Assembly: GCA_002790095.1 (NCBI GenBank)
Contig: PFUL01000024.1
Location: forward strand, 45 to 64,044
Source of the DNA: Elusimicrobia bacterium CG_4_9_14_3_um_filter_62_55
GTDB taxonomy: Bacteria > Elusimicrobiota > Elusimicrobia > UBA1565
DNA length: 64,000 nucleotides
Reading direction: 5' to 3'
Position 1 is the first letter of the stretch. Each line of letters opens with the position of its first letter. Below, piece by piece: positions 1 to 64,000 of the stretch. The notes under the pieces are model-generated. The model searched no databases, was not told the origin of the DNA, and worked only from the letters and a program-made list of their open reading frames with translations. The position numbers and the translations under genes are program-made.

Positions 1-2
1 TT

Positions 3-395
3 CAAATTTTGGAGGTAAACGACCGCCGGGCTGATGCCTCCCGAAATCGTCTGCCCGGTCTTGAGCGTGTTGGCAACGGCAGCCGCGCCTTCCCGCGCCG
101 CCGTCTTCAACGGATGTTCCCGTTCAGACGGAGGCGCTTCCTTCTCGACCGAAGCCTCGTTCGAAGCGGGTTCGTTCCGCTTGGGAATTTCGACGACGGG
201 TTCCGGCTCTGGAAATTTCTCCGCGGTCTCGACCTCCGAAATAGGATCGATGCCGTCGAGCGCTTCGACTCCGTCGGCAAGCTCGGACTCCGCCGCCAGT
301 CGGTAGCGCTTCAACAACATCGGAAATGCGGCGATCGAGCCGATAAAGCCGAATATTCCTACATAAACCCAGACATCGAAGAGCATGTTGGTCAT
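3..395 (-). CDS. Hypothetical membrane-anchored protein (N-terminal TM helix then acidic/Pro-rich region); partial, runs off the left edge
   Basis: Not in the ORF track. My translation is MTNMLFDVWVYVGIFGFIGSIAAFPMLLKRYRLAAESELADG..., open to position 3. Start chosen 7 nt after a -10 box; an alternative in-frame ATG is at 416. Confidence 0.75.
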   Translation of the reverse strand, partial: MTNMLFDVWVYVGIFGFIGSIAAFPMLLKRYRLAAESELADGVEALDGIDPISEVETAEKFPEPEPVVEIPKRNEPASNEASVEKEAPPSEREHPLKTAAREGAAAVANTLKTGQTISGGISPAVVYLQNL

Positions 396-402
396 CGCGA
401 TG

Positions 403-431
403 AGTGTAGCCAACATTTTTTAGAGTGTCAA
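403..431 (-). promoter_or_regulatory. Sigma70-type promoter TTGACA-17-TACACT (leaderless gene)
   Basis: TTGACA at 431-426, 17-nt spacer, TACACT at 408-403, ATG at 395. Confidence 0.75.
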
Positions 432-592
432 CACGGAGCATATTAAGGATGCAGCCGGCGGGGCGAAAATCGAGGAGCATCCCACACGAAACCTTTAAAT
501 GCCTGGCACTTTAAGCCCTAGGGACCCGGGCTGGAGACATTGATCTACATCAATCCTCATATTTTTAAAGACTAAAGTCCGGCACTGTCCCA

Positions 593-621
593 TTGACCGA
601 CGGCGCCCGATTTGATACGAT
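593..621 (+). promoter_or_regulatory. Probable promoter of the PKS operon, TTGACC-17-(TG)TACGAT
   Basis: TTGACC 593-598, 17-nt spacer, TG at 613-614, TACGAT 616-621; implies a 5' UTR of about 115 nt. Confidence 0.6.
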
Positions 622-743
622 GAAGCAACGCATGGACAGCCTTGTCCGAATCTTCCGCACCCCACGCGAACCCCGTCAGGGATGTGTCGGCGTCGAATCC
701 GCCGCCGAATCCGTGTCCCTTTCCTAGAGGAAAACTCACTTTT

Positions 744-3700
744 ATGAGCCAAACGAAAAACATCGACCCGAACGAGCCGATCGCCGTCGTCGGACTCGGC
801 AGCGTCTTTCCCGGCGCCCCGAATACCCCGCGATTCTGGGAGAACGTCCTCAACAAGGTCGACTCGATCATCGAGGTCCCCAAGGACCGGTGGGACTGGA
901 AGCTCTACTACAGCGAAGATCGAAAGGCGGAGGACAAAACCTATTCGAAAATAGGGGGATTCATCACGGATTTCTCCTTCGATTCCCTGAAGATGCGAAT
1001 CCCGCCTCCGGTCGCCAGGCAGATGGACACCGTGCAGCAGCTCGCCGTGACCGCAACGGCCGAGGCCCTCAAGGACGCGGGCTACGACGGAAAAGACGTC
1101 GATCACTCCCGGACGGCCGTCATCTTCGGAAACGCGATGGGCGGTCCGAAGAAGGAAGCGTCGGATCTTCGCGTCTACACGGCGATGTACATCGACGAAC
1201 TGCGCAAGAGCAAGACGTTCCAGAAGCTTCCCCAACAACAGCAGGACGCCGTCGCCGTCGAGGTCGAAGGCGCCGTCAAGGCGAGTCTCATGGGCATCAA
1301 CGAGGACACGATGCCGGGAGAACTTTCGAACGTCATCGCCGGCCGCGTCGCGAACACCTTTAACTTGAACGGAACCAACTTTACCGTGGACGCGGCGTGC
1401 GCGGCCTCCCTCGGAGCGATTGCGCAGGCCGTGAACGGGCTGCGCTTTCGCCAGTTCGACATGGCCGTGACCGGCGGCGTCGATCAAATGATGGCGGCCC
1501 CCGCGTATGTGAAATTTTCCAAGATCGGCGCTCTTTCGGCCGGAGGATCCCGGCCGTTCGACGCGAAAGCCGACGGCTTCGTGATGGGCGAAGGCTGCGG
1601 CGTCATCGTCATGAAGCGTCTCTCGGACGCGCTCTCCGCGGGCGATAGGATTTACTGCCTGCTGCGCGGGATCGGGGCCTCGTCCGACGGCCGCGGGAAG
1701 GGAATCACCGCCCCGAACCCGAAAGGACAAAAACTCGCGATCGAACGCTCGTTTGAGGGGCTCAACTACGGACCGGCCGACGTCGGACTGCTGGAAGCTC
1801 ACGGAACCTCGACGAAGGTCGGCGATGCGGTCGAGGTTCAATGCGCGACGGAGCTCTTCGGTTCCGCGAAAACGAAATCCATCGCCCTCGGCTCGGTCAA
1901 ATCCCAGATCGGACACCTGAAAGCGGCCGCCGGCGCCGCCGGGCTGATCAAGGCCGCGCTCGCCCTGCATCACAAGACGCTGCCGCCGACGATCCATTTC
2001 GAAACCCCCAACCCGACGGTGGACTGGGAAACGAGTCCGTTTTTCGTCAACACCGAGGCGCGTCCCTGGGACGACGGACGCGTCCGCCGCGCGAACGTTT
2101 CCGCGTTCGGATTCGGCGGAACGAATTTTCACGTCGCGCTCGAGGAGTTCTGCGATGCGACCCGCTCCTGGACTCCCGGATTGACGCAGGCCGCGCAAGT
2201 GCTGCTCGACCGCGTCGAGGCTCCGGAGCTTCCGGCCTCGCTCGGTGCCGAAGCCTTCATGTTCTCCGGCCCCGACGAAAAATCCGTATTGAACCGAGTG
2301 CGCAAGTACGCCGCGAACGCGCCGAAGTCGGGACCGCTGACCGAGGCCGCCGCCGCGCTCAACGACGCCGGGCACGAGGAATACCGCCTGACGATCGCGG
2401 CCGAGTCCGCTCAAAAGCTCGCTGAGAAAATCCAATTCGCGCTCGAAAAGGCGACGGACGGCGCGTGGGAAAAACCCCCGATTTCCTTCAAGCCCAAGAG
2501 CATCCATCTGGGGAAAAAGCTCGCGAAGGATCCGAAGGTCGCGTTCGTCTTCCCCGGCCAGGGCTCGCAGTACGTCGACATGCTCAAGGACCTGCGCTCC
2601 AAGTATAAGGTCGTCGAGGAAACCTTCGCGGAAGCCGACCGGATCATGACGGGAATTATCGGCGAGGGGCTCTCGGACATCCTCTTCACGAAAGGCGGGG
2701 AAAGCGAGGCGCGCCTCAAGGAAATGCAGGAGCGCATCAAGCAAACGGAGATCACGCAGCCCGCGGTATTGACCGCCGATGTCGCGATCCTGCGTCTCCT
2801 GCGCCGGTTCGGGCTAGAGCCGGACGTCGTCGCCGGCCACAGCCTGGGTGAATACGGCGCGCTCGTCGCCGCCGACGTGCTGTCCTTCGAGGACGCCCTG
2901 CTCGCGGTGAGCGCGCGCGGAAAGGAGATGGCCGACGTGGACGTTCCCGACAATGGAAAAATGGCCTCGGTCGCCGGTCCCGTTGAAAAGGTTCAGGCGA
3001 TTCTCGATCAGATCGACGGCTACGTGATCGCCGCCAACAAGAACTGCCCGATCCAGACCGTGATCGCCGGCGCCTCCGAAGCCGTCGAAGAAGCCATCCG
3101 CCGTTTCCAGGCGGCGGGAATACAAGCCGTCCCGATTGATGTCTCGCACGCGTTCCATTCCGAGATCATCGCCCCCGGCGCCGTCCCCTATGGGAAGTTC
3201 CTCAAGCGAATCTCTCCGAAGGCCCCGAAAATCCCCGTCTCATCGAACGTGACCGGGGGATACTACCCCGCCGACCCCGACGCGGTCCGGGAATTGATGG
3301 TCCGGCAAATCTCTTCTTCGGTCGAGTGGATCAAACAGGTCGAACGTATGTACGACGACGGCGTGCGTCTTTTCCTCGAGTGCGGGCCGAAGCGCGCGCT
3401 GACCGCGTTCATCACCGCCACGCTCGAAAATAAAAAGGATGTGGTGGTCTGCTCTTCCAACCATCCGAAGAAGGGGGGGGTGCACGAGTTCAACGACATG
3501 CTCGCCAAACTCACCGCCGCGGGCATCGAAGTAGACTACTCGGTGACGAAACTCGACTCCGCGAACTGCGTCTACACCGACGGCTACAAGGCGTGGCTTT
3601 CGGCGCAAAATTCCCCGAAGCCCGTTTTCCCCGCGACGACGCCGGTCACCGCCGGCGCGGTCGCGGCCGATGCCGCGGCGCTTCTCGACAAGTGGGACCT

Positions 3701-6700
3701 CTTCCTGGGACCCGTGGTCGTCAGCGGACTCGGAGCGGGAGCTCCCGGATCCTGGGACCGGGTGTTCCGCGAAACCGCGATGGACGACATCCTCGATGGA
3801 AAGAACCTGATCGAACCTGTTTCCGAACAAACGCGCCGGAACATCGTTGAGAAAAACCTCGAAAAGGTGAACAAGAGCGAGTCCGGCAATCACACGATCA
3901 CGCGCTTGGAATCCATCGAGGAAGTGCTGCGCCTCGCAGGTCAGGCCGGTGAGTTCGACATGAGCGTGGAATTCGGCGTTCGCGGCTCGATCTCGAGCTT
4001 GATGGACGCAACGGCCAAGCTGGGACTGGCCGCCTCGATTCTGGCGCTGAAGGACGCGGGAATCCCGCTCGTTCGCCATTACAAGAAAGCGACGACCGGA
4101 AAAATGATTCCGACGAGTTGGGGTCTGCCCTTACCGCTGCAGGCGGAAACCGGCGTCATCATGGCCTCCGCGTTCCCCGGACTCGACAGCCTGATCGAGG
4201 ACATCTCGAACTTCTTCGCGGACAAGTACGGCGCGAAGCCCGAACGCGAGGTCTGGAAGCTCTACGATTCCTTGATCGGAGCGCTGAAGAACGAAAACGA
4301 CCGCAAGGCCGTGACCGATTGGTACGCGGAGTACAAGGCGAAGAACCCCGCCGCCGGCTCAAAGGACGACGCCTATAAGTTCAGTCGGTCCTTCCTATTC
4401 CGCATACTTTCGCTCGGACACGCCCAGACCGCGCAGTTCCTCGGCGCGATGGGCCCCTGCACTCAGGTCAACGCCGCGTGCGCCTCGACGACTCAGGCCG
4501 TCGGAATCGCGGAGGATTGGATCCGCACCGGCCGCTGCAAGCGCGTCATCGTCATGTCGGCCGACGACGTCACCAGCCCGAACCTGCTGCACTGGCTCGG
4601 CACGGGCTTTCTCGCCTCCGGCGCCGCCAGCACGCACAACGTCGTCTCGGAAGCCGCGCTTCCATTCGACCGGCGCCGCAGCGGAATGATCATCGGCATG
4701 GGCGCCTCCGCGCTCGTCGTCGAAAACGGCGACAAAGCCGCCGAACGCGGCGTGACCCCGCTCGCCCAGCTCTTGGCCGCGCAATACGAAAACAGCGCCT
4801 ACCACGTCACGAGACTCAACACCCGACACGTCTGCGAGACCATGGACAAACTGATGCGCAAGGTCGAGAAGCGCTACGGCTACGACCGCTCGAAGGTCGC
4901 GGGCAAAACGCTGTTCATGTCGCACGAAACCTATACGCCGGCCCAGGGGGGAAGCTCGGCGGCCGAGGTCGAAGCGCTGAAGACGACCTTCGGCAGCCGC
5001 GTCGCCGACGTCGTCGTCACCAACACGAAGGGATTCACCGGCCATGCGATGGGCGCGAGCCTCGAAGACGTCATCGCGATCCGAGCGATGAACGTCGGGA
5101 AACTTCCCCCGATCGCGAATTACAAGGAACCCGACCCGGAACTCGCGGGCATCACCCTGTCCAAGGGCGGCGCGTACGACTGCGAGTTTTCGCTGCGCCT
5201 CGCAGCCGGCTTCGGCTCTCAGATCGCGATGACCTTCATGCGGCGGCTGTGGCATGTCTCCCAACCGCGCATTCCCGACTCGCGCCGCTACGACGGTTGG
5301 CTCGCGGCCGTGTCCGGCATCGACGCGCCGAAGCTCGAAGTGGTCAAGAACACGCTGCGCCTCGTAGACGCCGGCGCAGACGCCGCGAAGAAGGCGCTGC
5401 AGCGGACGGCGAGCCCGTCGATCGCGCCGAAAGCCGCGTCCGCCCCATTGTCGGTCGTTCCAAAGAAGGCGAAGCCTGCCTCGCCGGCTCCCGCATCCAA
5501 ACTCGACGAAGCCGCCGTGGAGAAGGAGATCGTCGCCTTGGTCGGCGAAAAAGTCGGCTACCCGGCCGAGATGCTGGAACTCGACCTCGACATGGAAGCG
5601 GATTTGGGCATCGACACGGTCAAGCAGGCGGAACTCATCGGCATCATCCGCGACAAGTATTCGATCCCGGCGGCGGAAAACCTTTCGTTGAAGGACTATC
5701 CGACGCTGCGCCATGTGATCGGGTTCGTAATGGCGGGGGGAGGAAAATCAGAAGCGGCCCCGACGACGACCCCCTCGGTCGAGTCCCCCGAGCCTCTTCA
5801 GCCTTCGGCTCCCCCGCAGCCCGCTCCCGCGTCCGACAAGGACGAAGCGGTGATCACGAAAGAAATCGTGACCTTGGTCAGCGAGAAAGTCGGGTATCCG
5901 GAAGAGATGCTGGAACTCGATCTCGACATGGAAGCGGATTTGGGCATCGACACGGTCAAGCAAGCGGAACTCATCGGCATCATCCGCGACAAGTATTCGA
6001 TCCCGGCGGCGGAAAACCTTTCATTGAAGGACTACCCGACGCTGCGCCATGTGATCGGGTTCGTAATGGCGGGTGGGGGGAAATCGGATGCGGCTCCTAC
6101 GACGACCGCTTCGGTCCAGTCCCCTGAACCCCTTGAGCCTTCGGCTCCCCTGCGGCCTACGGCCGCGGCGCCTGATAGAGACGAAGCCGAGTTGACGAAG
6201 GAGATCACGGCTCTCGTGAGCGAGAAGGTGGGGTATCCGGAGGATATGCTGGAACTCGACCTCGACATGGAAGCGGATCTCGGCATCGACACCGTCAAAC
6301 AGGCCGAACTGATCGGCATATTGCGTGAGAAGTACTCGATCGCGAAGAACGAGAATCTATCCTTGAAGGACTATCCTACGCTGCGGCACGTGATCGGTTT
6401 TGTCCTGTCCGCCGCGCCGGAGACCGCGCCGGAAGCCGCGCCGCAAACGGCGCCTTCCACCGCCGAGGCCGTCGAAGAAGCCCCCCGGTTTGGAACCTGG
6501 GATCTCCAGGCATACGAGAGCCCGCTTTCCTGCCGACCGCGCGCGCTGAACGCGGAAACGGCCGTGGTGCTCCTGGTCGCCGATCCGGAAACCGCCGAAC
6601 CGTTCGCCAAGGCCGTCGAAAAGGCCGGCGGCGATCCGGTGCTCGTCAAAGCCTCCGATTGGGAGAGCGTCGAGAAGGCCGAGGCGGCTCTTCGCCGCGC

Positions 6701-9002
6701 GTTGAAGGACCGCAAGGCCGGCGCGCTCGTCGATCTCACGACGATCGAGATGACGGCCGACGAGTTCGAAAAATGGACCGCGAAGAGTTTTGATAAGGCC
6801 TACCGACACACGGCGAAGGCTGTTTTCCTCGCGGCCAAGGTTCTGCAAAAAGACCTGAACGCCGCCGGGGACTCCGCCTGGATCGCCGCGGTAACCCGGC
6901 TCGGCGGAACGCACGCGGTCGGCGCGAAGAATTTCAATCCGATCGGCGGCGTCGCGACCGGGCTGGTCAAAGCGCTCGACCGGGAATTCGAACACGCCCG
7001 AGTGAAGGCCGTCGACTTCGACGGCGAGGCGGCCCCGGCGTTCATGATCGAGTCGCTGCTCCGGGAGCTCGCGTCGGAGGACCCGCATCGTGAAATCGGC
7101 TACGCGGGAAATACCCGCAGCCTGCTCCGCTTGGTCCCGAGCAAAGCGGAAACCCTCGACACCGTGAAATTCGGACACAAGCACGTCACGCTGATCACGG
7201 GCGGCGGACAAGGTCTCGGCGCGGAACTCGCGAAAAAAATCGCGGCGGATCACAAATCCCCGCTGATTCTGCTCGGCCGCACGTCCCTCGCCAAGGAAGC
7301 GACGGCGTGGGCGCGAATGTCGGACGAAGAATTGGCGGCAATGAAGGCCGAGATGTGGGCGAAACTCAAGGCGGAGGCCAAGAAGGACAAGAAGAAGAAA
7401 GCCACGCCGGCGATTCTTGAACAGGAATTCTCCAAGATCGCCAAAGGGATCGCCCTCCAGAAGACCATCGAGGCGCTGATTCTGCTCGGCTCCAAGGTGG
7501 ACTACTTCAGCGTCGACATGGCCGACGGACCCGCCGTCACGAAAGCCGTCAAGCAGGCGCTCGCGAAGTTCGGGACCATCGACGTGGTCTTCCACGCCGC
7601 CGGACTGGAGGAGAGCAAACTTCTCGCGGACAAGAAACCCGAGAACTTCGACCGCGTCTTCCGCGCGAAGGCGAACGGAGCGTTTCATCTGATCAAGGCG
7701 CTTCCGCCCCGTCGCGGCCAGCGCTGGGCGTTCTTCTCGTCGGTGGTCGGACGATTCGGGAACCTGGGACAGACCGATTACGCCGCGTGCAGCGATTTTC
7801 TCTCGAAACTCGCCGCACGCATCAACGCCGACGGCGGTTCCGCGGTGACCTACGATCTGACCGCATTCTCCGACATCGGAATGGCGACCCGAGGAAGCGT
7901 CGAACAATTCCTGAAGTCGCAGGGCGTGGATTTCATGCCCCCGGCGACCGGCGTCTCCTTGATGTTCGAGACCATGAAGAAAAACACCCGCACACACGAG
8001 GTGCTCGTCGCCGGCGCGCTCGGGAAACTCGACGAAGAGGCTTTGATCGAAACGGCCCGAAGCCCGAAAAAGACAAGCGGCAGCGTTCTCGCGGGCCGCT
8101 CCGAAACGGAAACGCCGTCCTCCGCCGCGATGAAGCCGCCCAAGCGGCTCGGCGCGCTCCCGGAAGGGAGGCCGTTGTTCGATGAACTGGTTTCCAGCAA
8201 CGGCTCGGGGCACGTCACGTCGAAGGAGTTCAGTCTCGAATCCGACCCCTGGCTGGTCGACCATGCCGTCGGCGGAACCCCGTGGGTCGCGGGCGTAATG
8301 GGCTTGGAACTCTTCGCGGAAACCGCGGCAAAATTGCTCGGGGAGGTTCCCGCCGCCTTTGAGGACGTGAAATTCCAACTCCCGATCAAGCTTTTGCGCA
8401 AACGTCCGATCAAGGTTCGCGCCGTGGCCCAAACCGAGGGCTCCGCGACGACGCTGCGCATCGAGTCGGACTTCATCTCTCCACAGGGGATCAAGCTCGG
8501 GGCACCGCGCACACACTTCACCGGACGGGTCCTTTCGGATCCCGCTGCAGGCTGGAACGGCGTGCCGGCTCCACTCGACTCCGCCCAGGCGGTCGCCGTG
8601 GACTCCGCGGTCATTTACGAGGCTTATTTTCATGGCCCGCGCTTCCAGGTACTCGAGGGAATCACGGAGATCGCCGAGAACGGCCTCACCGCCGTCTATA
8701 AACGAAACCTCGAACTTTGGGACGCGAACCCGCGCCGCCTCGCATTTCAGCCGATGCTCATCGAGGCCGCCTTCCAGGCTTGCGGCTACCGGGATCTTCA
8801 CTTCACGAAGAGGATGACGCTCCCCGACTCGATCGGAAAAGTGCGCGTGTTCAAGACCGAGACGCCGCCGCAGCGGCTCGAGGTTCGCGTCCGCTTCAAG
8901 GGCACCGAGGGGGACAAATCGGTATACGACGCCGCGGTCGTCGACAAGGACGGAACCGTCTGGATCGCGCTCGAAGACTACCGGATGATCCGGATTTCCT
9001 AA
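744..9002 (+). CDS. Iterative type I PKS/FAS, PfaA-like secondary lipid synthase: KS-AT-KS-ACP-ACP-ACP-KR-DH
   Basis: KS1: DAACAAS, EAHGTST, IGHLKAAAG. AT: FPGQGSQ, GHSLG, HAFH. KS2: NAACAST, SHETYT, TGHAMGAS. Three ACP repeats (DLDMEADLGIDTVKQAE). KR: TGGGQGLG, GQTDYAAC. DH: DHAVGGTP, YFHGPRFQ, IEAAFQ. ATG 744 follows GAGG, so the TTG at 642 is probably too early. Confidence 0.93.
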   Translation: MSQTKNIDPNEPIAVVGLGSVFPGAPNTPRFWENVLNKVDSIIEVPKDRWDWKLYYSEDRKAEDKTYSKIGGFITDFSFDSLKMRIPPPVARQMDTVQQLAVTATAEALKDAGYDGKDVDHSRTAVIFGNAMGGPKKEASDLRVYTAMYIDELRKSKTFQKLPQQQQDAVAVEVEGAVKASLMGINEDTMPGELSNVIAGRVANTFNLNGTNFTVDAACAASLGAIAQAVNGLRFRQFDMAVTGGVDQMMAAPAYVKFSKIGALSAGGSRPFDAKADGFVMGEGCGVIVMKRLSDALSAGDRIYCLLRGIGASSDGRGKGITAPNPKGQKLAIERSFEGLNYGPADVGLLEAHGTSTKVGDAVEVQCATELFGSAKTKSIALGSVKSQIGHLKAAAGAAGLIKAALALHHKTLPPTIHFETPNPTVDWETSPFFVNTEARPWDDGRVRRANVSAFGFGGTNFHVALEEFCDATRSWTPGLTQAAQVLLDRVEAPELPASLGAEAFMFSGPDEKSVLNRVRKYAANAPKSGPLTEAAAALNDAGHEEYRLTIAAESAQKLAEKIQFALEKATDGAWEKPPISFKPKSIHLGKKLAKDPKVAFVFPGQGSQYVDMLKDLRSKYKVVEETFAEADRIMTGIIGEGLSDILFTKGGESEARLKEMQERIKQTEITQPAVLTADVAILRLLRRFGLEPDVVAGHSLGEYGALVAADVLSFEDALLAVSARGKEMADVDVPDNGKMASVAGPVEKVQAILDQIDGYVIAANKNCPIQTVIAGASEAVEEAIRRFQAAGIQAVPIDVSHAFHSEIIAPGAVPYGKFLKRISPKAPKIPVSSNVTGGYYPADPDAVRELMVRQISSSVEWIKQVERMYDDGVRLFLECGPKRALTAFITATLENKKDVVVCSSNHPKKGGVHEFNDMLAKLTAAGIEVDYSVTKLDSANCVYTDGYKAWLSAQNSPKPVFPATTPVTAGAVAADAAALLDKWDLFLGPVVVSGLGAGAPGSWDRVFRETAMDDILDGKNLIEPVSEQTRRNIVEKNLEKVNKSESGNHTITRLESIEEVLRLAGQAGEFDMSVEFGVRGSISSLMDATAKLGLAASILALKDAGIPLVRHYKKATTGKMIPTSWGLPLPLQAETGVIMASAFPGLDSLIEDISNFFADKYGAKPEREVWKLYDSLIGALKNENDRKAVTDWYAEYKAKNPAAGSKDDAYKFSRSFLFRILSLGHAQTAQFLGAMGPCTQVNAACASTTQAVGIAEDWIRTGRCKRVIVMSADDVTSPNLLHWLGTGFLASGAASTHNVVSEAALPFDRRRSGMIIGMGASALVVENGDKAAERGVTPLAQLLAAQYENSAYHVTRLNTRHVCETMDKLMRKVEKRYGYDRSKVAGKTLFMSHETYTPAQGGSSAAEVEALKTTFGSRVADVVVTNTKGFTGHAMGASLEDVIAIRAMNVGKLPPIANYKEPDPELAGITLSKGGAYDCEFSLRLAAGFGSQIAMTFMRRLWHVSQPRIPDSRRYDGWLAAVSGIDAPKLEVVKNTLRLVDAGADAAKKALQRTASPSIAPKAASAPLSVVPKKAKPASPAPASKLDEAAVEKEIVALVGEKVGYPAEMLELDLDMEADLGIDTVKQAELIGIIRDKYSIPAAENLSLKDYPTLRHVIGFVMAGGGKSEAAPTTTPSVESPEPLQPSAPPQPAPASDKDEAVITKEIVTLVSEKVGYPEEMLELDLDMEADLGIDTVKQAELIGIIRDKYSIPAAENLSLKDYPTLRHVIGFVMAGGGKSDAAPTTTASVQSPEPLEPSAPLRPTAAAPDRDEAELTKEITALVSEKVGYPEDMLELDLDMEADLGIDTVKQAELIGILREKYSIAKNENLSLKDYPTLRHVIGFVLSAAPETAPEAAPQTAPSTAEAVEEAPRFGTWDLQAYESPLSCRPRALNAETAVVLLVADPETAEPFAKAVEKAGGDPVLVKASDWESVEKAEAALRRALKDRKAGALVDLTTIEMTADEFEKWTAKSFDKAYRHTAKAVFLAAKVLQKDLNAAGDSAWIAAVTRLGGTHAVGAKNFNPIGGVATGLVKALDREFEHARVKAVDFDGEAAPAFMIESLLRELASEDPHREIGYAGNTRSLLRLVPSKAETLDTVKFGHKHVTLITGGGQGLGAELAKKIAADHKSPLILLGRTSLAKEATAWARMSDEELAAMKAEMWAKLKAEAKKDKKKKATPAILEQEFSKIAKGIALQKTIEALILLGSKVDYFSVDMADGPAVTKAVKQALAKFGTIDVVFHAAGLEESKLLADKKPENFDRVFRAKANGAFHLIKALPPRRGQRWAFFSSVVGRFGNLGQTDYAACSDFLSKLAARINADGGSAVTYDLTAFSDIGMATRGSVEQFLKSQGVDFMPPATGVSLMFETMKKNTRTHEVLVAGALGKLDEEALIETARSPKKTSGSVLAGRSETETPSSAAMKPPKRLGALPEGRPLFDELVSSNGSGHVTSKEFSLESDPWLVDHAVGGTPWVAGVMGLELFAETAAKLLGEVPAAFEDVKFQLPIKLLRKRPIKVRAVAQTEGSATTLRIESDFISPQGIKLGAPRTHFTGRVLSDPAAGWNGVPAPLDSAQAVAVDSAVIYEAYFHGPRFQVLEGITEIAENGLTAVYKRNLELWDANPRRLAFQPMLIEAAFQACGYRDLHFTKRMTLPDSIGKVRVFKTETPPQRLEVRVRFKGTEGDKSVYDAAVVDKDGTVWIALEDYRMIRIS
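5500..6410 (+). repeat. Three tandem ACP-coding repeats (periods 336 and 339 nt) with Pro/Ala/Ser linkers
   Basis: Near-identical DNA around ...GGCATCGACACGGTCAAGCA...; the DT Thr codons are at 5616, 5952 and 6291. Confidence 0.9.
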
Positions 9003-9772
9003 TGGCGGCGACCGCAATGCTCGAAAGCTCTCAGCCGTTGACCGACGACTTCGAGAAACCGTTTCGCTTCGAAGCCGTCGACGCGACCGAGACCGAGCCT
9101 GTCGCAAAGCGCCTCGAAGCCGAAGACGCGACGCCCGAATCGGTCGCCGTGCTCGGTCCTGGGGAATTCGAGAAGGGACGGACGCTGAAGATCCCAAAGC
9201 GCCGCCGCGAGTGGCTCGCGGCACGGCTCGCCGCCAAGCGCCTGCTCGGCTGGCACCTGCAGCAGGAAGGAGTCTATTTGAGGCCGAACCAGATCGAGAT
9301 TCTTAACCGCGAAGACGGCTCGCCGCGCGTCCTCCTCGAAGGACGAAGAGACTACGATACCGTCTCACTCTCGCTGTCGCACTCCCGCGGAACGGGCGTC
9401 GCCGCGATCGCCCCGCCGGGACTCCGGGTCGGAGTGGATCTCGAGGCGATCGAACCCCGTGCGGCGTCGTTTCTCTCCGTGATGGCCCACGACGAGGAGT
9501 GGGGCGATTGGATGGATCACGATTTATCCGAACAGACGCGCCTCTGGACGCTCAAGGAGGCCGTCTCGAAACTCCTCCTCACCGGATTTACGGTCGGCTT
9601 TCACGACGTTCGCTTCCCGCTGCACGGCGAAACGCGCCGACTCTCGCTTCACAACAAGGCGCTTGAAACCTACGAACGCCTCGGATCCCCGATTATCCAT
9701 TTCGATTCCTTCGTCCGGCAGGACGAAGTCCTGAGCATCGCCTACACGACAGGAGATTCCGTTCATGGCTGA
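9002..9772 (+). CDS. 4'-phosphopantetheinyl transferase (Sfp/EntD-like)
   Basis: RRREWLAARLAAK, LSLSHS, GVDLE and WTLKEAVSK motifs; ATG overlaps the PKS stop (TAATG). Confidence 0.88.
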   Translation: MAATAMLESSQPLTDDFEKPFRFEAVDATETEPVAKRLEAEDATPESVAVLGPGEFEKGRTLKIPKRRREWLAARLAAKRLLGWHLQQEGVYLRPNQIEILNREDGSPRVLLEGRRDYDTVSLSLSHSRGTGVAAIAPPGLRVGVDLEAIEPRAASFLSVMAHDEEWGDWMDHDLSEQTRLWTLKEAVSKLLLTGFTVGFHDVRFPLHGETRRLSLHNKALETYERLGSPIIHFDSFVRQDEVLSIAYTTGDSVHG

Positions 9773-11369
9773 GACCCCCGCGAAGAAGACGGCCAAAACC
9801 GCCAAGCGCCGGTCGCCCACCCCGCAAAAGGTCAAGAAGATGCGGGATGTGATCCAGAAAGCCCGCGACGGCGGAGATCCCGCCCGCGTACAGGCCCACA
9901 AGGCGAAAGGGAAGTTCACAGCCCGGGAGCGCATCCACTATCTCCTCGATGAGGATTCTTTTCAAGAACTCGATCTTCTCGCGAAAACCCGCTGCGCCGA
10001 ATTCGGACTCCTGGATAAGGACATCCCGGGCGACGGCGTCATCACGGGCATCGGACGGGTCGGCGGCCGCGAGGTCTGCATCTTCTCGCAGGACTTCACG
10101 GTGCTCGGCGGCTCTCTCGGTTTGGTGCACGCGAAGAAAATCGCAAAGATCATGGACCTGGCCTACGACAACCGCGTTCCGGTGATCGGCCTGCTGGATT
10201 CGGGCGGCGCGCGCATTCAAGAGGGCGTGGACTCCCTCGACGGCTACGCGGAGATTTTCGCGCGCAACGTCAAATGCTCGGGCGTGGTTCCTCAGATTTC
10301 GGTCATTCTCGGGCCCTGCGCCGGAGGCGCCGTTTATTCTCCCGCCCTCACGGACTTCGTCTTCATGGTCGACGGCCTCTCCAATATGTTCGTCACCGGC
10401 CCGGGCGTCGTGAAAGCGGCCACGGGAGAAGAGGTTTCCTTTGAGGAACTCGGAGGGGGGCGGACGCATTACGAGAAATCGGGAAACTGCCACTTCCTCG
10501 CGAACTCCGAGCAGGACTGCTTCCGCCAAGTGCGGGAGCTCGTCAACTACCTTCCGCAAAACCGCTGGGAGAAGCCCCCGCGCGTCGCCAATCCCGACCC
10601 GGTCCGCCGCACCACGCCGCTCCTGGAGGCCATGTGCGAAGTGGACCCGCGCAAGCCGTACCGGGTCACGCACGTCATTTGGCAGATCGCCGACGAGCAT
10701 AAATTCTTCGAGGTCCATCAGGGATTCGCAAAAAACGTCGTCGTCGGCTTCCTGCGCCTAGGGGGGGACGTCGTCGGCGTCGTGGCCAACAACCCCGCGC
10801 ACAAGGCCGGAGCGCTCGACATCCACGCTTCCGACAAGGCGGCCCGGTTCATCCGCTTCCTCAACGCCTTCAACGTCCCGATCGTCAGCCTCGTCGATGT
10901 GCCGGGTTATTGGCCCGGCGTCGAACAAGAGCACGGCGGAATCATCCGCCACGGCGCGAAAATCCTTCACGCGTACGCCGAAGCCACCGTTGCGAAGATC
11001 ACCGTCGTGATGCGCAAGGCCTACGGCGGAGCCTACATCGCGATGTGCTCCAAGTACATGGGCGCGGATTTAAATTTCGCGCTCCCGTCCGCGGAGATCG
11101 CCGTGATGGGCCCGGCCGGCGCGATCGAAATTCTCTATTCACGCCGGCTCAAGGCGGCGTCCGAAGAGGAAGCCGCCAAGCTCCGCGCACAGTTGACCCA
11201 GGAATACAAGGAACGCTTCGCCTCGCCGTACCAGACCGCGTCCACCGGTTCGGTCGACGAGGTGATCGAACCGAGCCAGATGCGCTTTAAGATCGTCCGC
11301 GCGCTTCGCTTCCTGAAGGACAAGCGGCGTCCCGGCGAAGTCGCGAACCGCGGGAACATTCCGCTCTGA
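9765..11369 (+). CDS. Acyl-CoA carboxylase carboxyltransferase subunit (PccB/AccD/MmdA family)
   Basis: GKFTARERI, DFTVLGGSLG, DSGGARIQEG, GPCAGGAVY, RKAYGGAY and C-terminal GNIPL. Confidence 0.93.
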   Translation: MAETPAKKTAKTAKRRSPTPQKVKKMRDVIQKARDGGDPARVQAHKAKGKFTARERIHYLLDEDSFQELDLLAKTRCAEFGLLDKDIPGDGVITGIGRVGGREVCIFSQDFTVLGGSLGLVHAKKIAKIMDLAYDNRVPVIGLLDSGGARIQEGVDSLDGYAEIFARNVKCSGVVPQISVILGPCAGGAVYSPALTDFVFMVDGLSNMFVTGPGVVKAATGEEVSFEELGGGRTHYEKSGNCHFLANSEQDCFRQVRELVNYLPQNRWEKPPRVANPDPVRRTTPLLEAMCEVDPRKPYRVTHVIWQIADEHKFFEVHQGFAKNVVVGFLRLGGDVVGVVANNPAHKAGALDIHASDKAARFIRFLNAFNVPIVSLVDVPGYWPGVEQEHGGIIRHGAKILHAYAEATVAKITVVMRKAYGGAYIAMCSKYMGADLNFALPSAEIAVMGPAGAIEILYSRRLKAASEEEAAKLRAQLTQEYKERFASPYQTASTGSVDEVIEPSQMRFKIVRALRFLKDKRRPGEVANRGNIPL

Positions 11370-12923
11370 TCAGTCCAACAACAACCGACCGCGGCTCTTA
11401 AAAATCGTGGACCGGATATCCACAAATACGGGGGTGTTCAGCCGGTCCACGGGGTTGCGGGCGTCGGTGATCAATTCGCCCTCCCCGGCCTCCAGATCGA
11501 GCGTTCGGCTCCGTATCGAGCGGTAAAACCAGCTCAGGTCGCGCCTGGCGGAAAGCGGATCGCGCGTGAATTCAACCGGCCCGTCCGAAGCGAAGAAGAT
11601 CATGTTGACCGGATCTCTATCCGGGTCGACGCCCTGATTCGCCGGAAAGGCGCGGACGTTCGTGAAGACCTCTTTGAGCGTACGCGCGATCGCCCGCTTC
11701 ATCCCGGCCTTCGGACCTTTCGCGTAGCCGATCGCGTTGAGCGCGAACACCCCTTGAGAATTCAAACGACTCTTCATCGTCCGAAACGCCTCGACGGTAT
11801 ACAGATGCGCCGGGTGACGGTCTCCGCTGAACGCGTCGCCGATGATCAGATCGTAGCCGCGGCCTTCGCGGGCCAGGAAGGTCCGGGCGTCCTCGACGGA
11901 AAGACTCCCCGTCTCCCGAAAGCCGAACCACTTCTTCGCGAGGCGCACGACCACGGGATCGATTTCCACCACATCGACGGGAACTCCGTAGTGACGATCC
12001 AGCCGTCCAACCAAAGACCCTCCGCCGAGTCCGATGAGGAGGGCGCTTCGGATGTCCCCTTTTGGACGCAGGAACATGGCGAGTTCGATGCCGAAGATAT
12101 AGTCCGAGACGCTGTCGAGCGTCTCCCGGTCGACCACGGTATTCGCGACGCCGTCGATGTAGAGGATCCGCTTCCCCCAGGAATCGTGCTCGTGAACGCG
12201 GAGCGCTCCGTAGAAGGAATCGGCGCGCTCGAGAACCTTGCCGTAGTCCTTGCGATCGCGAGAGGCGAGCGCGGCGGGGCCGGAGACCGCGACGCAGGCC
12301 ATCAAGACGGCGGCGGCGACTCCCCGGCGTCCCGAGCCGGCCCAGGACGCCGCGGCGAGAGCGCAAACCAAGCCCGCCAAGATCGCGGCGGATAGCGGCG
12401 CGTCCAAACGCCCGACCAGCCAATATCCGACGAACAACGCCCCGACAACGCTCCCCGCCGTCGAGATCCCGCTCACGCGTCCGGTGTCCCTGCCGACGCG
12501 GGAAGGGTCCCCCGCGAGGCGCTTCAACGCGAACGGTCCGACCGCGGCCAGGCAGGCGAGCGGCGCCGCCAACAACAGCGCCGCCGCTCCAAGCGTTCCG
12601 CCGAGGACGCCCCAGCGCATCGCCCTCAGCAGCAGCGGATCCCGCAGCCACAAAATCGCCGTCAGGAAAAGGCCGGCGCCGGTCAGGGACACCGCCATTG
12701 CGCGCAAGGGATCGACGCGCGCGCTCGCGGCGCCGCCCGCCGCGTACCCCGCCGCCAAAGACAGGAGCGTGACCGCGAAAACGCAGCTCCAGACCGTCAG
12801 AGTCGAACCGAAAACGGGGGAGAGCAGCCGCGCCCCGATGATCTCATAGCCGAGAACGGCGGCGCCGGAAAGAAAGACAATCGCATAGATCCAAAGCGGC
12901 GCCGCGGGAGTCCGCCCGGTCAC
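11370..12923 (-). CDS. Fused membrane domain/spermidine-synthase-like SAM-dependent transferase
   Basis: Multi-TM N-terminus (SGAAVLGYEIIGARLLSPVFGS); LIGLGGG, VEIDP, DAR and YDLIIGDAF motifs. Confidence 0.85.
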   Translation of the reverse strand: MTGRTPAAPLWIYAIVFLSGAAVLGYEIIGARLLSPVFGSTLTVWSCVFAVTLLSLAAGYAAGGAASARVDPLRAMAVSLTGAGLFLTAILWLRDPLLLRAMRWGVLGGTLGAAALLLAAPLACLAAVGPFALKRLAGDPSRVGRDTGRVSGISTAGSVVGALFVGYWLVGRLDAPLSAAILAGLVCALAAASWAGSGRRGVAAAVLMACVAVSGPAALASRDRKDYGKVLERADSFYGALRVHEHDSWGKRILYIDGVANTVVDRETLDSVSDYIFGIELAMFLRPKGDIRSALLIGLGGGSLVGRLDRHYGVPVDVVEIDPVVVRLAKKWFGFRETGSLSVEDARTFLAREGRGYDLIIGDAFSGDRHPAHLYTVEAFRTMKSRLNSQGVFALNAIGYAKGPKAGMKRAIARTLKEVFTNVRAFPANQGVDPDRDPVNMIFFASDGPVEFTRDPLSARRDLSWFYRSIRSRTLDLEAGEGELITDARNPVDRLNTPVFVDIRSTIFKSRGRLLLD

Positions 12924-13456
12924 GGAACCTCGAAGCTCAGCGTTTGTCCGGGAGCGAGTCCGTGGCGCTCGGCGGTTCCTCCCGGCAGTTCGAGGACGTA
13001 GCGTCCGACGCCGGAACGGCGGGCGAGGTCGGAATCCGCGGCGGTTCGCGAAGATTTAGGGACCCGGGAGTAAACGACGGTAATCCGCCGCGCTTCATCA
13101 AGGAAAATCATGTCGAGATCCACCAGCGTATTTTTCATCCAGAAGGTCAGGAAGCGCCGTTCGGGGAACACGAACAGCATCCCATAATTCGAAGGCAGCG
13201 ATTCGCGGAACATCAAACCATACTCCCGCTCGGTCGGGGTTGCGGCGAGTTCCACACCGAACACAGCGCCGTCGGGCAAGGTCAAAGACGTCTTCGCGAA
13301 TTTCGGTCTCGCGCCGGCGACGGGGGAAACCGCCGCCACGGCCCGGTCGTCCACGCGCAAGAGCTCGGCCTTCCGGGACGCCTCTTCGGCGCCCGAGACG
13401 GGCCCGCGGCAGCCGACCGCCCCAAGCGCGGCGCAGACCAAGAAAAGTCGCTTCAT
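12920..13456 (-). CDS. DUF192 family lipoprotein
   Basis: GLMFR, GMLFVF, FWMKNT, LDMIF and YVLELPGG motifs; lipobox-like GAVGC. Confidence 0.88.
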   Translation of the reverse strand: MKRLFLVCAALGAVGCRGPVSGAEEASRKAELLRVDDRAVAAVSPVAGARPKFAKTSLTLPDGAVFGVELAATPTEREYGLMFRESLPSNYGMLFVFPERRFLTFWMKNTLVDLDMIFLDEARRITVVYSRVPKSSRTAADSDLARRSGVGRYVLELPGGTAERHGLAPGQTLSFEVP

Positions 13457-13956
13457 CGTTTTCTCCGTTTGCGCGGGGGGGAGGGCGGTTCCTCGCCCGG
13501 CCGCGAGATATCCGCCCGAACCCGTGCATTTTCCTTCAAGCGTCGATCGACCTCGACGGCGAGCCTCCCGGCCCTCACGTACACTCCGTCATAGTCGACT
13601 CCGGCTTCCTGCGCGAGAGAGCGAAGCGACGCCCCTTTGGCCCGCTTGGCGGTCAAGTCGAGCAAGCGCCCCTTTGAATCTTTCGCGATCAAGACGAGCT
13701 GCAGCAGTTCGAGGCGGTAGTGACCTTTCTTGATCAGTAAAGACGCGGCTTGAACCGGCGGGGTCGATACCCCGACTTCGATCCACGTCGTCGCGTCGAA
13801 CGCGAGAGAAACGGCCAGACCGAGTTCGGTGACTGCCTGCCGGTCCGCGCCGGACTTGTTGATGCCGATCAAGGCCGGATCCGCGCTCAAACCGAGAGTC
13901 TCCTGAGCCCCGGCCGAGCAAGCGCACAACAGCGCGAAAATCCCGAGGCGGATCAC
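13453..13956 (-). CDS. Hypothetical exported protein
   Basis: Signal peptide (IRLGIFALLCACSAGA). GTG overlaps the dtd stop (GTGA), and the stop overlaps the next ATG. Confidence 0.7.
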   Translation of the reverse strand: MIRLGIFALLCACSAGAQETLGLSADPALIGINKSGADRQAVTELGLAVSLAFDATTWIEVGVSTPPVQAASLLIKKGHYRLELLQLVLIAKDSKGRLLDLTAKRAKGASLRSLAQEAGVDYDGVYVRAGRLAVEVDRRLKENARVRADISRPGEEPPSPPRKRRKR

Positions 13957-14399
13957 GCGGTCTCCGAATCGATCCAAACGGACACCGGACCATTGTTGCG
14001 GAGCTCGACTTCCATGCTCGCGCCGAACTCGCCGGTCTGAACCGAAACGCCGAGACCGCGCAGCGCCTCGATGAACCTCCGGTACAGCGGCTCGGCGCGT
14101 TCCGGAGAGGCTGCGCCGGTAAAATCAGGACGCCGCCCCTTTCGGCAATCGCCGTAAAGCGTGAATTGGCTGACGACGAGGGCGCCGCCTCCCGTATCGA
14201 GCAAAGACTTGTCGAACTTTCCGGCGTCGTTGGAGAAGATGCGAAGGTTCGCGGCCTTTTCGGCGATACGGTCCGCGACGGCTTCGTTATCGTCCGGCCC
14301 GACCCCGATCAGCAGCACGAGGCCCGGCCCGATGGACCGCGGCGCGCCGCCTTCGACGCGTACCGCCGCGTCCGAAACTCGTTGAATCAAGACTCTCAT
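13953..14399 (-). CDS. dtd: D-aminoacyl-tRNA deacylase
   Basis: MRVLIQRV, NLRIF, VSQFTLYG, KGRRPDF, GEFGASM and NNGPV. Confidence 0.95.
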   Translation of the reverse strand: MRVLIQRVSDAAVRVEGGAPRSIGPGLVLLIGVGPDDNEAVADRIAEKAANLRIFSNDAGKFDKSLLDTGGGALVVSQFTLYGDCRKGRRPDFTGAASPERAEPLYRRFIEALRGLGVSVQTGEFGASMEVELRNNGPVSVWIDSETA

Positions 14400-14475
14400 T
14401 GTTCCGGTCATTTTAGTATACTCGCCAAAACGCCGCAAAATTCAAGAGTTTCAAGGCGTCACAAAGGAATATTCC

Positions 14476-14709
14476 ATGGTAACGGGTCTCGTTTTGGTTC
14501 GTCTCATGTCGGGCAACGAAAAGGAAGCGCTCCAAAAAATTAAGGAGACGCAGGGCGTTTCGCACGTCGCGGCCGTTTTCGGCCGTTGGGATCTCGTCCT
14601 CGACATGGAGACGCATGATCTTCCCACTCTCTCGAGCACCGTGGTCGATCATATCCGGTCGATCCCCGGCGTGCTCTCCACCGAGACTCTCGTCACGACC
14701 GCGATCTGA
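14476..14709 (+). CDS. Stand-alone Lrp/AsnC ligand-binding (RAM) domain protein
   Basis: 77 aa with VFGRWDLV and IRSIPGVLSTETL; no HTH; AAGGA SD upstream. Confidence 0.85.
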   Translation: MVTGLVLVRLMSGNEKEALQKIKETQGVSHVAAVFGRWDLVLDMETHDLPTLSSTVVDHIRSIPGVLSTETLVTTAI

Positions 14710-14715
14710 GAAGCG

Positions 14716-15701
<986 letters not shown>

Positions 15702-15705
<4 letters not shown>

Positions 15706-16721
15706 GTTCCCCGCTGCTCGAAGTCCGCGGACTCAAAACCCATTTCTCGGTCGCCGGCGAGACTTTTTTCGATCCGAAGCGGACGGTAAAAGCGGTGGAC
15801 GGAATCTCCTTTTCCATCGAGAAGGGAGACACCTTCGGATTGATCGGCGAATCGGGATGCGGAAAAACCACGCTCGGGCGCACGATTCTCGCGCTCGAAG
15901 AGCGCACGGAAGGGGACGCGATTTTCGAAGGACGCAGCATCTTCGCGCTGTCCAAGCGGGAATTGCGGGGAATGCGCCGAAACGTTCAGGTCATTTTTCA
16001 AGACCCGTTTTCCAGCCTCGATCCCCGCATGACCGTCCGTCAAATTTTGGAGGAGCCTTTCGAGATTCACGGCATCCTGCCGTCCCCCCGCGGACGGCGC
16101 GAGCGCATTCTCGAGCTCATGGACGTCGTGGGACTTCCCGCCGCGCACCTGGAACGCTATCCCCATCAATTCTCGGGAGGACAGCGGCAGCGCATCGGCA
16201 TCGCGCGGGCTCTCGCGCTCAACCCGAAGTTGATCGTTTGCGACGAACCCGTCTCCGCGCTCGATGTCTCGATTCAAGCCCAGATCCTCAATCTTCTCCA
16301 AGACCTCCAACGGGATTTCGATCTTACCTATCTCTTTATTGCGCATGATTTTTCCGTGGTCCGCCATCTCTGCAACAAGGTCGCGGTGATGTATCTGGGC
16401 CGCATCGTCGAGTTGGGGGAAACCGACGCGCTGTTCGAAAATCCCCAGCATCCCTACACGGAAGCCCTGCTCTCCGCGGTTCCGGTTCCGGATCCCTCCA
16501 TCGAGAAGCGCCGCAAGCGGATCCTATTGACCGGAGACGTCCCGAGCCCGCTGAATCCGCCTCCGGGCTGTCCTTTTCACCCGCGCTGCCGGTACGCGCA
16601 GGATTCCTGCCGCGTCGAAACGCCGGCGCTGAACGAGGTTCGAGACGCTCATTTCGCCGCCTGCCCGGTTTTGCCGTTTAAGGACGCTCCAAGCGCGGCC
16701 GCGCTGATCGAAGCAGAATAG
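15702..16721 (+). CDS. Peptide ABC transporter ATPase (DppF/OppF-like), copy 1
   Basis: [24 protein letters not shown] and PPGCPFHPRC. Confidence 0.95.
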
Positions 16722-16722
16722 C

Positions 16723-17436
16723 TTATTGCGGGCGGGGGGAGGGTCGGTAGGCCAGCCGCAACCCCGCGGCCAATAAGGCGAAGGCGGCGACGGCGAGCGT
16801 CCCTCCCCAAAACCAGTAGGGTCCGAGCAGAATCTCTCCGATGCGGGCGGAATCCGAGAGCATCGGCGTGCCCGCGATCGTGATGTCTTTCGTGAAGAGA
16901 TAGTCGAGTTGGCGGTAGGTGCTCAAACAGGCTTGAACCCCGAAAAACTGGACTAAAAACCCCTGCAAATCCGCGGGAAGCCATCTCAAGGCCCCGAAGA
17001 TCGCGGCGCCCATCAAGACCGTGAAGCAGATTCCGAAAAGCGTTCTCACCCACAGCACCGCCGAGAGGATCAAGAGGAAACCCAGCAGAGCGAGACCGGC
17101 CCTGGCGGTTGAAATCCGCCGGGAAGACAAGATCAACAGAAATCCCGCCACCGGGGCCCCGAGCGGACCTCCCGCTGAAACCATCGCCCGGCCGAACGGC
17201 CCGCCGAAGACGCTCCCGGTATGGTAGGCCAGTCCCGAGAGGTTGGAGTACAGACGCAGCGTCTCGAAACGCCCCCCGAGGAGCATCGCCGTCAGACCAT
17301 GCCCCATCTCGTGAAACCAGGTCGCCAAAGCGGAAAAGGGATAAAGGATGTAGCCCCCGTAGGGGACCCGCCATAAAACCACCATCAAGGCGGCCGCCGC
17401 GATCAGCCACGGCAAACCCATCGTGCGTTCCCGCAT
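16723..17436 (-). CDS. Peptidase M50B-like membrane zinc metalloprotease
   Basis: FHEMGHG (HExxH), multiple TM helices and the SDS motif; start 6 nt after TATCCT. Confidence 0.85.
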   Translation of the reverse strand: MRERTMGLPWLIAAAALMVVLWRVPYGGYILYPFSALATWFHEMGHGLTAMLLGGRFETLRLYSNLSGLAYHTGSVFGGPFGRAMVSAGGPLGAPVAGFLLILSSRRISTARAGLALLGFLLILSAVLWVRTLFGICFTVLMGAAIFGALRWLPADLQGFLVQFFGVQACLSTYRQLDYLFTKDITIAGTPMLSDSARIGEILLGPYWFWGGTLAVAAFALLAAGLRLAYRPSPRPQ

Positions 17437-17464
17437 CCCGCAAGGATAGGCTATAATCGGCCCA

Positions 17465-18466
17465 GTGTCCAAGACGGTTCTGGAAGTAGAGAATCTCACA
17501 ACCGAGTTTCACGTGGAGGCCGGCGTCGCCCGCGCGGTCGACGGGGTATCGTTCCACCTAAAGGAAGGGGAGACGCTCGGACTGGTGGGAGAATCCGGCT
17601 CCGGAAAATCGGTGACCTCGCTTTCTTTGATGCGGCTGGTGCCGGAGCCCCCGGGGCGCATCCTCCCCTCATCCAAAATCCGGATCAACGGGCGGGACAT
17701 CCTCAAGGTTTCAGACCGGGAGATGCAGAAGATTCGCGGGGATGAAATCGCGATGATATTTCAGGACCCGATGACGGCGCTCAACCCCGTCTTTACCATC
17801 GGCAACCAACTGTCCGAGGTGCTCCGCCGCCATCAAGGACTCAACGCGCAATCCGCCCGAAAGCGGGGGGTCGAACTGCTCGAGACCGTCGGAATTCCAG
17901 CGCCGAAAAAACGCATCGACAACTACCCGCACCAGCTTTCCGGGGGGATGCGCCAGCGGGCGATGATCGCGATGGCGCTCTCGTGCAACCCGAAGATCTT
18001 GATCGCCGACGAACCGACGACCGCTCTCGACGTCACGATTCAAGCCCAGATCCTTGAACTCATCAACAAGCTCCAAAAGGAAATCGGGATGGCGACGATC
18101 CTGATCACCCACGACCTCGCCGTGGTTGCGGAGGTCTGTGATCGCGTGGCCGTGATGTACTGCGGCAGGATCGTGGAGGAGTCCGATATTTTCGATCTCT
18201 TCGAGCATCCCCAACACCCGTACACGCGAGGGCTGATCTCCTCGATCCCCCGCATCGACGACGCGGAAAAGGGGCGCGGCGAGTTGTACGCGATCCCGGG
18301 CATGGTCCCCGACATCCACTCCCTTCCCGACGGCTGTCGCTTCGCCGAGCGCTGCTTCCAAGCCGAAGCCCGATGCCGATCCGAAAACCCGGTACTTCGC
18401 GAGACCGCCGACGGCCGCAGCGTTTCCTGCCTGTTTCCTTTGTCCAAGGATGGGACCCTTCGATGA
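17465..18466 (+). CDS. Peptide ABC transporter ATPase (OppD-like), copy 2
   Basis: [16 protein letters not shown] and DEPTTALD. Confidence 0.95.
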
Positions 18467-19467
18467 GCGACGCGCTCCTGGAAGTGAAGGACCTGAAGAA
18501 GCACTTTCCGATCAAGGGCGGGGTCCTGCGCAAAACCGTCGGGCAGGTCTATGCGGTCGACGGAGTGAGCTTCACGCTCATGCCGGGAGAGACGCTCGGA
18601 CTGGTCGGAGAATCAGGCTGCGGGAAATCCACGCTCGGGCGGACGATCATCCGCCTCTACGACGTCACCGCGGGTGAAATGAAATTCCAGGGCAAAGACA
18701 TCGCCTACGCGACGGGGAAAGGACTGCTCCCCGTTCGCCGGGACATGGGCATGATCTTCCAGGACCCCTACGCCAGCCTCAATCCGCGGATGACCGTCGC
18801 GCAGATCATCGAGGCGCCGATGGAGGTTCACAAGAAAGGCGCTCCGGCCGAGCGGAAGGACCTCATCGCGGAACTGCTCGAGGTCGTCGGCCTGCGCGCG
18901 AAGATGGCCAACCGCTACCCGCACGAATTTTCGGGGGGACAGCGTCAGCGCATCGGCATCGCCCGGGCGCTGATCCTCCAGCCCAAACTCGTCATCGCCG
19001 ATGAACCCGTGTCCGCGCTCGATGTCTCCATCCAGGCGCAGGTGATCAATTTGATGATGAGGCTGAAGGATCAGTTCAAACTGACCTATATTTTCATCGC
19101 CCACGACCTCGCGGTGGTTGAGCATATCTCCACGACGGTCGCCGTCATGTACCTGGGACACATCATGGAGAAGGCTTCCTCGAAAACCCTTTACGCGAAC
19201 CCAAAACACCCGTACACGCGAGCCTTGATCGAATCCATTCCGATCGCCGACCCGAGAAAACGCAAGCCGCCGGAAGAGAAAAAAACCCTTAGGGGGGACA
19301 TCCCGAGCCCGATCACGCCTCCCTCCGGCTGCGTCTTTCACACGCGCTGTCCGATCGCCGAAGAACGCTGCCGCGTTGAAGTGCCGGCGCTGCGCGATCT
19401 CGGGGCCGGCGGCGAGGAGCATTGGGTAAAATGCCATCTGGCGGAACCTCCAGGAGAAACATCATGA
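18463..19467 (+). CDS. Peptide ABC transporter ATPase (OppF-like), copy 2
   Basis: [16 protein letters not shown]; ATGA overlap with the upstream gene. Confidence 0.95.
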
Positions 19468-21281
19468 AGAAAGCTCTCGAAAAATTTGCCGCTCTTGCGA
19501 TCGCCGCGGCGATGACGATGACGACCGCCTGCAAAGGATCCGGCTCCTCCTCGGAAGGCCTGAAGGTTCTCGAATACGGCGCCGTCGCGGTGGCGGGCTC
19601 CTCCGACCCCAACGACTACGCCTCCATGTACGATCTCGATCTCGGCGCGCTGGTTTACGACACGCTTTACGAGTACGACTACCTCGCCCGCCCCTTCAAA
19701 CTCAAGCCCGGGATGGCCGAGGCGATGCCGAAGGTCACCCACAATGGAAAGACCTACACGATCAAGCTCAAGAAGGGCATTGAGTACATCGACGACAAGT
19801 GTTTTGAAAAGACCGGCGGAAAAGGCCGCGAAGCCGTCGCCGGGGATTTCGTCTACAACCTCTACCGCAAGGCCGATTCCCTCTCGAAATCCCAGAACTG
19901 GTGGCTGGTCTCGGGACAGATCGCGGGCTTGGACGCCCTGCGCGACAAGTACAACGGCAAGGAATTCAACTACGACGAAAAAATCGACGATCTGAAAGCC
20001 GTCGATGATCACACGATTCAGTTTACGCTGAAAAAACCGTTCCCCCAGATCATGTGGGTGCTGGCGATGGCGGGGATGACCCTTTATCCGAAGGAATGCG
20101 TGGACTATTACGGCGAGGACTTCGACAACCATCCGGTCGGCACCGGCGCCTTCCGCATGACGGAATGGCAGAAAAACGCGAAGTATACCTTGGTTCGAAA
20201 CGAGAAATACAGAGAAGACCTCTTTCCCTCGGAAGGGACCTCCGAGGACAAGACCGCCGGGCGCCTGGCCGACGCGGGCAAAAGGATGCCGTTCGCGGAC
20301 AAGGTGATCGTCCACGAATTCTCCCAATCCCAGCCGTATTGGCTGCAGTTCCGGGCGGGGAAAAGCGCCTGGGGCCGCGTTCCGGGGGAATTTACCGAGG
20401 AGGTCTTTCAGATCGAGTCGCGCGAAGGCAACAAGAAGACCTGGAAAAAAGACGCCGCGGGCAACCGCATCCTCGCGGACTCCTACGCAGGCAAGTACGA
20501 CTACTACCCGCTGCCGCTGCTCGACTTCATTTACCGCGCGTTCAACTACGAGGACGAGGTCGTCGGCGGGGAGAAGGGGAAAAAGCTGAGACAGGCGATT
20601 TCACTCACGCATGATCTCAACGAGGAAAACGACCTGTTCTACAACGGACTCAACAAGGTCTACGCGGGAATCATCCCGCCCGGCGTCGGGGGCTTCGATC
20701 CGGCAGTGAAGAACCCGTACGCCGGCGCCGATCTGGAGAAGGCAAAGGCCCTGCTCGCCGAGGCGGGATATCCCGGGGGGAAGGGCCTGCCTGAACTCCA
20801 GCTCTGCGGCGGCAACGACGCGCGCACGATGGAGCAGGCGGCCAACTTCATCCGAAACGCCAAGCGCATCGGCGTGAAGATTCGCTACGAGGCGATGCGC
20901 TTCGCCGAACTCTCCGCAAAACTTAAGCAAAAGCGCTGTCAGATGATGGGCCTGGCCTGGGGCGGCGACTGGCCCGACGCCCAGAACTTCATCCAGCTCG
21001 CGTACGGCCCGAACAAATCCCCGGGCTCGAACAACGCGAACTACGACAACCCGAAGCTCAACAAGATCTATGAGAGGTCCTCCGTGATGCCCAACGGCCC
21101 GGAGCGAAACAAGCTCTACCAGCAGATGAACGCGATCGTGATCGAGGATTCGGCGTACCTCGGGGCCATGGCCCGCACCCGCGATTATCTGATTCCTTTC
21201 GGCACGAAGAACTTCAAGCCGGAGGAGATGATCCACACCCACGCGAAGTACATCCGCCTCGACAAGTGGGGGAAGAAGTAA
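19464..21281 (+). CDS. Peptide ABC transporter substrate-binding lipoprotein (family 5)
   Basis: Lipobox TTAC, YDTLYEYD, PVGTGAF, AKALLAEAGYP and WGGDWPD; AGGAG SD. Confidence 0.92.
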   Translation: MKKALEKFAALAIAAAMTMTTACKGSGSSSEGLKVLEYGAVAVAGSSDPNDYASMYDLDLGALVYDTLYEYDYLARPFKLKPGMAEAMPKVTHNGKTYTIKLKKGIEYIDDKCFEKTGGKGREAVAGDFVYNLYRKADSLSKSQNWWLVSGQIAGLDALRDKYNGKEFNYDEKIDDLKAVDDHTIQFTLKKPFPQIMWVLAMAGMTLYPKECVDYYGEDFDNHPVGTGAFRMTEWQKNAKYTLVRNEKYREDLFPSEGTSEDKTAGRLADAGKRMPFADKVIVHEFSQSQPYWLQFRAGKSAWGRVPGEFTEEVFQIESREGNKKTWKKDAAGNRILADSYAGKYDYYPLPLLDFIYRAFNYEDEVVGGEKGKKLRQAISLTHDLNEENDLFYNGLNKVYAGIIPPGVGGFDPAVKNPYAGADLEKAKALLAEAGYPGGKGLPELQLCGGNDARTMEQAANFIRNAKRIGVKIRYEAMRFAELSAKLKQKRCQMMGLAWGGDWPDAQNFIQLAYGPNKSPGSNNANYDNPKLNKIYERSSVMPNGPERNKLYQQMNAIVIEDSAYLGAMARTRDYLIPFGTKNFKPEEMIHTHAKYIRLDKWGKK

Positions 21282-21297
21282 CGGGCTCGTTTGCGGC

Positions 21298-22251
21298 ATG
21301 CTGACCTACATCGCCCGAAAATTCCTCGCGATGATCCCGACTTTGATCGGGGTCTCGATCCTCGTCTTCGTGATCTTCAACGTGGTGGGCGACGACCCCG
21401 TGTACCTGTACCTCGGCAAGAACGCGACCGTCGAGGACGTCGAGATCATGCGGCATTCGATGGGGCTCGATAAACCGCTGTGGACGCAGTACTTGATCAG
21501 CATGAAGGAACTCGTCACCTTCAATCTCGGCTACTCGATGTCCTCGAAGGAAAAGATCACCGACATGTTCCTCAACGGCGCGGGGCCCTCGATCGCGCTG
21601 ACGTTGCCGGCGCTGTTTCTGTATTCCGGAATCTCGATCGTGCTCGGGCTGATCTGCGCCTACTGGCGGGGGACCTGGGTGGACAAAATGATCGCGGTGC
21701 TCGCGACCGTCGGGATGTCGATTTCCTACGTCGCGGTGATGATCTTCGCGCAGTATTTCCTCGCGTTCATGCCGGTGGAAAAATGGGGAGTGGAGATATT
21801 CCCGATCACCGGCTACGAGAACGGCTTCCCGGACTTCATTCCCTACATCCTGCTGCCCAACCTGATTACGACCTTCGTCGCGCTGGGCTACAACACGCGC
21901 TTCTTCCGCTCGATCGCGGTCGAGGAGATGAACCGGGACTACATCCGCACCGCCCGGGCCTACGGCGCCGACACGCGGACGATCCTCTTCAAGCACGTGC
22001 TCAAGAACATCATGATCCCGATCATCGCCCGCGTGGTCGTGACTTTGCCCTTCATGATCACGGGATCCTTCCTGCTCGAACAGTTCTTCGTGGTTCCCGG
22101 TTTGGGCTATAAACTCCTGCACGCGATCGAGAGCGCCGACTTCAAGGTCGTACGGACCTTCACGATGCTCATCGCGTTTTTAGTCGTCGTGACGAACTCC
22201 GTCGCCGACATCCTCAACAGCATGGTCGATCCGAGGGTCAAACTCTCATGA
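21298..22251 (+). CDS. Peptide ABC transporter permease (OppB-like)
   Basis: MLTYIARK, GLDKPLW, DYIRTARAYG and C-terminal DPRVK. Confidence 0.93.
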   Translation: MLTYIARKFLAMIPTLIGVSILVFVIFNVVGDDPVYLYLGKNATVEDVEIMRHSMGLDKPLWTQYLISMKELVTFNLGYSMSSKEKITDMFLNGAGPSIALTLPALFLYSGISIVLGLICAYWRGTWVDKMIAVLATVGMSISYVAVMIFAQYFLAFMPVEKWGVEIFPITGYENGFPDFIPYILLPNLITTFVALGYNTRFFRSIAVEEMNRDYIRTARAYGADTRTILFKHVLKNIMIPIIARVVVTLPFMITGSFLLEQFFVVPGLGYKLLHAIESADFKVVRTFTMLIAFLVVVTNSVADILNSMVDPRVKLS

Positions 22252-23180
22252 CCGCGGCCGCGCCGGCGAAATTCGTCGAACCTCGTTACGGAGAATCGCT
22301 GTTTAGAAAATCGGCGCGGAAATTCCGCCGCGACCGGCTCGGCATGGCGAGCCTCTCCATCGTGGGCGTCTACGCGGTGATCGCGCTGTGCGTCAAGATC
22401 GGCCTCTTCGCGACCCTGGACGCGGCGACGACCCCGGTCGGGCGGCAGCATGTTGCGCCCGGTCAGACGTATCAGCACATCCTTGCCGATAAGAGCGTGG
22501 AAGAACGAACCTCCTGGTTCGGCACCGACATCCGCGGCAACGACGTCGGACTGAAGCTCATCTACAGCATCAAGCAGGCCTTCGCGATCGGCATCTTGGT
22601 GGCGTTCTTCTCGGTGCTGATCGGAGTCGTTCTGGGAGCGATCTCGGGCTACTTCGGGGGGAAGACCGACGACTTCCTGTTATGGGTGTACACCTCGATG
22701 AGCTCGGTTCCCTACATCCTCTGGATCATCGCCATCTCCTACGCGTTCGGGAAGGGCTTCACGGGAGTCGTCATCGCGCTGTCTTCCACTTTCTGGGTGG
22801 GGATTTACTTCAACATCCGCGCCGAGGTCCAGCGCCTCAAGGAAATGGAGTTCGTACTGGCGTCGGAGTCTTTCGGCATGGGCAAGATGCACATCATTTT
22901 CCGCGACATCATGCCGAACCTGACTCACCTGATTTCGATCTTCCTGTCGCTGAACTTCATCGCGGCCATCAAGAACGAGGTCATCCTGTCGTTTCTCGGG
23001 CTCGGAATCGCGGGCGAGCCGTCCTGGGGCGCGATGATCTCCTCGGCGCGTTTGGACCTCTTGGCGGGGAAGTGGTGGGAAGTGACCGGCGCGACGATCC
23101 TGCTGTTTATTTTGGTGATGGCGTTCAACCTGTTCACCGATTCGCTGCAGGACGCCTTCGACCCGAAGAAAGTCGGTTAG
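22248..23180 (+). CDS. Peptide ABC transporter permease (OppC-like)
   Basis: FGTDIRGND, GYFGG, LSFLGLG, PSWG and DAFDP. Confidence 0.93.
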   Translation: MTAAAPAKFVEPRYGESLFRKSARKFRRDRLGMASLSIVGVYAVIALCVKIGLFATLDAATTPVGRQHVAPGQTYQHILADKSVEERTSWFGTDIRGNDVGLKLIYSIKQAFAIGILVAFFSVLIGVVLGAISGYFGGKTDDFLLWVYTSMSSVPYILWIIAISYAFGKGFTGVVIALSSTFWVGIYFNIRAEVQRLKEMEFVLASESFGMGKMHIIFRDIMPNLTHLISIFLSLNFIAAIKNEVILSFLGLGIAGEPSWGAMISSARLDLLAGKWWEVTGATILLFILVMAFNLFTDSLQDAFDPKKVG

Positions 23181-23201
23181 GCCGCGCGTCGTATAGACTG
23201 C

Positions 23202-23969
23202 ATGCGCCTATCCCCCGCCGCGGCACTCCCCTGCGTATTACTCGCCTGCACGACCCCATCCCGCCCTGAGAAAAAGCTTCCGTCTCCCGCCAGCCGGGAG
23301 CAAGCCGCTCGACTCGTGCTTCCGACAGGGAGTACGCAAGCCGACCTGCTTCAGTCGCTCAGTGCAGGCATCGTCGCGGGCGACTATTCGGAACTGCGCG
23401 ACTTCGTCGCGGCCCATCCCGAAGTCGGTGAAACGACGGTGCGTGAAATGGACCGCTGTCCCTACGACCGGCAGCATTGCCTTGAAACGACCTTGCGGCC
23501 GAACCTCGACGGCGGCGGGCCGCCGCGGCCGTTTCGACCGACGGGGGCGCTCCACACGCAGCCCTTTTCTTCGGGACGCCTTTATGTCGGAACCGTCGCC
23601 AACCATCGCGCCCGATTCGACATGATCTGGGATGTCGTGAGGGGCCGGATCGTGTATCTGAGGACGCTGGAAGGATATTCCTATTTCGAATACTCGCTGA
23701 ATCTTCGCGACAATTCGCTCGATCGGGTCGACGGTCTGGTGGTGCTTCGCCGAAAAACGGAACGCTACGAGGAATCAATCACGCTTCGGGCGAACGAACT
23801 CGCGTTTAAGAAAATACGCGACGATGTGGTTCCCATGTTCAGCGAAACGACATACAGTTCAATCCCTTTCGGGGATCGCGTCATTGAACTGCCGGATACC
23901 TCTGGGTTGGAAACGGCTTCCAGGACGCGGGTCAGCGGTCCTACACGTCCCGACGGTGCCCTACAGTAA
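23202..23969 (+). CDS. Hypothetical lipoprotein
   Basis: Lipobox-like VLLAC; fills the gap; no recognisable domain. Confidence 0.6.
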   Translation: MRLSPAAALPCVLLACTTPSRPEKKLPSPASREQAARLVLPTGSTQADLLQSLSAGIVAGDYSELRDFVAAHPEVGETTVREMDRCPYDRQHCLETTLRPNLDGGGPPRPFRPTGALHTQPFSSGRLYVGTVANHRARFDMIWDVVRGRIVYLRTLEGYSYFEYSLNLRDNSLDRVDGLVVLRRKTERYEESITLRANELAFKKIRDDVVPMFSETTYSSIPFGDRVIELPDTSGLETASRTRVSGPTRPDGALQ

Positions 23970-24033
23970 ACACGAGGGCGAGCAATTCGCTTTTATAAAC
24001 CTTGTATAGGATTCTCCAATCGCCGACGCGCCG
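23941..24033 (-). pseudogene. C-terminal remnant of a RelE/ParE-family toxin
   Basis: RRVGDWRILYKVYKSELLALVFTVGHRRDV* matches the RelE C-terminal pattern (RxRVGDYRI.Y...V..VGHRR); no matching N-terminus upstream. Confidence 0.7.
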
Positions 24034-24136
24034 AGGGGAAATTTGGGAGTTGCCCTCGGCGCACCGGGAGGCTCCAGGCGACGCGCTCCCGCGCATCACG
24101 CGCGTGCATGCCGCAACGGAAATTTCAATCGGGAGC

Positions 24137-24156
24137 AACTGTCCCCGGGGACAGTT
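24137..24156. repeat. Perfect 20-bp palindrome AACTGTCCCC/GGGGACAGTT
   Basis: Read directly; a second inverted repeat GCGCCGAGGG...CCCTCGGCGC lies at 24028-24062. Confidence 0.85.
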
Positions 24157-24185
24157 TCCGGTTCGTTTGGGCGCGGCAGAATCGA

Positions 24186-24998
24186 TTAGGGCCGGGCGAC
24201 GGCGTGCCGCGCGCGATAAGCCTGAAACCCCCGCCACCGCGCGCTCGCCTGCCCGAGCAGAACCAACGCCGCGATCACCGCCAACACCGTTTTCGCCTTG
24301 CGCTCCTCGATGCCGTGCACCTCGAGCGAGGCCGCAAACAGCAAATAGAAGTACCATGCGGTCCCGGCCAGAGCCAGCGGCGCGCCTAGATAGGGAATCG
24401 CCGACGCCGGCCCCGCGGCGACCGCGACCGCACTCGCGTACGCGCAGCATCGGTAGGCTGTTTCGAATTCCCGCGGCGAGCCCAGCGCGCGCCACACGAC
24501 GAACCCGAAGCCGCCGGCGACGACGCTTGCGACCGGAACCATCACGCTGGAAGCGACGAAGCCTCCGATCCCGGCCATCGGGCTGCCTGTCAGCGCGGCC
24601 GTCACCGCCCACTGCAAGGCGCCGCCGAGAGCGCCCATCGTCCCGGCAAACACCAAGGGAGGCATCATGCCGCCGGTCGGCGGCATCGTTCGGTAAAAAT
24701 CCCGCGGCGCGCTCAGCACCCCCTTCGCGAGGTCGAAGAAGCCTTTCGGATCGAAGGCCTGGCGCGCTTCGGCCGCGGCTTCCGCGGCCAGACCCGAGGC
24801 GCGGTCCGCCTTGCGCACCGCGCGCTCGGCCGCACCCATGCGAACGTCGATTTCGGGGAGGGGGGCCGTCGCCTCGCGGATCGCCGCGTCCGCCGCCTCC
24901 GGCGACGCGCCGGATTGAAGCAGCGCCGCGCGGATGCTCTCGACCGGATAGCGGCCCATGTGCTGACGCACGTAGGCGACAAAACGCGGATCGCTCAC
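24186..24998 (-). CDS. YIP1-family membrane protein
   Basis: VLSAPRDFYRTM, FETAYR...AY and AIPYLG with about 5 TM helices; coupled to the response regulator. Confidence 0.8.
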   Translation of the reverse strand: MSDPRFVAYVRQHMGRYPVESIRAALLQSGASPEAADAAIREATAPLPEIDVRMGAAERAVRKADRASGLAAEAAAEARQAFDPKGFFDLAKGVLSAPRDFYRTMPPTGGMMPPLVFAGTMGALGGALQWAVTAALTGSPMAGIGGFVASSVMVPVASVVAGGFGFVVWRALGSPREFETAYRCCAYASAVAVAAGPASAIPYLGAPLALAGTAWYFYLLFAASLEVHGIEERKAKTVLAVIAALVLLGQASARWRGFQAYRARHAVARP

Positions 24999-25405
24999 GC
25001 CGACGGCGGCGGGCAGACCTCGCCGACCTTCTTGAGGAAGCGCCCGATTTCGATGGGCTTGATCACGTAGCCCTTCGCGCCGCGGGCGAAGGCGGATTCC
25101 ACGTCCTTGCCGGTCTGCTCGGCGGTCACCATCAGCACCGGCGTCTCGCGAAGTTCCTCGAACGCGCGCATCTCGGTGAGCGTCTGCAGGCCGGTCCAGT
25201 CCGGCATGTTGATGTCGAGCAAAATCAGGCAGGGATTCTCGGCGCGGGCCTTCTCGAGACCCTGATGGCCGTTCGCCGCGGTGACGACCGCGTAGCCGGC
25301 GCCGGTCAGCACGTCTTCGAGCAGCGACCGGATGTCGTCGCTGTCGTCCACGACCAAAACCGGGCGGGGACCCGATGGTTTTTTTCCGAAAAGTCCGAAC
25401 ACCAC
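24995..25405 (-). CDS. Single-domain response regulator (CheY-like)
   Basis: VLVVDD, LLDINMP, LMVTA and YVIKP. Confidence 0.92.
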   Translation of the reverse strand: MVFGLFGKKPSGPRPVLVVDDSDDIRSLLEDVLTGAGYAVVTAANGHQGLEKARAENPCLILLDINMPDWTGLQTLTEMRAFEELRETPVLMVTAEQTGKDVESAFARGAKGYVIKPIEIGRFLKKVGEVCPPPSA

Positions 25406-25453
25406 GCCCCTATTGTACGGACCTGGGGGAAGAAGGCAAGGGCCTGAGCCGCG

Positions 25454-26077
25454 TTAGGGCAAAAGCACGAAGAAGTACTGCAGGAACTCGCCGAGTTCCA
25501 GATTGGCGAGCGTGAGCGAGACCGGCCGGCCGCCGAGGCTGCCGCGGAGTTCTCCGCTCATCGGATTGTAGTCGAGCGCGACCGCGGCTCCCGCCATTTT
25601 CCCGGTGATCTTTCCGGTCGCGGCATCCATCGTCAGCCGAAACGCCTTGCCGGCGGCGGAGCCCTTCACGGAAACGGCCCCGAAATCCACTTCGTAGCGC
25701 AGCGCCGCGCCGTTGAAGGTCCCCTGCACCACGGAGCGGGCGGGGGTCCAATGGAAGGCCAATTCGACGCGGCGGCCGCCGATATCGCCCAGCATCGACT
25801 TGCCGTCGTGGTCGATTTTTACCGCGATCGCGGAACCGGCGGTCTCGCCGGAAATCACCCAAAGACTGCGGCTCAAGCTCATCTCGAAAGGGCGGCCGTT
25901 GACGGAGCCGTTGACGGAAGCGAATCGGAGGCGTCCGATGCGCCGCGCCGCCATCGAAACCGCCGCGGGAAGCGGGGTTGCGCCGCGCAGGCCGAACCGG
26001 GGAGATTCGAACCCGGCGGCGAGGGCGAAAGCGGAGGGGAAGAGCAAGGCGGCGAGGGCGAGGTTGAGCTTATTCAT
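25454..26077 (-). CDS. Hypothetical secreted beta-rich protein with internal repeats
   Basis: Signal peptide MNKLNLALAALLFPSAFA; recurring G-x-x-x-G-x-x-x-x-L/I pattern. Confidence 0.75.
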   Translation of the reverse strand: MNKLNLALAALLFPSAFALAAGFESPRFGLRGATPLPAAVSMAARRIGRLRFASVNGSVNGRPFEMSLSRSLWVISGETAGSAIAVKIDHDGKSMLGDIGGRRVELAFHWTPARSVVQGTFNGAALRYEVDFGAVSVKGSAAGKAFRLTMDAATGKITGKMAGAAVALDYNPMSGELRGSLGGRPVSLTLANLELGEFLQYFFVLLP

Positions 26078-26232
26078 ACCCTCACGGTAACACAATCCAG
26101 AACCTTCGCGTTTGGGTCGATAGTCCCGAAGGCCCTCCCTATTTAGCCCTACCGCGTCTTGGGTCTTTGTCGCCGTAAAATTAGTATGCTTCCAACATCC
26201 TTTTCAGGCCTATAGGCCTATTGGAGGCTTGG

Positions 26233-28038
26233 ATGTCCCGATTTAAATTCACGTTCGCCATCCCGCTCGCTGCCGCGCTTTTCCTCTCTTCCGGATGCGG
26301 GAAAAAAGACTCTTCGTCGCCCGCCGGAGGGGGAAAAACGGCCTCCCAGAGCAGTAAAAACAAGGACACGTACGTCCATGTCACGATTTCCGACATCGAC
26401 AGCCTCGACCCGGCCTGGTCCTACGACACGGCCAGCCACATGGTCATCGAGAACCTTTATGAATTCCTGGTCGCCTACAAGGGCGGAAGCATCACCGAAC
26501 TCGAACCCCAGGTCGCCGAGAAGGTCCCGTCGATCGAAAACGGCCTCCTCAGTCCCGACGGCAGGACCTATACCTTCCCGATCCGAAAAGGAATCAAGTT
26601 CCACAAAGGAGGAGAAGTCACGCCCGAGGACGTCCGCTACTCTCTGATCCGCTTCATGCTCTTCGACCGGGCCGGCGGGCCGTCTTCTCTGCTGCTTGAA
26701 CCCGTGACGGGACTGGACTCGACGAGAAAGGACGGCAAGCCCCTGGACGCCGCCTACGACAAGGCCGCGGCCGCGGTCACCGTCGAAGGCGACGCGGTGG
26801 TTCTGAAGCTGCACAAGCCGTTCGCGCCCATGTTGACGGTGCTCGCCTCGTGGTCGCCCATCGTTTCGAAGGAATGGGCGGTCGCCGGGGCGGGGTGGGA
26901 CGGAACGAAGGAAACCTGGAAAGCCCACAACAACCCGGAGAAAACGGCCGAGGCGTTCTACGATCAGGAAAACGGCTCCGGCCCGTTTTTACTCGAGCGC
27001 TGGGACAAGAAGACGAAGGAAGTCGTCTTGACCCGCTTCGACGACTATTGGCGGGGACCGGCAAAACTTAAGCGCGCGCACATCAAGGGAGTCGACGAAT
27101 TCCAAACGCGCAAGCTGATGCTCGCCGCGGGAGACGCCGACTCGATTTACGCGGACTACCTCCAGCAGCCCCTGCTCAAAAACCTCCCCGGAGTCGAACT
27201 CATCGACGACCTCCCCCGCATCGACATGAATCCGTCGATATACTTCGTTTTCGACATCGAAACGAAGGGCAACCCGAACGTCGGATCCGGGAAACTCGAC
27301 GGGAAGGGGGTTCCCGCGGACTTTTTCGCCGACGTGAACGTCCGGAAAGCCTTCGCCCATTCGTTCGATTACGAAGGGTTCATCCGGGACGTCAACCGGG
27401 GGAAGGGGACGCGCGCGGTCAGCTTCATTCCGAAAGGCCTGTTCGGATTCAACCCGGAACAAGCCCACTACGAATACGACATCGCGAAAGCCGAGTCCTA
27501 CTTCAAGAAGGCCCACGGCGGAAAACTCTGGCAGAACGGCTTTAAGTTCACGCTCGCCTACAACGCCGGCAACCAGCCGCGCGAGGTCATCGCGAACATG
27601 ATCAAACGGGCCGTTGAAAGCATCAACCCGAAGTTCCAGATCGACACGCGGCCGATCCAATGGTCCACGTATTTGGACATGTCGAACGCCTCGAAACTTC
27701 CGATGTTCATCATGGGGTGGGCGCCGGACTTCCCGGATCCGCACAACTTCGCGTTCCCGTTCCTGCACTCCAACGGGAACTATCCCCGGCTGCAGCGCTA
27801 CAAGAACGCGGAGGCGGACAAGCTCGTGACGGCCGCGATGACCGAGACGGACGCGGAGAAGCGGCGCGCGATGTACTATCGCCTGCAGCAGATCGCCTAC
27901 GAGGACGTGCCGTCGCTGTACATTCTGAACTCGGTCCTGTACCGGACCCAGCGGTCTTGGGTGAAGGGATACGTCTACAATCCGATCCATCCGGATTCGC
28001 CCTACTCCTGTCCGCTGTACTACCTCTCCAAGGAATAG
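26233..28038 (+). CDS. Peptide ABC transporter substrate-binding lipoprotein (DppA-like)
   Basis: Lipobox LSSGC, SLDPA, YTFPIRKGIKFH, GSGPF and GWAPDFPDP; GGAGG SD. Confidence 0.93.
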   Translation: MSRFKFTFAIPLAAALFLSSGCGKKDSSSPAGGGKTASQSSKNKDTYVHVTISDIDSLDPAWSYDTASHMVIENLYEFLVAYKGGSITELEPQVAEKVPSIENGLLSPDGRTYTFPIRKGIKFHKGGEVTPEDVRYSLIRFMLFDRAGGPSSLLLEPVTGLDSTRKDGKPLDAAYDKAAAAVTVEGDAVVLKLHKPFAPMLTVLASWSPIVSKEWAVAGAGWDGTKETWKAHNNPEKTAEAFYDQENGSGPFLLERWDKKTKEVVLTRFDDYWRGPAKLKRAHIKGVDEFQTRKLMLAAGDADSIYADYLQQPLLKNLPGVELIDDLPRIDMNPSIYFVFDIETKGNPNVGSGKLDGKGVPADFFADVNVRKAFAHSFDYEGFIRDVNRGKGTRAVSFIPKGLFGFNPEQAHYEYDIAKAESYFKKAHGGKLWQNGFKFTLAYNAGNQPREVIANMIKRAVESINPKFQIDTRPIQWSTYLDMSNASKLPMFIMGWAPDFPDPHNFAFPFLHSNGNYPRLQRYKNAEADKLVTAAMTETDAEKRRAMYYRLQQIAYEDVPSLYILNSVLYRTQRSWVKGYVYNPIHPDSPYSCPLYYLSKE

Positions 28039-28053
28039 GCCTCAGGGCGGAGC

Positions 28054-29079
28054 GTGGCGAAGTTCATCCTCAAGCGGCTGGCGATGCTGCCCCTCGTGCT
28101 CTTCGGAGTGACGGTATTGCTGTTCGGCCTCTTCAACACGCTCTCGCCGGAAATGCGCGCCTCGATCTACGTGAAGGACCCCCGGCAGCTGGCGGCCCTC
28201 GACGAGGTCATCCGCAAGTACGGACTCAAGGACCCGTTCCACAAGCAATATGTCCGCTGGATCGCGAGAGTCGCGAAAGGCGACCTCGGCTACTCCGAAA
28301 CGGCGAAGATGCCCGTGACCGAAGCCATCCGTTCGTTCTTTCCCGCGACGATCGAGCTCTCGGTGCTCGCCTTCATCCCCATCATGGTGATCGGCGTCTG
28401 GCTCGGCACCCTCTCCGCGGTCTACCGGGACAAATGGATCGACCATTTCTCCCGTTTCGTGGCGATCACGGGATACTCGCTGCCCTCCTTCGTCCTCGGA
28501 CTGCTGCTGCTCATGGTCTTCTACGGCATGCTGAAGCTCTTCCCGCCGGGGCGCTATTCCCTCGCCTCGGATCTCATCATCAACGGGGGGAACTACGCCG
28601 CCTATACCGGCATGGTCACCGTCGATTCCCTGCTCAACGGACGCATCGGGGTGTTTTTCGACGCGCTCAAGCACCTTATTTTACCCGCGTCGTCGCTCAC
28701 CTACATCACGATGGCGCTGCTCGTGCGCATCACCCGTTCGTCGATGCTCGAAGAGCTGGGCAAGGACTACGTCCGGACCGCGCGGGCGAAAGGCCTTCCG
28801 GAATCGGTCGTCATCAACAAGCATGCCCGGCGCAACGCGTGGATTCCGGTCATCACGATCGCGTCGATTCTTTTCGTGCAGCTGCTCGGAGGCGTGCTGA
28901 TCACCGAAACGGTGTTCGCCTACCCGGGCATCGGCCGCTGGGTCGCCCAAGCCGCGGTGCAGCTCGACATCCCCGGCGTCATGGGCGTGGCCCTTCTAAC
29001 CTCGACGTTGTTCGTGCTCGGCAACCTGGTCGCCGACATCCTCTACGCCGTCGTCGACCCGAGGATTCGCTTCCAATGA
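28054..29079 (+). CDS. Peptide ABC transporter permease (DppB-like)
   Basis: GDLGYS, PATIEL, HLILPA, DYVRTARAKGL and DPRIR. Confidence 0.95.
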   Translation: MAKFILKRLAMLPLVLFGVTVLLFGLFNTLSPEMRASIYVKDPRQLAALDEVIRKYGLKDPFHKQYVRWIARVAKGDLGYSETAKMPVTEAIRSFFPATIELSVLAFIPIMVIGVWLGTLSAVYRDKWIDHFSRFVAITGYSLPSFVLGLLLLMVFYGMLKLFPPGRYSLASDLIINGGNYAAYTGMVTVDSLLNGRIGVFFDALKHLILPASSLTYITMALLVRITRSSMLEELGKDYVRTARAKGLPESVVINKHARRNAWIPVITIASILFVQLLGGVLITETVFAYPGIGRWVAQAAVQLDIPGVMGVALLTSTLFVLGNLVADILYAVVDPRIRFQ

Positions 29080-29972
29080 GGGAACGACTCCGAGAATTCT
29101 CCGCGGAAACCTGGAAGCGCCTCAAGCGCCGCCCGCTCTCGTTGGTCGGCCTAGGCCTGATTCTGGCGTTCACGTCGATTGCCGTGCTGGCCCCGATTCT
29201 CGCGCCCCCGGAGCCGAACTCGCGAGACTACTATCTGATTCCGCAGGACGGGTACAGCCCCGATCCCGTGCGTCCGAGCCGGGAACACGTGTTCGGAACC
29301 ACCGAACAGCAGTTCGATCTTTACTACGGCATCGTCTGGGGGACCCGGACCGCGTTTAAGATCGGGGTCGCCGTCGTGCTCGTCTCGATGCTGCTTGGGA
29401 TGGTCGTCGGAGGGATCGGCGGCTTCTACGGCGGTTGGGTCGACGAGACCCTGATGCGCTTCACCGACATCGTCATGGCGCTGCCCAGCATTATTTTGGC
29501 GGTGGTCATCGTCACGGTCCGGGGGCCGAGCCTGGGCAACGTCATCGTCGCCCTCGCGGCGGTCTCGTGGCCCACCTACGCGCGCTTGATCCGCGGGGAC
29601 GTTCTCACCGTCAAGCAGCGCGAGTTCGTCCTGGCGGCGCGCGCGCTCGGAGCGAGCGACCGCCGCATCCTGATCCGCCACGTGATCCCGAACTCCATCT
29701 ATCCGGTGCTCGTCGTCGCGTCCCTCGATACGGGCGCGATCGTGCTCTCGGCGGCCGCGCTGAGCTTTCTCGGTCTCGGCGCGCCGGTCGGGTACGCCGA
29801 CTGGGGCCAGCTCATCGCGATGTCGCGCAACTGGATCATCGGCGCGTCGGGGAGCCCGCTCGATTACTGGCACACCGTCGCCTTCCCGGGGGGCGCGATT
29901 TTTCTGTTCGTTCTCGGCTGGAACCTGCTCGGAGACGCCTTCCGGGACATCCTCGATCCGCGGCAAAAGTGA
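29076..29972 (+). CDS. Peptide ABC transporter permease (DppC-like)
   Basis: HVFGTT, YARLIRG, ARALGA, LSFLGLG and GDAFRDILDP; ATGA overlap. Confidence 0.95.
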   Translation: MRERLREFSAETWKRLKRRPLSLVGLGLILAFTSIAVLAPILAPPEPNSRDYYLIPQDGYSPDPVRPSREHVFGTTEQQFDLYYGIVWGTRTAFKIGVAVVLVSMLLGMVVGGIGGFYGGWVDETLMRFTDIVMALPSIILAVVIVTVRGPSLGNVIVALAAVSWPTYARLIRGDVLTVKQREFVLAARALGASDRRILIRHVIPNSIYPVLVVASLDTGAIVLSAAALSFLGLGAPVGYADWGQLIAMSRNWIIGASGSPLDYWHTVAFPGGAIFLFVLGWNLLGDAFRDILDPRQK

Positions 29973-31543
29973 TGAATCTAAATCAGATGCTCGATCAGAC
30001 GGCCTCGCGCGTTCCCGAAAAGGCGGCCCTTGTATGGGTTGAAGGAAAAGGCGGGGAAGAGCGCTCTCTTTCGTTCGAGACGCTGCGCGAGCGCGTCCTG
30101 CGCGCGGCCTCGGCCTTCCGCTCGCGAGGCGTCGGGAAAGGGGACTGCGTCGCGATCATCCTGCGCAACGGTCCCGATTTCATCGTCGCCTACTTCGGAC
30201 TGCTTCGGATCGGCGCGATCGCGGTTCCGATCAACTACATGGTTCAAAAGCCCGAGGAACTGGCCTACATGCTCCACCATGTCGAGGCGAGAGCCGTCGT
30301 GGCCCAGCGCGAGTTCCTCAAAGGAATCTTGAAAGCGAAAGACGAGGTTCCCTCCTTGAAGCTCGTCTTGTCGAGCGACGGGTCGCGCGACCCGGAAGGC
30401 GTCGAACATTTCGGGGAATTCGTCGACACGGCCGCCCCGATCGCCGCTGCCGTCGAGACCTCCCCCGACGACACCGTCACGATGCTCTTCACCTCGGGGA
30501 CCACCGGCAACCCGAAAGCCGTGATGCTCACCCACGCCAATCTCGTGTCCAACATCGATGCCAGCATCGACGCGTTCGGACTCCGGGAGACGGACGTTTC
30601 CCTGACGCTATTGCCGATGTTCCATACCTTCGCGTGGACCTGCTGCACCTTGATCCCGCTGCGCCTCGGGGCGAAAAACGTCACGATCGCGGCGGTCGCT
30701 CCCCCGAAGCCCTGGCTCAACTTGATGGCCCGTCACCGAGTGACTGTTTTCGCCGCGGTTCCGCAGATTTACTCGCTTCTTGCCAAGCAGGCGACGGGCT
30801 TCAAGAAGTGGGTGCTGCGGCTCTGGTTTTTCCGCACCGTGCGCGTCGCGGTTTCCGGCGCCGCGCCGCTGGGAAAGAAGACGCTCGATGATTTCAAGAG
30901 CGCCTTCGGCGTCGGGATCACCGAAGGGTACGGGCTCACCGAAACCTCCCCGGTCGCGACCTTCAACCCCGTCGGCCGCCCGAAGGTCGGCAGCGTCGGC
31001 AAGCCCATCCGGGACGTGTTCGTCAGGATCATCTCCGATGACGGCCGCGAACTGCCCTCCGGAGGCGAAGGGGAGATTGAGATCAAGGGCCCCAACATCA
31101 TGAAGGGGTACTATAAGAACGAGAAGGCCACACGCGACGCCGTGAACGCGGAAGGCTGGTTCAAAAGCGGAGACGTCGGACTCATCGATGAGGACGGCTA
31201 TTTGTTCATCCGGGACCGCAAGAAGGACATGATCATCGTGAAGGGTCTCAAGGTGTTCTCCGCCCAAGTGGAGAAAGTGCTTATCGAGCATCCGGACATC
31301 CAGGAAGCCGCGGTCATCGGCATCCCCGACGAGTCGGGAGACGAACGCATCAAGGCGTTCATCGTGCTCGCCGAAGGGGCGGAGGCCGACACGGCCGAAC
31401 TCCACAAATTCTGCCGGAAGCATCTCGACGCCTACAAACGCCCCCGCGACATCGAGATTCTGAACGAACTGCCCAAGAACGCGCTGCAAAAGACGCTCAA
31501 GCGCGTGCTTCGCCAACGCGAACTGGAAAAAACGGGGAAATAG
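29972..31543 (+). CDS. Long-chain acyl-CoA ligase (FadD-like AMP-binding enzyme)
   Basis: FTSGTTGNPK, EGYGLTETSP, GWFKSGD, DRKKDMI and LPKNALQK. Confidence 0.93.
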   Translation: MNLNQMLDQTASRVPEKAALVWVEGKGGEERSLSFETLRERVLRAASAFRSRGVGKGDCVAIILRNGPDFIVAYFGLLRIGAIAVPINYMVQKPEELAYMLHHVEARAVVAQREFLKGILKAKDEVPSLKLVLSSDGSRDPEGVEHFGEFVDTAAPIAAAVETSPDDTVTMLFTSGTTGNPKAVMLTHANLVSNIDASIDAFGLRETDVSLTLLPMFHTFAWTCCTLIPLRLGAKNVTIAAVAPPKPWLNLMARHRVTVFAAVPQIYSLLAKQATGFKKWVLRLWFFRTVRVAVSGAAPLGKKTLDDFKSAFGVGITEGYGLTETSPVATFNPVGRPKVGSVGKPIRDVFVRIISDDGRELPSGGEGEIEIKGPNIMKGYYKNEKATRDAVNAEGWFKSGDVGLIDEDGYLFIRDRKKDMIIVKGLKVFSAQVEKVLIEHPDIQEAAVIGIPDESGDERIKAFIVLAEGAEADTAELHKFCRKHLDAYKRPRDIEILNELPKNALQKTLKRVLRQRELEKTGK

Positions 31544-31545
31544 GC

Positions 31546-33066
31546 ATGAGACCCGACTGGCTCAAGCTGCTGGGCCGCGAAGGCGCGATCCGCGAACTCG
31601 AGCCGCTCGCCGGCGAGCATGAGGGCGGCGTCTTCGTCGTCGGCGGGACGCTGCGGGACCGCGCCCTTAAGCGGGAAGGGGAACTCGTCGACATCGACCT
31701 CGCCGCGGCGGCCCCGGCGAAACCCTTCGCTCAGCGCGTCGCCCGCCGCCTGCGCGGATCCTTCGTCGTTCTCGATGAAGCCTCTCGCGTCTACCGGATC
31801 GTCGTCAAGGCGGGGAAAACGAGGGAGCGGGGTCTCCAAATCGACGTCGCCGAGATTCAAGGGGCGACGATCCGCGAGGATCTTTCGCGCCGGGATTTCA
31901 GCGTCAACGCGATGGCCGTCCGACTGCCGCTCGCCGGAGAGGGACTTCTCGATCCGTTTTCCGGATTGAAGGATCTCAGCCGCCGGACTTTGACCCCGGC
32001 GAACCCGAACGCGTTCCGGGACGATCCGCTTCGCATGCTGCGCGCCTACCGCCTCGCGGCGACTTTGGACCTGAAACTCGATGGGAAAACCGTGCGGGCG
32101 ATCCGAACGCACGCCAAACGCATCTCCTCCGCCGCGGGGGAACGCGTCCGCTCCGAACTGTTGGGGATTCTCTCGGTCGACGACAGCGCCGCGCGATTGC
32201 GCGCGATGGACGAGACGCGCCTTTTAACGGCCGTGTTCCCCGAACTGGAAGACTCGCGCCGCTGCGCCGAGGTGTACTACGGCCCCGGGGGGGTGCTGAA
32301 GCATTCGCTGGCCGTGGTCGACCGCGCCGACCGCCTGCTCGCGGATCCCGGCAAGGTCTATCCGGACTGGTCCGGGCGCTTCGAAGAGGCCCTCGCCGCG
32401 GGCCTGCCTCCCGGTTCGAATCCGAAAGCCCTCGTACGCCTTGCCTGCCTGCTCCATGACGTCGCCAAACCGGCCACCGCGAAGAAGATCAAGGGAAGAC
32501 TCCGCTTCTTCGGTCACGAGTCGCGCGGCGCGGCGATGAGCCTGGAGATTCTCAAACGCCTGCGCTTTTCCGGAGATGAAGCCGAAACGATCCGGGTTTG
32601 CGTCCATCATCATCTGCGTCCCGGAAACCTCGCGGCGAATAAGATCGTCAGCGATAAGGCCGTCTTCCGGTTCTTTCGCGACCTCGACACCCACGGCGTG
32701 CGCCTCCTCGCGGTCTGCTGGGCCGATCACGCGAGCTACCTGGCCCCCGCCGCCCTGAGATCGATTCTCGACCGGGTCACGGAAGACCCGCACCGCTCGG
32801 ATCTCTCCCGGATTCGCTCGGAAGACGCCCGGAAAACGCTTTTCCATCTTCAGGTCGTTTCCTACCTGCTCGACCAGTGGTTCAACCGACCCGAGACCTC
32901 GCGTCCGCAGCGTCTGCTGGACGGGAATTCGGTGATGAAGGCCCTTGGAATCGCTCCCGGCCCCGGAGTGGGCGAAGCCCTTGAGGCCCTGACCGAAGCC
33001 CAGGCCGAGGGAATCGTCAAGAACCGCAGCGAAGCTTTGAACTTTCTTAAAACCCGAAAGACATAA
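31546..33066 (+). CDS. Class II tRNA nucleotidyltransferase/poly(A) polymerase family with HD domain (probably CC-adding)
   Basis: VGGTLRD...DIDLA, EDLSRRDFSVNAMA, DDPLRMLRAYR, LLHDVAK and FFGH. Confidence 0.9.
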   Translation: MRPDWLKLLGREGAIRELEPLAGEHEGGVFVVGGTLRDRALKREGELVDIDLAAAAPAKPFAQRVARRLRGSFVVLDEASRVYRIVVKAGKTRERGLQIDVAEIQGATIREDLSRRDFSVNAMAVRLPLAGEGLLDPFSGLKDLSRRTLTPANPNAFRDDPLRMLRAYRLAATLDLKLDGKTVRAIRTHAKRISSAAGERVRSELLGILSVDDSAARLRAMDETRLLTAVFPELEDSRRCAEVYYGPGGVLKHSLAVVDRADRLLADPGKVYPDWSGRFEEALAAGLPPGSNPKALVRLACLLHDVAKPATAKKIKGRLRFFGHESRGAAMSLEILKRLRFSGDEAETIRVCVHHHLRPGNLAANKIVSDKAVFRFFRDLDTHGVRLLAVCWADHASYLAPAALRSILDRVTEDPHRSDLSRIRSEDARKTLFHLQVVSYLLDQWFNRPETSRPQRLLDGNSVMKALGIAPGPGVGEALEALTEAQAEGIVKNRSEALNFLKTRKT

Positions 33067-33139
33067 AACGGTAATGGTGCCGGACTCCTTCCCCTGTTAT
33101 ACTCAGCGGGGAGCCGTCAGACGCGTCAAAACCGCAACC

Positions 33140-36100
33140 ATGCTACTGAGATCCCGTTTCCGGACGCTTCTCTTTTTGCCGCTGCTCTTCGTCCTCGCGG
33201 CGCGCGGACCGGCGTCCGCCGCCGATTCCAACGCGCCGCTGCTCTTTAACCGACTTAACACGGATTGTCTGGGGTCCTTGATCAGCGACGTGACGCTCGG
33301 AACGGCGAGCCCCAACCTTCAGATCACGCTTCAAGACACCGGCTCGGGACTGCGCTTCGGCCAATCCGCTCATACCGGCGGGGCCAACGCCCGCACGGGA
33401 ACGAAGCTGCTGATGCACTTTGACGAAGCGGCTCTCACCTATACCGACGACACGACCTTCGCCCACAACGCCGTCGCCGCGAACAATCCGACTCCTCCGG
33501 CCTCGTGCGCGGGAGCGGGATTTACGGGCGCGGGCGACTGCATCGATTTTACGGCCGCAGGCCAGTTCATCCGGGTGTTGAAGTCGGCCAACCTCGCCGA
33601 CACGACCTCCCAGATCACGATTCAGGCCTGGATCAACCCCGACAGCCTGGGCAGCGACCCGATCGTCGAGTTCAACGATCCGGCGGGCGGGACGCCGATC
33701 GGGCTGCACTTCTGGCACTCGGTCTCCGCCTCGGGGGACTTGTACGCGAACTTGATCTCCTCGGGCCGGGTCAACAACGTGATCAAAAGCTCCGGCGGCT
33801 TCGTGCGCACCGGAGTCTGGCAGTTGGCGACGCTCACCTTTGGGGGGGGGGCCGCGAAACTCTATCTCAACGACGTGATGATCGCCTCCGGCGGAGTTAG
33901 CGGAGTTGGCGGCTTCGACGCGGAGCTCCTCGACGTCAACAAAGACGTGTACATCGGACACCGGCCCTCGGTAGGCGGAACGACCTTCGACGGGCAAATC
34001 GACGAGGTCCGCATCCTGCGCGGAGGCTTATCCGACAAGGACATCGCCGCGGACTACTACTCAGGCATCGTCGAAATCAGCACCTCCGGTTCGAGCGGCC
34101 CTCGCGTAAAGACGCGGATTCCGGCGGGCGCCGTCGCCTACAGCGGCAGCGCGACCAACGGAACGGTTTCGGCGGTCACCGCGACCTACACCGCCGCCCC
34201 GTTCGTTCCGGGCAACCAAAACTTCGTCAGTTGGCTGTTCCAGGACATGAGCGGCAACACCTCGTTCTCGAACGTGACCTTGGACATCTTTGAACTGCCG
34301 CCCACGGCGCCGACGCTATTCGCCGGTTCCCCGTCCGGAACGACCTCGATCGCGTGGAGTTGGACCGCGCCCTCGCGCTACTGCCTCTCCGCGGGGGGAG
34401 GCGGCGCGATCTACCAGGTGCTCAACGCCGCCACCAACGCCGACGTCAGCGCCGGCGATCCGACGAAAACCGATCTCGCGTTCTCGGAAACCGGCGGCCT
34501 CGCGGCGAACACCGCGTACGGACGCGTCGTCCGCGCGGTGGACGCGTTCGGAAACGGCGCGCTGTCGGGATCGGCCACGACCTACACGCAGGCCGCGATC
34601 CCGACGACCTTAAGCCTCTCCGCCGTATCGACCGGAAGCGTCGTAATCGGGTGGAGCGCCGCCGGAAATCCCGGCTATACGCGCTATGAAGTCAGTCTGT
34701 CATCGGACAACTTCACGACGGTTTTTTCGACGCCGGCCCAGATCTCCGACAACCTCGTCGCCGTTTCGCTCGGAGTCGGCGGGCTTTTGCCGAATACGAC
34801 CTACAACGTTCGCGTACGCGCCAAGAACGGCCAGGCGAGCGACGCGCTCGGGCAAACCTTTACCGGCTTCCTGACCGGCTCGTTCGCGACGCTCGCCGCA
34901 GCCCCGACGAGCCTGAGCGCGAGCGCCCTCGGGGTCTCCTCGATCGCCTGGTCTTGGTCGGCGGTTCCGACGGCGACGAGCTACCGGCTCGTGAACGCGA
35001 ACACCGGCGCGGACATCGTCGTGACCGGGGGAACCTCGTTCAACCAAACCGGGGTGGCGGCCAACTCTCAGATCGTCGGAAAACTTCGGGCGGACAACGC
35101 CTCCGGAAACGGGCTCTTCGGCGCCGACGTCGGCGTTTACACGCACGCGAACGTCCCGACCGGCCCGCCGTCGGTCACGGCGGGTTCGACGACGCTCGCG
35201 ATCAGTTGGGGATTGAACTCGAACCCGGCCAACACGGTTTTTCAAGCGGTCGTCTCGACCTCGGCGGCGTTCGGCGTGATCGCGCAGACGGTTTCGGTCT
35301 CGGGCACCTCCGCCAATTTCACGAATCTTGTCCCGGCGACCGTCTATCACGTCAAGGTGCGTTCGGTGAACGGCGACGGGATTGTCTCCGCGTTCACCGC
35401 CGCGACCCAAACCCAGACCACCCAGTTCGTCGGCATCTCCTCGGCCTCGGCGCCCTCGACTCCGTATTCCCCGACCAGCGGCAGCGTCGGCGTGTGGCAT
35501 TTCGACGAATCCTCCGGCACGCTCTCGACGGACGCTTCGGGCAACGCCAATCAGGCGCAGCTCACCTGCGGCTTCGTCAACTGCTCGACTCCGACCTTCA
35601 CCTCCGGGATGAGCGGGCTCGGCAACGCGGTGCGCTTTAGCGGCATTCAAAACACCCTCTGCCGCGTCGGCAGCAAGGCCAATCTGGAAACGACAGGGGA
35701 CATCACGGTTTCCGCGTGGGTCTATCCCGACTCGTTCAATCAGGTCGGCGGCGCGGGGATCGTCGTGAAGGGCTCGGGATCGTTTGAATCCTATGCGCTC
35801 GAAACCACTCCCACACGCGAATGGTCGTTTAAAATCGTCGATTCGGCCAACGCCCAGCATTCGATTAAATCGACGATGACGCTGGCGACCGGAAAGTGGA
35901 CGCATCTCACCGGCGTCTATGTCTCCGGCGCGGGAGCTCTCCTGCGCCTCTACGTCGACGGCGTGCAGACCAGTTCCGCCGCCTTGGTGGGGGGGGGAAT
36001 CGCCGCCCGCCGCGCGGATACCCACGACCTGACGATCGGAAACCGACAAAGCGGCTCGGCGTCCTACGACCGGGGCTTCAACGGCTCGATCGACGAGGCG

Positions 36101-36940
36101 CAAATCCAGACCCGCGCGCTCTCGGCCGCGGAGATTCTCGGGCTCTATCAAAGCGCGTCGCCGGGCACATTCACGGCGCCGTCCCCGAACGAGAACACCC
36201 GGTTGACGATCCCCGCGGACGCCTTCGGAAATCAAGCGACGATCCTCGTCTCAGGAACGCCGTTGACCTCTCCCATCAAGATCAACACCGGCATCCTTAC
36301 CGACGGGCTGGCCGCTCCCCCGACCGGACAGACCTATGTCCCCGACAGCGTCATCGAGATCGTCGCCAACGTCAACGGATCCGCTTTCACCGAAAACCTG
36401 CACAGCTCGGTCACTGTCTCTATCCCCTATCCCGACTCCGACGGGAACCTGCTGGTCGATGGAACCGATCCGCCCCTGCCGGTCACGCGTCTGACCATGT
36501 ACACGCTCAACGAGGCGGTCGTTCGCTGGGAACCGCTCGCGACGACCGTGGACACGGCGAACAAACGCGTCAACGGGCAAACCAGTCACTTCTCGGTTTT
36601 CGCGCTGTTCGGACCGACCGGGGTCAAGTCCGACGTGAACACGGTCCGAGTCTATCCGAATCCCTGGAAGCCCGGCAGCAGCGGAAACTTCGATTCCGTT
36701 ACGTTCGGAAGCAGAACCGGACTGGCGATCGACAATCTTCCGACCTCCGGCGTGATCCGTATTTTCACGCTCAGCGGCGAACGGGTGGTGGACGTTCCCT
36801 TCAGCGGTCCGGACGCGGGAACCGCGATTTGGGACGGCCGAAACCAGGGAGGCCTGCCCGTGGCGAGCGGGGTGTATTTTGCCTACGTAAAATCCGATAC
36901 GGGCGCGACGGTCGTCAAGAAATTCGCGATTCAACGCTGA
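33140..36940 (+). CDS. Large secreted protein: LamG - multiple FN3 - LamG - HFS-motif domain - T9SS/FlgD-Ig-like C-terminal sorting domain
   Basis: Signal peptide; FDGQIDEVRI and FNGSIDEAQI (LamG); GLLPNTTYNVRVRA (FN3); C-terminal VYPNPWKP...WDGRN...VASGVYF. Confidence 0.88.
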   Translation: MLLRSRFRTLLFLPLLFVLAARGPASAADSNAPLLFNRLNTDCLGSLISDVTLGTASPNLQITLQDTGSGLRFGQSAHTGGANARTGTKLLMHFDEAALTYTDDTTFAHNAVAANNPTPPASCAGAGFTGAGDCIDFTAAGQFIRVLKSANLADTTSQITIQAWINPDSLGSDPIVEFNDPAGGTPIGLHFWHSVSASGDLYANLISSGRVNNVIKSSGGFVRTGVWQLATLTFGGGAAKLYLNDVMIASGGVSGVGGFDAELLDVNKDVYIGHRPSVGGTTFDGQIDEVRILRGGLSDKDIAADYYSGIVEISTSGSSGPRVKTRIPAGAVAYSGSATNGTVSAVTATYTAAPFVPGNQNFVSWLFQDMSGNTSFSNVTLDIFELPPTAPTLFAGSPSGTTSIAWSWTAPSRYCLSAGGGGAIYQVLNAATNADVSAGDPTKTDLAFSETGGLAANTAYGRVVRAVDAFGNGALSGSATTYTQAAIPTTLSLSAVSTGSVVIGWSAAGNPGYTRYEVSLSSDNFTTVFSTPAQISDNLVAVSLGVGGLLPNTTYNVRVRAKNGQASDALGQTFTGFLTGSFATLAAAPTSLSASALGVSSIAWSWSAVPTATSYRLVNANTGADIVVTGGTSFNQTGVAANSQIVGKLRADNASGNGLFGADVGVYTHANVPTGPPSVTAGSTTLAISWGLNSNPANTVFQAVVSTSAAFGVIAQTVSVSGTSANFTNLVPATVYHVKVRSVNGDGIVSAFTAATQTQTTQFVGISSASAPSTPYSPTSGSVGVWHFDESSGTLSTDASGNANQAQLTCGFVNCSTPTFTSGMSGLGNAVRFSGIQNTLCRVGSKANLETTGDITVSAWVYPDSFNQVGGAGIVVKGSGSFESYALETTPTREWSFKIVDSANAQHSIKSTMTLATGKWTHLTGVYVSGAGALLRLYVDGVQTSSAALVGGGIAARRADTHDLTIGNRQSGSASYDRGFNGSIDEAQIQTRALSAAEILGLYQSASPGTFTAPSPNENTRLTIPADAFGNQATILVSGTPLTSPIKINTGILTDGLAAPPTGQTYVPDSVIEIVANVNGSAFTENLHSSVTVSIPYPDSDGNLLVDGTDPPLPVTRLTMYTLNEAVVRWEPLATTVDTANKRVNGQTSHFSVFALFGPTGVKSDVNTVRVYPNPWKPGSSGNFDSVTFGSRTGLAIDNLPTSGVIRIFTLSGERVVDVPFSGPDAGTAIWDGRNQGGLPVASGVYFAYVKSDTGATVVKKFAIQR

Positions 36941-36941
36941 C

Positions 36942-37931
36942 ATGAAGACGATCGCCGCCGTCCTCGCGTTCTCTCTCGCCCTTCTTCCCGGCGCGGCGCG
37001 CGCGGCGACGAAGCAAGCGGGCACTTCATCCGGGGAATTCCTGAAATTCGGGCCCGACGCGCGCGGCGTCGCGATGGGGCACGCGATGAGCGCCGTGGCG
37101 GAGGATTCGTCGGCGCTGTACTGGAACCCCGCCGGACTCGCGATGGTCACGCGCTCGCACGTCACCGCGACTCACGCCTTCCTGTTCCAGGATGTTTTTT
37201 ACGACTACGCGGCGTTCGCCAAGCCCATCGCCCCGTTGGTGCAGCCCCGCCGCCGCTTTATGCGGCCCAGCGTTTTGGGATCGCTCGCGCTCAGCCTCCA
37301 GTACCTGAACGCGGGGCGGCTGGAGGAGCGGATCAACACGGGACAGGCGACGGGGGGAACCTTCACTCCCCGCGACCTCGCGATCTCCGCGGGATGGGGA
37401 AGTTCCCTGACGGACTCCATCGATTTCGGTCTCGCCCTCAAGTACATCGACTCCCGCATCCAAAAGAGCGCCTCGACCGGAGCGGTCGACGCGGGACTGC
37501 GGTACCGGAGCCGCCTCTACGATTGGCCGTGGACCCTCGCCGCGGCGGCCGGTAATTTCGGGGGCGCCCTGCGCTTTGACAACCAGCGCGATCCGCTCCC
37601 GGTTACGGTCCGCTTCGGAAACAGCCTCCGGCCCGCCGATTTTCTCGTGATCGCGGGTGACATCGTCTTGACCCGCGACAACCGTCCGTACCCGGCCCTG
37701 GGAGCGGAAGGGCTGTTCGCCGTCGAAGAAAGTCTCGTCCTCGCGATTCGCGGCGGCTACAACGGCCGCAGCGGCGCGTCGGACCTCGACGGCTTCTCGG
37801 GAATCTCGTTTGGGCTCGGCATGAAAATGCACGCGTTCGCCGTCGATTACGCCTGGCGTCCGTTCGGCGCGCTCGGCCAAACCCACCGCCTCACCCTCGG
37901 CTACGCCTTCGGAAAAACCATCCGAAGATGA
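36942..37931 (+). CDS. PorV/PorQ-family outer-membrane beta-barrel
   Basis: Signal peptide; [24 protein letters not shown] and DYAW.PFG.LG.THR. Confidence 0.85.
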
Positions 37932-37956
37932 TAGAGTAAACACCCAAGGGGGAGAT

Positions 37957-38376
37957 ATGCCTAAAGCCATCATGAAGACCAGTAAGGGGACAATGACCAT
38001 CGATCTATTCGAGAAGGACGCCCCGAACACGGTCAAGAACTTCACCGATCTTTCCAAGAAGGGGTTTTACGACGGACTTGCTTTTCACCGAGTCATCGCC
38101 AACTTCATGATTCAGGGCGGCTGTCCCAACGGAACCGGCACCGGCGGTCCGGGCTATCAGATCAAGTGCGAACTCAACGCCAATAAGCACCTCCCGGGGA
38201 CGCTCTCGATGGCGCACGCCGGACGCAATACCGGGGGAAGCCAATTCTTCATCTGCCACGTCGCCTGCCCGCACCTGGACGGGGAGCACACCGTCTTTGG
38301 GAGAACCTCGGACATGGAGGTCGTCAACGCGATCCGGCAAGGCGACGAAATCGAATCGGTCACGATCGAAAACTGA
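37957..38376 (+). CDS. Cyclophilin-type peptidyl-prolyl isomerase
   Basis: [27 protein letters not shown] and [10 protein letters not shown]. Confidence 0.96.
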
Positions 38377-38419
38377 CGCCGTCCCCTAAGGACCTTAAAC
38401 GCGTTGGGACCTATTACGG

Positions 38420-38456
38420 CCCGGACCTGCCCGAAAGGCGCAGGTCCGGGTCTTTT
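38420..38456 (+). terminator. Rho-independent terminator
   Basis: CCCGGACCTGC-ccgaaaggc-GCAGGTCCGGG followed by TCTTTT. Confidence 0.75.
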
Positions 38457-38477
38457 AATGACGCTAAACTAGGGAAG

Positions 38478-38645
38478 ATGAGACTGTCCCCGTTATTGCT
38501 CGCGTTCGCGGCTTCTCCCGCTTGGTGCGGCCCCGCCGTGTTTTCCAAGGCGCCGACGCCCGTCCGACTTGGACCCGTCGGAACGGGGGAACGCGGCGCA
38601 AAACGCCGGGAGGAGTTTTTCGATGGCTTACGACGGGGGTGTTAA
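38478..38645 (+). CDS. Small ORF (55 aa) with signal-peptide-like N-terminus, possibly a frameshifted N-terminus of PPK2
   Basis: MRLSPLLLAFAASPAWCGPAVF...EEFFDGLRRGC*; ATG 7 nt after TAAACT. Confidence 0.45.
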   Translation: MRLSPLLLAFAASPAWCGPAVFSKAPTPVRLGPVGTGERGAKRREEFFDGLRRGC

Positions 38646-39522
38646 CGCGGCGGACGACGCGGGCGTTCCGACGGGCTCCTTCGACGCGTTCGGCGACGGA
38701 CTCGACGCGTACCGGGTCGAGCCGTCGAAGCGCAAATCCCTGAGGCTCTCCGACTACGACCCCGACGACACGGGTGACTTTTCCAAGAACAAGAAGGGGA
38801 AGAAGAAGGCGCTCAAGCAGCTCGCAAAGGAAACCGAGCGGATGCAGGCGCTGCAGCAGCGTCTTTACGCGGAAGGGAAACGCTCCGTCTTGATCGTGTT
38901 TCAAGCGCCGGATACCGGCGGGAAAGACGGCACGATTCGCTGGGTGATCGGCCCGCTCAACCCCCAAGGGGTGCGCGTGTCCAACTTTAAGAAGCCCTCC
39001 GCCGTGGAAGCCCGGCATCACTATCTCTGGCGGATCAAAAAGGAACTCCCCAAACCCGGCATGATGCGGGTCTTCAACCGCTCTCACTACGAGGACATTC
39101 TGGTCCCGAGCGTCCTGAAAACCGAGGAGGCCGCGGTCGTTGAAGGGCGCTACGACGAGATCAACGCGTTCGAACGTAATCTCGCGGAAAAGGGAGTGAC
39201 CGTCGTCAAATTCTTCCTTCACATTTCCAAAGACGAGCAAAAACGCCGCCTGCAGGCGCGCCTGGACGACCCCGAGAAGACCTGGAAGTTCGATCCGAAC
39301 GATCTGAAATCGCGGGCGCTTTGGGAGCAGTACATGCGCGTCTACGAAAAAATGCTCGCCCGAACGAGCACTGCGCGGGCCCCGTGGTACGTGATCCCCG
39401 CCAACCATAAATGGTATCGCAGCCTCGTGATCGCGAGGATATTGCGCAAGACGATGGAAGCGATGGACCCGCGTTTCCCGCCGCCGCCCGAGGGTCTCGA
39501 CTCGATCATCATACCCGACTGA
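38623..39522 (+). CDS. ppk2: Polyphosphate kinase 2 family (class III-like)
   Basis: FQAPDTGGKDG, FNRSHYEDILV, KFFLHISK and APWYVIPA; GGAGG SD before ATG 38623. Confidence 0.92.
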   Translation: MAYDGGVNAADDAGVPTGSFDAFGDGLDAYRVEPSKRKSLRLSDYDPDDTGDFSKNKKGKKKALKQLAKETERMQALQQRLYAEGKRSVLIVFQAPDTGGKDGTIRWVIGPLNPQGVRVSNFKKPSAVEARHHYLWRIKKELPKPGMMRVFNRSHYEDILVPSVLKTEEAAVVEGRYDEINAFERNLAEKGVTVVKFFLHISKDEQKRRLQARLDDPEKTWKFDPNDLKSRALWEQYMRVYEKMLARTSTARAPWYVIPANHKWYRSLVIARILRKTMEAMDPRFPPPPEGLDSIIIPD

Positions 39523-39543
39523 TTGCTCACCGCGTTTCGCTCA

Positions 39544-39575
39544 AAACCTGATCCTCAGGGTCAGGTTTCTTTTTT
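39544..39575 (+). terminator. Rho-independent terminator
   Basis: AAACCTGATCC-tca-GGGTCAGGTTT followed by CTTTTTT. Confidence 0.65.
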
Positions 39576-39589
39576 GCTATGATGCCTGC

Positions 39590-40669
39590 ATGCCGACGAA
39601 AGAACAAATTTTAAAGGCCCTTTCCTCTTGCATCGAGCCCGAGCTCGGCAAGGACATCGTGTCGCTTGAGATGGTTCAGAATCTGACGGTCGAGAACGGA
39701 ACCGTTCGCTTCGACTACCGTCTGACGACTCCGGCCTGTCCGCTGAAGGAACGCATGGAGCGCGAGGCTCGCGCGGCCCTCGAGAAGGTCTCCGGAATCA
39801 CCTCGGTGGAAATCAACATGGTCTCCGACGTGAAGCAGGACGTGCGCCTGAGTCAGGCGCTTCCTCCCGGTGTGAAGAACCTCGTCGCGGTCGGCAGCGG
39901 CAAGGGCGGGGTGGGGAAGTCCAGCGTCGCGGCCAATTTAGCGGTTTCTCTGGCCCGGGAAGGGGCGCGGGTCGGCCTGATGGACGCCGACGTCTACGGC
40001 CCCAACCAGCCCCAGATGTTCGGCATCCACGACTACGTCCCCGAGGCCGACGGGGAAAACAAGATAACGCCCCCCGAAAACCACGGCGTCAAGGTTTTCT
40101 CGATGGGGTTCCTTATGAAGGCGGATCAGCCCGCGATTTGGCGCGGTCCGATGCTTCACGGCGCGATTCAGCAATTCCTGAAGGACGTCCGATGGGGGGA
40201 ATTGGACTACTTGATCATTGATTTGCCCCCCGGCACCGGGGACGTGCAGTTGAGTCTTTGCCAGTCCGTTCCGCTCGTCGGCGCCGTCGTCGTCTCGACG
40301 CCCCAGTCGATCGCCCTTTCGGATGTTCGCAAGGCCGTCGCGATGTTCAAAAAAATGAACGTGCCGATCCTCGGACTCGTCGAGAACATGAGCGAGTTCG
40401 TGTGCCCGAACTGCCGCACCGTGACGCCGATTTTCAAAAAGGCCGGAGCGAGGGAACTGGCCGACGAGCACCGCATTCCGTTCTTAGGCGAAATTCCCCT
40501 CGACCCGGCGGTCTGCCTCGCGGCGGAGAACGGGACCCCCGCCGTCCTCGTCGATCCGAACAGCCCGACGTCCACCGCGCTGAGAAGCGTCGCCCGTCAG
40601 GTGGCGGCCCAGGTCAGCCTCCAAAATCACAACCGCAAACAACTTAAGGTCGATCTCGTCGCTCAATAA
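39590..40669 (+). CDS. Mrp/NBP35 (ApbC) Fe-S cluster carrier ATPase
   Basis: LTTPACP, GKGGVGKS, DADVYGP, WRGPM, DLPPGTGD, ENMS and CPNC. Confidence 0.95.
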   Translation: MPTKEQILKALSSCIEPELGKDIVSLEMVQNLTVENGTVRFDYRLTTPACPLKERMEREARAALEKVSGITSVEINMVSDVKQDVRLSQALPPGVKNLVAVGSGKGGVGKSSVAANLAVSLAREGARVGLMDADVYGPNQPQMFGIHDYVPEADGENKITPPENHGVKVFSMGFLMKADQPAIWRGPMLHGAIQQFLKDVRWGELDYLIIDLPPGTGDVQLSLCQSVPLVGAVVVSTPQSIALSDVRKAVAMFKKMNVPILGLVENMSEFVCPNCRTVTPIFKKAGARELADEHRIPFLGEIPLDPAVCLAAENGTPAVLVDPNSPTSTALRSVARQVAAQVSLQNHNRKQLKVDLVAQ

Positions 40670-40672
40670 CCC

Positions 40673-41356
40673 GTGGCCGGCAATCTCCGAGCGCTTATCG
40701 CAGAATTCCTGGGGACCTTCGCTTGGGTTTTCTTCGCCGCCGGAGTGGTCTGCTCCGATGCCAGCTTGGGCGGGTCGATCGGCCCCGCCGGAATCGCACT
40801 CGGCGTAGGACTTACGGTGGCCGCCGTATTCGGAATTTTCGGAAAAGCGGCCCGCGGTCAGTTCAACCCGGCCTTCACGCTCGGCCTGGTCGCCGCCCGC
40901 CGACTCGACATCGTGCAAGGCGCGCTTTGCCTGGTCAGCCAGCTTTTCGCCGCGGCGCTGGCGGGTCTTTTCCTCGCAAGGGCGTTCGCCCACGCTCCGA
41001 TTCTCGCCGAAGCGCCGTTTCTGGGAACCCCGATGCCCTCGGGAGTCGGGTTTCGCGGCGCGTCTTTGCTCGAAGCCGTCGCCACGATGATGCTCGCGAT
41101 GGCCGTCTACGCGCCCGGCGCGGCGGACCGCTCCGGCCGCGCCTCTTTGATCTTCACAGCGATCGCGGCCGGCGCCGTCGCCGCGTCCGCCGCTCTCGTC
41201 CTCGGACCGTTGACCGGGGCGGCACTCAACCCCGCGCGCGCCTTCGGGCCCGCTCTGGCGACGGGGTACTGGCATCAGCATTACGTCTATTGGGCGGGTC
41301 CGCTCGCGGGCGGCGCCGCGGGAATGGGATTGTCCCGATTCCTGTTCGATCGTTGA
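40673..41356 (+). CDS. Aquaporin (MIP family)
   Basis: AEFLGT, two NPA motifs (FNPAFT and LNPARAFGP) and YWAGP. Confidence 0.92.
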   Translation: MAGNLRALIAEFLGTFAWVFFAAGVVCSDASLGGSIGPAGIALGVGLTVAAVFGIFGKAARGQFNPAFTLGLVAARRLDIVQGALCLVSQLFAAALAGLFLARAFAHAPILAEAPFLGTPMPSGVGFRGASLLEAVATMMLAMAVYAPGAADRSGRASLIFTAIAAGAVAASAALVLGPLTGAALNPARAFGPALATGYWHQHYVYWAGPLAGGAAGMGLSRFLFDR

Positions 41357-41413
41357 GCGGGCGGGGCGAACGCAATTTTTCTATAATCGTCGAGCATCTC
41401 GGAGGAGGAACCC

Positions 41414-42871
41414 ATGAGCAAAATGAACGTCCAGGCCGGATCGATCAAGGATTTCAGACAAAACGACGAGCCTCTCGGTCTTTTCGCCTTTGAGGAAGGC
41501 GGCATCGCCGCGCCCTTCCTTTCCAACGCCGCGAAAAAAGAGATCAACGCGGCTCTCGAGGACGAAGGCTTCAAAGGAAAGGCCGGCGAAACAGCCTCGC
41601 TGCGCGCCTCGGACGGGGAAACCTCCCGCCGCCTCCTCGTGGTCGGCCTCGGCAAGAAGAAAGGCTTTACCGCCGACTGCCAGCGAAAAGCCGCCGCCGC
41701 TCTCTTCGGCGCGGCGAAGACCCGCTTCAAGTCGATTTGGTTCTCCGCCCCCGGCGATCTGCAGGCCGCGGCTGAAGGGCTGATGCTCGCCGCGTACTCT
41801 TTCAACAAGTACACGGAACCCTGCAAGGACCGCAAGCTTGAATCGGCCGTCCTGCTGACCCAAAAGGCCGGCGAGAAGAGCAAGGCTCAGGCCGCGCTCG
41901 AGCGCGCCGCGCTCTTCGCCGAAGCCGTCTGCTGGGTCCGCGACCTCGTCAACGACGGACCTTCCGACCAAAGCCCGGAAGCGCTGATGAAAACCGCCAA
42001 GAAGGAAATCGGCGGCGGAGTCACGCTGAAGGTCATCGACAAGAAAGAGGCCGAGAAGCTCGGCATGGGTTCTTTTCTCGCCGTCGGCCGCGGCTCCTCG
42101 CAGCCGCCGTTCATGCTCCATTTTACTTACAAGCCGAAGGGCAAGGCCAAGAAAAAGATCGCCTTGGTCGGCAAGGGCGTCGTCTTCGATTCCGGCGGAT
42201 TGTCTCTAAAGCCCGCCGCTTCCATGGAAACGATGAAGTGCGACATGGCCGGCGCCGCGACGGTACTCGCCGTCATGCGGGTCCTGCCGAGGCTCGGCGT
42301 GAAAGCCGAGGTCCACGCCATCACGCCCCTGACCTACAACATGACCGGAGGCGACGCGATTAAGCCCGGCGACGTGGTCAAGGCCTCCAACGGAAAGACG
42401 ATCGAGATTCTCAACACCGACGCGGAAGGCCGCTTGATCCTCGCCGACGCCCTTGTGTACGCGTCGAAGCTCAAGTTTGACCTGATCGTAGATCTCGCGA
42501 CTCTCACGGGAGCCGCAGTCGTCGCCCTCGGCAACGACGTCACCGCCGCGATGACCAACGACCGCGCCGCGCTGCAAAAGCTTCTCGGCGTCGCGAAGAA
42601 GACCCAGGAACAGATTTGGGAACTTCCGCTCGTCGAAGACTACAAGAAGCAAATCAAGAGCAAGGTCGCAGACCTCAAGAACATCGGAAACCGCGGAGAA
42701 GCCGGCACGATCACGGCCGGCCTCTTCCTGCAGGAATTCGTCGACGCGAAGTCCTGGATTCATCTCGACATCGCCGGGCCCGCGTGGACCGACGGGGGCG
42801 GGGACTACTGCCGTCCGGGAGGGACCGGCACGATGGTCCGGACCCTGCTTGAATATCTGACCACGCTGTGA
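41414..42871 (+). CDS. pepA: Leucyl aminopeptidase (M17)
   Basis: GKGVVFDSGG, MKCDMAG, NTDAEGRL, ATLTGA and HLDIAG. Confidence 0.95.
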   Translation: MSKMNVQAGSIKDFRQNDEPLGLFAFEEGGIAAPFLSNAAKKEINAALEDEGFKGKAGETASLRASDGETSRRLLVVGLGKKKGFTADCQRKAAAALFGAAKTRFKSIWFSAPGDLQAAAEGLMLAAYSFNKYTEPCKDRKLESAVLLTQKAGEKSKAQAALERAALFAEAVCWVRDLVNDGPSDQSPEALMKTAKKEIGGGVTLKVIDKKEAEKLGMGSFLAVGRGSSQPPFMLHFTYKPKGKAKKKIALVGKGVVFDSGGLSLKPAASMETMKCDMAGAATVLAVMRVLPRLGVKAEVHAITPLTYNMTGGDAIKPGDVVKASNGKTIEILNTDAEGRLILADALVYASKLKFDLIVDLATLTGAAVVALGNDVTAAMTNDRAALQKLLGVAKKTQEQIWELPLVEDYKKQIKSKVADLKNIGNRGEAGTITAGLFLQEFVDAKSWIHLDIAGPAWTDGGGDYCRPGGTGTMVRTLLEYLTTL

Positions 42872-43434
42872 ACCCGGTGACCGAGACGACGATCGCGGAC
42901 CGCGTCCGCGAGATCATCAAGGACCTTGGGGAAGATCCCTCGCGCGAGGGGCTGATAAAAACGCCCCTGCGCGTGGAAAAGGCCCTCAGGGAACTTACGG
43001 CGGGCTACGCGGTGGACATCGACGCGCTCATCAACGAGGCCCTCTTCGACGTCCAATACTCCGAGATGGTCATCGTCAAGGACATCAGTTTTTACTCGCT
43101 CTGCGAGCATCATCTGCTCCCGTTCTTCGGAGAGGCGACGGTCGCCTACATTCCGGAGAAACGGGTGGTCGGTCTCTCCAAGATCCCGAAAATCGTCGGT
43201 GTATTTTCGCGTCGCCTTCAGGTTCAAGAACGGATGACCCAGCAAATCGCGGAAACGCTCGAAGAAAAACTGAAGCCCAAGGGCGTCGGAGTGATCATCC
43301 GCGCTCGTCATATGTGCATGGAAATGCGCGGAGCGCAAAGCGCGCACTCGCCGTCGTTGACGAGCGCGATGCTCGGGATTTTTCGTGAGGACGCTCGCAC
43401 GCGCGATGAGTTTCTGACTCTCGCGAAACACTAG
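42868..43434 (+). CDS. folE: GTP cyclohydrolase I
   Basis: SLCEHHLLPF, GLSK, RRLQVQE and HMCMEMRG. Confidence 0.96.
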   Translation: MNPVTETTIADRVREIIKDLGEDPSREGLIKTPLRVEKALRELTAGYAVDIDALINEALFDVQYSEMVIVKDISFYSLCEHHLLPFFGEATVAYIPEKRVVGLSKIPKIVGVFSRRLQVQERMTQQIAETLEEKLKPKGVGVIIRARHMCMEMRGAQSAHSPSLTSAMLGIFREDARTRDEFLTLAKH

Positions 43435-43452
43435 CGGCACGAAAGTGCCGCT
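43433..43452. other. GNRA-tetraloop hairpin between folE and tal-pgi
   Basis: AGCGGCAC-GAAA-GTGCCGCT with no U-tract. Confidence 0.6.
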
Positions 43453-43499
43453 GTGCCGGGCGCTCAGGAAACGCCCGGTGCTGAAAAGGAGAAAAACAT

Positions 43500-46220
43500 A
43501 TGTCCAACCCCCTTAAGGATCTGTCGAATTTCGGGCAGAGCCCGTGGATGGATTTCATCAGCCGGCCGATGCTCGAATCGGGCGAACTCGCGAAGATGCT
43601 GGGGGAGGACGGCGTCAAAGGGGTCACGTCCAACCCGTCGATCTTCGACAAGGCCATCTCGAGCGGATCGGATTACGACGGAGGCATTCAAGCGGCGCTC
43701 GACGCCGGCGTGTTCGAACCGGAGGCGATTTTCGAACGCTTGGCGATCCGCGACATCCAGGACGCCTGCGACATCCTCAAGCCCGTCTATGAGGAAAGCG
43801 CGGGCGTCGACGGCTACGTCAGCCTGGAAGTCTCCCCGACGCTCGCTTACGACACCGAGGGAACGTCCGCCGCAGCCGAGCGTCTGTTCGCGGAGGTGGA
43901 CCGCCCGAACGTGATGATCAAGATCCCCGCGACGAAGGAAGGACTCCCCGCGATCGCGTCCTCGATCGGAAAAGGGATCAATATCAACGTCACGCTCATC
44001 TTCTCGCTCGAGCGCTACATGGAAGTCATGAACGCGTACCTCGAAGGCCTCGAACGCCTCGCGCAAAACGGCGCGCCGCTCAATAGCGTCGCGTCGGTCG
44101 CGAGCTTTTTTGTCAGCCGCATCGACTCCGCCGTCGACGACCGACTGCCGCCGGATTCCCCGCTTCGAGGGAAGATCGCGATCGCGAATGCGAAGACGGC
44201 CTATCGACTCTTCCAAAAGGTATTTTCCTCGAAACGGTGGAAAGCCCTCGCGCAAAAGGGCGCGCGCGTCCAGCGGCCGCTGTGGGCCTCCACCGGAACG
44301 AAGGACCCGTCCTACCCGGACACGCTGTACGTCGACTCTTTGATCGGGCCGGATTCGGTGAATACCATCCCGCCGACGACCTGGAAGGCTTTCCGCGACC
44401 ATGGAACGGCCGCGGAGACGATCACCGCGGGCGTCGAAGAAGCCAAAGGACGGCTCGAGGCGCTCACCGCCGAGGGCGTCGATCTCTCCGCGGTGACAAA
44501 CGAACTCGAAGAAAAGGGCGTCAAATCCTTCGCGGACGCCTTCGCGGGTTTGATGCATCACTTGAAGGATAAGGTCGCCTCAATGAGGTCCCGTGACCCG
44601 GGAAACCCGGAGGGAGATTCCAACCCGTCGCCGGAGAGTGAGAGCCTCGTCTCCCGGATCTGGAGCAAGGACGCCTCCGTATGGAAGGACGAGCCATCTC
44701 ATAAGACGCTGATCGAGAACTCGCTCGGCTGGCTCACAGTCGCCGACACGATGGCCGCCCGGACGGATGAGTTGAGCGCGTTCGCCGACGACGTCCGCCG
44801 GGCGGGATTTGAAGCCGTCGTCGTTCTCGGGATGGGCGGATCGAGCCTCGCCCCCGAAGTGCTGCGCCGCAGCTTTTCCGCCAAGACCGGGTTCCCGGTC
44901 CTGCGCGTTCTCGACTCCACGGAACCCGAAACGGTCGAGGCGGTGCTGGGTGCGTCGAACCCGGAGAAGACGCTGTTTATCGTCGCGAGCAAGTCGGGAT
45001 CCACGACCGAACCCATGCGGTTCTTCGATCACGCCTGGTCGAAAATCCCCAGAGGGGAGAACTTCGTCGCGATCACGGATCCGGGCTCGCAGCTCGAATC
45101 CCTCGCGGCGGAGCGGGGATTCCGCCGCTGCTTCCTGAATTTCGCGGACATCGGCGGCCGGTTTTCCGCGTTGTCTTATTTCGGAATGGTCCCCGCCGCG
45201 GCGGCGGGCATCGACACCGGCACGCTTCTGGTGACCGCGAAGGCGATGGCCTCCGCGTGCCGCGACGACAGCCCTGAAAACCCCGGACTGGCCCTCGGAA
45301 CCTGGCTCGCCGATCGGCATGCCGAAGGCCGGGATAAAATCATCTTCATCGCGGACGAAGGCGTCGCAAGCCTGAGCCTGTGGCTCGAACAGCTCATTGC
45401 GGAAAGCACCGGCAAAGAAGGCACCGGGGTCGTGCCCGTGGCGGGCGAACCCGGCGTCGAGACCGCCTACTACGGCGAAGACCGCGCGTTCGTGCGCATC
45501 CGCCTCGCAGAGGCGCACGCGGACGCGCAGCGCCTTCAGAGTCTGCGCGGAAACGGCCATCCCGTCTTTGAGATCGACATGAACTCGCCGATCGCCCTCG
45601 GGGCGGAGTTCTTCCGTTGGGAATTCGCCACCGCGGTCTTGGGCGCGAAATTGGGCATCAATCCGTTCGACCAGCCCGACGTCCAGTCCGCGAAGGACAA
45701 GACGAAGGCGCTTCTGACCCAACTCCGGGAAACCGGAGCCTTGCCCGTTCCCGAAGCGGAACTCGCGTTTTCGCCCGCCGCGGGGGTTTCCTCGCTCGAC
45801 GCGTTTTGGGGCCTGGCGCGTAAAGGGGACTACACCGCGCTGCTCGCGTTTTTGCCGTCCGATCAGGTCGGCTCGGTCGAGGCGAGCTTTGAGGCTCTGC
45901 GAAAGAGCGTCGTCCAGCGGATGAGAACCGCGTGTCAGTTCGGCTACGGCCCGCGCTACCTCCATTCGACCGGGCAGCTGCACAAAGGCGGCGCCGACAA
46001 CGGACTCTTCGTTCTCTTCATGCGCGACGACGGCCCGGAGCTTCCGATCGAGGGGGCGAACCTCTCGTTTCGGCAGCTCGTTCGCGCGCAAGCCATCGGC
46101 GACTTCGAGGCGCTGTGCGACGCGGGACGGCGGGCCGTGCTCATCCGGGTTTCCGGCGACCTGAACGCGGCGATCGCGCGCGTGCGGGAATCGCTGTCCT
46201 CGGCGCCGGCGGCGGTCTAG
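43500..46220 (+). CDS. Bifunctional transaldolase/glucose-6-phosphate isomerase
   Basis: Tal: GVTSNPSIF, IKIPAT, ASFFVSRID, LWASTGTK. Pgi: GMGGSSL, SKSGST, GGRFSALS, AESTGK, NPFDQP, HSTGQLHKGG. Confidence 0.95.
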   Translation: MSNPLKDLSNFGQSPWMDFISRPMLESGELAKMLGEDGVKGVTSNPSIFDKAISSGSDYDGGIQAALDAGVFEPEAIFERLAIRDIQDACDILKPVYEESAGVDGYVSLEVSPTLAYDTEGTSAAAERLFAEVDRPNVMIKIPATKEGLPAIASSIGKGININVTLIFSLERYMEVMNAYLEGLERLAQNGAPLNSVASVASFFVSRIDSAVDDRLPPDSPLRGKIAIANAKTAYRLFQKVFSSKRWKALAQKGARVQRPLWASTGTKDPSYPDTLYVDSLIGPDSVNTIPPTTWKAFRDHGTAAETITAGVEEAKGRLEALTAEGVDLSAVTNELEEKGVKSFADAFAGLMHHLKDKVASMRSRDPGNPEGDSNPSPESESLVSRIWSKDASVWKDEPSHKTLIENSLGWLTVADTMAARTDELSAFADDVRRAGFEAVVVLGMGGSSLAPEVLRRSFSAKTGFPVLRVLDSTEPETVEAVLGASNPEKTLFIVASKSGSTTEPMRFFDHAWSKIPRGENFVAITDPGSQLESLAAERGFRRCFLNFADIGGRFSALSYFGMVPAAAAGIDTGTLLVTAKAMASACRDDSPENPGLALGTWLADRHAEGRDKIIFIADEGVASLSLWLEQLIAESTGKEGTGVVPVAGEPGVETAYYGEDRAFVRIRLAEAHADAQRLQSLRGNGHPVFEIDMNSPIALGAEFFRWEFATAVLGAKLGINPFDQPDVQSAKDKTKALLTQLRETGALPVPEAELAFSPAAGVSSLDAFWGLARKGDYTALLAFLPSDQVGSVEASFEALRKSVVQRMRTACQFGYGPRYLHSTGQLHKGGADNGLFVLFMRDDGPELPIEGANLSFRQLVRAQAIGDFEALCDAGRRAVLIRVSGDLNAAIARVRESLSSAPAAV

Positions 46221-46248
46221 TTTTGTATACTTGAGGCGTCTCCCCGAC

Positions 46249-46322
46249 GCGGGCGTAGTTCAATGGTAGAACGGAAGCTTCCCAAGCTTCAGACGTGGGT
46301 TCGATTCCCATCGCCCGCTCCA
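46249..46322 (+). tRNA. tRNA-Gly (anticodon CCC), CCA encoded
   Basis: Acceptor stem GCGGGCG/CGCCCGC, anticodon arm GAAGC-TTCCCAA-GCTTC, T-loop GTTCGATTC, 3' TCCA. Confidence 0.97.
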
Positions 46323-46386
46323 TGTTCCGGTCTCTCCGGCCTTAGCTGCAAATCGAACACCCGTTGCCGTCGGGGCGCCGGGTCGC

Positions 46387-46468
46387 GGACTGCGAAGTGT
46401 TTTCGGTCCCTTATTACTTTATAGGCGATTGCATATAAAGTAATAAGGGGACCGGAGCGTCGCAGTCC
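46387..46468. repeat. Long imperfect inverted repeat (about 80 nt hairpin)
   Basis: Outer GGACTGCGA/TCGCAGTCC; inner CGGTCCCTTATTACTTTATA/TATAAAGTAATAAGGGGACCG. Confidence 0.85.
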
Positions 46469-46495
46469 AAGAGACTTGGGCTTCTAATCTTGCGG

Positions 46496-46612
46496 TCATG
46501 GATTGCCCCGAATGCGGCGCCCCGCTTTATCCGAAGCCGAATAGGCCGTGGCGGCATAGACGACGTTCATCAAGACGAGCACGAATGGGATCAATGCGTC
46601 GGATAGACCCTG
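46496..46612 (-). pseudogene. Fragment of an MFS transporter gene
   Basis: QGLSDALIPFVLVLMNVVYAATAYSASDKAGRR resembles an MFS helix plus motif A (NxVYA..AYPAGxLSDrxGRR) with a small deletion. Confidence 0.55.
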
Positions 46613-46640
46613 ACATGAGCCCATCCCCAGGATATTCTAG

Positions 46641-46664
46641 ATAAGTATCGATTTAGCTACTTAT
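46641..46664. promoter_or_regulatory. Inverted repeat immediately before abiEi (candidate operator)
   Basis: ATAAGTA-N10-TACTTAT directly abutting ATG 46665. Confidence 0.5.
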
Positions 46665-46910
46665 ATGAAATGGGCCGAAACGCATAAAAAGCTAGCCGCC
46701 TCGGGACTGCGCGCGTTCACCGACCGGGAATTCCGGGCGGTGACGGGCTCGACGCCCGTCTCGGCCAAGTTCCTGCTCATCCGCTATACGAAGAGCGGGC
46801 TCCTGCGGCGCCTCCGGCGCGGCCTGTACGCCGTAGAGGGGGAACTGCCGTCCCAATGGGTCTTGTCGAACCGGCTCTACAAGATCCCAAATCACCGAAT
46901 TCTCCGCTAA
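46665..46910 (+). pseudogene. Truncated AbiEi-like antitoxin (wHTH only)
   Basis: LLRRLRRGLY...SNRLY, then similarity ends; the C-terminal domain is missing. Confidence 0.7.
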
Positions 46911-47598
46911 CTGGCAGACCCAGGAGCTGAGCGTCGTGCGCGAGTACGTCCAGCACGTTCTGCTGGACATCCTCTTTCAGATTAAAGGCGTCGACGCCAA
47001 GCCGGCCTTTAAAGGAGGCACGGCTCTGCGCCTGCTGCGCAACAGCCCGCGGTTCTCGGAGGACCTCGACTTCACCGGCTGGGTCAAGCCCTACCACGTG
47101 GGGGAATGGCTCAAGCAGACCGCCAAGGAAGCCTCGCGGCACGGGCTGGATTTCAAGATGCTGGAATCCAACGAGACGTCCGGCGGATGGTTCGCGCTCA
47201 TGGACACGCAGGTCTACGACTGGCCGGCGCGCATCGAGTGGAACGTCTCCCTGCGCGCCTCCGGCAAGGCCGCGCCCCATGAGACGACGCTCGTGACGTC
47301 CCCGCTGTGGACGTCCTACTCATTGACCTCGCTGGCGACGGACGAGATGGTTTCGGAGAAGATCCAGGCTCTGCTTCGCCGCAAGGAGCCGCGAGACTTC
47401 TACGACCTCTACTTTCTCATGCGCGCGCGTCTCGGCATCAAGAAGATCGTCGGCGCCAAGCCGGATTTGCTGCGCGAGACCGCCAAGCTCAACGTCAAAG
47501 AGGTCGAGAGAGAGCTAAAAGAGTTCCTGCCCCGCAGCCAGTTAGCCATCGCCAAGCAGCTGCGCGACGCCCTGACGCGGGAGCTTGAGCGCCTCTAA
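46888..47598 (+). CDS. AbiEii/AbiGii nucleotidyltransferase toxin (native start probably deleted; first GTG at 46936)
   Basis: FKGGTAL, RFSEDLDF, EKIQAL and RDFYDL; in-frame QITEFSANWQTQELSVVREY upstream of the GTG. Confidence 0.85.
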   Translation, partial: QITEFSANWQTQELSVVREYVQHVLLDILFQIKGVDAKPAFKGGTALRLLRNSPRFSEDLDFTGWVKPYHVGEWLKQTAKEASRHGLDFKMLESNETSGGWFALMDTQVYDWPARIEWNVSLRASGKAAPHETTLVTSPLWTSYSLTSLATDEMVSEKIQALLRRKEPRDFYDLYFLMRARLGIKKIVGAKPDLLRETAKLNVKEVERELKEFLPRSQLAIAKQLRDALTRELERL

Positions 47599-47678
47599 GG
47601 CGGTCCGCGCAGCATTGCAAATAGCCGCTCGATTTTCCACCATAGGGGCCGGAGTTTCAAGCGTCAGGAGATGCCCCT

Positions 47679-48284
47679 ATGGCCCTCAAGTTCGTCTTCA
47701 CCGTCGTCGGAGCGTGCGTTTTCACCGAGATCGTCGGCTACTTCATCCACATCCTGCTCCACTCCAATAAAATCGAGTTTCTGTCGAAGAACCACATGAT
47801 CCATCACCTGAAGGTGTATCAGCCCAAACGCGGAATGCGCTCGGCCGATTATCTCGTTTCGACTTACGGCCGCGCCCAAGTCGACGGCGTCGGGCTCGAA
47901 TGGCTGGGTCCCATCGCGCTGATTCTCGCGGCCTTCTTCGGCGCGGCCTACGCCTTCGGGATGCCGCTTGTGCTTCAAGCGGTTTTCGTCGTCGCCGCGC
48001 TGCTCTGGGGACGCTTCATCTTCGGCGTCATGCACGACGCCATGCACTTGGAATCCTTCTGGATGGCGAAGAACCCGCTCACCCGGCCGTGGTTTCTCCA
48101 CGTGCGCAAGCTCCACGACATCCATCATCTCTCGATCGAAGACGACGGACGCATGACGACGAATTTCGGCATCTGCTTCTTCTTTATGGACCGCCTCTTC
48201 GGTTCGCTGAAAACGAAAATGAGTTCGTTCAACGAGAAGGGGTATAAGACCGCGCTCGAACGCTACGCCTACATCAACGCTTAA
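47679..48284 (+). CDS. Sterol desaturase/fatty acid hydroxylase superfamily protein
   Basis: Four His boxes (HILLH, HMIHH, HDAMH, HDIHH), NFGI and TM helices; AGGAG SD. Confidence 0.88.
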   Translation: MALKFVFTVVGACVFTEIVGYFIHILLHSNKIEFLSKNHMIHHLKVYQPKRGMRSADYLVSTYGRAQVDGVGLEWLGPIALILAAFFGAAYAFGMPLVLQAVFVVAALLWGRFIFGVMHDAMHLESFWMAKNPLTRPWFLHVRKLHDIHHLSIEDDGRMTTNFGICFFFMDRLFGSLKTKMSSFNEKGYKTALERYAYINA

Positions 48285-48522
48285 GCGAGATTGCCAGCGC
48301 CAGGCACGCGATCGCCAACGAAGCGTACGCGGCCCATTTCGCGAAGACCAGTTCCCGCTCGAGCGCCCAAAAATTTTCAAGGATGCGCTCCTCGAAGTGC
48401 TTGAGCTCCTTTTCGATCGCCGCGACCTTCTCCGGGTCGCCGCCTTTTTTGACTAGTTCGCCCAGGAGCGGACCGAGCGTCGCCGCGAGCCCGATGACGG
48501 TTTTTACGGCGGCGGGATTCAT
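48274..48522 (-). CDS. Small hypothetical membrane protein
   Basis: Coupled (ATGA) to the upstream gene; C-terminal hydrophobic helix. Confidence 0.6.
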   Translation of the reverse strand: MNPAAVKTVIGLAATLGPLLGELVKKGGDPEKVAAIEKELKHFEERILENFWALERELVFAKWAAYASLAIACLALAISLKR

Positions 48523-49328
48523 CCCCGCGCTCCGAACGTCCTCATAATGGCGCTCGAGCAATCGCTGCGCTTCTCATCGGTCTCGAAGCATTTCGTGAAC
48601 GCTTCGCGCGCGCCCGACATATCCCCGTCCTTCATCAGCCGCTGACCTTCGACCCAGGACCGGTGCGCGGCCCACTGCGACTCGCTCATATCGACGGGCT
48701 TTTGCGTCTCGAGCTTGGGGGTCACGACCGGTTCGGGAAGCGGGGGCTTCGCAGGCGGAGGCGGGGGGGGAGGCGGCTCGGGAGGAGGCGCCGCCGCCGC
48801 GCCCCAAAACGCGGACGCCCGTCCGGCCTCCAACGGGCCCTCTTGTCCGTCGGGCAATTCCGCCAGAAAGTCGAGACCCGTCGCCGCCTCGATGGCGTCG
48901 ATCGTCGTGATGTGCGCAGCGGCAATCATCGGCGCGCTTGCGGAAGCCATCACCGCGATAGCATCAAGAGACCCGTTGGGAGCGACGGAGATCGCGAACG
49001 CCCACACGGTTTCGGGTTCGGCCGCGCCGCCTTTCCATCGGATCGTCGTCGAACCCCGCGAGCGGTCGAACGCGGGACCCTCGTAGACCTGCAGCGCGCC
49101 TTTCGCGTCGACCCAGGCGGCCACCGCGCGTCCGAGCGCGGTTCCCGACGCGGCGTAAACCCCCGGGAGCGTCCCTTCGGAGGCGCGATAGCCGACCCAG
49201 CGCGCAATCCCAAGCCAGGAGTCCGGGCAAGAGACGACCGCGCCCGCGTCGATCTTGTCCGCGCACGACGGAAAGGCCCCAACCGAAGCGGGCAGCAGCA
49301 GGAAAATCAGCGCGCCGACGCGCACCAT
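48519..49328 (-). CDS. Secreted protein with a degenerate DNA/RNA non-specific endonuclease-like fold, Pro-rich linker and TPR-like tail
   Basis: Signal peptide; ARWVGY, VYEGPAF and TIDAIEAATGLDFLAELPD; no DRGH. Confidence 0.6.
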   Translation of the reverse strand: MVRVGALIFLLLPASVGAFPSCADKIDAGAVVSCPDSWLGIARWVGYRASEGTLPGVYAASGTALGRAVAAWVDAKGALQVYEGPAFDRSRGSTTIRWKGGAAEPETVWAFAISVAPNGSLDAIAVMASASAPMIAAAHITTIDAIEAATGLDFLAELPDGQEGPLEAGRASAFWGAAAAPPPEPPPPPPPPAKPPLPEPVVTPKLETQKPVDMSESQWAAHRSWVEGQRLMKDGDMSGAREAFTKCFETDEKRSDCSSAIMRTFGARG

Positions 49329-49606
49329 CTCAGACTCCCCGCGCAGCCCTTCGACCACACGCGCTGTCCCTTCGGGCACCGGTCCGCTTCCGGCGGCAGG
49401 GGCTCATAGCCGAGACGTTCCATCCGCCGCACGGATTCTATGCAGCAATTCATTTCCTCGGCGTTTTTCGTCGCAGAACACTCGTTTTCGATCAACTCCC
49501 GGTAAAACGTCTCCGGGTGAGCCCCCGGAGGGGATCCCGATGCCGGCGCGTGCGCCCGACAGGAGCAAACGAACACCGCGGCCAAAACGAGAAAAGACGC
49601 TCTCAT
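49307..49606 (-). CDS. Small Cys-rich lipoprotein
   Basis: Signal/lipobox VCSC; six further Cys (C..CC...C...C...WC); ATG 7 nt after TATTCT. Confidence 0.65.
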   Translation of the reverse strand: MRASFLVLAAVFVCSCRAHAPASGSPPGAHPETFYRELIENECSATKNAEEMNCCIESVRRMERLGYEPLPPEADRCPKGQRVWSKGCAGSLRWCASAR

Positions 49607-49663
49607 CGCCGTTAGAATAACCCGAATAGCGGGTTTCGGCCAGCCCTGTTATACTGGGTGCGC

Positions 49664-49753
49664 ATGAGCCTCCCGATTCTCTTCATCCCCGGACTTTATT
49701 TGGACGACCCGGAAGCCTTCCGGGCCGCCGTGAAAGGCTTCTTTTCCCTGTAA
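49664..49753 (+). pseudogene. 29-aa mini-ORF resembling the joined ends of an alpha/beta hydrolase
   Basis: MSLPILFIPGL + YLDDPEAFRAAVKGFFSL*; preceded by extended -10 TGTTATACT. Confidence 0.45.
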
Positions 49754-49799
49754 CACAAAATTATTCCAGCCGTAACAGCCCCCGGCTACACTCACGGCT

Positions 49800-51908
49800 A
49801 TGGGGAAGTTGATCCGCGCGGCGCTGCGCATCGGTGGAGCGACCGTTCTCGTATGCGCCCTCGTCGCCGTTTCCGATCAGATTCTCGCTCCGGCCCAGCC
49901 GAGTTCCGAATCCGCCGCGAACGACCTGCTCGCCGGGCATTCGTTTTATTACGCGGGACAGCCGAGACGCGCGCTGGAAGCCTACCGCAGCGCGATCGCG
50001 CGCGATCCCAAGCGCCTCTCCGCCTGGCTCAACGGAGCCGTGGTCTGGGCGGAACTCGGCGAACTCGCCGAAGCTTCCGCATGGTACCGGAACGCTCTGG
50101 CGCTGAATCCCGAATCCGCCCGGATCGCGACCGCTCTCGCGGAAGTCGAACTCCACCGCGGACAGTTCGACGCGGCGGAAAAGGCCGTCGACCACGCGCT
50201 CGATCTCGACCCGAAGTCCGCTTACGCCTGGATCGCGCGGGGCGGCATCCGGCTGGCATCGGGACGCGTCTCGGACGCCGTCGAACCCCTCACCACGGCG
50301 GCAATGCTGCAGCCGTCGATGACTCTCGCGCACTACCTCCGCGGACGCGCCCTCGAGCTCTCCGGGAACGCCCAAGACGCGGGTGACGCGTTCGCCGCGG
50401 CCTCCGTGCGGGATTCCTACTTTACCAGCGCGCGATTGGGACTCGCGGAATCCTTGATGCGCCAGCGGCGGTACGAGGAAGCCCGCGAACAGGTCGGGAA
50501 GCTCAAGTCCGCCGCGCCCGTCAACGGCACGATTTTGAAACTCGCCCGCGCGCTGGAAAGGAACATGCGCCGGGACCGGGGCGTGCGCCCGGCGCGCCAA
50601 TCGCCAAAACCCCCGCGCGCCCCCGACGGCCCGCGAGAGGGCGTTTCGGCCCCTAATGCCGCCGTCCCGATCCTTCGCGTCGGGATCGGCACCTCGGGAA
50701 TGGGAAAGCCGATTCCCTGGTCCGCGGTTCGCTTCTCCGCCGGATCGACCGTCGAAATCCGCGATTCGGCCGGAAAGATGCTCGCGACGGCGCGGCGCAC
50801 GGAAAACTGGGAACTCCGGATCGCGAAGGGGAAATACGGGCGCTACCTGGAATTGCTCGATGACAAGGGCTTCGCGCTCGCGCGCTCGCGCCTTCCGATT
50901 CTCTTGTCCTCGCGAGAGCGCGACTGGATCTGGATCCGCGAGCCCGGAAGCGTTCACGGGCTTAGCCGGCGCCTGCGCGGAATGATCGAGGTCTCCGTTC
51001 TCGGAAACGGTCTCGGCGTCGTCAACGCGGTCGATTTGGAAAGCTACACGCACGGAGTGCTGACTGCGGAAATGCCGATCAATTCTCCGAAAGAAGCCCT
51101 GAAGGCTCAGGCCGTGATCGCTCGGACGCATGCCCTGTTCATCACCAACGTCCAGAAGAAGCACCGGCCCCAGGGCTACCACCTCTGCGACGGCCAGCAT
51201 TGTCAGGTGTACCGCGGCGTCCAGGCGGAAACGAACCGATCCCGCCGCGTTGTGAACGAAACCCGCGGCAGAGTCGTCTCTTACCAAGGCAGGGTCGCCA
51301 ACGTTCTCTACTCCTCCAATTGCGGCGGACATACGCAAAGCTCCGGGGAAATCAGGGGTTGGGGGGAGGTCCCGTATTTTCGCGGAACCACGGATGGAGG
51401 GGAAAATCAGGAAATCCCTTATTCCCCCTGGCAGCTGCGGCAGTTTCTCCGGGAACCCGCCCAAGGGTACTGCGCCGCATCCGGATTCGTCCATAACGGC
51501 CACTCGCGCTGGAGTCGCGTCGTCTCGGCCTCGGAACTCGAAGCCCGGCTCGATCGGCATCTCGGCATCGGCAAACTGAAGGGAGTCGTCTCTCTCAAGC
51601 GCTCGCGCTCCGGTCATCTCAACTCCATTCTCGTCATAGGATCGAAGCGAAGCCGGATCGTGGACTCCGAAATTCGGATTCGGAGTCTCTTCGGAATCGG
51701 ATCCCAGCGCAGCGCGCTCTTTGTCTTCGACACGGTCCGTCAACCGGACGGCACGCCCCGGGAATTCATTTTCTACGGGGGAGGATGGGGACACGGGGTC
51801 GGTCTCTGCCAGTCCGGGGCGATGGGACGGGCGGAACGCGGGCACTCCTACGCCGAAATCCTCCAGGCGTACTACAGCGGCATCGAGATCGGAAATTTGA
51901 GATACTGA
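49800..51908 (+). CDS. TPR-repeat plus SpoIID/LytB-domain lytic transglycosylase
   Basis: N-terminal TPRs; VNAVDLESY..GV..AEM, EALKAQAVIART, CQVY, SSNCGGHT and GWGHGVGLCQSGA. Confidence 0.92.
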   Translation: MGKLIRAALRIGGATVLVCALVAVSDQILAPAQPSSESAANDLLAGHSFYYAGQPRRALEAYRSAIARDPKRLSAWLNGAVVWAELGELAEASAWYRNALALNPESARIATALAEVELHRGQFDAAEKAVDHALDLDPKSAYAWIARGGIRLASGRVSDAVEPLTTAAMLQPSMTLAHYLRGRALELSGNAQDAGDAFAAASVRDSYFTSARLGLAESLMRQRRYEEAREQVGKLKSAAPVNGTILKLARALERNMRRDRGVRPARQSPKPPRAPDGPREGVSAPNAAVPILRVGIGTSGMGKPIPWSAVRFSAGSTVEIRDSAGKMLATARRTENWELRIAKGKYGRYLELLDDKGFALARSRLPILLSSRERDWIWIREPGSVHGLSRRLRGMIEVSVLGNGLGVVNAVDLESYTHGVLTAEMPINSPKEALKAQAVIARTHALFITNVQKKHRPQGYHLCDGQHCQVYRGVQAETNRSRRVVNETRGRVVSYQGRVANVLYSSNCGGHTQSSGEIRGWGEVPYFRGTTDGGENQEIPYSPWQLRQFLREPAQGYCAASGFVHNGHSRWSRVVSASELEARLDRHLGIGKLKGVVSLKRSRSGHLNSILVIGSKRSRIVDSEIRIRSLFGIGSQRSALFVFDTVRQPDGTPREFIFYGGGWGHGVGLCQSGAMGRAERGHSYAEILQAYYSGIEIGNLRY

Positions 51909-51911
51909 CCT

Positions 51912-52553
51912 ATGCGAAGAATCGTCTCTTTAGTCGCCTGCCTCAGCATCCTCGCGGGATGCCGCGGAACGCGTCCCGCCTACTATGGAAAGGCCCAACT
52001 CGGCTTCGGCGCCATTTTGGTCGGAGCACGGATCATCACTCCCAACGGCGAATCCAATGTAGGATTGATGGAAATGAATTTCGAATCGGACAACGAACGC
52101 TATCGCATCCGCTTCATGCCGGAGGAGACGTCCTTGCTCCGCATCGAGCCGGACGTCTACAGACTCTATCCGACGCGAACCCCTTTCGGAAGGGTCGAAG
52201 CCCGAATGCGCGTCCGAATCGACGGGCGAACCTACCGGGTTCCCTTTCCGCGCTCGGTCCTGCGCCTGCGTCCGTTCGAAGTCCCTCCGACCAAGCTGCT
52301 CCCGGTCGGAATTCTTGAGGCCCGACTGCTTCCGATTGAGCGGGGAAAGCGGCCGATCATTCAGGTCCGCCTCGACGACAGCGTTTCCGCCCGCCGAAAA
52401 CTTCTCGAATCCGTGATCGACAAGCAGATGAATCCGAAAACGGAGCCGAACATCCGCGACTCGACGATCACCTGGACCCGAGCCTTGGAACAGGCGCTGA
52501 TCCGCCTGCAGGGTGAGGAAGAAGAGAAACGGCGTTATAAACCCGGACGATGA
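51912..52553 (+). CDS. Hypothetical lipoprotein
   Basis: Lipobox ILAGC; in operon. Confidence 0.75.
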   Translation: MRRIVSLVACLSILAGCRGTRPAYYGKAQLGFGAILVGARIITPNGESNVGLMEMNFESDNERYRIRFMPEETSLLRIEPDVYRLYPTRTPFGRVEARMRVRIDGRTYRVPFPRSVLRLRPFEVPPTKLLPVGILEARLLPIERGKRPIIQVRLDDSVSARRKLLESVIDKQMNPKTEPNIRDSTITWTRALEQALIRLQGEEEEKRRYKPGR

Positions 52554-53293
52554 GAATTTTAGGTGTCGATCTCGGCGGCAGCCGTCTCCGGGCCATACTG
52601 CGCGACGGCGCAAAACGGCCGCGAGCGTTCGCCCGCGCTCGACCCGACCCGCGAACGCTTCCGGGAGCGCTGCGCAAACTCTCAGGGTCCCGGCGGCTCG
52701 ACGGCCTGGTCGTCGGGGCTCGCGGCGTCTGGACCGAATCGGAAAGAGGGGCCCTCGCGCGTCGGTTGTCTCCGCTCGCGCGCCGCGTGCTGGTCCTATC
52801 CGACGTGGAACTCGCCTGGCTCGCGTCGCTTGGGGGCCGGCCGGGAGTCGTCATCATCGCCGGCACGGGCTCGATCGCCTACGGAAAAAACGCCGCCGGG
52901 AAAGCGGCCCGCGCGGGGGGACTGGGCCCCCTGCTCGGCGACGAAGGATCCGCTTTTTGGATCGGCCGGGAATGGCTGCGTTCGCGTCCGGACGCCGACG
53001 GACGCCGCCTCGCCGCCCGTCCGGACGCGGTTCGCGCGATCGCCGCCCTCGCCCCGGCGGCGCTCCGCGCCCGCCCCAAGCTCGCCTCGGCGGCCGCGGG
53101 GCATTTGGCGGCCCTTGCCGAGCGATGCGCCTTAAGCCTGCGCCTTTCCAGGCGTGTTCTTATCTGCTGCCACGGCGGCCTATTCGCGCACCGCGGGCTG
53201 AAGCGCCGGTTCCTGAGCGCTTTAGGTCCCCGGTTCGAGCCCCGAACGCCGCTCGAGACGTCAGAGGAGTGCGCCTCCAAATTGCTACCATGA
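52550..53293 (+). CDS. BadF/BadG/BcrA/BcrD-family sugar kinase (GlcNAc/MurNAc kinase-like)
   Basis: LGVDLGGS, IAGTGS and RAGGLGPLLGDEGSAFWIG. Confidence 0.85.
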   Translation: MRILGVDLGGSRLRAILRDGAKRPRAFARARPDPRTLPGALRKLSGSRRLDGLVVGARGVWTESERGALARRLSPLARRVLVLSDVELAWLASLGGRPGVVIIAGTGSIAYGKNAAGKAARAGGLGPLLGDEGSAFWIGREWLRSRPDADGRRLAARPDAVRAIAALAPAALRARPKLASAAAGHLAALAERCALSLRLSRRVLICCHGGLFAHRGLKRRFLSALGPRFEPRTPLETSEECASKLLP

Positions 53294-53300
53294 GTCCGAA

Positions 53301-53750
53301 ATGAAAATTGCCCTCGGAGCCGATCACGCCGGTTTTCCTCTTAAGGAAGTCCTCTCCCGCCGCTTGGCGGAAGCGGGACACGAAGTACTCGATCAAGGGA
53401 CCGATTCGACGGCTGCCGTCGATTATCCGGATTTCGCGGCGAAGGTCGCCAGGGCGGTCGTTTCCAAAACGGCCGAACGCGGGATCGTCGTCTGCGGAAG
53501 CGGGGTCGGAGCGACCGTCGCCGCGAACAAAATTCCCGGGGCCCGCGCCGGTCTCTGTCACGACACTTTTTCGGCGCATCAAGGAGTCGAGGACGACGAC
53601 GTCAATGTTCTCTGTCTCGGCGCCCGCGTGATCGGAGAGAACCTCGCCTTTGAGATCGTCGATGTCTGGCTCGCGGCGCGTTTTTCAAACGCGGAGCGGC
53701 ATCTCCGGCGCCGCGATAAGGTCATCGCTTTGGAGAAAGGCCATTTCTAA
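53301..53750 (+). CDS. rpiB: Ribose-5-phosphate isomerase B
   Basis: GADHAG, DYPDFA, CGSGVG, ANK, NVLCLGAR and RH.RR. Confidence 0.95.
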   Translation: MKIALGADHAGFPLKEVLSRRLAEAGHEVLDQGTDSTAAVDYPDFAAKVARAVVSKTAERGIVVCGSGVGATVAANKIPGARAGLCHDTFSAHQGVEDDDVNVLCLGARVIGENLAFEIVDVWLAARFSNAERHLRRRDKVIALEKGHF

Positions 53751-54288
53751 GCGCGCCCCTCTCACCGCCCGTCTCAAGCGCATTCGCCTCGTCCTGATGG
53801 ACGTGGACGGCGTGCTTACCGACGGCAAGCTCTATCATTGCTTCGACGGACGGGATCGCTTCATCGAACTCAAGGGCGTGGACACGCAAGACGGAATCGC
53901 GCTCGCGTGGGCGGTGAAGGCCGGAATCGAGACCGGCATTATCAGCGGGCGCCGCTCCCGCGGAATCGGCGCCCGCGCCAAGATTCTGAGCATGAAGCAC
54001 ATCGTTCAAGGCACCGTCGAAAAAATCCCGGCCTTCGAGCGCATTCTCAAGAAGACGGGACTGACGGCCGATCAGACCGCGTTTATCGGGGACGATTTGA
54101 CCGACGCGCCGGTGATGCTGCGGGCGGGTTGGGCGGTCGCCCCGGCGAACGCGCGTCCGGAGGTTAAGCGCATCGCCGACACCGTGACGAAAGCCCGCGG
54201 CGGCAGCGGCGCCGTTCGGGAAGCGCTCGAATCTTTGCTGCGCGCCCAAAGTCATTGGAATCCGATCCTGAAGAGGTACGGGCTATGA
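53743..54288 (+). CDS. KdsC-like HAD phosphatase (KDO-8-phosphate phosphatase family); start uncertain
   Basis: MDVDGVLTDG, DG, IISGR, IGDDLTD and GGSGAVRE; candidate ATT start 7 nt after GGAG. Confidence 0.88.
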   Translation: MSKRAPLTARLKRIRLVLMDVDGVLTDGKLYHCFDGRDRFIELKGVDTQDGIALAWAVKAGIETGIISGRRSRGIGARAKILSMKHIVQGTVEKIPAFERILKKTGLTADQTAFIGDDLTDAPVMLRAGWAVAPANARPEVKRIADTVTKARGGSGAVREALESLLRAQSHWNPILKRYGL

Positions 54289-54998
54289 TCCGGCGGCGGT
54301 TTTGGGGCGTCTTGGCCGCCCTCTTGCTCGCCGGTTGCGGAGGGGTCTCCTTTCAGCTCGGCGACCCGGCCGTTCCCGAAACTCCGAAAGCCCCCGCGAA
54401 GACGGCGCGTCCGAAACCCGCGGCTGCGCCTCCGGAACTCGAAAACAAGGAAGCCGCGGCGATTCAGGACGCGCTTCGGTTCGTCGAAGACCAAAGACAC
54501 AGCTACCGGGTCGGCGCGGCGGATCTGCTGCAGATCACCGTGTACCAGGAACCCGAACTCGCGCGGAAAGTCCGGGTAAGCCCGGAGGGGATCATCACCT
54601 TCCCGCTGATCGGCCGCGTCTCGGTCGCCGGCCTCAGCGTCGCCGGAGCGGAAGAGGCGATCACCCGACAGCTTTCCCGGTTCGTCATCAACCCGCAAGT
54701 CTCGGTCTTCATCGAGGACTACGGGAATAAAACCATCTACGTCCTCGGCGAAGTCAAGAAACCGGGATCCTACCCGATCCCGACCGAGGCTCCGCTGAGC
54801 GTGCTCGAAGCGATCACGCTCGCCGGCGGATTCACCGAGTACGCCGCCGTCGACCGGACCCGGATCATTCGCAAGGGGAAGAAGGGGAAACGGACGATCG
54901 ACGTGGAAATTACCGCCATCACGAAAAAGGGCGACAAGAGCAAGGACCTCCCTCTGCAGCCCAACGACGTCGTCTTCATCCCGGAGAGCTTCTTTTGA
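54285..54998 (+). CDS. Polysaccharide export lipoprotein (Wza/OPX-like; PES + SLBB domains)
   Basis: Lipobox LLAGC; YRVGAADLL, GIITFPLIG, VLGEVKKPG, AITLAGG and LQPNDVVFIPES. Confidence 0.9.
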   Translation: MIRRRFWGVLAALLLAGCGGVSFQLGDPAVPETPKAPAKTARPKPAAAPPELENKEAAAIQDALRFVEDQRHSYRVGAADLLQITVYQEPELARKVRVSPEGIITFPLIGRVSVAGLSVAGAEEAITRQLSRFVINPQVSVFIEDYGNKTIYVLGEVKKPGSYPIPTEAPLSVLEAITLAGGFTEYAAVDRTRIIRKGKKGKRTIDVEITAITKKGDKSKDLPLQPNDVVFIPESFF

Positions 54999-56758
54999 CG
55001 ACTGAAACCGACGAACGCCGCGACGGCGACGAAGCGGAGATAGACCTCGGGCATTACCTCCTGGTGCTCTCCCGGCGGCGGTGGATCGTCGTCGCCGCGC
55101 TCGTCGTCTGCGTGCTGTCCGCCGCGCTGTATGCCTTCACGGCCCGGCCCGTCTTCCGAGCGGAGGCGTTGATCCTGATCGAAAAGGAACGCCGGGATCC
55201 GAATTACAACGAAGGGATGATGGTCGAAACATCGGCCGACGACTACTACCAGACGCAGTACCGGCTGCTCAAAAGTAAAAGCCTGTTGAAGAAAGTCTAC
55301 GAGTCGCTCGAACTGGCCAAGAGTGCGGAATTCTCCGGCGGCGTGGACGCTCTCGACGCCGCGGTGACCGTCTCCCCGGTCCGGCGCAGCCGCCTCGTGC
55401 ACGTTTCGGCGGACTCCTTCGATCGAGCGTTGGCGGCGAAGGTCGCCAATGCCGTTTCCGATGCCTACGTCGAGCAAAACGTCGAGAGCAAACTGTTCAT
55501 TTCCAAAGAGATTCTACGCGCTCTCTTCAAATCGGAAGCCGCCGCCGAGGCCTCCGCCGAAGGCCCGGCGCTCACCTACGACTCGCTGCCCGCCGTGGTC
55601 AACAGCCCGCTTATCCAAAATCTTAAAACCGAAATGGCGAGCCTGGAAACGAAGGAGGGGGATCTCTCCCGCCGATATACGCTCGAACATCCCGAACGTG
55701 CGCGCCTGCGGTCTCAAATGGCGGCCCTGCGCTCGCGCATCGACGGAGAGACGCGCAAGATCGTCGCCGGAATGAAGGCCGAGTTGTCGGGGCGACTGCT
55801 TGGAAACAACGTTCGCGTCATCGACCCGGCCGAAATCCCCGAATCCCCGTTTAAACCGCGCAAGAAGCGAACCCTCGTCGTCGCCGCCCTTCTCGGCCTG
55901 ATGCTGGGCTCTTTGCTCGCGCTCGGCGTCGACATGCTTGACCAGACCCTTCACACCCAGGAAGACGTGGAGCGAAAGCTCAAGATTCCGTTTCTCGGCT
56001 CCGTCCCGAAAGTCGTTTTCGACGAGGACACCGCCGTCTCCTACGACAAGATGATCAGCGGGCCGAAATCCTTCAGCGGAGAGGCGCTTAAAAACATCCG
56101 CACGATGCTCGGATTCGCGGCGGCCGGGAAGGAAATGAAGACTTTGCTCATCACCAGCACCGGCCAGGGAGAGGGGAAAACGTTCATCGCGATCAGTCTC
56201 GCGATGGTCTTCGCGCAGCTGAAGGAACGGGTTCTGCTCATCGAGGGGGATCTCCGGCGTCCCAATCTGCATAAACGATTCTCCCTATCCCGCGAAAAAG
56301 GCCTCAGCCACTACCTCGCCCACGGGAAGGATCCTGAAGAGGCGAAATCCCTGATTCAGGAAAGCGGGATCCCCCATCTGGACGTGCTCGTTTCCGGACA
56401 CATTCCTCCGAATCCCTCGGAATTGCTGAGCACGCCCAGGATGCCCGCGTTGCTCGCCTGGGCCCGCAAGCACTACGACCGGGTCATCATCGACGGAACC
56501 CCGATTTTCCCGATCACGGACGCCCTGCTTTGGAGCGACCGGATCGACGCGGCCGCCTTCGTCGTCAAATTCGGGGCCACCAACGCCCAACTCGCGTCGC
56601 GCGCGCTTCAGAAACTTCGCGACAGCCGGGTCCGCATCGCCGGTTCGATCGTCAACCAGGTGACCGCGAAGGCCAATTCCTACGGGGATTACTACTACTA
56701 CTATTACTACTACTCGGATTACATCAAGAATCCGGACCAAAACCCCGAAACGCCCTGA
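54995..56758 (+). CDS. Polysaccharide co-polymerase/tyrosine autokinase (Wzc-like)
   Basis: Two TM helices; ITSTGQGEGKT, LLIEGDLRRP, PPNPSELL, IIDGTP and a C-terminal Tyr cluster. Confidence 0.92.
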   Translation: MTTETDERRDGDEAEIDLGHYLLVLSRRRWIVVAALVVCVLSAALYAFTARPVFRAEALILIEKERRDPNYNEGMMVETSADDYYQTQYRLLKSKSLLKKVYESLELAKSAEFSGGVDALDAAVTVSPVRRSRLVHVSADSFDRALAAKVANAVSDAYVEQNVESKLFISKEILRALFKSEAAAEASAEGPALTYDSLPAVVNSPLIQNLKTEMASLETKEGDLSRRYTLEHPERARLRSQMAALRSRIDGETRKIVAGMKAELSGRLLGNNVRVIDPAEIPESPFKPRKKRTLVVAALLGLMLGSLLALGVDMLDQTLHTQEDVERKLKIPFLGSVPKVVFDEDTAVSYDKMISGPKSFSGEALKNIRTMLGFAAAGKEMKTLLITSTGQGEGKTFIAISLAMVFAQLKERVLLIEGDLRRPNLHKRFSLSREKGLSHYLAHGKDPEEAKSLIQESGIPHLDVLVSGHIPPNPSELLSTPRMPALLAWARKHYDRVIIDGTPIFPITDALLWSDRIDAAAFVVKFGATNAQLASRALQKLRDSRVRIAGSIVNQVTAKANSYGDYYYYYYYYSDYIKNPDQNPETP

Positions 56759-56800
56759 TCACCGATTCCCTATTAGGGAAATCCTGTAACAATTTTGGCG

Positions 56801-56829
56801 TTGCGCCCGGAGAGGGCTCCTGCTACCCT
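56801..56829 (+). promoter_or_regulatory. Probable promoter TTGCGC-17-(TG)TACCCT
   Basis: Canonical spacing, upstream of ATG 56846. Confidence 0.5.
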
Positions 56830-56845
56830 TGGGATCGGTACCCCT

Positions 56846-59800
56846 ATGGGCGATCCGCATCATCACAACGACCCCGAACTGCTGCTCGAAAACGTGGCGA
56901 ACCTCGATACCGCGAGGATGACGCTGCGCTGGGCGCTCGAACGCATCCGCAGTCTCGAAAAGTCGAATTCCGAAACGCATGAACTGCTTCAGCAGGCGCA
57001 CGCGGCCCGCCAGCGTGCCGTCGATGAGCGAGAGGGGTTCAAGCGGTCCATCGAGGACCGCGCGAAACAGGTCGCCGAGAAAGAACGCTTCGTCTCCGAA
57101 ATGCAGACGATCCTCAACGACCTCTTCAAAGGCGAAGTCGACGTCGGCGAATTCATCCGGCGGCGCACCGACATCGAAGCCGCAAAGGCCGATCTCGAGA
57201 AGAAGGTCCGCAAGAGGCTCCAGGAAGCGGAAGACGCGCACCGACGGGAACTCGAAGAAAACAACAAGCGCCTCGCGGAAATGGAAGGCGTTTACTCGTC
57301 CGCGCTCACCGACGCGCAGCGCAAGTACCGTGCGGAGCTCGAGACCGCGCAGACCGCCTTCGATGAGGCGATCTGCAAAGAACGGCTAAAGCTCGATGAA
57401 GTTCGGGAGCGCTCGCATCGGGACGGGGTCAAACAGGCCGACGAATACCAGCGCAAAATCCTCTCGCTGGAACATAACTATCACGCGAAGCGCGCGGAAC
57501 TCGATCAAGACATCGAGCGTCTGCGCGAAAAGCTGCTTGAAGAACAAACCCGCCACATCAACCGCGCCAAGGAAGAAGCGAGCGCGCTCCAGCGGAACTG
57601 GGAAGCCGAGCGCGATCGACTGGAATCCCTTCTGCGGGAACGGGAAGAGCAGATCACCAAGCAGGATCTGGAACTCACGCGGCTCGAACGCGACTACCAC
57701 GAGCGGCACCGGGCGCAGGGCCGCCGCTTCGAGGAGGACCTCGCGTCTCTGCAGACGGAGCATTTCAAGGATACGCAAGCCCACACAAAGGCCCTGGCCG
57801 AGGCGGGGGTCAAGCTTCGGGAACGCGAGGAGGCCTTTCAGGAAGAACGCCAGCGACTTCTCGAACAGCAAAACCGGCTGCGTGAAGACGTCGCGCAGGA
57901 GTACGAGCAGACCTTCCAAGCTCTGCAGCGCTCGCTGATCGACAAAGAGCGCTCGCGCGCCGAGGAAACCTCCAAACGCGTCGAAGAACTGCATCGGACC
58001 CACGACGCCACCGTCTCCGCACTTCAGAACCGGTTGGAAAGCGTCCGTGAAAAAGCGGCGCGCCTGCATGAGGAACTCCAATCCAGCCACGAGAGCGATC
58101 TCGAGGCGATGCGCAAATTTTACGACGCTGAAATCGGGAGAACGCGCTTGGAAACGCTCAAGCGCGACCAGGCGCACGCCGAAGAATCGCGGGCGCTTCG
58201 GTTAAAGCTTCGCGAAGAAGCCGAGTCTCAGGCTCAGGAACAGGCGAGCCAGGCGGCGGCTCACCGAGAACGCATCCGAGCGCTTGAATCCGCTCTCGAT
58301 GAGAGCCACGCGCAATCCTTTAGAGACATTGAAGGCCGTCACGCTGAAACGCTTTCCGAGCAGTCCAAGATTTATTCCCGCCTGCGCACGGAGTCCATCG
58401 AGGACGAGCGCGTATTGCGCCGGGAAGACCACGCCCGGATGCGGGATACGCTCAAGGCCCAGATCGAGGCGGCGAAAGCCCGGGAAGCGGAGCATGAGCG
58501 GGAACTCGCCGCGCTTCGCCTCGGCTTCGAAAAGGAAAAATCCCGGTTCGAGAGTTCGCTTAAGGCGGCGGAGATCCGGCGGGAAGGCGAGGTCCGGGAC
58601 GAGCGGGAGCGGTTGGAAGCCCAATTGCGCGCCGCTCGGGAACGACACGACGCGGTGCTCTTTGAACTGGAGACCCGAACCGAGGCCGTTCAGGCGAAGC
58701 GCGCGGCCGAGGCCGAAGCCGTTCGGGAAGCCCGCGAGGCGGAACTCGAAACCCTGCGAGCCTCGTTCGCGGTCGCGATTCGCGAGAAGGAGGCCGAGCA
58801 CCGAGCCGGCGTCGCGGAACTCGAGTCAAAAATCCGGGAACTCCAGGCTCGCTTCGATGAAGGCATCGGAAAACTGCGCGAGCGTCAGACGACGCTTCGC
58901 GAAGAGGAACTGTTGAAGCGGGAACGCGCGATCGCCGCCCTCGAGGAGTTTTTCCAGGAAGCCCAGGTGAAGCGCTGGAAGGATTCCACCGAACAGTTCG
59001 AGGCTTTGCGAAAACGCTACAAAGAGGTTCTCGAAGGAAGCCCGCCGCGCGACAAAAAGCGGCCGTCCCCTTCGGAGAAACCCACCTATCCTCCAGGTTC
59101 CGCCGCGGCGGAACCGCCCCAAACGCCCGTTCGCGCGATGCCCGAACGCGCGAGACCGGATTTGAAAGAGGCCCGGCGGCTCATCGAGGGGAACCCCGCC
59201 TCACCCGCAAAGAACAAATCGCGCTGGGTCGCCCGGTCGGCTAAATTTCTCATCCTAATCGCGCTCTCCGCGGGGGGGATGTGGTCTCTGCAGCGATTGT
59301 CCGGCGCGGCGGGACGCGATCATAACGTGGTTTTCTCCCATCCTTCGGCGCTCGTATGGGAAGGGGAGTCTCTCTGGATCTCGGACTGGAAGGAAGAGAG
59401 CGTCTTCCGTATGCGGCTCAACGGTTCCGAACTCGTGGAAGACGCCCGCTTCGCGATCCCCGGGGTGCACGCGTCGGGACTCGCGATCGCAGACGAATTT
59501 ATTTACCTCTCCGATTCCTGGCAGCATCGCATTCAACGCTGGCGCATGGAGCGCGGCCGATTGGTTCTGGACCGGTCCTGGGCCAGTCCGGGACCCAATC
59601 CCTCCGCGCTGTATTACGACGGGATGCATCTCTGGAGCGCGGACTTGACCGAACGCCGCCTGTACCGTCATCTGGTCGACGACGCCCTGACGATTCTCGA
59701 TTCCTACCCGATCGATCATGCCGCGGTGGCGCTCTTCGCGGATAAAGACACCTTCCTGTCGGTGGATGCGGAAAACCGCATCGTCTTCCGTCATCGCTGG

Positions 59801-59983
59801 GACCGCCGGCTGACTGCGATCCGCGCCTTGGAACTCCCCGAACTTCAAGACGGGAAAGCCCCGCTTTCGGCGTTCACGATTCGCGGCGAACGCGTCTGGC
59901 TCGGGCTCGACGGCTCCGGAACGCTTCTCGAGCGTCCCTTCTGGAAGTTCAAAGAACGGTCGCTCGAAGCCGATCGACCTTGA
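56846..59983 (+). CDS. Large hypothetical protein: long N-terminal coiled coil, Pro-rich linker, single TM, C-terminal beta-propeller-like domain
   Basis: About 720 aa rich in E/R/A/L/K and almost free of Pro; TM FLILIALSAGGMWSL; blade-like repeats PSALVWEGESLWISD and PSALYYDGMHLWSAD. Confidence 0.85.
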   Translation: MGDPHHHNDPELLLENVANLDTARMTLRWALERIRSLEKSNSETHELLQQAHAARQRAVDEREGFKRSIEDRAKQVAEKERFVSEMQTILNDLFKGEVDVGEFIRRRTDIEAAKADLEKKVRKRLQEAEDAHRRELEENNKRLAEMEGVYSSALTDAQRKYRAELETAQTAFDEAICKERLKLDEVRERSHRDGVKQADEYQRKILSLEHNYHAKRAELDQDIERLREKLLEEQTRHINRAKEEASALQRNWEAERDRLESLLREREEQITKQDLELTRLERDYHERHRAQGRRFEEDLASLQTEHFKDTQAHTKALAEAGVKLREREEAFQEERQRLLEQQNRLREDVAQEYEQTFQALQRSLIDKERSRAEETSKRVEELHRTHDATVSALQNRLESVREKAARLHEELQSSHESDLEAMRKFYDAEIGRTRLETLKRDQAHAEESRALRLKLREEAESQAQEQASQAAAHRERIRALESALDESHAQSFRDIEGRHAETLSEQSKIYSRLRTESIEDERVLRREDHARMRDTLKAQIEAAKAREAEHERELAALRLGFEKEKSRFESSLKAAEIRREGEVRDERERLEAQLRAARERHDAVLFELETRTEAVQAKRAAEAEAVREAREAELETLRASFAVAIREKEAEHRAGVAELESKIRELQARFDEGIGKLRERQTTLREEELLKRERAIAALEEFFQEAQVKRWKDSTEQFEALRKRYKEVLEGSPPRDKKRPSPSEKPTYPPGSAAAEPPQTPVRAMPERARPDLKEARRLIEGNPASPAKNKSRWVARSAKFLILIALSAGGMWSLQRLSGAAGRDHNVVFSHPSALVWEGESLWISDWKEESVFRMRLNGSELVEDARFAIPGVHASGLAIADEFIYLSDSWQHRIQRWRMERGRLVLDRSWASPGPNPSALYYDGMHLWSADLTERRLYRHLVDDALTILDSYPIDHAAVALFADKDTFLSVDAENRIVFRHRWDRRLTAIRALELPELQDGKAPLSAFTIRGERVWLGLDGSGTLLERPFWKFKERSLEADRP

Positions 59984-60008
59984 CGCCCGCGCGGGTATCC
60001 ATTAGAAT
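59980..60008 (+). promoter_or_regulatory. Promoter TTGACG-17-TAGAAT (leaderless gene)
   Basis: Canonical spacing; ATG 5 nt downstream. Confidence 0.65.
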
Positions 60009-60013
60009 TGGGC

Positions 60014-60712
60014 ATGGGCTTTTTCGATCGATTTCTAAAGAAGAAAAGCGCGCCTGCGGAAAGCGGGAGCGCGGTCGACTCTCCCGATGAAGCCGACTCT
60101 GCGCCGAATCCCGAACGGGAAGCAGCCCGGCCGAAAGGCCGAAGCGCCCACGACTGGGCGATGCTGCTCGCGCTCAACAGCCTGATCCTCGTCGCTTCGG
60201 TCTCCGTGCTCGCAAGCCGAGCCTATCGTCATTTGACCGAAAACGAAGCGCCCATCGAGGCGAAAGCGACCCCGCCGAAGTCCGCGCCCAAGGCGCCGAT
60301 AAAGGAAGACCCGAAAACGGAGGCCCCTAAACCCGAGCCGGCCAAGGCCGATCCTCCGGCCCAACCAAAGGGTCCTCTGCCGAAACCCTCCCTCGCGGCG
60401 ACCTCGCCGCAGCGCGCGGAGCCCGCTCCCCGTTCGGGATCCGCCGCGGTTCCCGCCGTTCAGAGCGAGAAACCGCGGGTTTCCCTTCCCGTCTCGTTCA
60501 AGCACCAAGCCGCCGACGCCAAGGAAGTCGATCTGCTCGGGATGTTCCTCGTCCGCTCCGGCGGGCGCAAGCGCATGTTCAAAGACAGTAAGGGCTTCTG
60601 GCGCTCGACCGTCTATTTGAACACCGGTCAAAGCTACGACTATAAGTTCGAAATCGTAGAAGCGAACGGCCGCAAGACAACCACCGCGACTCAAACCGTT
60701 ACCGTTCCTTAA
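60014..60712 (+). CDS. Membrane protein with Pro/Lys linker and a C-terminal CBM48/AMPK glycogen-binding-like Ig domain
   Basis: TM MLLALNSLILVASVSVLA; AKEVDLLGMF...MFKDSKGFWRSTVYL..G..YDYKF. Confidence 0.72.
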   Translation: MGFFDRFLKKKSAPAESGSAVDSPDEADSAPNPEREAARPKGRSAHDWAMLLALNSLILVASVSVLASRAYRHLTENEAPIEAKATPPKSAPKAPIKEDPKTEAPKPEPAKADPPAQPKGPLPKPSLAATSPQRAEPAPRSGSAAVPAVQSEKPRVSLPVSFKHQAADAKEVDLLGMFLVRSGGRKRMFKDSKGFWRSTVYLNTGQSYDYKFEIVEANGRKTTTATQTVTVP

Positions 60713-60863
60713 CCCTCGGATCCGCCCTCCCACGAAAAAGCCCGCCGATTCCTAGGGAATCGGGCTCCCCTTCCGTAGTGAATCTGTAACACGTGCCTGC
60801 TACCCTCGAGAAGCCAACCGCCACTGGCACGTCGGGACACGGTCGGCATTGGGCGGATGGGAT

Positions 60864-63800
60864 ATGCGTCTCGGAAAACTGGGAATCTATTCGCTTCTTG
60901 CTTCGCTGCTGATGACGGGGGCCTTCGTTTCGGAGGCTCTCGGACAGACGACGGCGCGCTACCGACACACCACGACCCTCCTGCCCGACGGAAATATCCT
61001 CGTCGCGGGCGGCACCAACAATTCCGACGTCCCGACGACCTCGGCCGAAATCTACCGCTCCACGGCCTCCATCTACGTCGCCGCCGCGAACATGCCCGTC
61101 GCGCGCGCGTCCCATACGGCGACCTTGCTTCCCGACGGCCGGGTGCTCGTAGCCGGCGGGTGCTCGGGCGTGCCCTGTTCGGGTTCGATTTTAAACACGG
61201 CGCACACCTACGACCCGAGGACCAACGCCTGGACGGCGACCGCCAACAACCTGACGACGGCGCGCTACAACCACACCGCCACGCTGATGCCAGACGGAAA
61301 GGTTCTCATCGTGGGGGGGGCGACCGGCGCGGCGACCGTGACCAGCAGCTGCGACCTCTACGATCCCGCGACGAACTCGTTCTCCGCCGCGGCTTCGCTC
61401 GGTTTGGCGCGTGCGGCCCATACGGCGACCTTGCTCCACACGGGCCGAGTCTTCATCGCCGGGGGGTATCTCGCCGCCGCTGGATTCGCGGTCTCCACGG
61501 AACTCTACGACCCGGGACTCAATTCCTGGGCCGCGGGTCCTAGCTTGATCCAACAGAGGGCGTTTCACACGGCGACCCAAATGGGCCATCAGAAAGTCCT
61601 CATCGTCGGCGGCGCCAACGGGAGAGACATCGAGGCGAATCTCGGCCTCATGCAAACCGTGGAAATCTACGATCCGACCTCCAACAGCATCACGCCTGCG
61701 GCGCCGATGAACGCCCGGCGCGCCTTCCACACCGCGACGCTCAAGCCGGGAGGGGAGGTCAGCATCTACGGCGGTCTCTCGAACATCACGACCACCTTCC
61801 TGAACAACCAACTCACGTTCGAAAACGGCAGCGTCCTGAGCCTGACCCGAATCGTCGGGAACGACCGCGTCGCGCTTTTGAATCCGGTGGGCTCGACGCT
61901 GACGCTCGATATGGCCGGCGTACCGCTCTCGGTCCCGGTCAACGGACGGCTCATCAGCGCCGAGGTCTTCGTTTCCAGTCCAAACTCCTCCATCGACGTC
62001 GCGAATATCTTTTGGCCCTGGCCGAGCGGTAATCCTTCGAACCTCGTCGGACTCACAAGCGGGGATTTGACCGGCCGCATCGTGGACTCCAATCTCGGCG
62101 GGCTTCAGGAAACCGTGCAGATCAACCGCTTCCAAGGCACGACGCCTGGTTTGGCCATTTTCGCGCCTCAGGAAGTTACGGCCAACGACAACCCGATTCC
62201 GAACATCCGCCTTAATTCGGTCAGCGGCATCGGAATCGACGGCGGAGGCGGGTCGGTCCCGCCCTCCGGCGCCGCGCCGCTGACGGCCGGGACGATGATC
62301 CTCGACAATCTCATTCTCCCGATGCCCGAATCGTCCATTCCCGGATCGACGAATTTCACCGGGAAATTGACGATTACCGGGGGGAGCATCGACGCAACAA
62401 CGGACCCGAGCCGACCCTTCAGCGTCGAACTCTCGTCCGGCTCGACCGGCGTCGGCGCGGTATCCGGGACGGTCGGAACTGATTCCGGGGGCGGACCCAT
62501 TCTCACCCTTTCCGGCCTCACGTTCTCGGGTCTGAAGGGGAGCATCAGCAACAGCACGGACGCCGCCATCAGCGAAGCGCAAGTGGAAGCAGTGCTGGAA
62601 AGCAACCCACTAAAGGAAGTCTCGGGGCTTACGTTTCGCGCGGAGTTCACGCTCTCTCCGGTCAACATGACGAACGCCTCCTTCAACTTCGACGTCGCGA
62701 CGATCGTCGTCCGCTCCATGCAGTCCGCCGACTTCGAGTCCTACAACCCGAACACGAACCAATGGACCTTCGGCGACGCGATCAATGATCGCATCGGGGC
62801 GAGTTCTTTGCTCGCGCCGAACCAGGATGAGGCGATTTTCGGAGGGATTCACTGTACCGACGAGACGACTTGCGGCCTGCCCCCGTCGGGAAACTGGACC
62901 ACGCTCGGAGGACGCGCGGGGCTGATCCCGCATCCCGAGGGGGACCCGACCTGGTCAACCGGGAAGGATCTCGCCCACGCGCGCAGCAACCATTCGGCGA
63001 CGGAATTGTCGGACGGCCGCCTTCTCGTCGCCGGCGGCAACAACGGCACCGACGTCGTCGCCGTATCCGAGGTGTTCGACCCGATCGCCGACGAGTGGTC
63101 GAACACGAATCCGATGCGCCTGCCTCGCAGCCACCACAGCGCCACGCTGCTGCCCAACGCAACGGTGCTCGTCGCCGGCGGATTCACGACGGCGGTTTCC
63201 ACCGGCGCGACGAAGCAGGCGGAGATCTTCTATCCGGATTCGCGGACCTGGGTCGAAACCGCGCCGATGAGCTCCTCTCGCAGTTTCCATTCGGCGATCG
63301 TGCTGCCCGACGGGAACGTTCTGGTCGCCGGCGGATTCGCCGACGGAACCTATCTCGACACCGCGGAGATCTACTTCTCGACGATGCACGCCTGGGTCCC
63401 GATCGCCCCCATGGACACCGAGCGGGCCCAGCACACGGTATCTCTTCTGCAGGACGGGCGCGTTCTCGTCTCCGGCGGCGTCAACGTCGGCGGCGTGCTC
63501 GGAACCGGAACCGCCGCCAGCGCGTCTCCCGGCGTCGTGGGAAGCGAAATCTACGACCCGACCACCGGAGCCTGGTCGCGCGTCACCGTGGGGATGGTCA
63601 GCGCCCGGCACTCCCACACGGCGACGGTGCTCAACGACGGACGGGTTTTGATGGCCGGCGGAAACGACGGATTCGGTGAAATCCGCGTCGCGGAAATCTA
63701 TAACCCGACCGTCAATACCTGGACGCAAACGACGGGGCTGGGCAACGACATGCTTGTCGCCCGCTTAGGCCATGTGGCGACCTTGCTCCCCACTAATAAG

Positions 63801-64000
63801 GTGAGGATCTCCGGAGGGTTTACCGCTTTGGGCGGCGCGATCCGAGAATCGGAGAGCTTCGACGTTTTCTTCTCCTCTTGGGGCTACGATGGACCCATGG
63901 CTGTGGCGCGCGGTGATCACACGGTCTCTTTGCTCGGAAACGGAATGATGGTTGCCGTCGGAGGATCCGACGGGACGCAGGCGACGGAACGGGTGGAGAT
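60864..64000 (+). CDS. Secreted kelch-repeat (galactose-oxidase-type) beta-propeller protein; partial, runs off the right edge
   Basis: Not in the ORF track because there is no stop. Signal peptide MRLGKLGIYSLLASLLMTGAFVSEALG; at least 14 R..HTATLL.DG.VLV.GG...E.YDP...W repeats. Confidence 0.92.
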   Translation, partial: MRLGKLGIYSLLASLLMTGAFVSEALGQTTARYRHTTTLLPDGNILVAGGTNNSDVPTTSAEIYRSTASIYVAAANMPVARASHTATLLPDGRVLVAGGCSGVPCSGSILNTAHTYDPRTNAWTATANNLTTARYNHTATLMPDGKVLIVGGATGAATVTSSCDLYDPATNSFSAAASLGLARAAHTATLLHTGRVFIAGGYLAAAGFAVSTELYDPGLNSWAAGPSLIQQRAFHTATQMGHQKVLIVGGANGRDIEANLGLMQTVEIYDPTSNSITPAAPMNARRAFHTATLKPGGEVSIYGGLSNITTTFLNNQLTFENGSVLSLTRIVGNDRVALLNPVGSTLTLDMAGVPLSVPVNGRLISAEVFVSSPNSSIDVANIFWPWPSGNPSNLVGLTSGDLTGRIVDSNLGGLQETVQINRFQGTTPGLAIFAPQEVTANDNPIPNIRLNSVSGIGIDGGGGSVPPSGAAPLTAGTMILDNLILPMPESSIPGSTNFTGKLTITGGSIDATTDPSRPFSVELSSGSTGVGAVSGTVGTDSGGGPILTLSGLTFSGLKGSISNSTDAAISEAQVEAVLESNPLKEVSGLTFRAEFTLSPVNMTNASFNFDVATIVVRSMQSADFESYNPNTNQWTFGDAINDRIGASSLLAPNQDEAIFGGIHCTDETTCGLPPSGNWTTLGGRAGLIPHPEGDPTWSTGKDLAHARSNHSATELSDGRLLVAGGNNGTDVVAVSEVFDPIADEWSNTNPMRLPRSHHSATLLPNATVLVAGGFTTAVSTGATKQAEIFYPDSRTWVETAPMSSSRSFHSAIVLPDGNVLVAGGFADGTYLDTAEIYFSTMHAWVPIAPMDTERAQHTVSLLQDGRVLVSGGVNVGGVLGTGTAASASPGVVGSEIYDPTTGAWSRVTVGMVSARHSHTATVLNDGRVLMAGGNDGFGEIRVAEIYNPTVNTWTQTTGLGNDMLVARLGHVATLLPTNKVRISGGFTALGGAIRESESFDVFFSSWGYDGPMAVARGDHTVSLLGNGMMVAVGGSDGTQATERVE

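What the first reader, a model, noticed from the sequence alone, without database searches (positions are those of the whole stretch)
5500..9772. All three ACPs of the megasynthase have threonine at the phosphopantetheine site, next to a dedicated PPTase
Seen: each ACP reads DLDMEADLGID-T-VKQAE (codons ACG 5616, ACG 5952, ACC 6291). The Thr survives a synonymous change in the most diverged copy, so it does not look like a single sequencing error. The PPTase gene overlaps the PKS stop codon. Established: carrier proteins, including PfaA-type ACPs (LGIDS), are phosphopantetheinylated on an invariant Ser. Inference: either a Thr-linked phosphopantetheine system with a co-evolved Thr-accepting PPTase, or non-canonical carriers. 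The KS, AT, KR and DH catalytic residues look intact, which argues against a dead gene.
Basis: partly seen in the sequence, partly recalled or inferred. Interest (0 to 1): 0.88.

Follow-up and report, generated by a model that had tools for sequence, protein, structure and literature searches.

The report
Carrier domains with threonine instead of serine
A large lipid-building enzyme, found in many bacterial and some archaeal phyla, carries threonine where all studied carrier proteins carry the serine that holds their cofactor arm, and its activating enzyme is encoded next to it or fused to it, which suggests an undescribed threonine linkage.

Summary
All three ACP domains of the 2752/2786-aa PfaA-like synthase (744/642..9002) read DLGIDT. 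The Thr codons are ACG 5616, ACG 5952 and ACC 6291. An Sfp-type PPTase gene (9002..9772) overlaps the synthase stop codon by 1 nt.

It is not an error or a dead gene. Contigs from four other runs reproduce the three codons. In homologues chosen without using the ACP motif, 123 of 129 proteins with carriers have Thr only. In 72 genome loci from at least eight phyla, 218 of 218 complete sites are Thr, written with all four Thr codons. No other Ser is conserved in the domain. The same genome's AcpP and a second PfaA-like synthase keep Ser.

A PPTase of one family lies downstream or fused in 50 of 53 loci with enough DNA, and is fused in 39 of 269 held proteins. The few Ser or mixed Ser/Thr members carry the same PPTase family.

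The architecture matches the "Type R secondary lipid synthase" of Shulse and Allen (2011). That paper's main text never mentions threonine, and none of my ten literature searches found a Thr-linked phosphopantetheine.

Best reading (0.75): Thr is the phosphopantetheine attachment site. No biochemistry exists yet. PPTase specificity for Thr alone is not supported.

The parts
744..9002 (+). PfaA-like megasynthase gene, domain order KS-AT-KS2-ACPx3-KR-DH. The longest ORF starts at TTG 642; the likely start is ATG 744.
   Evidence: ORF, translation, Pfam domains. The database's identical protein, P0003, has 2752 aa, which equals a start at Met35 of the 2786-aa ORF.
774..2141 (+). First ketosynthase domain (aa 45-500), with Cys253/His387/His425
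   Evidence: Pfam ketoacyl-synt and Ketoacyl-synt_C. These residues are invariant in 20 of 20 rows of A1.
2544..3530 (+). Acyltransferase domain (aa 635-963), with Ser734 in GHSLGE
   Evidence: Pfam Acyl_transf_1, 8.9e-43. S734 is invariant.
3729..5411 (+). Second KS-like domain (aa 1030-1590). It is called CLF in the Type R description but keeps Cys1280/His1428/His1468.
   Evidence: Second stretch of the Pfam KS models. These residues are invariant in A1. It was the query for the motif-independent search.
5517..5747 (+). ACP domain 1; Thr1659, codon ACG 5616-5618
   Evidence: In the AF2 model (pLDDT 86.1), helix II begins at this Thr. The fold matches solved ACPs at TM 0.74-0.84.
5853..6083 (+). 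ACP domain 2; Thr1771, codon ACG 5952-5954
6192..6422 (+). ACP domain 3; Thr1884, codon ACC 6291-6293
7188..7868 (+). Ketoreductase domain (aa 2183-2409)
   Evidence: Pfam KR, 2.8e-28
8172..8996 (+). PKS-type dehydratase domain (aa 2511-2785), with His2541
   Evidence: Pfam PKS_DH_N and PS-DH. H2541 is invariant.
9002..9772 (+). Sfp-type 4'-phosphopantetheinyl transferase, 256 aa; its start overlaps the synthase stop codon by 1 nt
   Evidence: Pfam ACPS, 3.5e-13. The profile of 29 homologues matches Sfp 1qr0/4mrt at 9e-16, with K185/E186/K190 aligned to Sfp K150/E151/K155. The AF2 model (pLDDT 86.8) has 4mrt_A as best fold match, TM 0.67/0.75. Overlap shown.
9765..11369 (+). Acyl-CoA carboxyltransferase (534 aa); its start overlaps the PPTase end by 8 nt. 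It probably supplies malonyl-CoA.
   Evidence: Pfam Carboxyl_trans, 2e-182. NCBIfam mmdA subfamily scores 705 bits, below its cut-off of 998.8. Overlap shown.

Best explanation
This is a three-gene, translationally coupled operon of synthase, PPTase and carboxyltransferase. It belongs to the widespread "Type R" family of PUFA-synthase-like lipid megasynthases.

In this family the tandem carrier domains use a threonine at the N-terminus of helix II, in the motif D-L-G-[IV]-D-T-V-K-Q-A-E, where canonical carriers use serine as the 4'-phosphopantetheine attachment residue.

The Sfp-type PPTase of the cluster has the standard Mg/CoA and catalytic Glu/Lys motifs. It would transfer phosphopantetheine from CoA to the Thr hydroxyl. 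The holo carriers would then be loaded by the AT and serve the two KS domains, the KR and the DH.

- Shown: the Thr, its family-wide conservation, the ACP fold, the intact PPTase motifs, and the linkage or fusion of the PPTase.
- Inferred: that the Thr is modified, that this PPTase does it, and that it probably accepts both Ser and Thr.
- Unknown: the lipid product, and why Thr is preferred.
For: 1. Thr is conserved.
- 607 of 607 ACP domains in 121 proteins have Thr (6 domains and 2 proteins are the window's own). That search could be biased by shared words.
- A search independent of the motif used the second KS domain against 1.84 billion representatives. Of its best 150 proteins, 129 have a G-x-D-[ST] carrier: 123 Thr only, 4 Ser only, 2 mixed.
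- Genome loci were found with patterns from the first KS only. In the 72 of 80 loci that hold ACPs, 218 of 218 complete sites are Thr. The codons are ACC 101, ACG 89, ACT 15 and ACA 13.
- Ser is one base change away, yet it is almost never seen.
- In nine relatives' genomes, 20 of 20 sites are Thr.

2. No other Ser is conserved in the domain.

3. The Thr sits in the Ser position.
- It aligns with the Ser of AcpP and of a Ser-type PfaA-like synthase of the same genome.
- In all five alignments displayed of the 17 solved-carrier hits, it aligns with Ser or with X, which I take to be the modified Ser.
- It starts helix II in the model.

4. The PPTase is linked to the synthase. It is present in 50 of 53 loci with at least 1 kb held downstream: 23 adjacent, 24 further downstream (345 nt to 5.8 kb), 3 fused. 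It is fused to the synthase in 39 of 269 held proteins.

5. The PPTase has the Sfp fold and catalytic motifs.

6. Ser-bearing members occur singly among Thr-bearing sisters in the KS2 tree. One protein (P0195) has Ser, Thr, Ser tandem carriers plus the fused PPTase. The two residues therefore look interchangeable at this site.

7. The synthase's catalytic residues are invariant, so it is under selection as an enzyme.
Against: - There is no mass-spectrometric or other biochemical evidence for any member.
- In the one canonical system I could document, E. coli AcpP S36T is described as a mutant that cannot be modified with 4'-phosphopantetheine and is non-functional (PMC3340395, passages read). 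A secondary alcohol is therefore not trivially accepted.
- I found no residue in the PPTase that distinguishes members paired with Thr carriers from the one fully covered member paired with Ser carriers. The structural basis of Thr acceptance is therefore unexplained.
- The tree is poorly rooted: one of four outgroup sequences fell elsewhere. I read no support values from it.
- Representatives at 50% identity can hide variation within clusters.
- The supplements of PMC3098273 (for example Figure S3 on PPTases) could not be seen and might comment on the carriers.
Confidence: 0.75

Rival explanations
1. The Thr carriers are never phosphopantetheinylated. They are structural or docking domains, and the synthase works on a separate Ser-type carrier such as AcpP.
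For: E. coli AcpP S36T is reported as unmodifiable (PMC3340395). Some homologues contain degenerate ACP-like domains with neither Ser nor Thr (P0149, P0168, P0209), so non-carrier ACP folds do exist in this family.
Against: In 123 of 129 carrier-bearing proteins, Thr domains are the only carriers. They occur in tandem, 1 to 6 per protein in the representatives, as in PUFA synthases. Their core motif is nearly invariant. A PPTase is adjacent or fused, and a domain that is never modified would not explain that.
Confidence: 0.08
2. The Thr hydroxyl carries something other than phosphopantetheine. It could be a direct oxoester-linked acyl chain or a different CoA-derived group.
For: Nothing here shows directly which group is attached. 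The motif around the Thr (TVKQAE) is much more rigid than in ordinary carriers, which hints at unusual recognition.
Against: The linked enzyme is an ordinary Sfp-type PPTase with the Mg/CoA and catalytic motifs. No other modifying enzyme is conserved in the cluster. The only other conserved gene is a carboxylase. The KS, KR and DH domains are of the kind that act on thioesters.
Confidence: 0.07
3. Phosphopantetheine is attached to another serine of the domain, such as the Ser in KYS or in NLS.
For: These serines exist in the window's three copies.
Against: Across 607 domains, the KYS position is Ser in 16% and the NLS position in 8%. No Ser column is conserved. Those positions lie outside the N-terminus of helix II.
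Confidence: 0.02
4. The Thr is a sequencing or assembly artefact, or the gene is decaying.
For: The ACP repeats do break short-read contigs.
Against: There are three copies using two different codons. Four other runs reproduce them. Hundreds of homologues share the Thr. The catalytic residues are invariant and the 8.3-kb frame is open.
Confidence: 0.01

Closest known systems
Type R secondary lipid synthase clusters (Shulse and Allen 2011, PLoS One, PMC3098273; passages and section 8 read)
   Same: A single pfaA homologue described as KS-MAT-CLF-ACP(3-6)-KR, followed by a PPTase gene. It is found in Acidobacteria, Elusimicrobia and Chloroflexi. In Koribacter an acetyl-CoA carboxylase gene sits in the cluster. 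The PPTases have the hShxH (P1b') motif. The product is unknown.
   Different: The words threonine and serine do not occur in the paper's main text, so the Thr carriers were not described there. The supplements could not be seen. The domain it calls CLF keeps Cys-His-His here. A DH domain is also present. The family is far wider than the five genomes listed and includes Thermoplasmatota archaea.
PfaA/PfaE of PUFA synthases, including the Ser-type PfaA-like synthase on another contig of this genome
   Same: KS-AT, tandem ACPs, KR and DH, activated by an Sfp-type PPTase. The ACP motifs are closely alike: DLGIDS-IKRVE in that synthase against DLGIDT-VKQAE here.
   Different: Those carriers use Ser. 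They have no second KS between the AT and the ACPs. The NCBIfam PfaA model TIGR02813 scores 944 bits, below its cut-off of 1010, and its best stretch is the KS-AT part.
Sfp of Bacillus subtilis (PDB 1qr0, 4mrt)
   Same: It is the best fold match, with TM 0.67/0.75. The profile match is 9e-16, with the ISHS, G-x-D-x-E and W-S-x-K-E-x-x-x-K motifs aligned.
   Different: Identity is only about 14%. By single-sequence search the window's PPTase has no PDB match better than E 0.06. The N-terminal half of the profile resembles AcpS more than Sfp. Its presumed substrate is Thr. That Sfp's known substrates are Ser carriers is my own knowledge.
E. coli AcpP S36T mutant
   Same: The same substitution at the same position of an ACP.
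   Different: The mutant is described as not modifiable and non-functional (PMC3340395, passages read). Here Thr is the conserved natural state.
PigH doublet ACP (PDB 5y08), the nearest solved carrier by sequence
   Same: Tandem ACPs with the TGY...DLG-x-D motif context; profile E 2.7e-14.
   Different: It has Ser at the site and belongs to prodigiosin biosynthesis.

Membership tests
Type R secondary lipid synthase cluster (PMC3098273) | One pfaA homologue with the order KS, MAT, CLF-like KS, 3-6 ACPs, KR | tested here: met
   Pfam domain order; three ACPs. The CLF-like domain keeps the active-site Cys, which differs from the published label.
Type R secondary lipid synthase cluster (PMC3098273) | PPTase gene directly downstream, with the hShxH motif | tested here: met
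   PPTase at 9002..9772. It has the SLSHS motif, and S124/H127 are conserved in A2.
PfaA, omega-3 PUFA synthase subunit (NCBIfam TIGR02813) | Score at or above the curated cut-off over the whole model | tested here: not met
   944.4 bits against a cut-off of 1010.1. The best stretch covers model positions 7-919 of 2582.
Carrier protein, PP-binding (PF00550) | Pfam score above the cut-off and the four-helix ACP fold | tested here: met
   63.5 bits against 20.8, three stretches. The AF2 model has pLDDT 86.1 and TM 0.74-0.84 to solved ACPs.
Carrier protein, PP-binding (PF00550) | Conserved serine at the N-terminus of helix II as the attachment site | tested here: not met
   Thr in all three copies, and in 218 of 218 sites of other loci.
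Carrier protein, PP-binding (PF00550) | Carries 4'-phosphopantetheine | not testable with these tools
   This needs mass spectrometry of the protein.
Sfp-type (group II) PPTase | Two-lobed pseudo-dimeric fold of about 230 residues | tested here: met
   AF2 pLDDT 86.8. Best Foldseek match is 4mrt_A, E 4.7e-12, TM 0.67/0.75.
Sfp-type (group II) PPTase | Metal-binding G-x-D-x-E motif and the catalytic W/F-x-x-K-E-x-x-x-K motif | tested here: met
   G144, D146, K185, E186 and K190 are invariant, and E148 and W182 nearly so, in 29 sequences. They are aligned to Sfp K150/E151/K155.
Sfp-type (group II) PPTase | Transfers phosphopantetheine to its neighbouring carrier | not testable with these tools
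   Only linkage and fusion are shown.

The most novel reading that the evidence does not exclude
O-(4'-phosphopantetheinyl)-threonine is the native prosthetic linkage of a whole, ancient family of lipid megasynthases. The family is present in at least eight phyla of Bacteria and in Thermoplasmatota archaea, and its own Sfp-type PPTase clade, which accepts a secondary alcohol, makes the linkage. The assumption that carrier proteins are always modified on serine would then be wrong for hundreds to thousands of natural enzymes. Motif-based annotation that demands Ser would miss them. Thr carriers with their PPTase could also give a tagging pair orthogonal to AcpS.
Probability: 0.7. Interest if true: 0.85.

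Novelty: new variant of a known kind. Interest (0 to 1): 0.8.

Why it matters
Carrier-protein biochemistry, in FAS, PKS, NRPS and PUFA synthases, rests on a serine-linked phosphopantetheine. Annotation patterns, engineering rules and labelling tags all assume it.

Here a family is spread over Elusimicrobiota, Acidobacteriota, Chloroflexota, Actinomycetota, Myxococcota, Gemmatimonadota, Binatia and Thermoplasmatota. It keeps Thr at that site under strong selection, together with its own PPTase.

If the Thr is modified:
- It is a new post-translational linkage.
- It shows that a PPTase active site can accept a secondary alcohol.
- It may explain how two Pfa-like systems in one cell are kept apart or shared.
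- It offers a possible orthogonal carrier/PPTase pair.

The test is direct. The ACP is 77-90 residues, the PPTase is 256 residues, and a mass shift of 340 Da decides the question.

The lipid product of this common soil, groundwater and gut lineage enzyme is also still unknown.

Tried and rejected
- **Complex prediction.** The job held the PPTase alignment A2, CoA, Mg and the ACP alignment A3. The verdict was "no answer": the score was 0.80, but a control with an unrelated protein in place of the PPTase scored 0.75. I do not use it either way.
- **Expression.** The look-up of sequencing runs listed no RNA holder, so nothing can be said about expression.
- **Ser-type locus.** A metagenome scan for the locus of the Ser-only homologue P0156 returned only a 26%-identical relative (L090). 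The PPTase context of Ser-type members is therefore known only from the fused proteins.
- **PPTase specificity.** I looked for PPTase positions that separate Thr-paired from Ser-paired members and found none among 19 conserved columns. The second Ser-bearing example, P0195, is cut off before the last seven of those columns.
- **Tree.** The KS2 tree was built from 123 of the 151 sequences given to it. Sequences covering fewer than 450 query residues were dropped. Four KS1 outgroups were added, and one did not group with the others. I use the tree only for the local observation that Ser members have Thr sisters, not for direction or number of changes.
- **Literature.** The terms covered threonine with phosphopantetheine, the motif strings, S36T, Type R organisms, and phrases such as "replaced by threonine". 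None returned a paper describing a natural Thr attachment site. The library lacks most subscription journals, so this is not proof of absence.
- **Papers opened without result.** PMC8602292, the bioRxiv preprint 10.1101/2025.01.28.635281 and PMC13291983 were opened with "find" and held nothing on the point. Supplements were closed and not requested.
- **Readings rejected.** Artefact, pseudogene, and another Ser as the attachment site; see the rival explanations.
Full report
**What is in the window.**
The region holds one long gene on the + strand. The longest ORF is 642..9002 (2786 aa). The identical database protein has 2752 aa, which fits a start at ATG 744. Pfam gives the domain order: ketosynthase, acyltransferase, a second ketosynthase-like domain, three PP-binding (ACP) domains, ketoreductase and a PKS-type dehydratase. 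The NCBIfam PfaA model matches the KS-AT part strongly but stays below its cut-off, 944 against 1010 bits.

The stop codon TAA at 9000-9002 shares its last base with the ATG of a 256-aa ORF (9002..9772). That ORF matches the Pfam ACPS family of phosphopantetheinyl transferases (3.5e-13). Its end overlaps by 8 nt the start of a 534-aa carboxyltransferase (9765..11369; Carboxyl_trans 2e-182). After that the genes turn to the other strand and are unrelated. The unit is therefore a three-gene, translationally coupled operon.

**The observation.**
Each of the three carriers reads DLDMEADLGIDTVKQAEL, with the Thr codons ACG 5616, ACG 5952 and ACC 6291, exactly as reported. Aligned with the other carriers of the same genome, the Thr stands in the column of the Ser of AcpP (DLGADS) and of the two ACPs of a second, ordinary PfaA-like synthase on another contig (DLGIDS).

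An AlphaFold model of ACP1 (pLDDT 86.1) puts the Thr at the first residue of helix II. The model matches solved ACPs at TM 0.74-0.84. A profile of the Thr carriers matches 17 solved carrier proteins. In the five alignments shown, the Thr column faces Ser, or X, which I take to be the modified Ser. Contigs assembled independently from four other public runs reproduce all three codons.

**Is it a family trait?**
I used three searches with different biases.

1. A word-seeded search with the ACP region gave 4394 hits among 8000 scored candidates. In the 120 best plus the window's own protein, 607 of 607 ACP domains have Thr. This search could favour Thr through shared words.
2. I therefore searched with the second KS domain alone against 1.84 billion cluster representatives, with no word index. 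There were 9508 hits at E<=1e-3 and 539 at E<=1e-30.
   - Of the best 150 proteins, 130 have ACP-like hits.
   - 129 have a clean G-x-D-[ST] site: 123 Thr only, 4 Ser only and 2 mixed.
   - One of the two mixed proteins (P0138) has four Thr carriers plus a degenerate Ser-bearing domain.
3. Genome loci were found with two peptide patterns from the first KS only. That scan gave 587 confirmed relatives, and the best 80 were kept. Of these, 72 loci hold ACPs, with 218 of 218 complete sites Thr. Six further hits are cut by contig ends.

All four Thr codons are used (ACC 101, ACG 89, ACT 15, ACA 13). The residue is therefore maintained by selection, although Ser is one base change away.

By their record titles, the named loci come from Elusimicrobiota, Acidobacteriota, Chloroflexota, Actinomycetota, Myxococcota, Gemmatimonadota, Binatia, "delta proteobacteria" and Thermoplasmatota archaea. 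The nearest named relatives are Elusimicrobiota.

Among 30 relatives of the window's genome, the synthase is present in 15 of 16 genomes of the same family and 6 of 6 of a second family. It is absent as a strong match in 8 of 8 of a third. In nine of these relatives, 20 of 20 sites are Thr.

**Other candidate sites.**
Across the 607 domains no serine column is conserved. The Ser of KYS is present in 16% and the Ser of NLS in 8%. By contrast the block D-[LM]-E-A-D-L-G-[IV]-D-T-V-K-Q-A-E is nearly invariant.

**The PPTase.**
An alignment of 29 cluster PPTases keeps the standard motifs: S-x-S-H-S, G-x-D-x-E and W-S-x-K-E-A-x-x-K. The profile matches Sfp at 9e-16, with K185/E186/K190 facing Sfp K150/E151/K155. 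The model (pLDDT 86.8) has the Sfp-CoA-PCP complex 4mrt as its best fold match.

Of 56 loci that hold the synthase's C-terminus, 53 have at least 1 kb downstream, and 50 of those contain a PPTase of this family on the same strand. In 23 it is within 300 nt, in 24 it is further downstream, and in 3 (archaeal) it is fused. The further-downstream cases are mostly about 5.6 kb away. In the one case I checked, a 1890-aa multidomain acetyl-CoA carboxylase lies between. The three loci without a PPTase are Acidobacteria whose held DNA ends about where the PPTase usually starts.

Among all 269 held proteins, 39 carry the PPTase as a C-terminal domain. Fusion and near-universal linkage are the main argument that this enzyme acts on these carriers.

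**Ser and Thr look interchangeable.**
The Ser-bearing members have the same architecture. They sit singly next to Thr-bearing sisters in a KS2 tree (the rooting is unreliable). P0156 has five Ser carriers and the fused PPTase. P0195 has Ser, Thr, Ser carriers in tandem and the fused PPTase. At 19 conserved PPTase positions, P0156 does not differ from the Thr-paired ones, and P0195 is cut off before the last seven.

The window's genome (95% complete) has only an AcpS-like gene and this PPTase. It also encodes a Ser-type PfaA-like synthase. The same holds for relatives G005 and G012. The PPTase may therefore serve both residues. A strictly Thr-specific, co-evolved enzyme is not what the data suggest.

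**Comparison with what is known.**
The cluster matches the "Type R" secondary lipid synthase of Shulse and Allen 2011 (PMC3098273; passages and section 8 read). They describe KS-MAT-CLF-ACP(3-6)-KR plus a downstream PPTase in Koribacter, Solibacter, Elusimicrobium and Roseiflexus, with unknown product. The words threonine and serine do not occur in the main text of that paper, and I could not see its supplements.

None of the ten literature searches listed in Tried and rejected returned a report of a natural Thr attachment site. The only related statement I found is that E. coli AcpP S36T cannot be modified (PMC3340395, passages). That a Ser is otherwise invariant is established knowledge I recall, not a tool result. 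It is consistent.

**Verdict.**
The most likely explanation (0.75) is a Thr-linked phosphopantetheine installed by the cluster's Sfp-type PPTase. The rivals are unmodified carriers (0.08), another group on the Thr (0.07), another Ser (0.02) and artefact (0.01). The cluster type is known. The Thr carriers appear undescribed, so this is a new variant of a known kind. A simple mass-spectrometry experiment would settle it.

Noticed in passing
window 3729..5411: The middle KS-like domain, labelled CLF in the Type R description, keeps a full Cys-His-His set. C1280, H1428 and H1468 are invariant in 20 of 20 aligned homologues. It looks like a second active ketosynthase rather than a chain-length factor.
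   Followed up: partly
own genome, contig C121 (loci L002, L003), outside the window: This is a second PfaA-like synthase (2052-aa ORF) with two canonical Ser carriers (DLGIDS). The genome has no further Sfp-type PPTase. Similar second systems appear in several relatives.
   Followed up: partly
proteins P0156 and P0195: These family members have the PPTase fused at the C-terminus. P0156 has five Ser carriers. P0195 has Ser, Thr, Ser carriers in tandem. They are natural material for testing whether one PPTase accepts both residues.
   Followed up: partly
proteins P0149, P0168, P0209, P0158, P0217: These proteins have extra ACP-like domains that keep the TGYP...DLG context but have neither Ser nor Thr at the site. 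They may be degenerate carriers with a structural role.
   Followed up: no
L023, L028, L083; protein P0048: The Thermoplasmatota archaeal versions are single polypeptides of 3000-3800 aa with the PPTase fused. For P0048, precomputed Pfam hits also show a PF03060-type enoyl reductase. A bacterial-type lipid megasynthase in archaea is notable.
   Followed up: no
L025 14888..20560: In this acidobacterial locus a 1890-aa multidomain acetyl-CoA carboxylase (biotin carboxylase, biotinyl domain, ACC central region, carboxyltransferase) lies between the synthase and the PPTase. The window has only a carboxyltransferase, placed after the PPTase.
   Followed up: partly
window 9002..9400 (N-terminal half of the PPTase): The N-terminal half of the PPTase profile matches B. 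subtilis AcpS (1f7l, 2.5e-17) better than it matches Sfp. It keeps a K-R-x-x-E-W-L-x-G-R-x-A-A-K motif.
   Followed up: no
window 5517..6083: ACP1 and ACP2 are 94% identical in protein and nearly identical in DNA. Short-read contigs from other runs break inside this repeat, so ACP copy numbers in metagenome-assembled homologues may be undercounted.
   Followed up: partly
window 14716..21281: Four oligopeptide-type ABC ATPase genes and a family-5 solute-binding protein gene follow on the + strand. They appear unrelated to the synthase operon.
   Followed up: no
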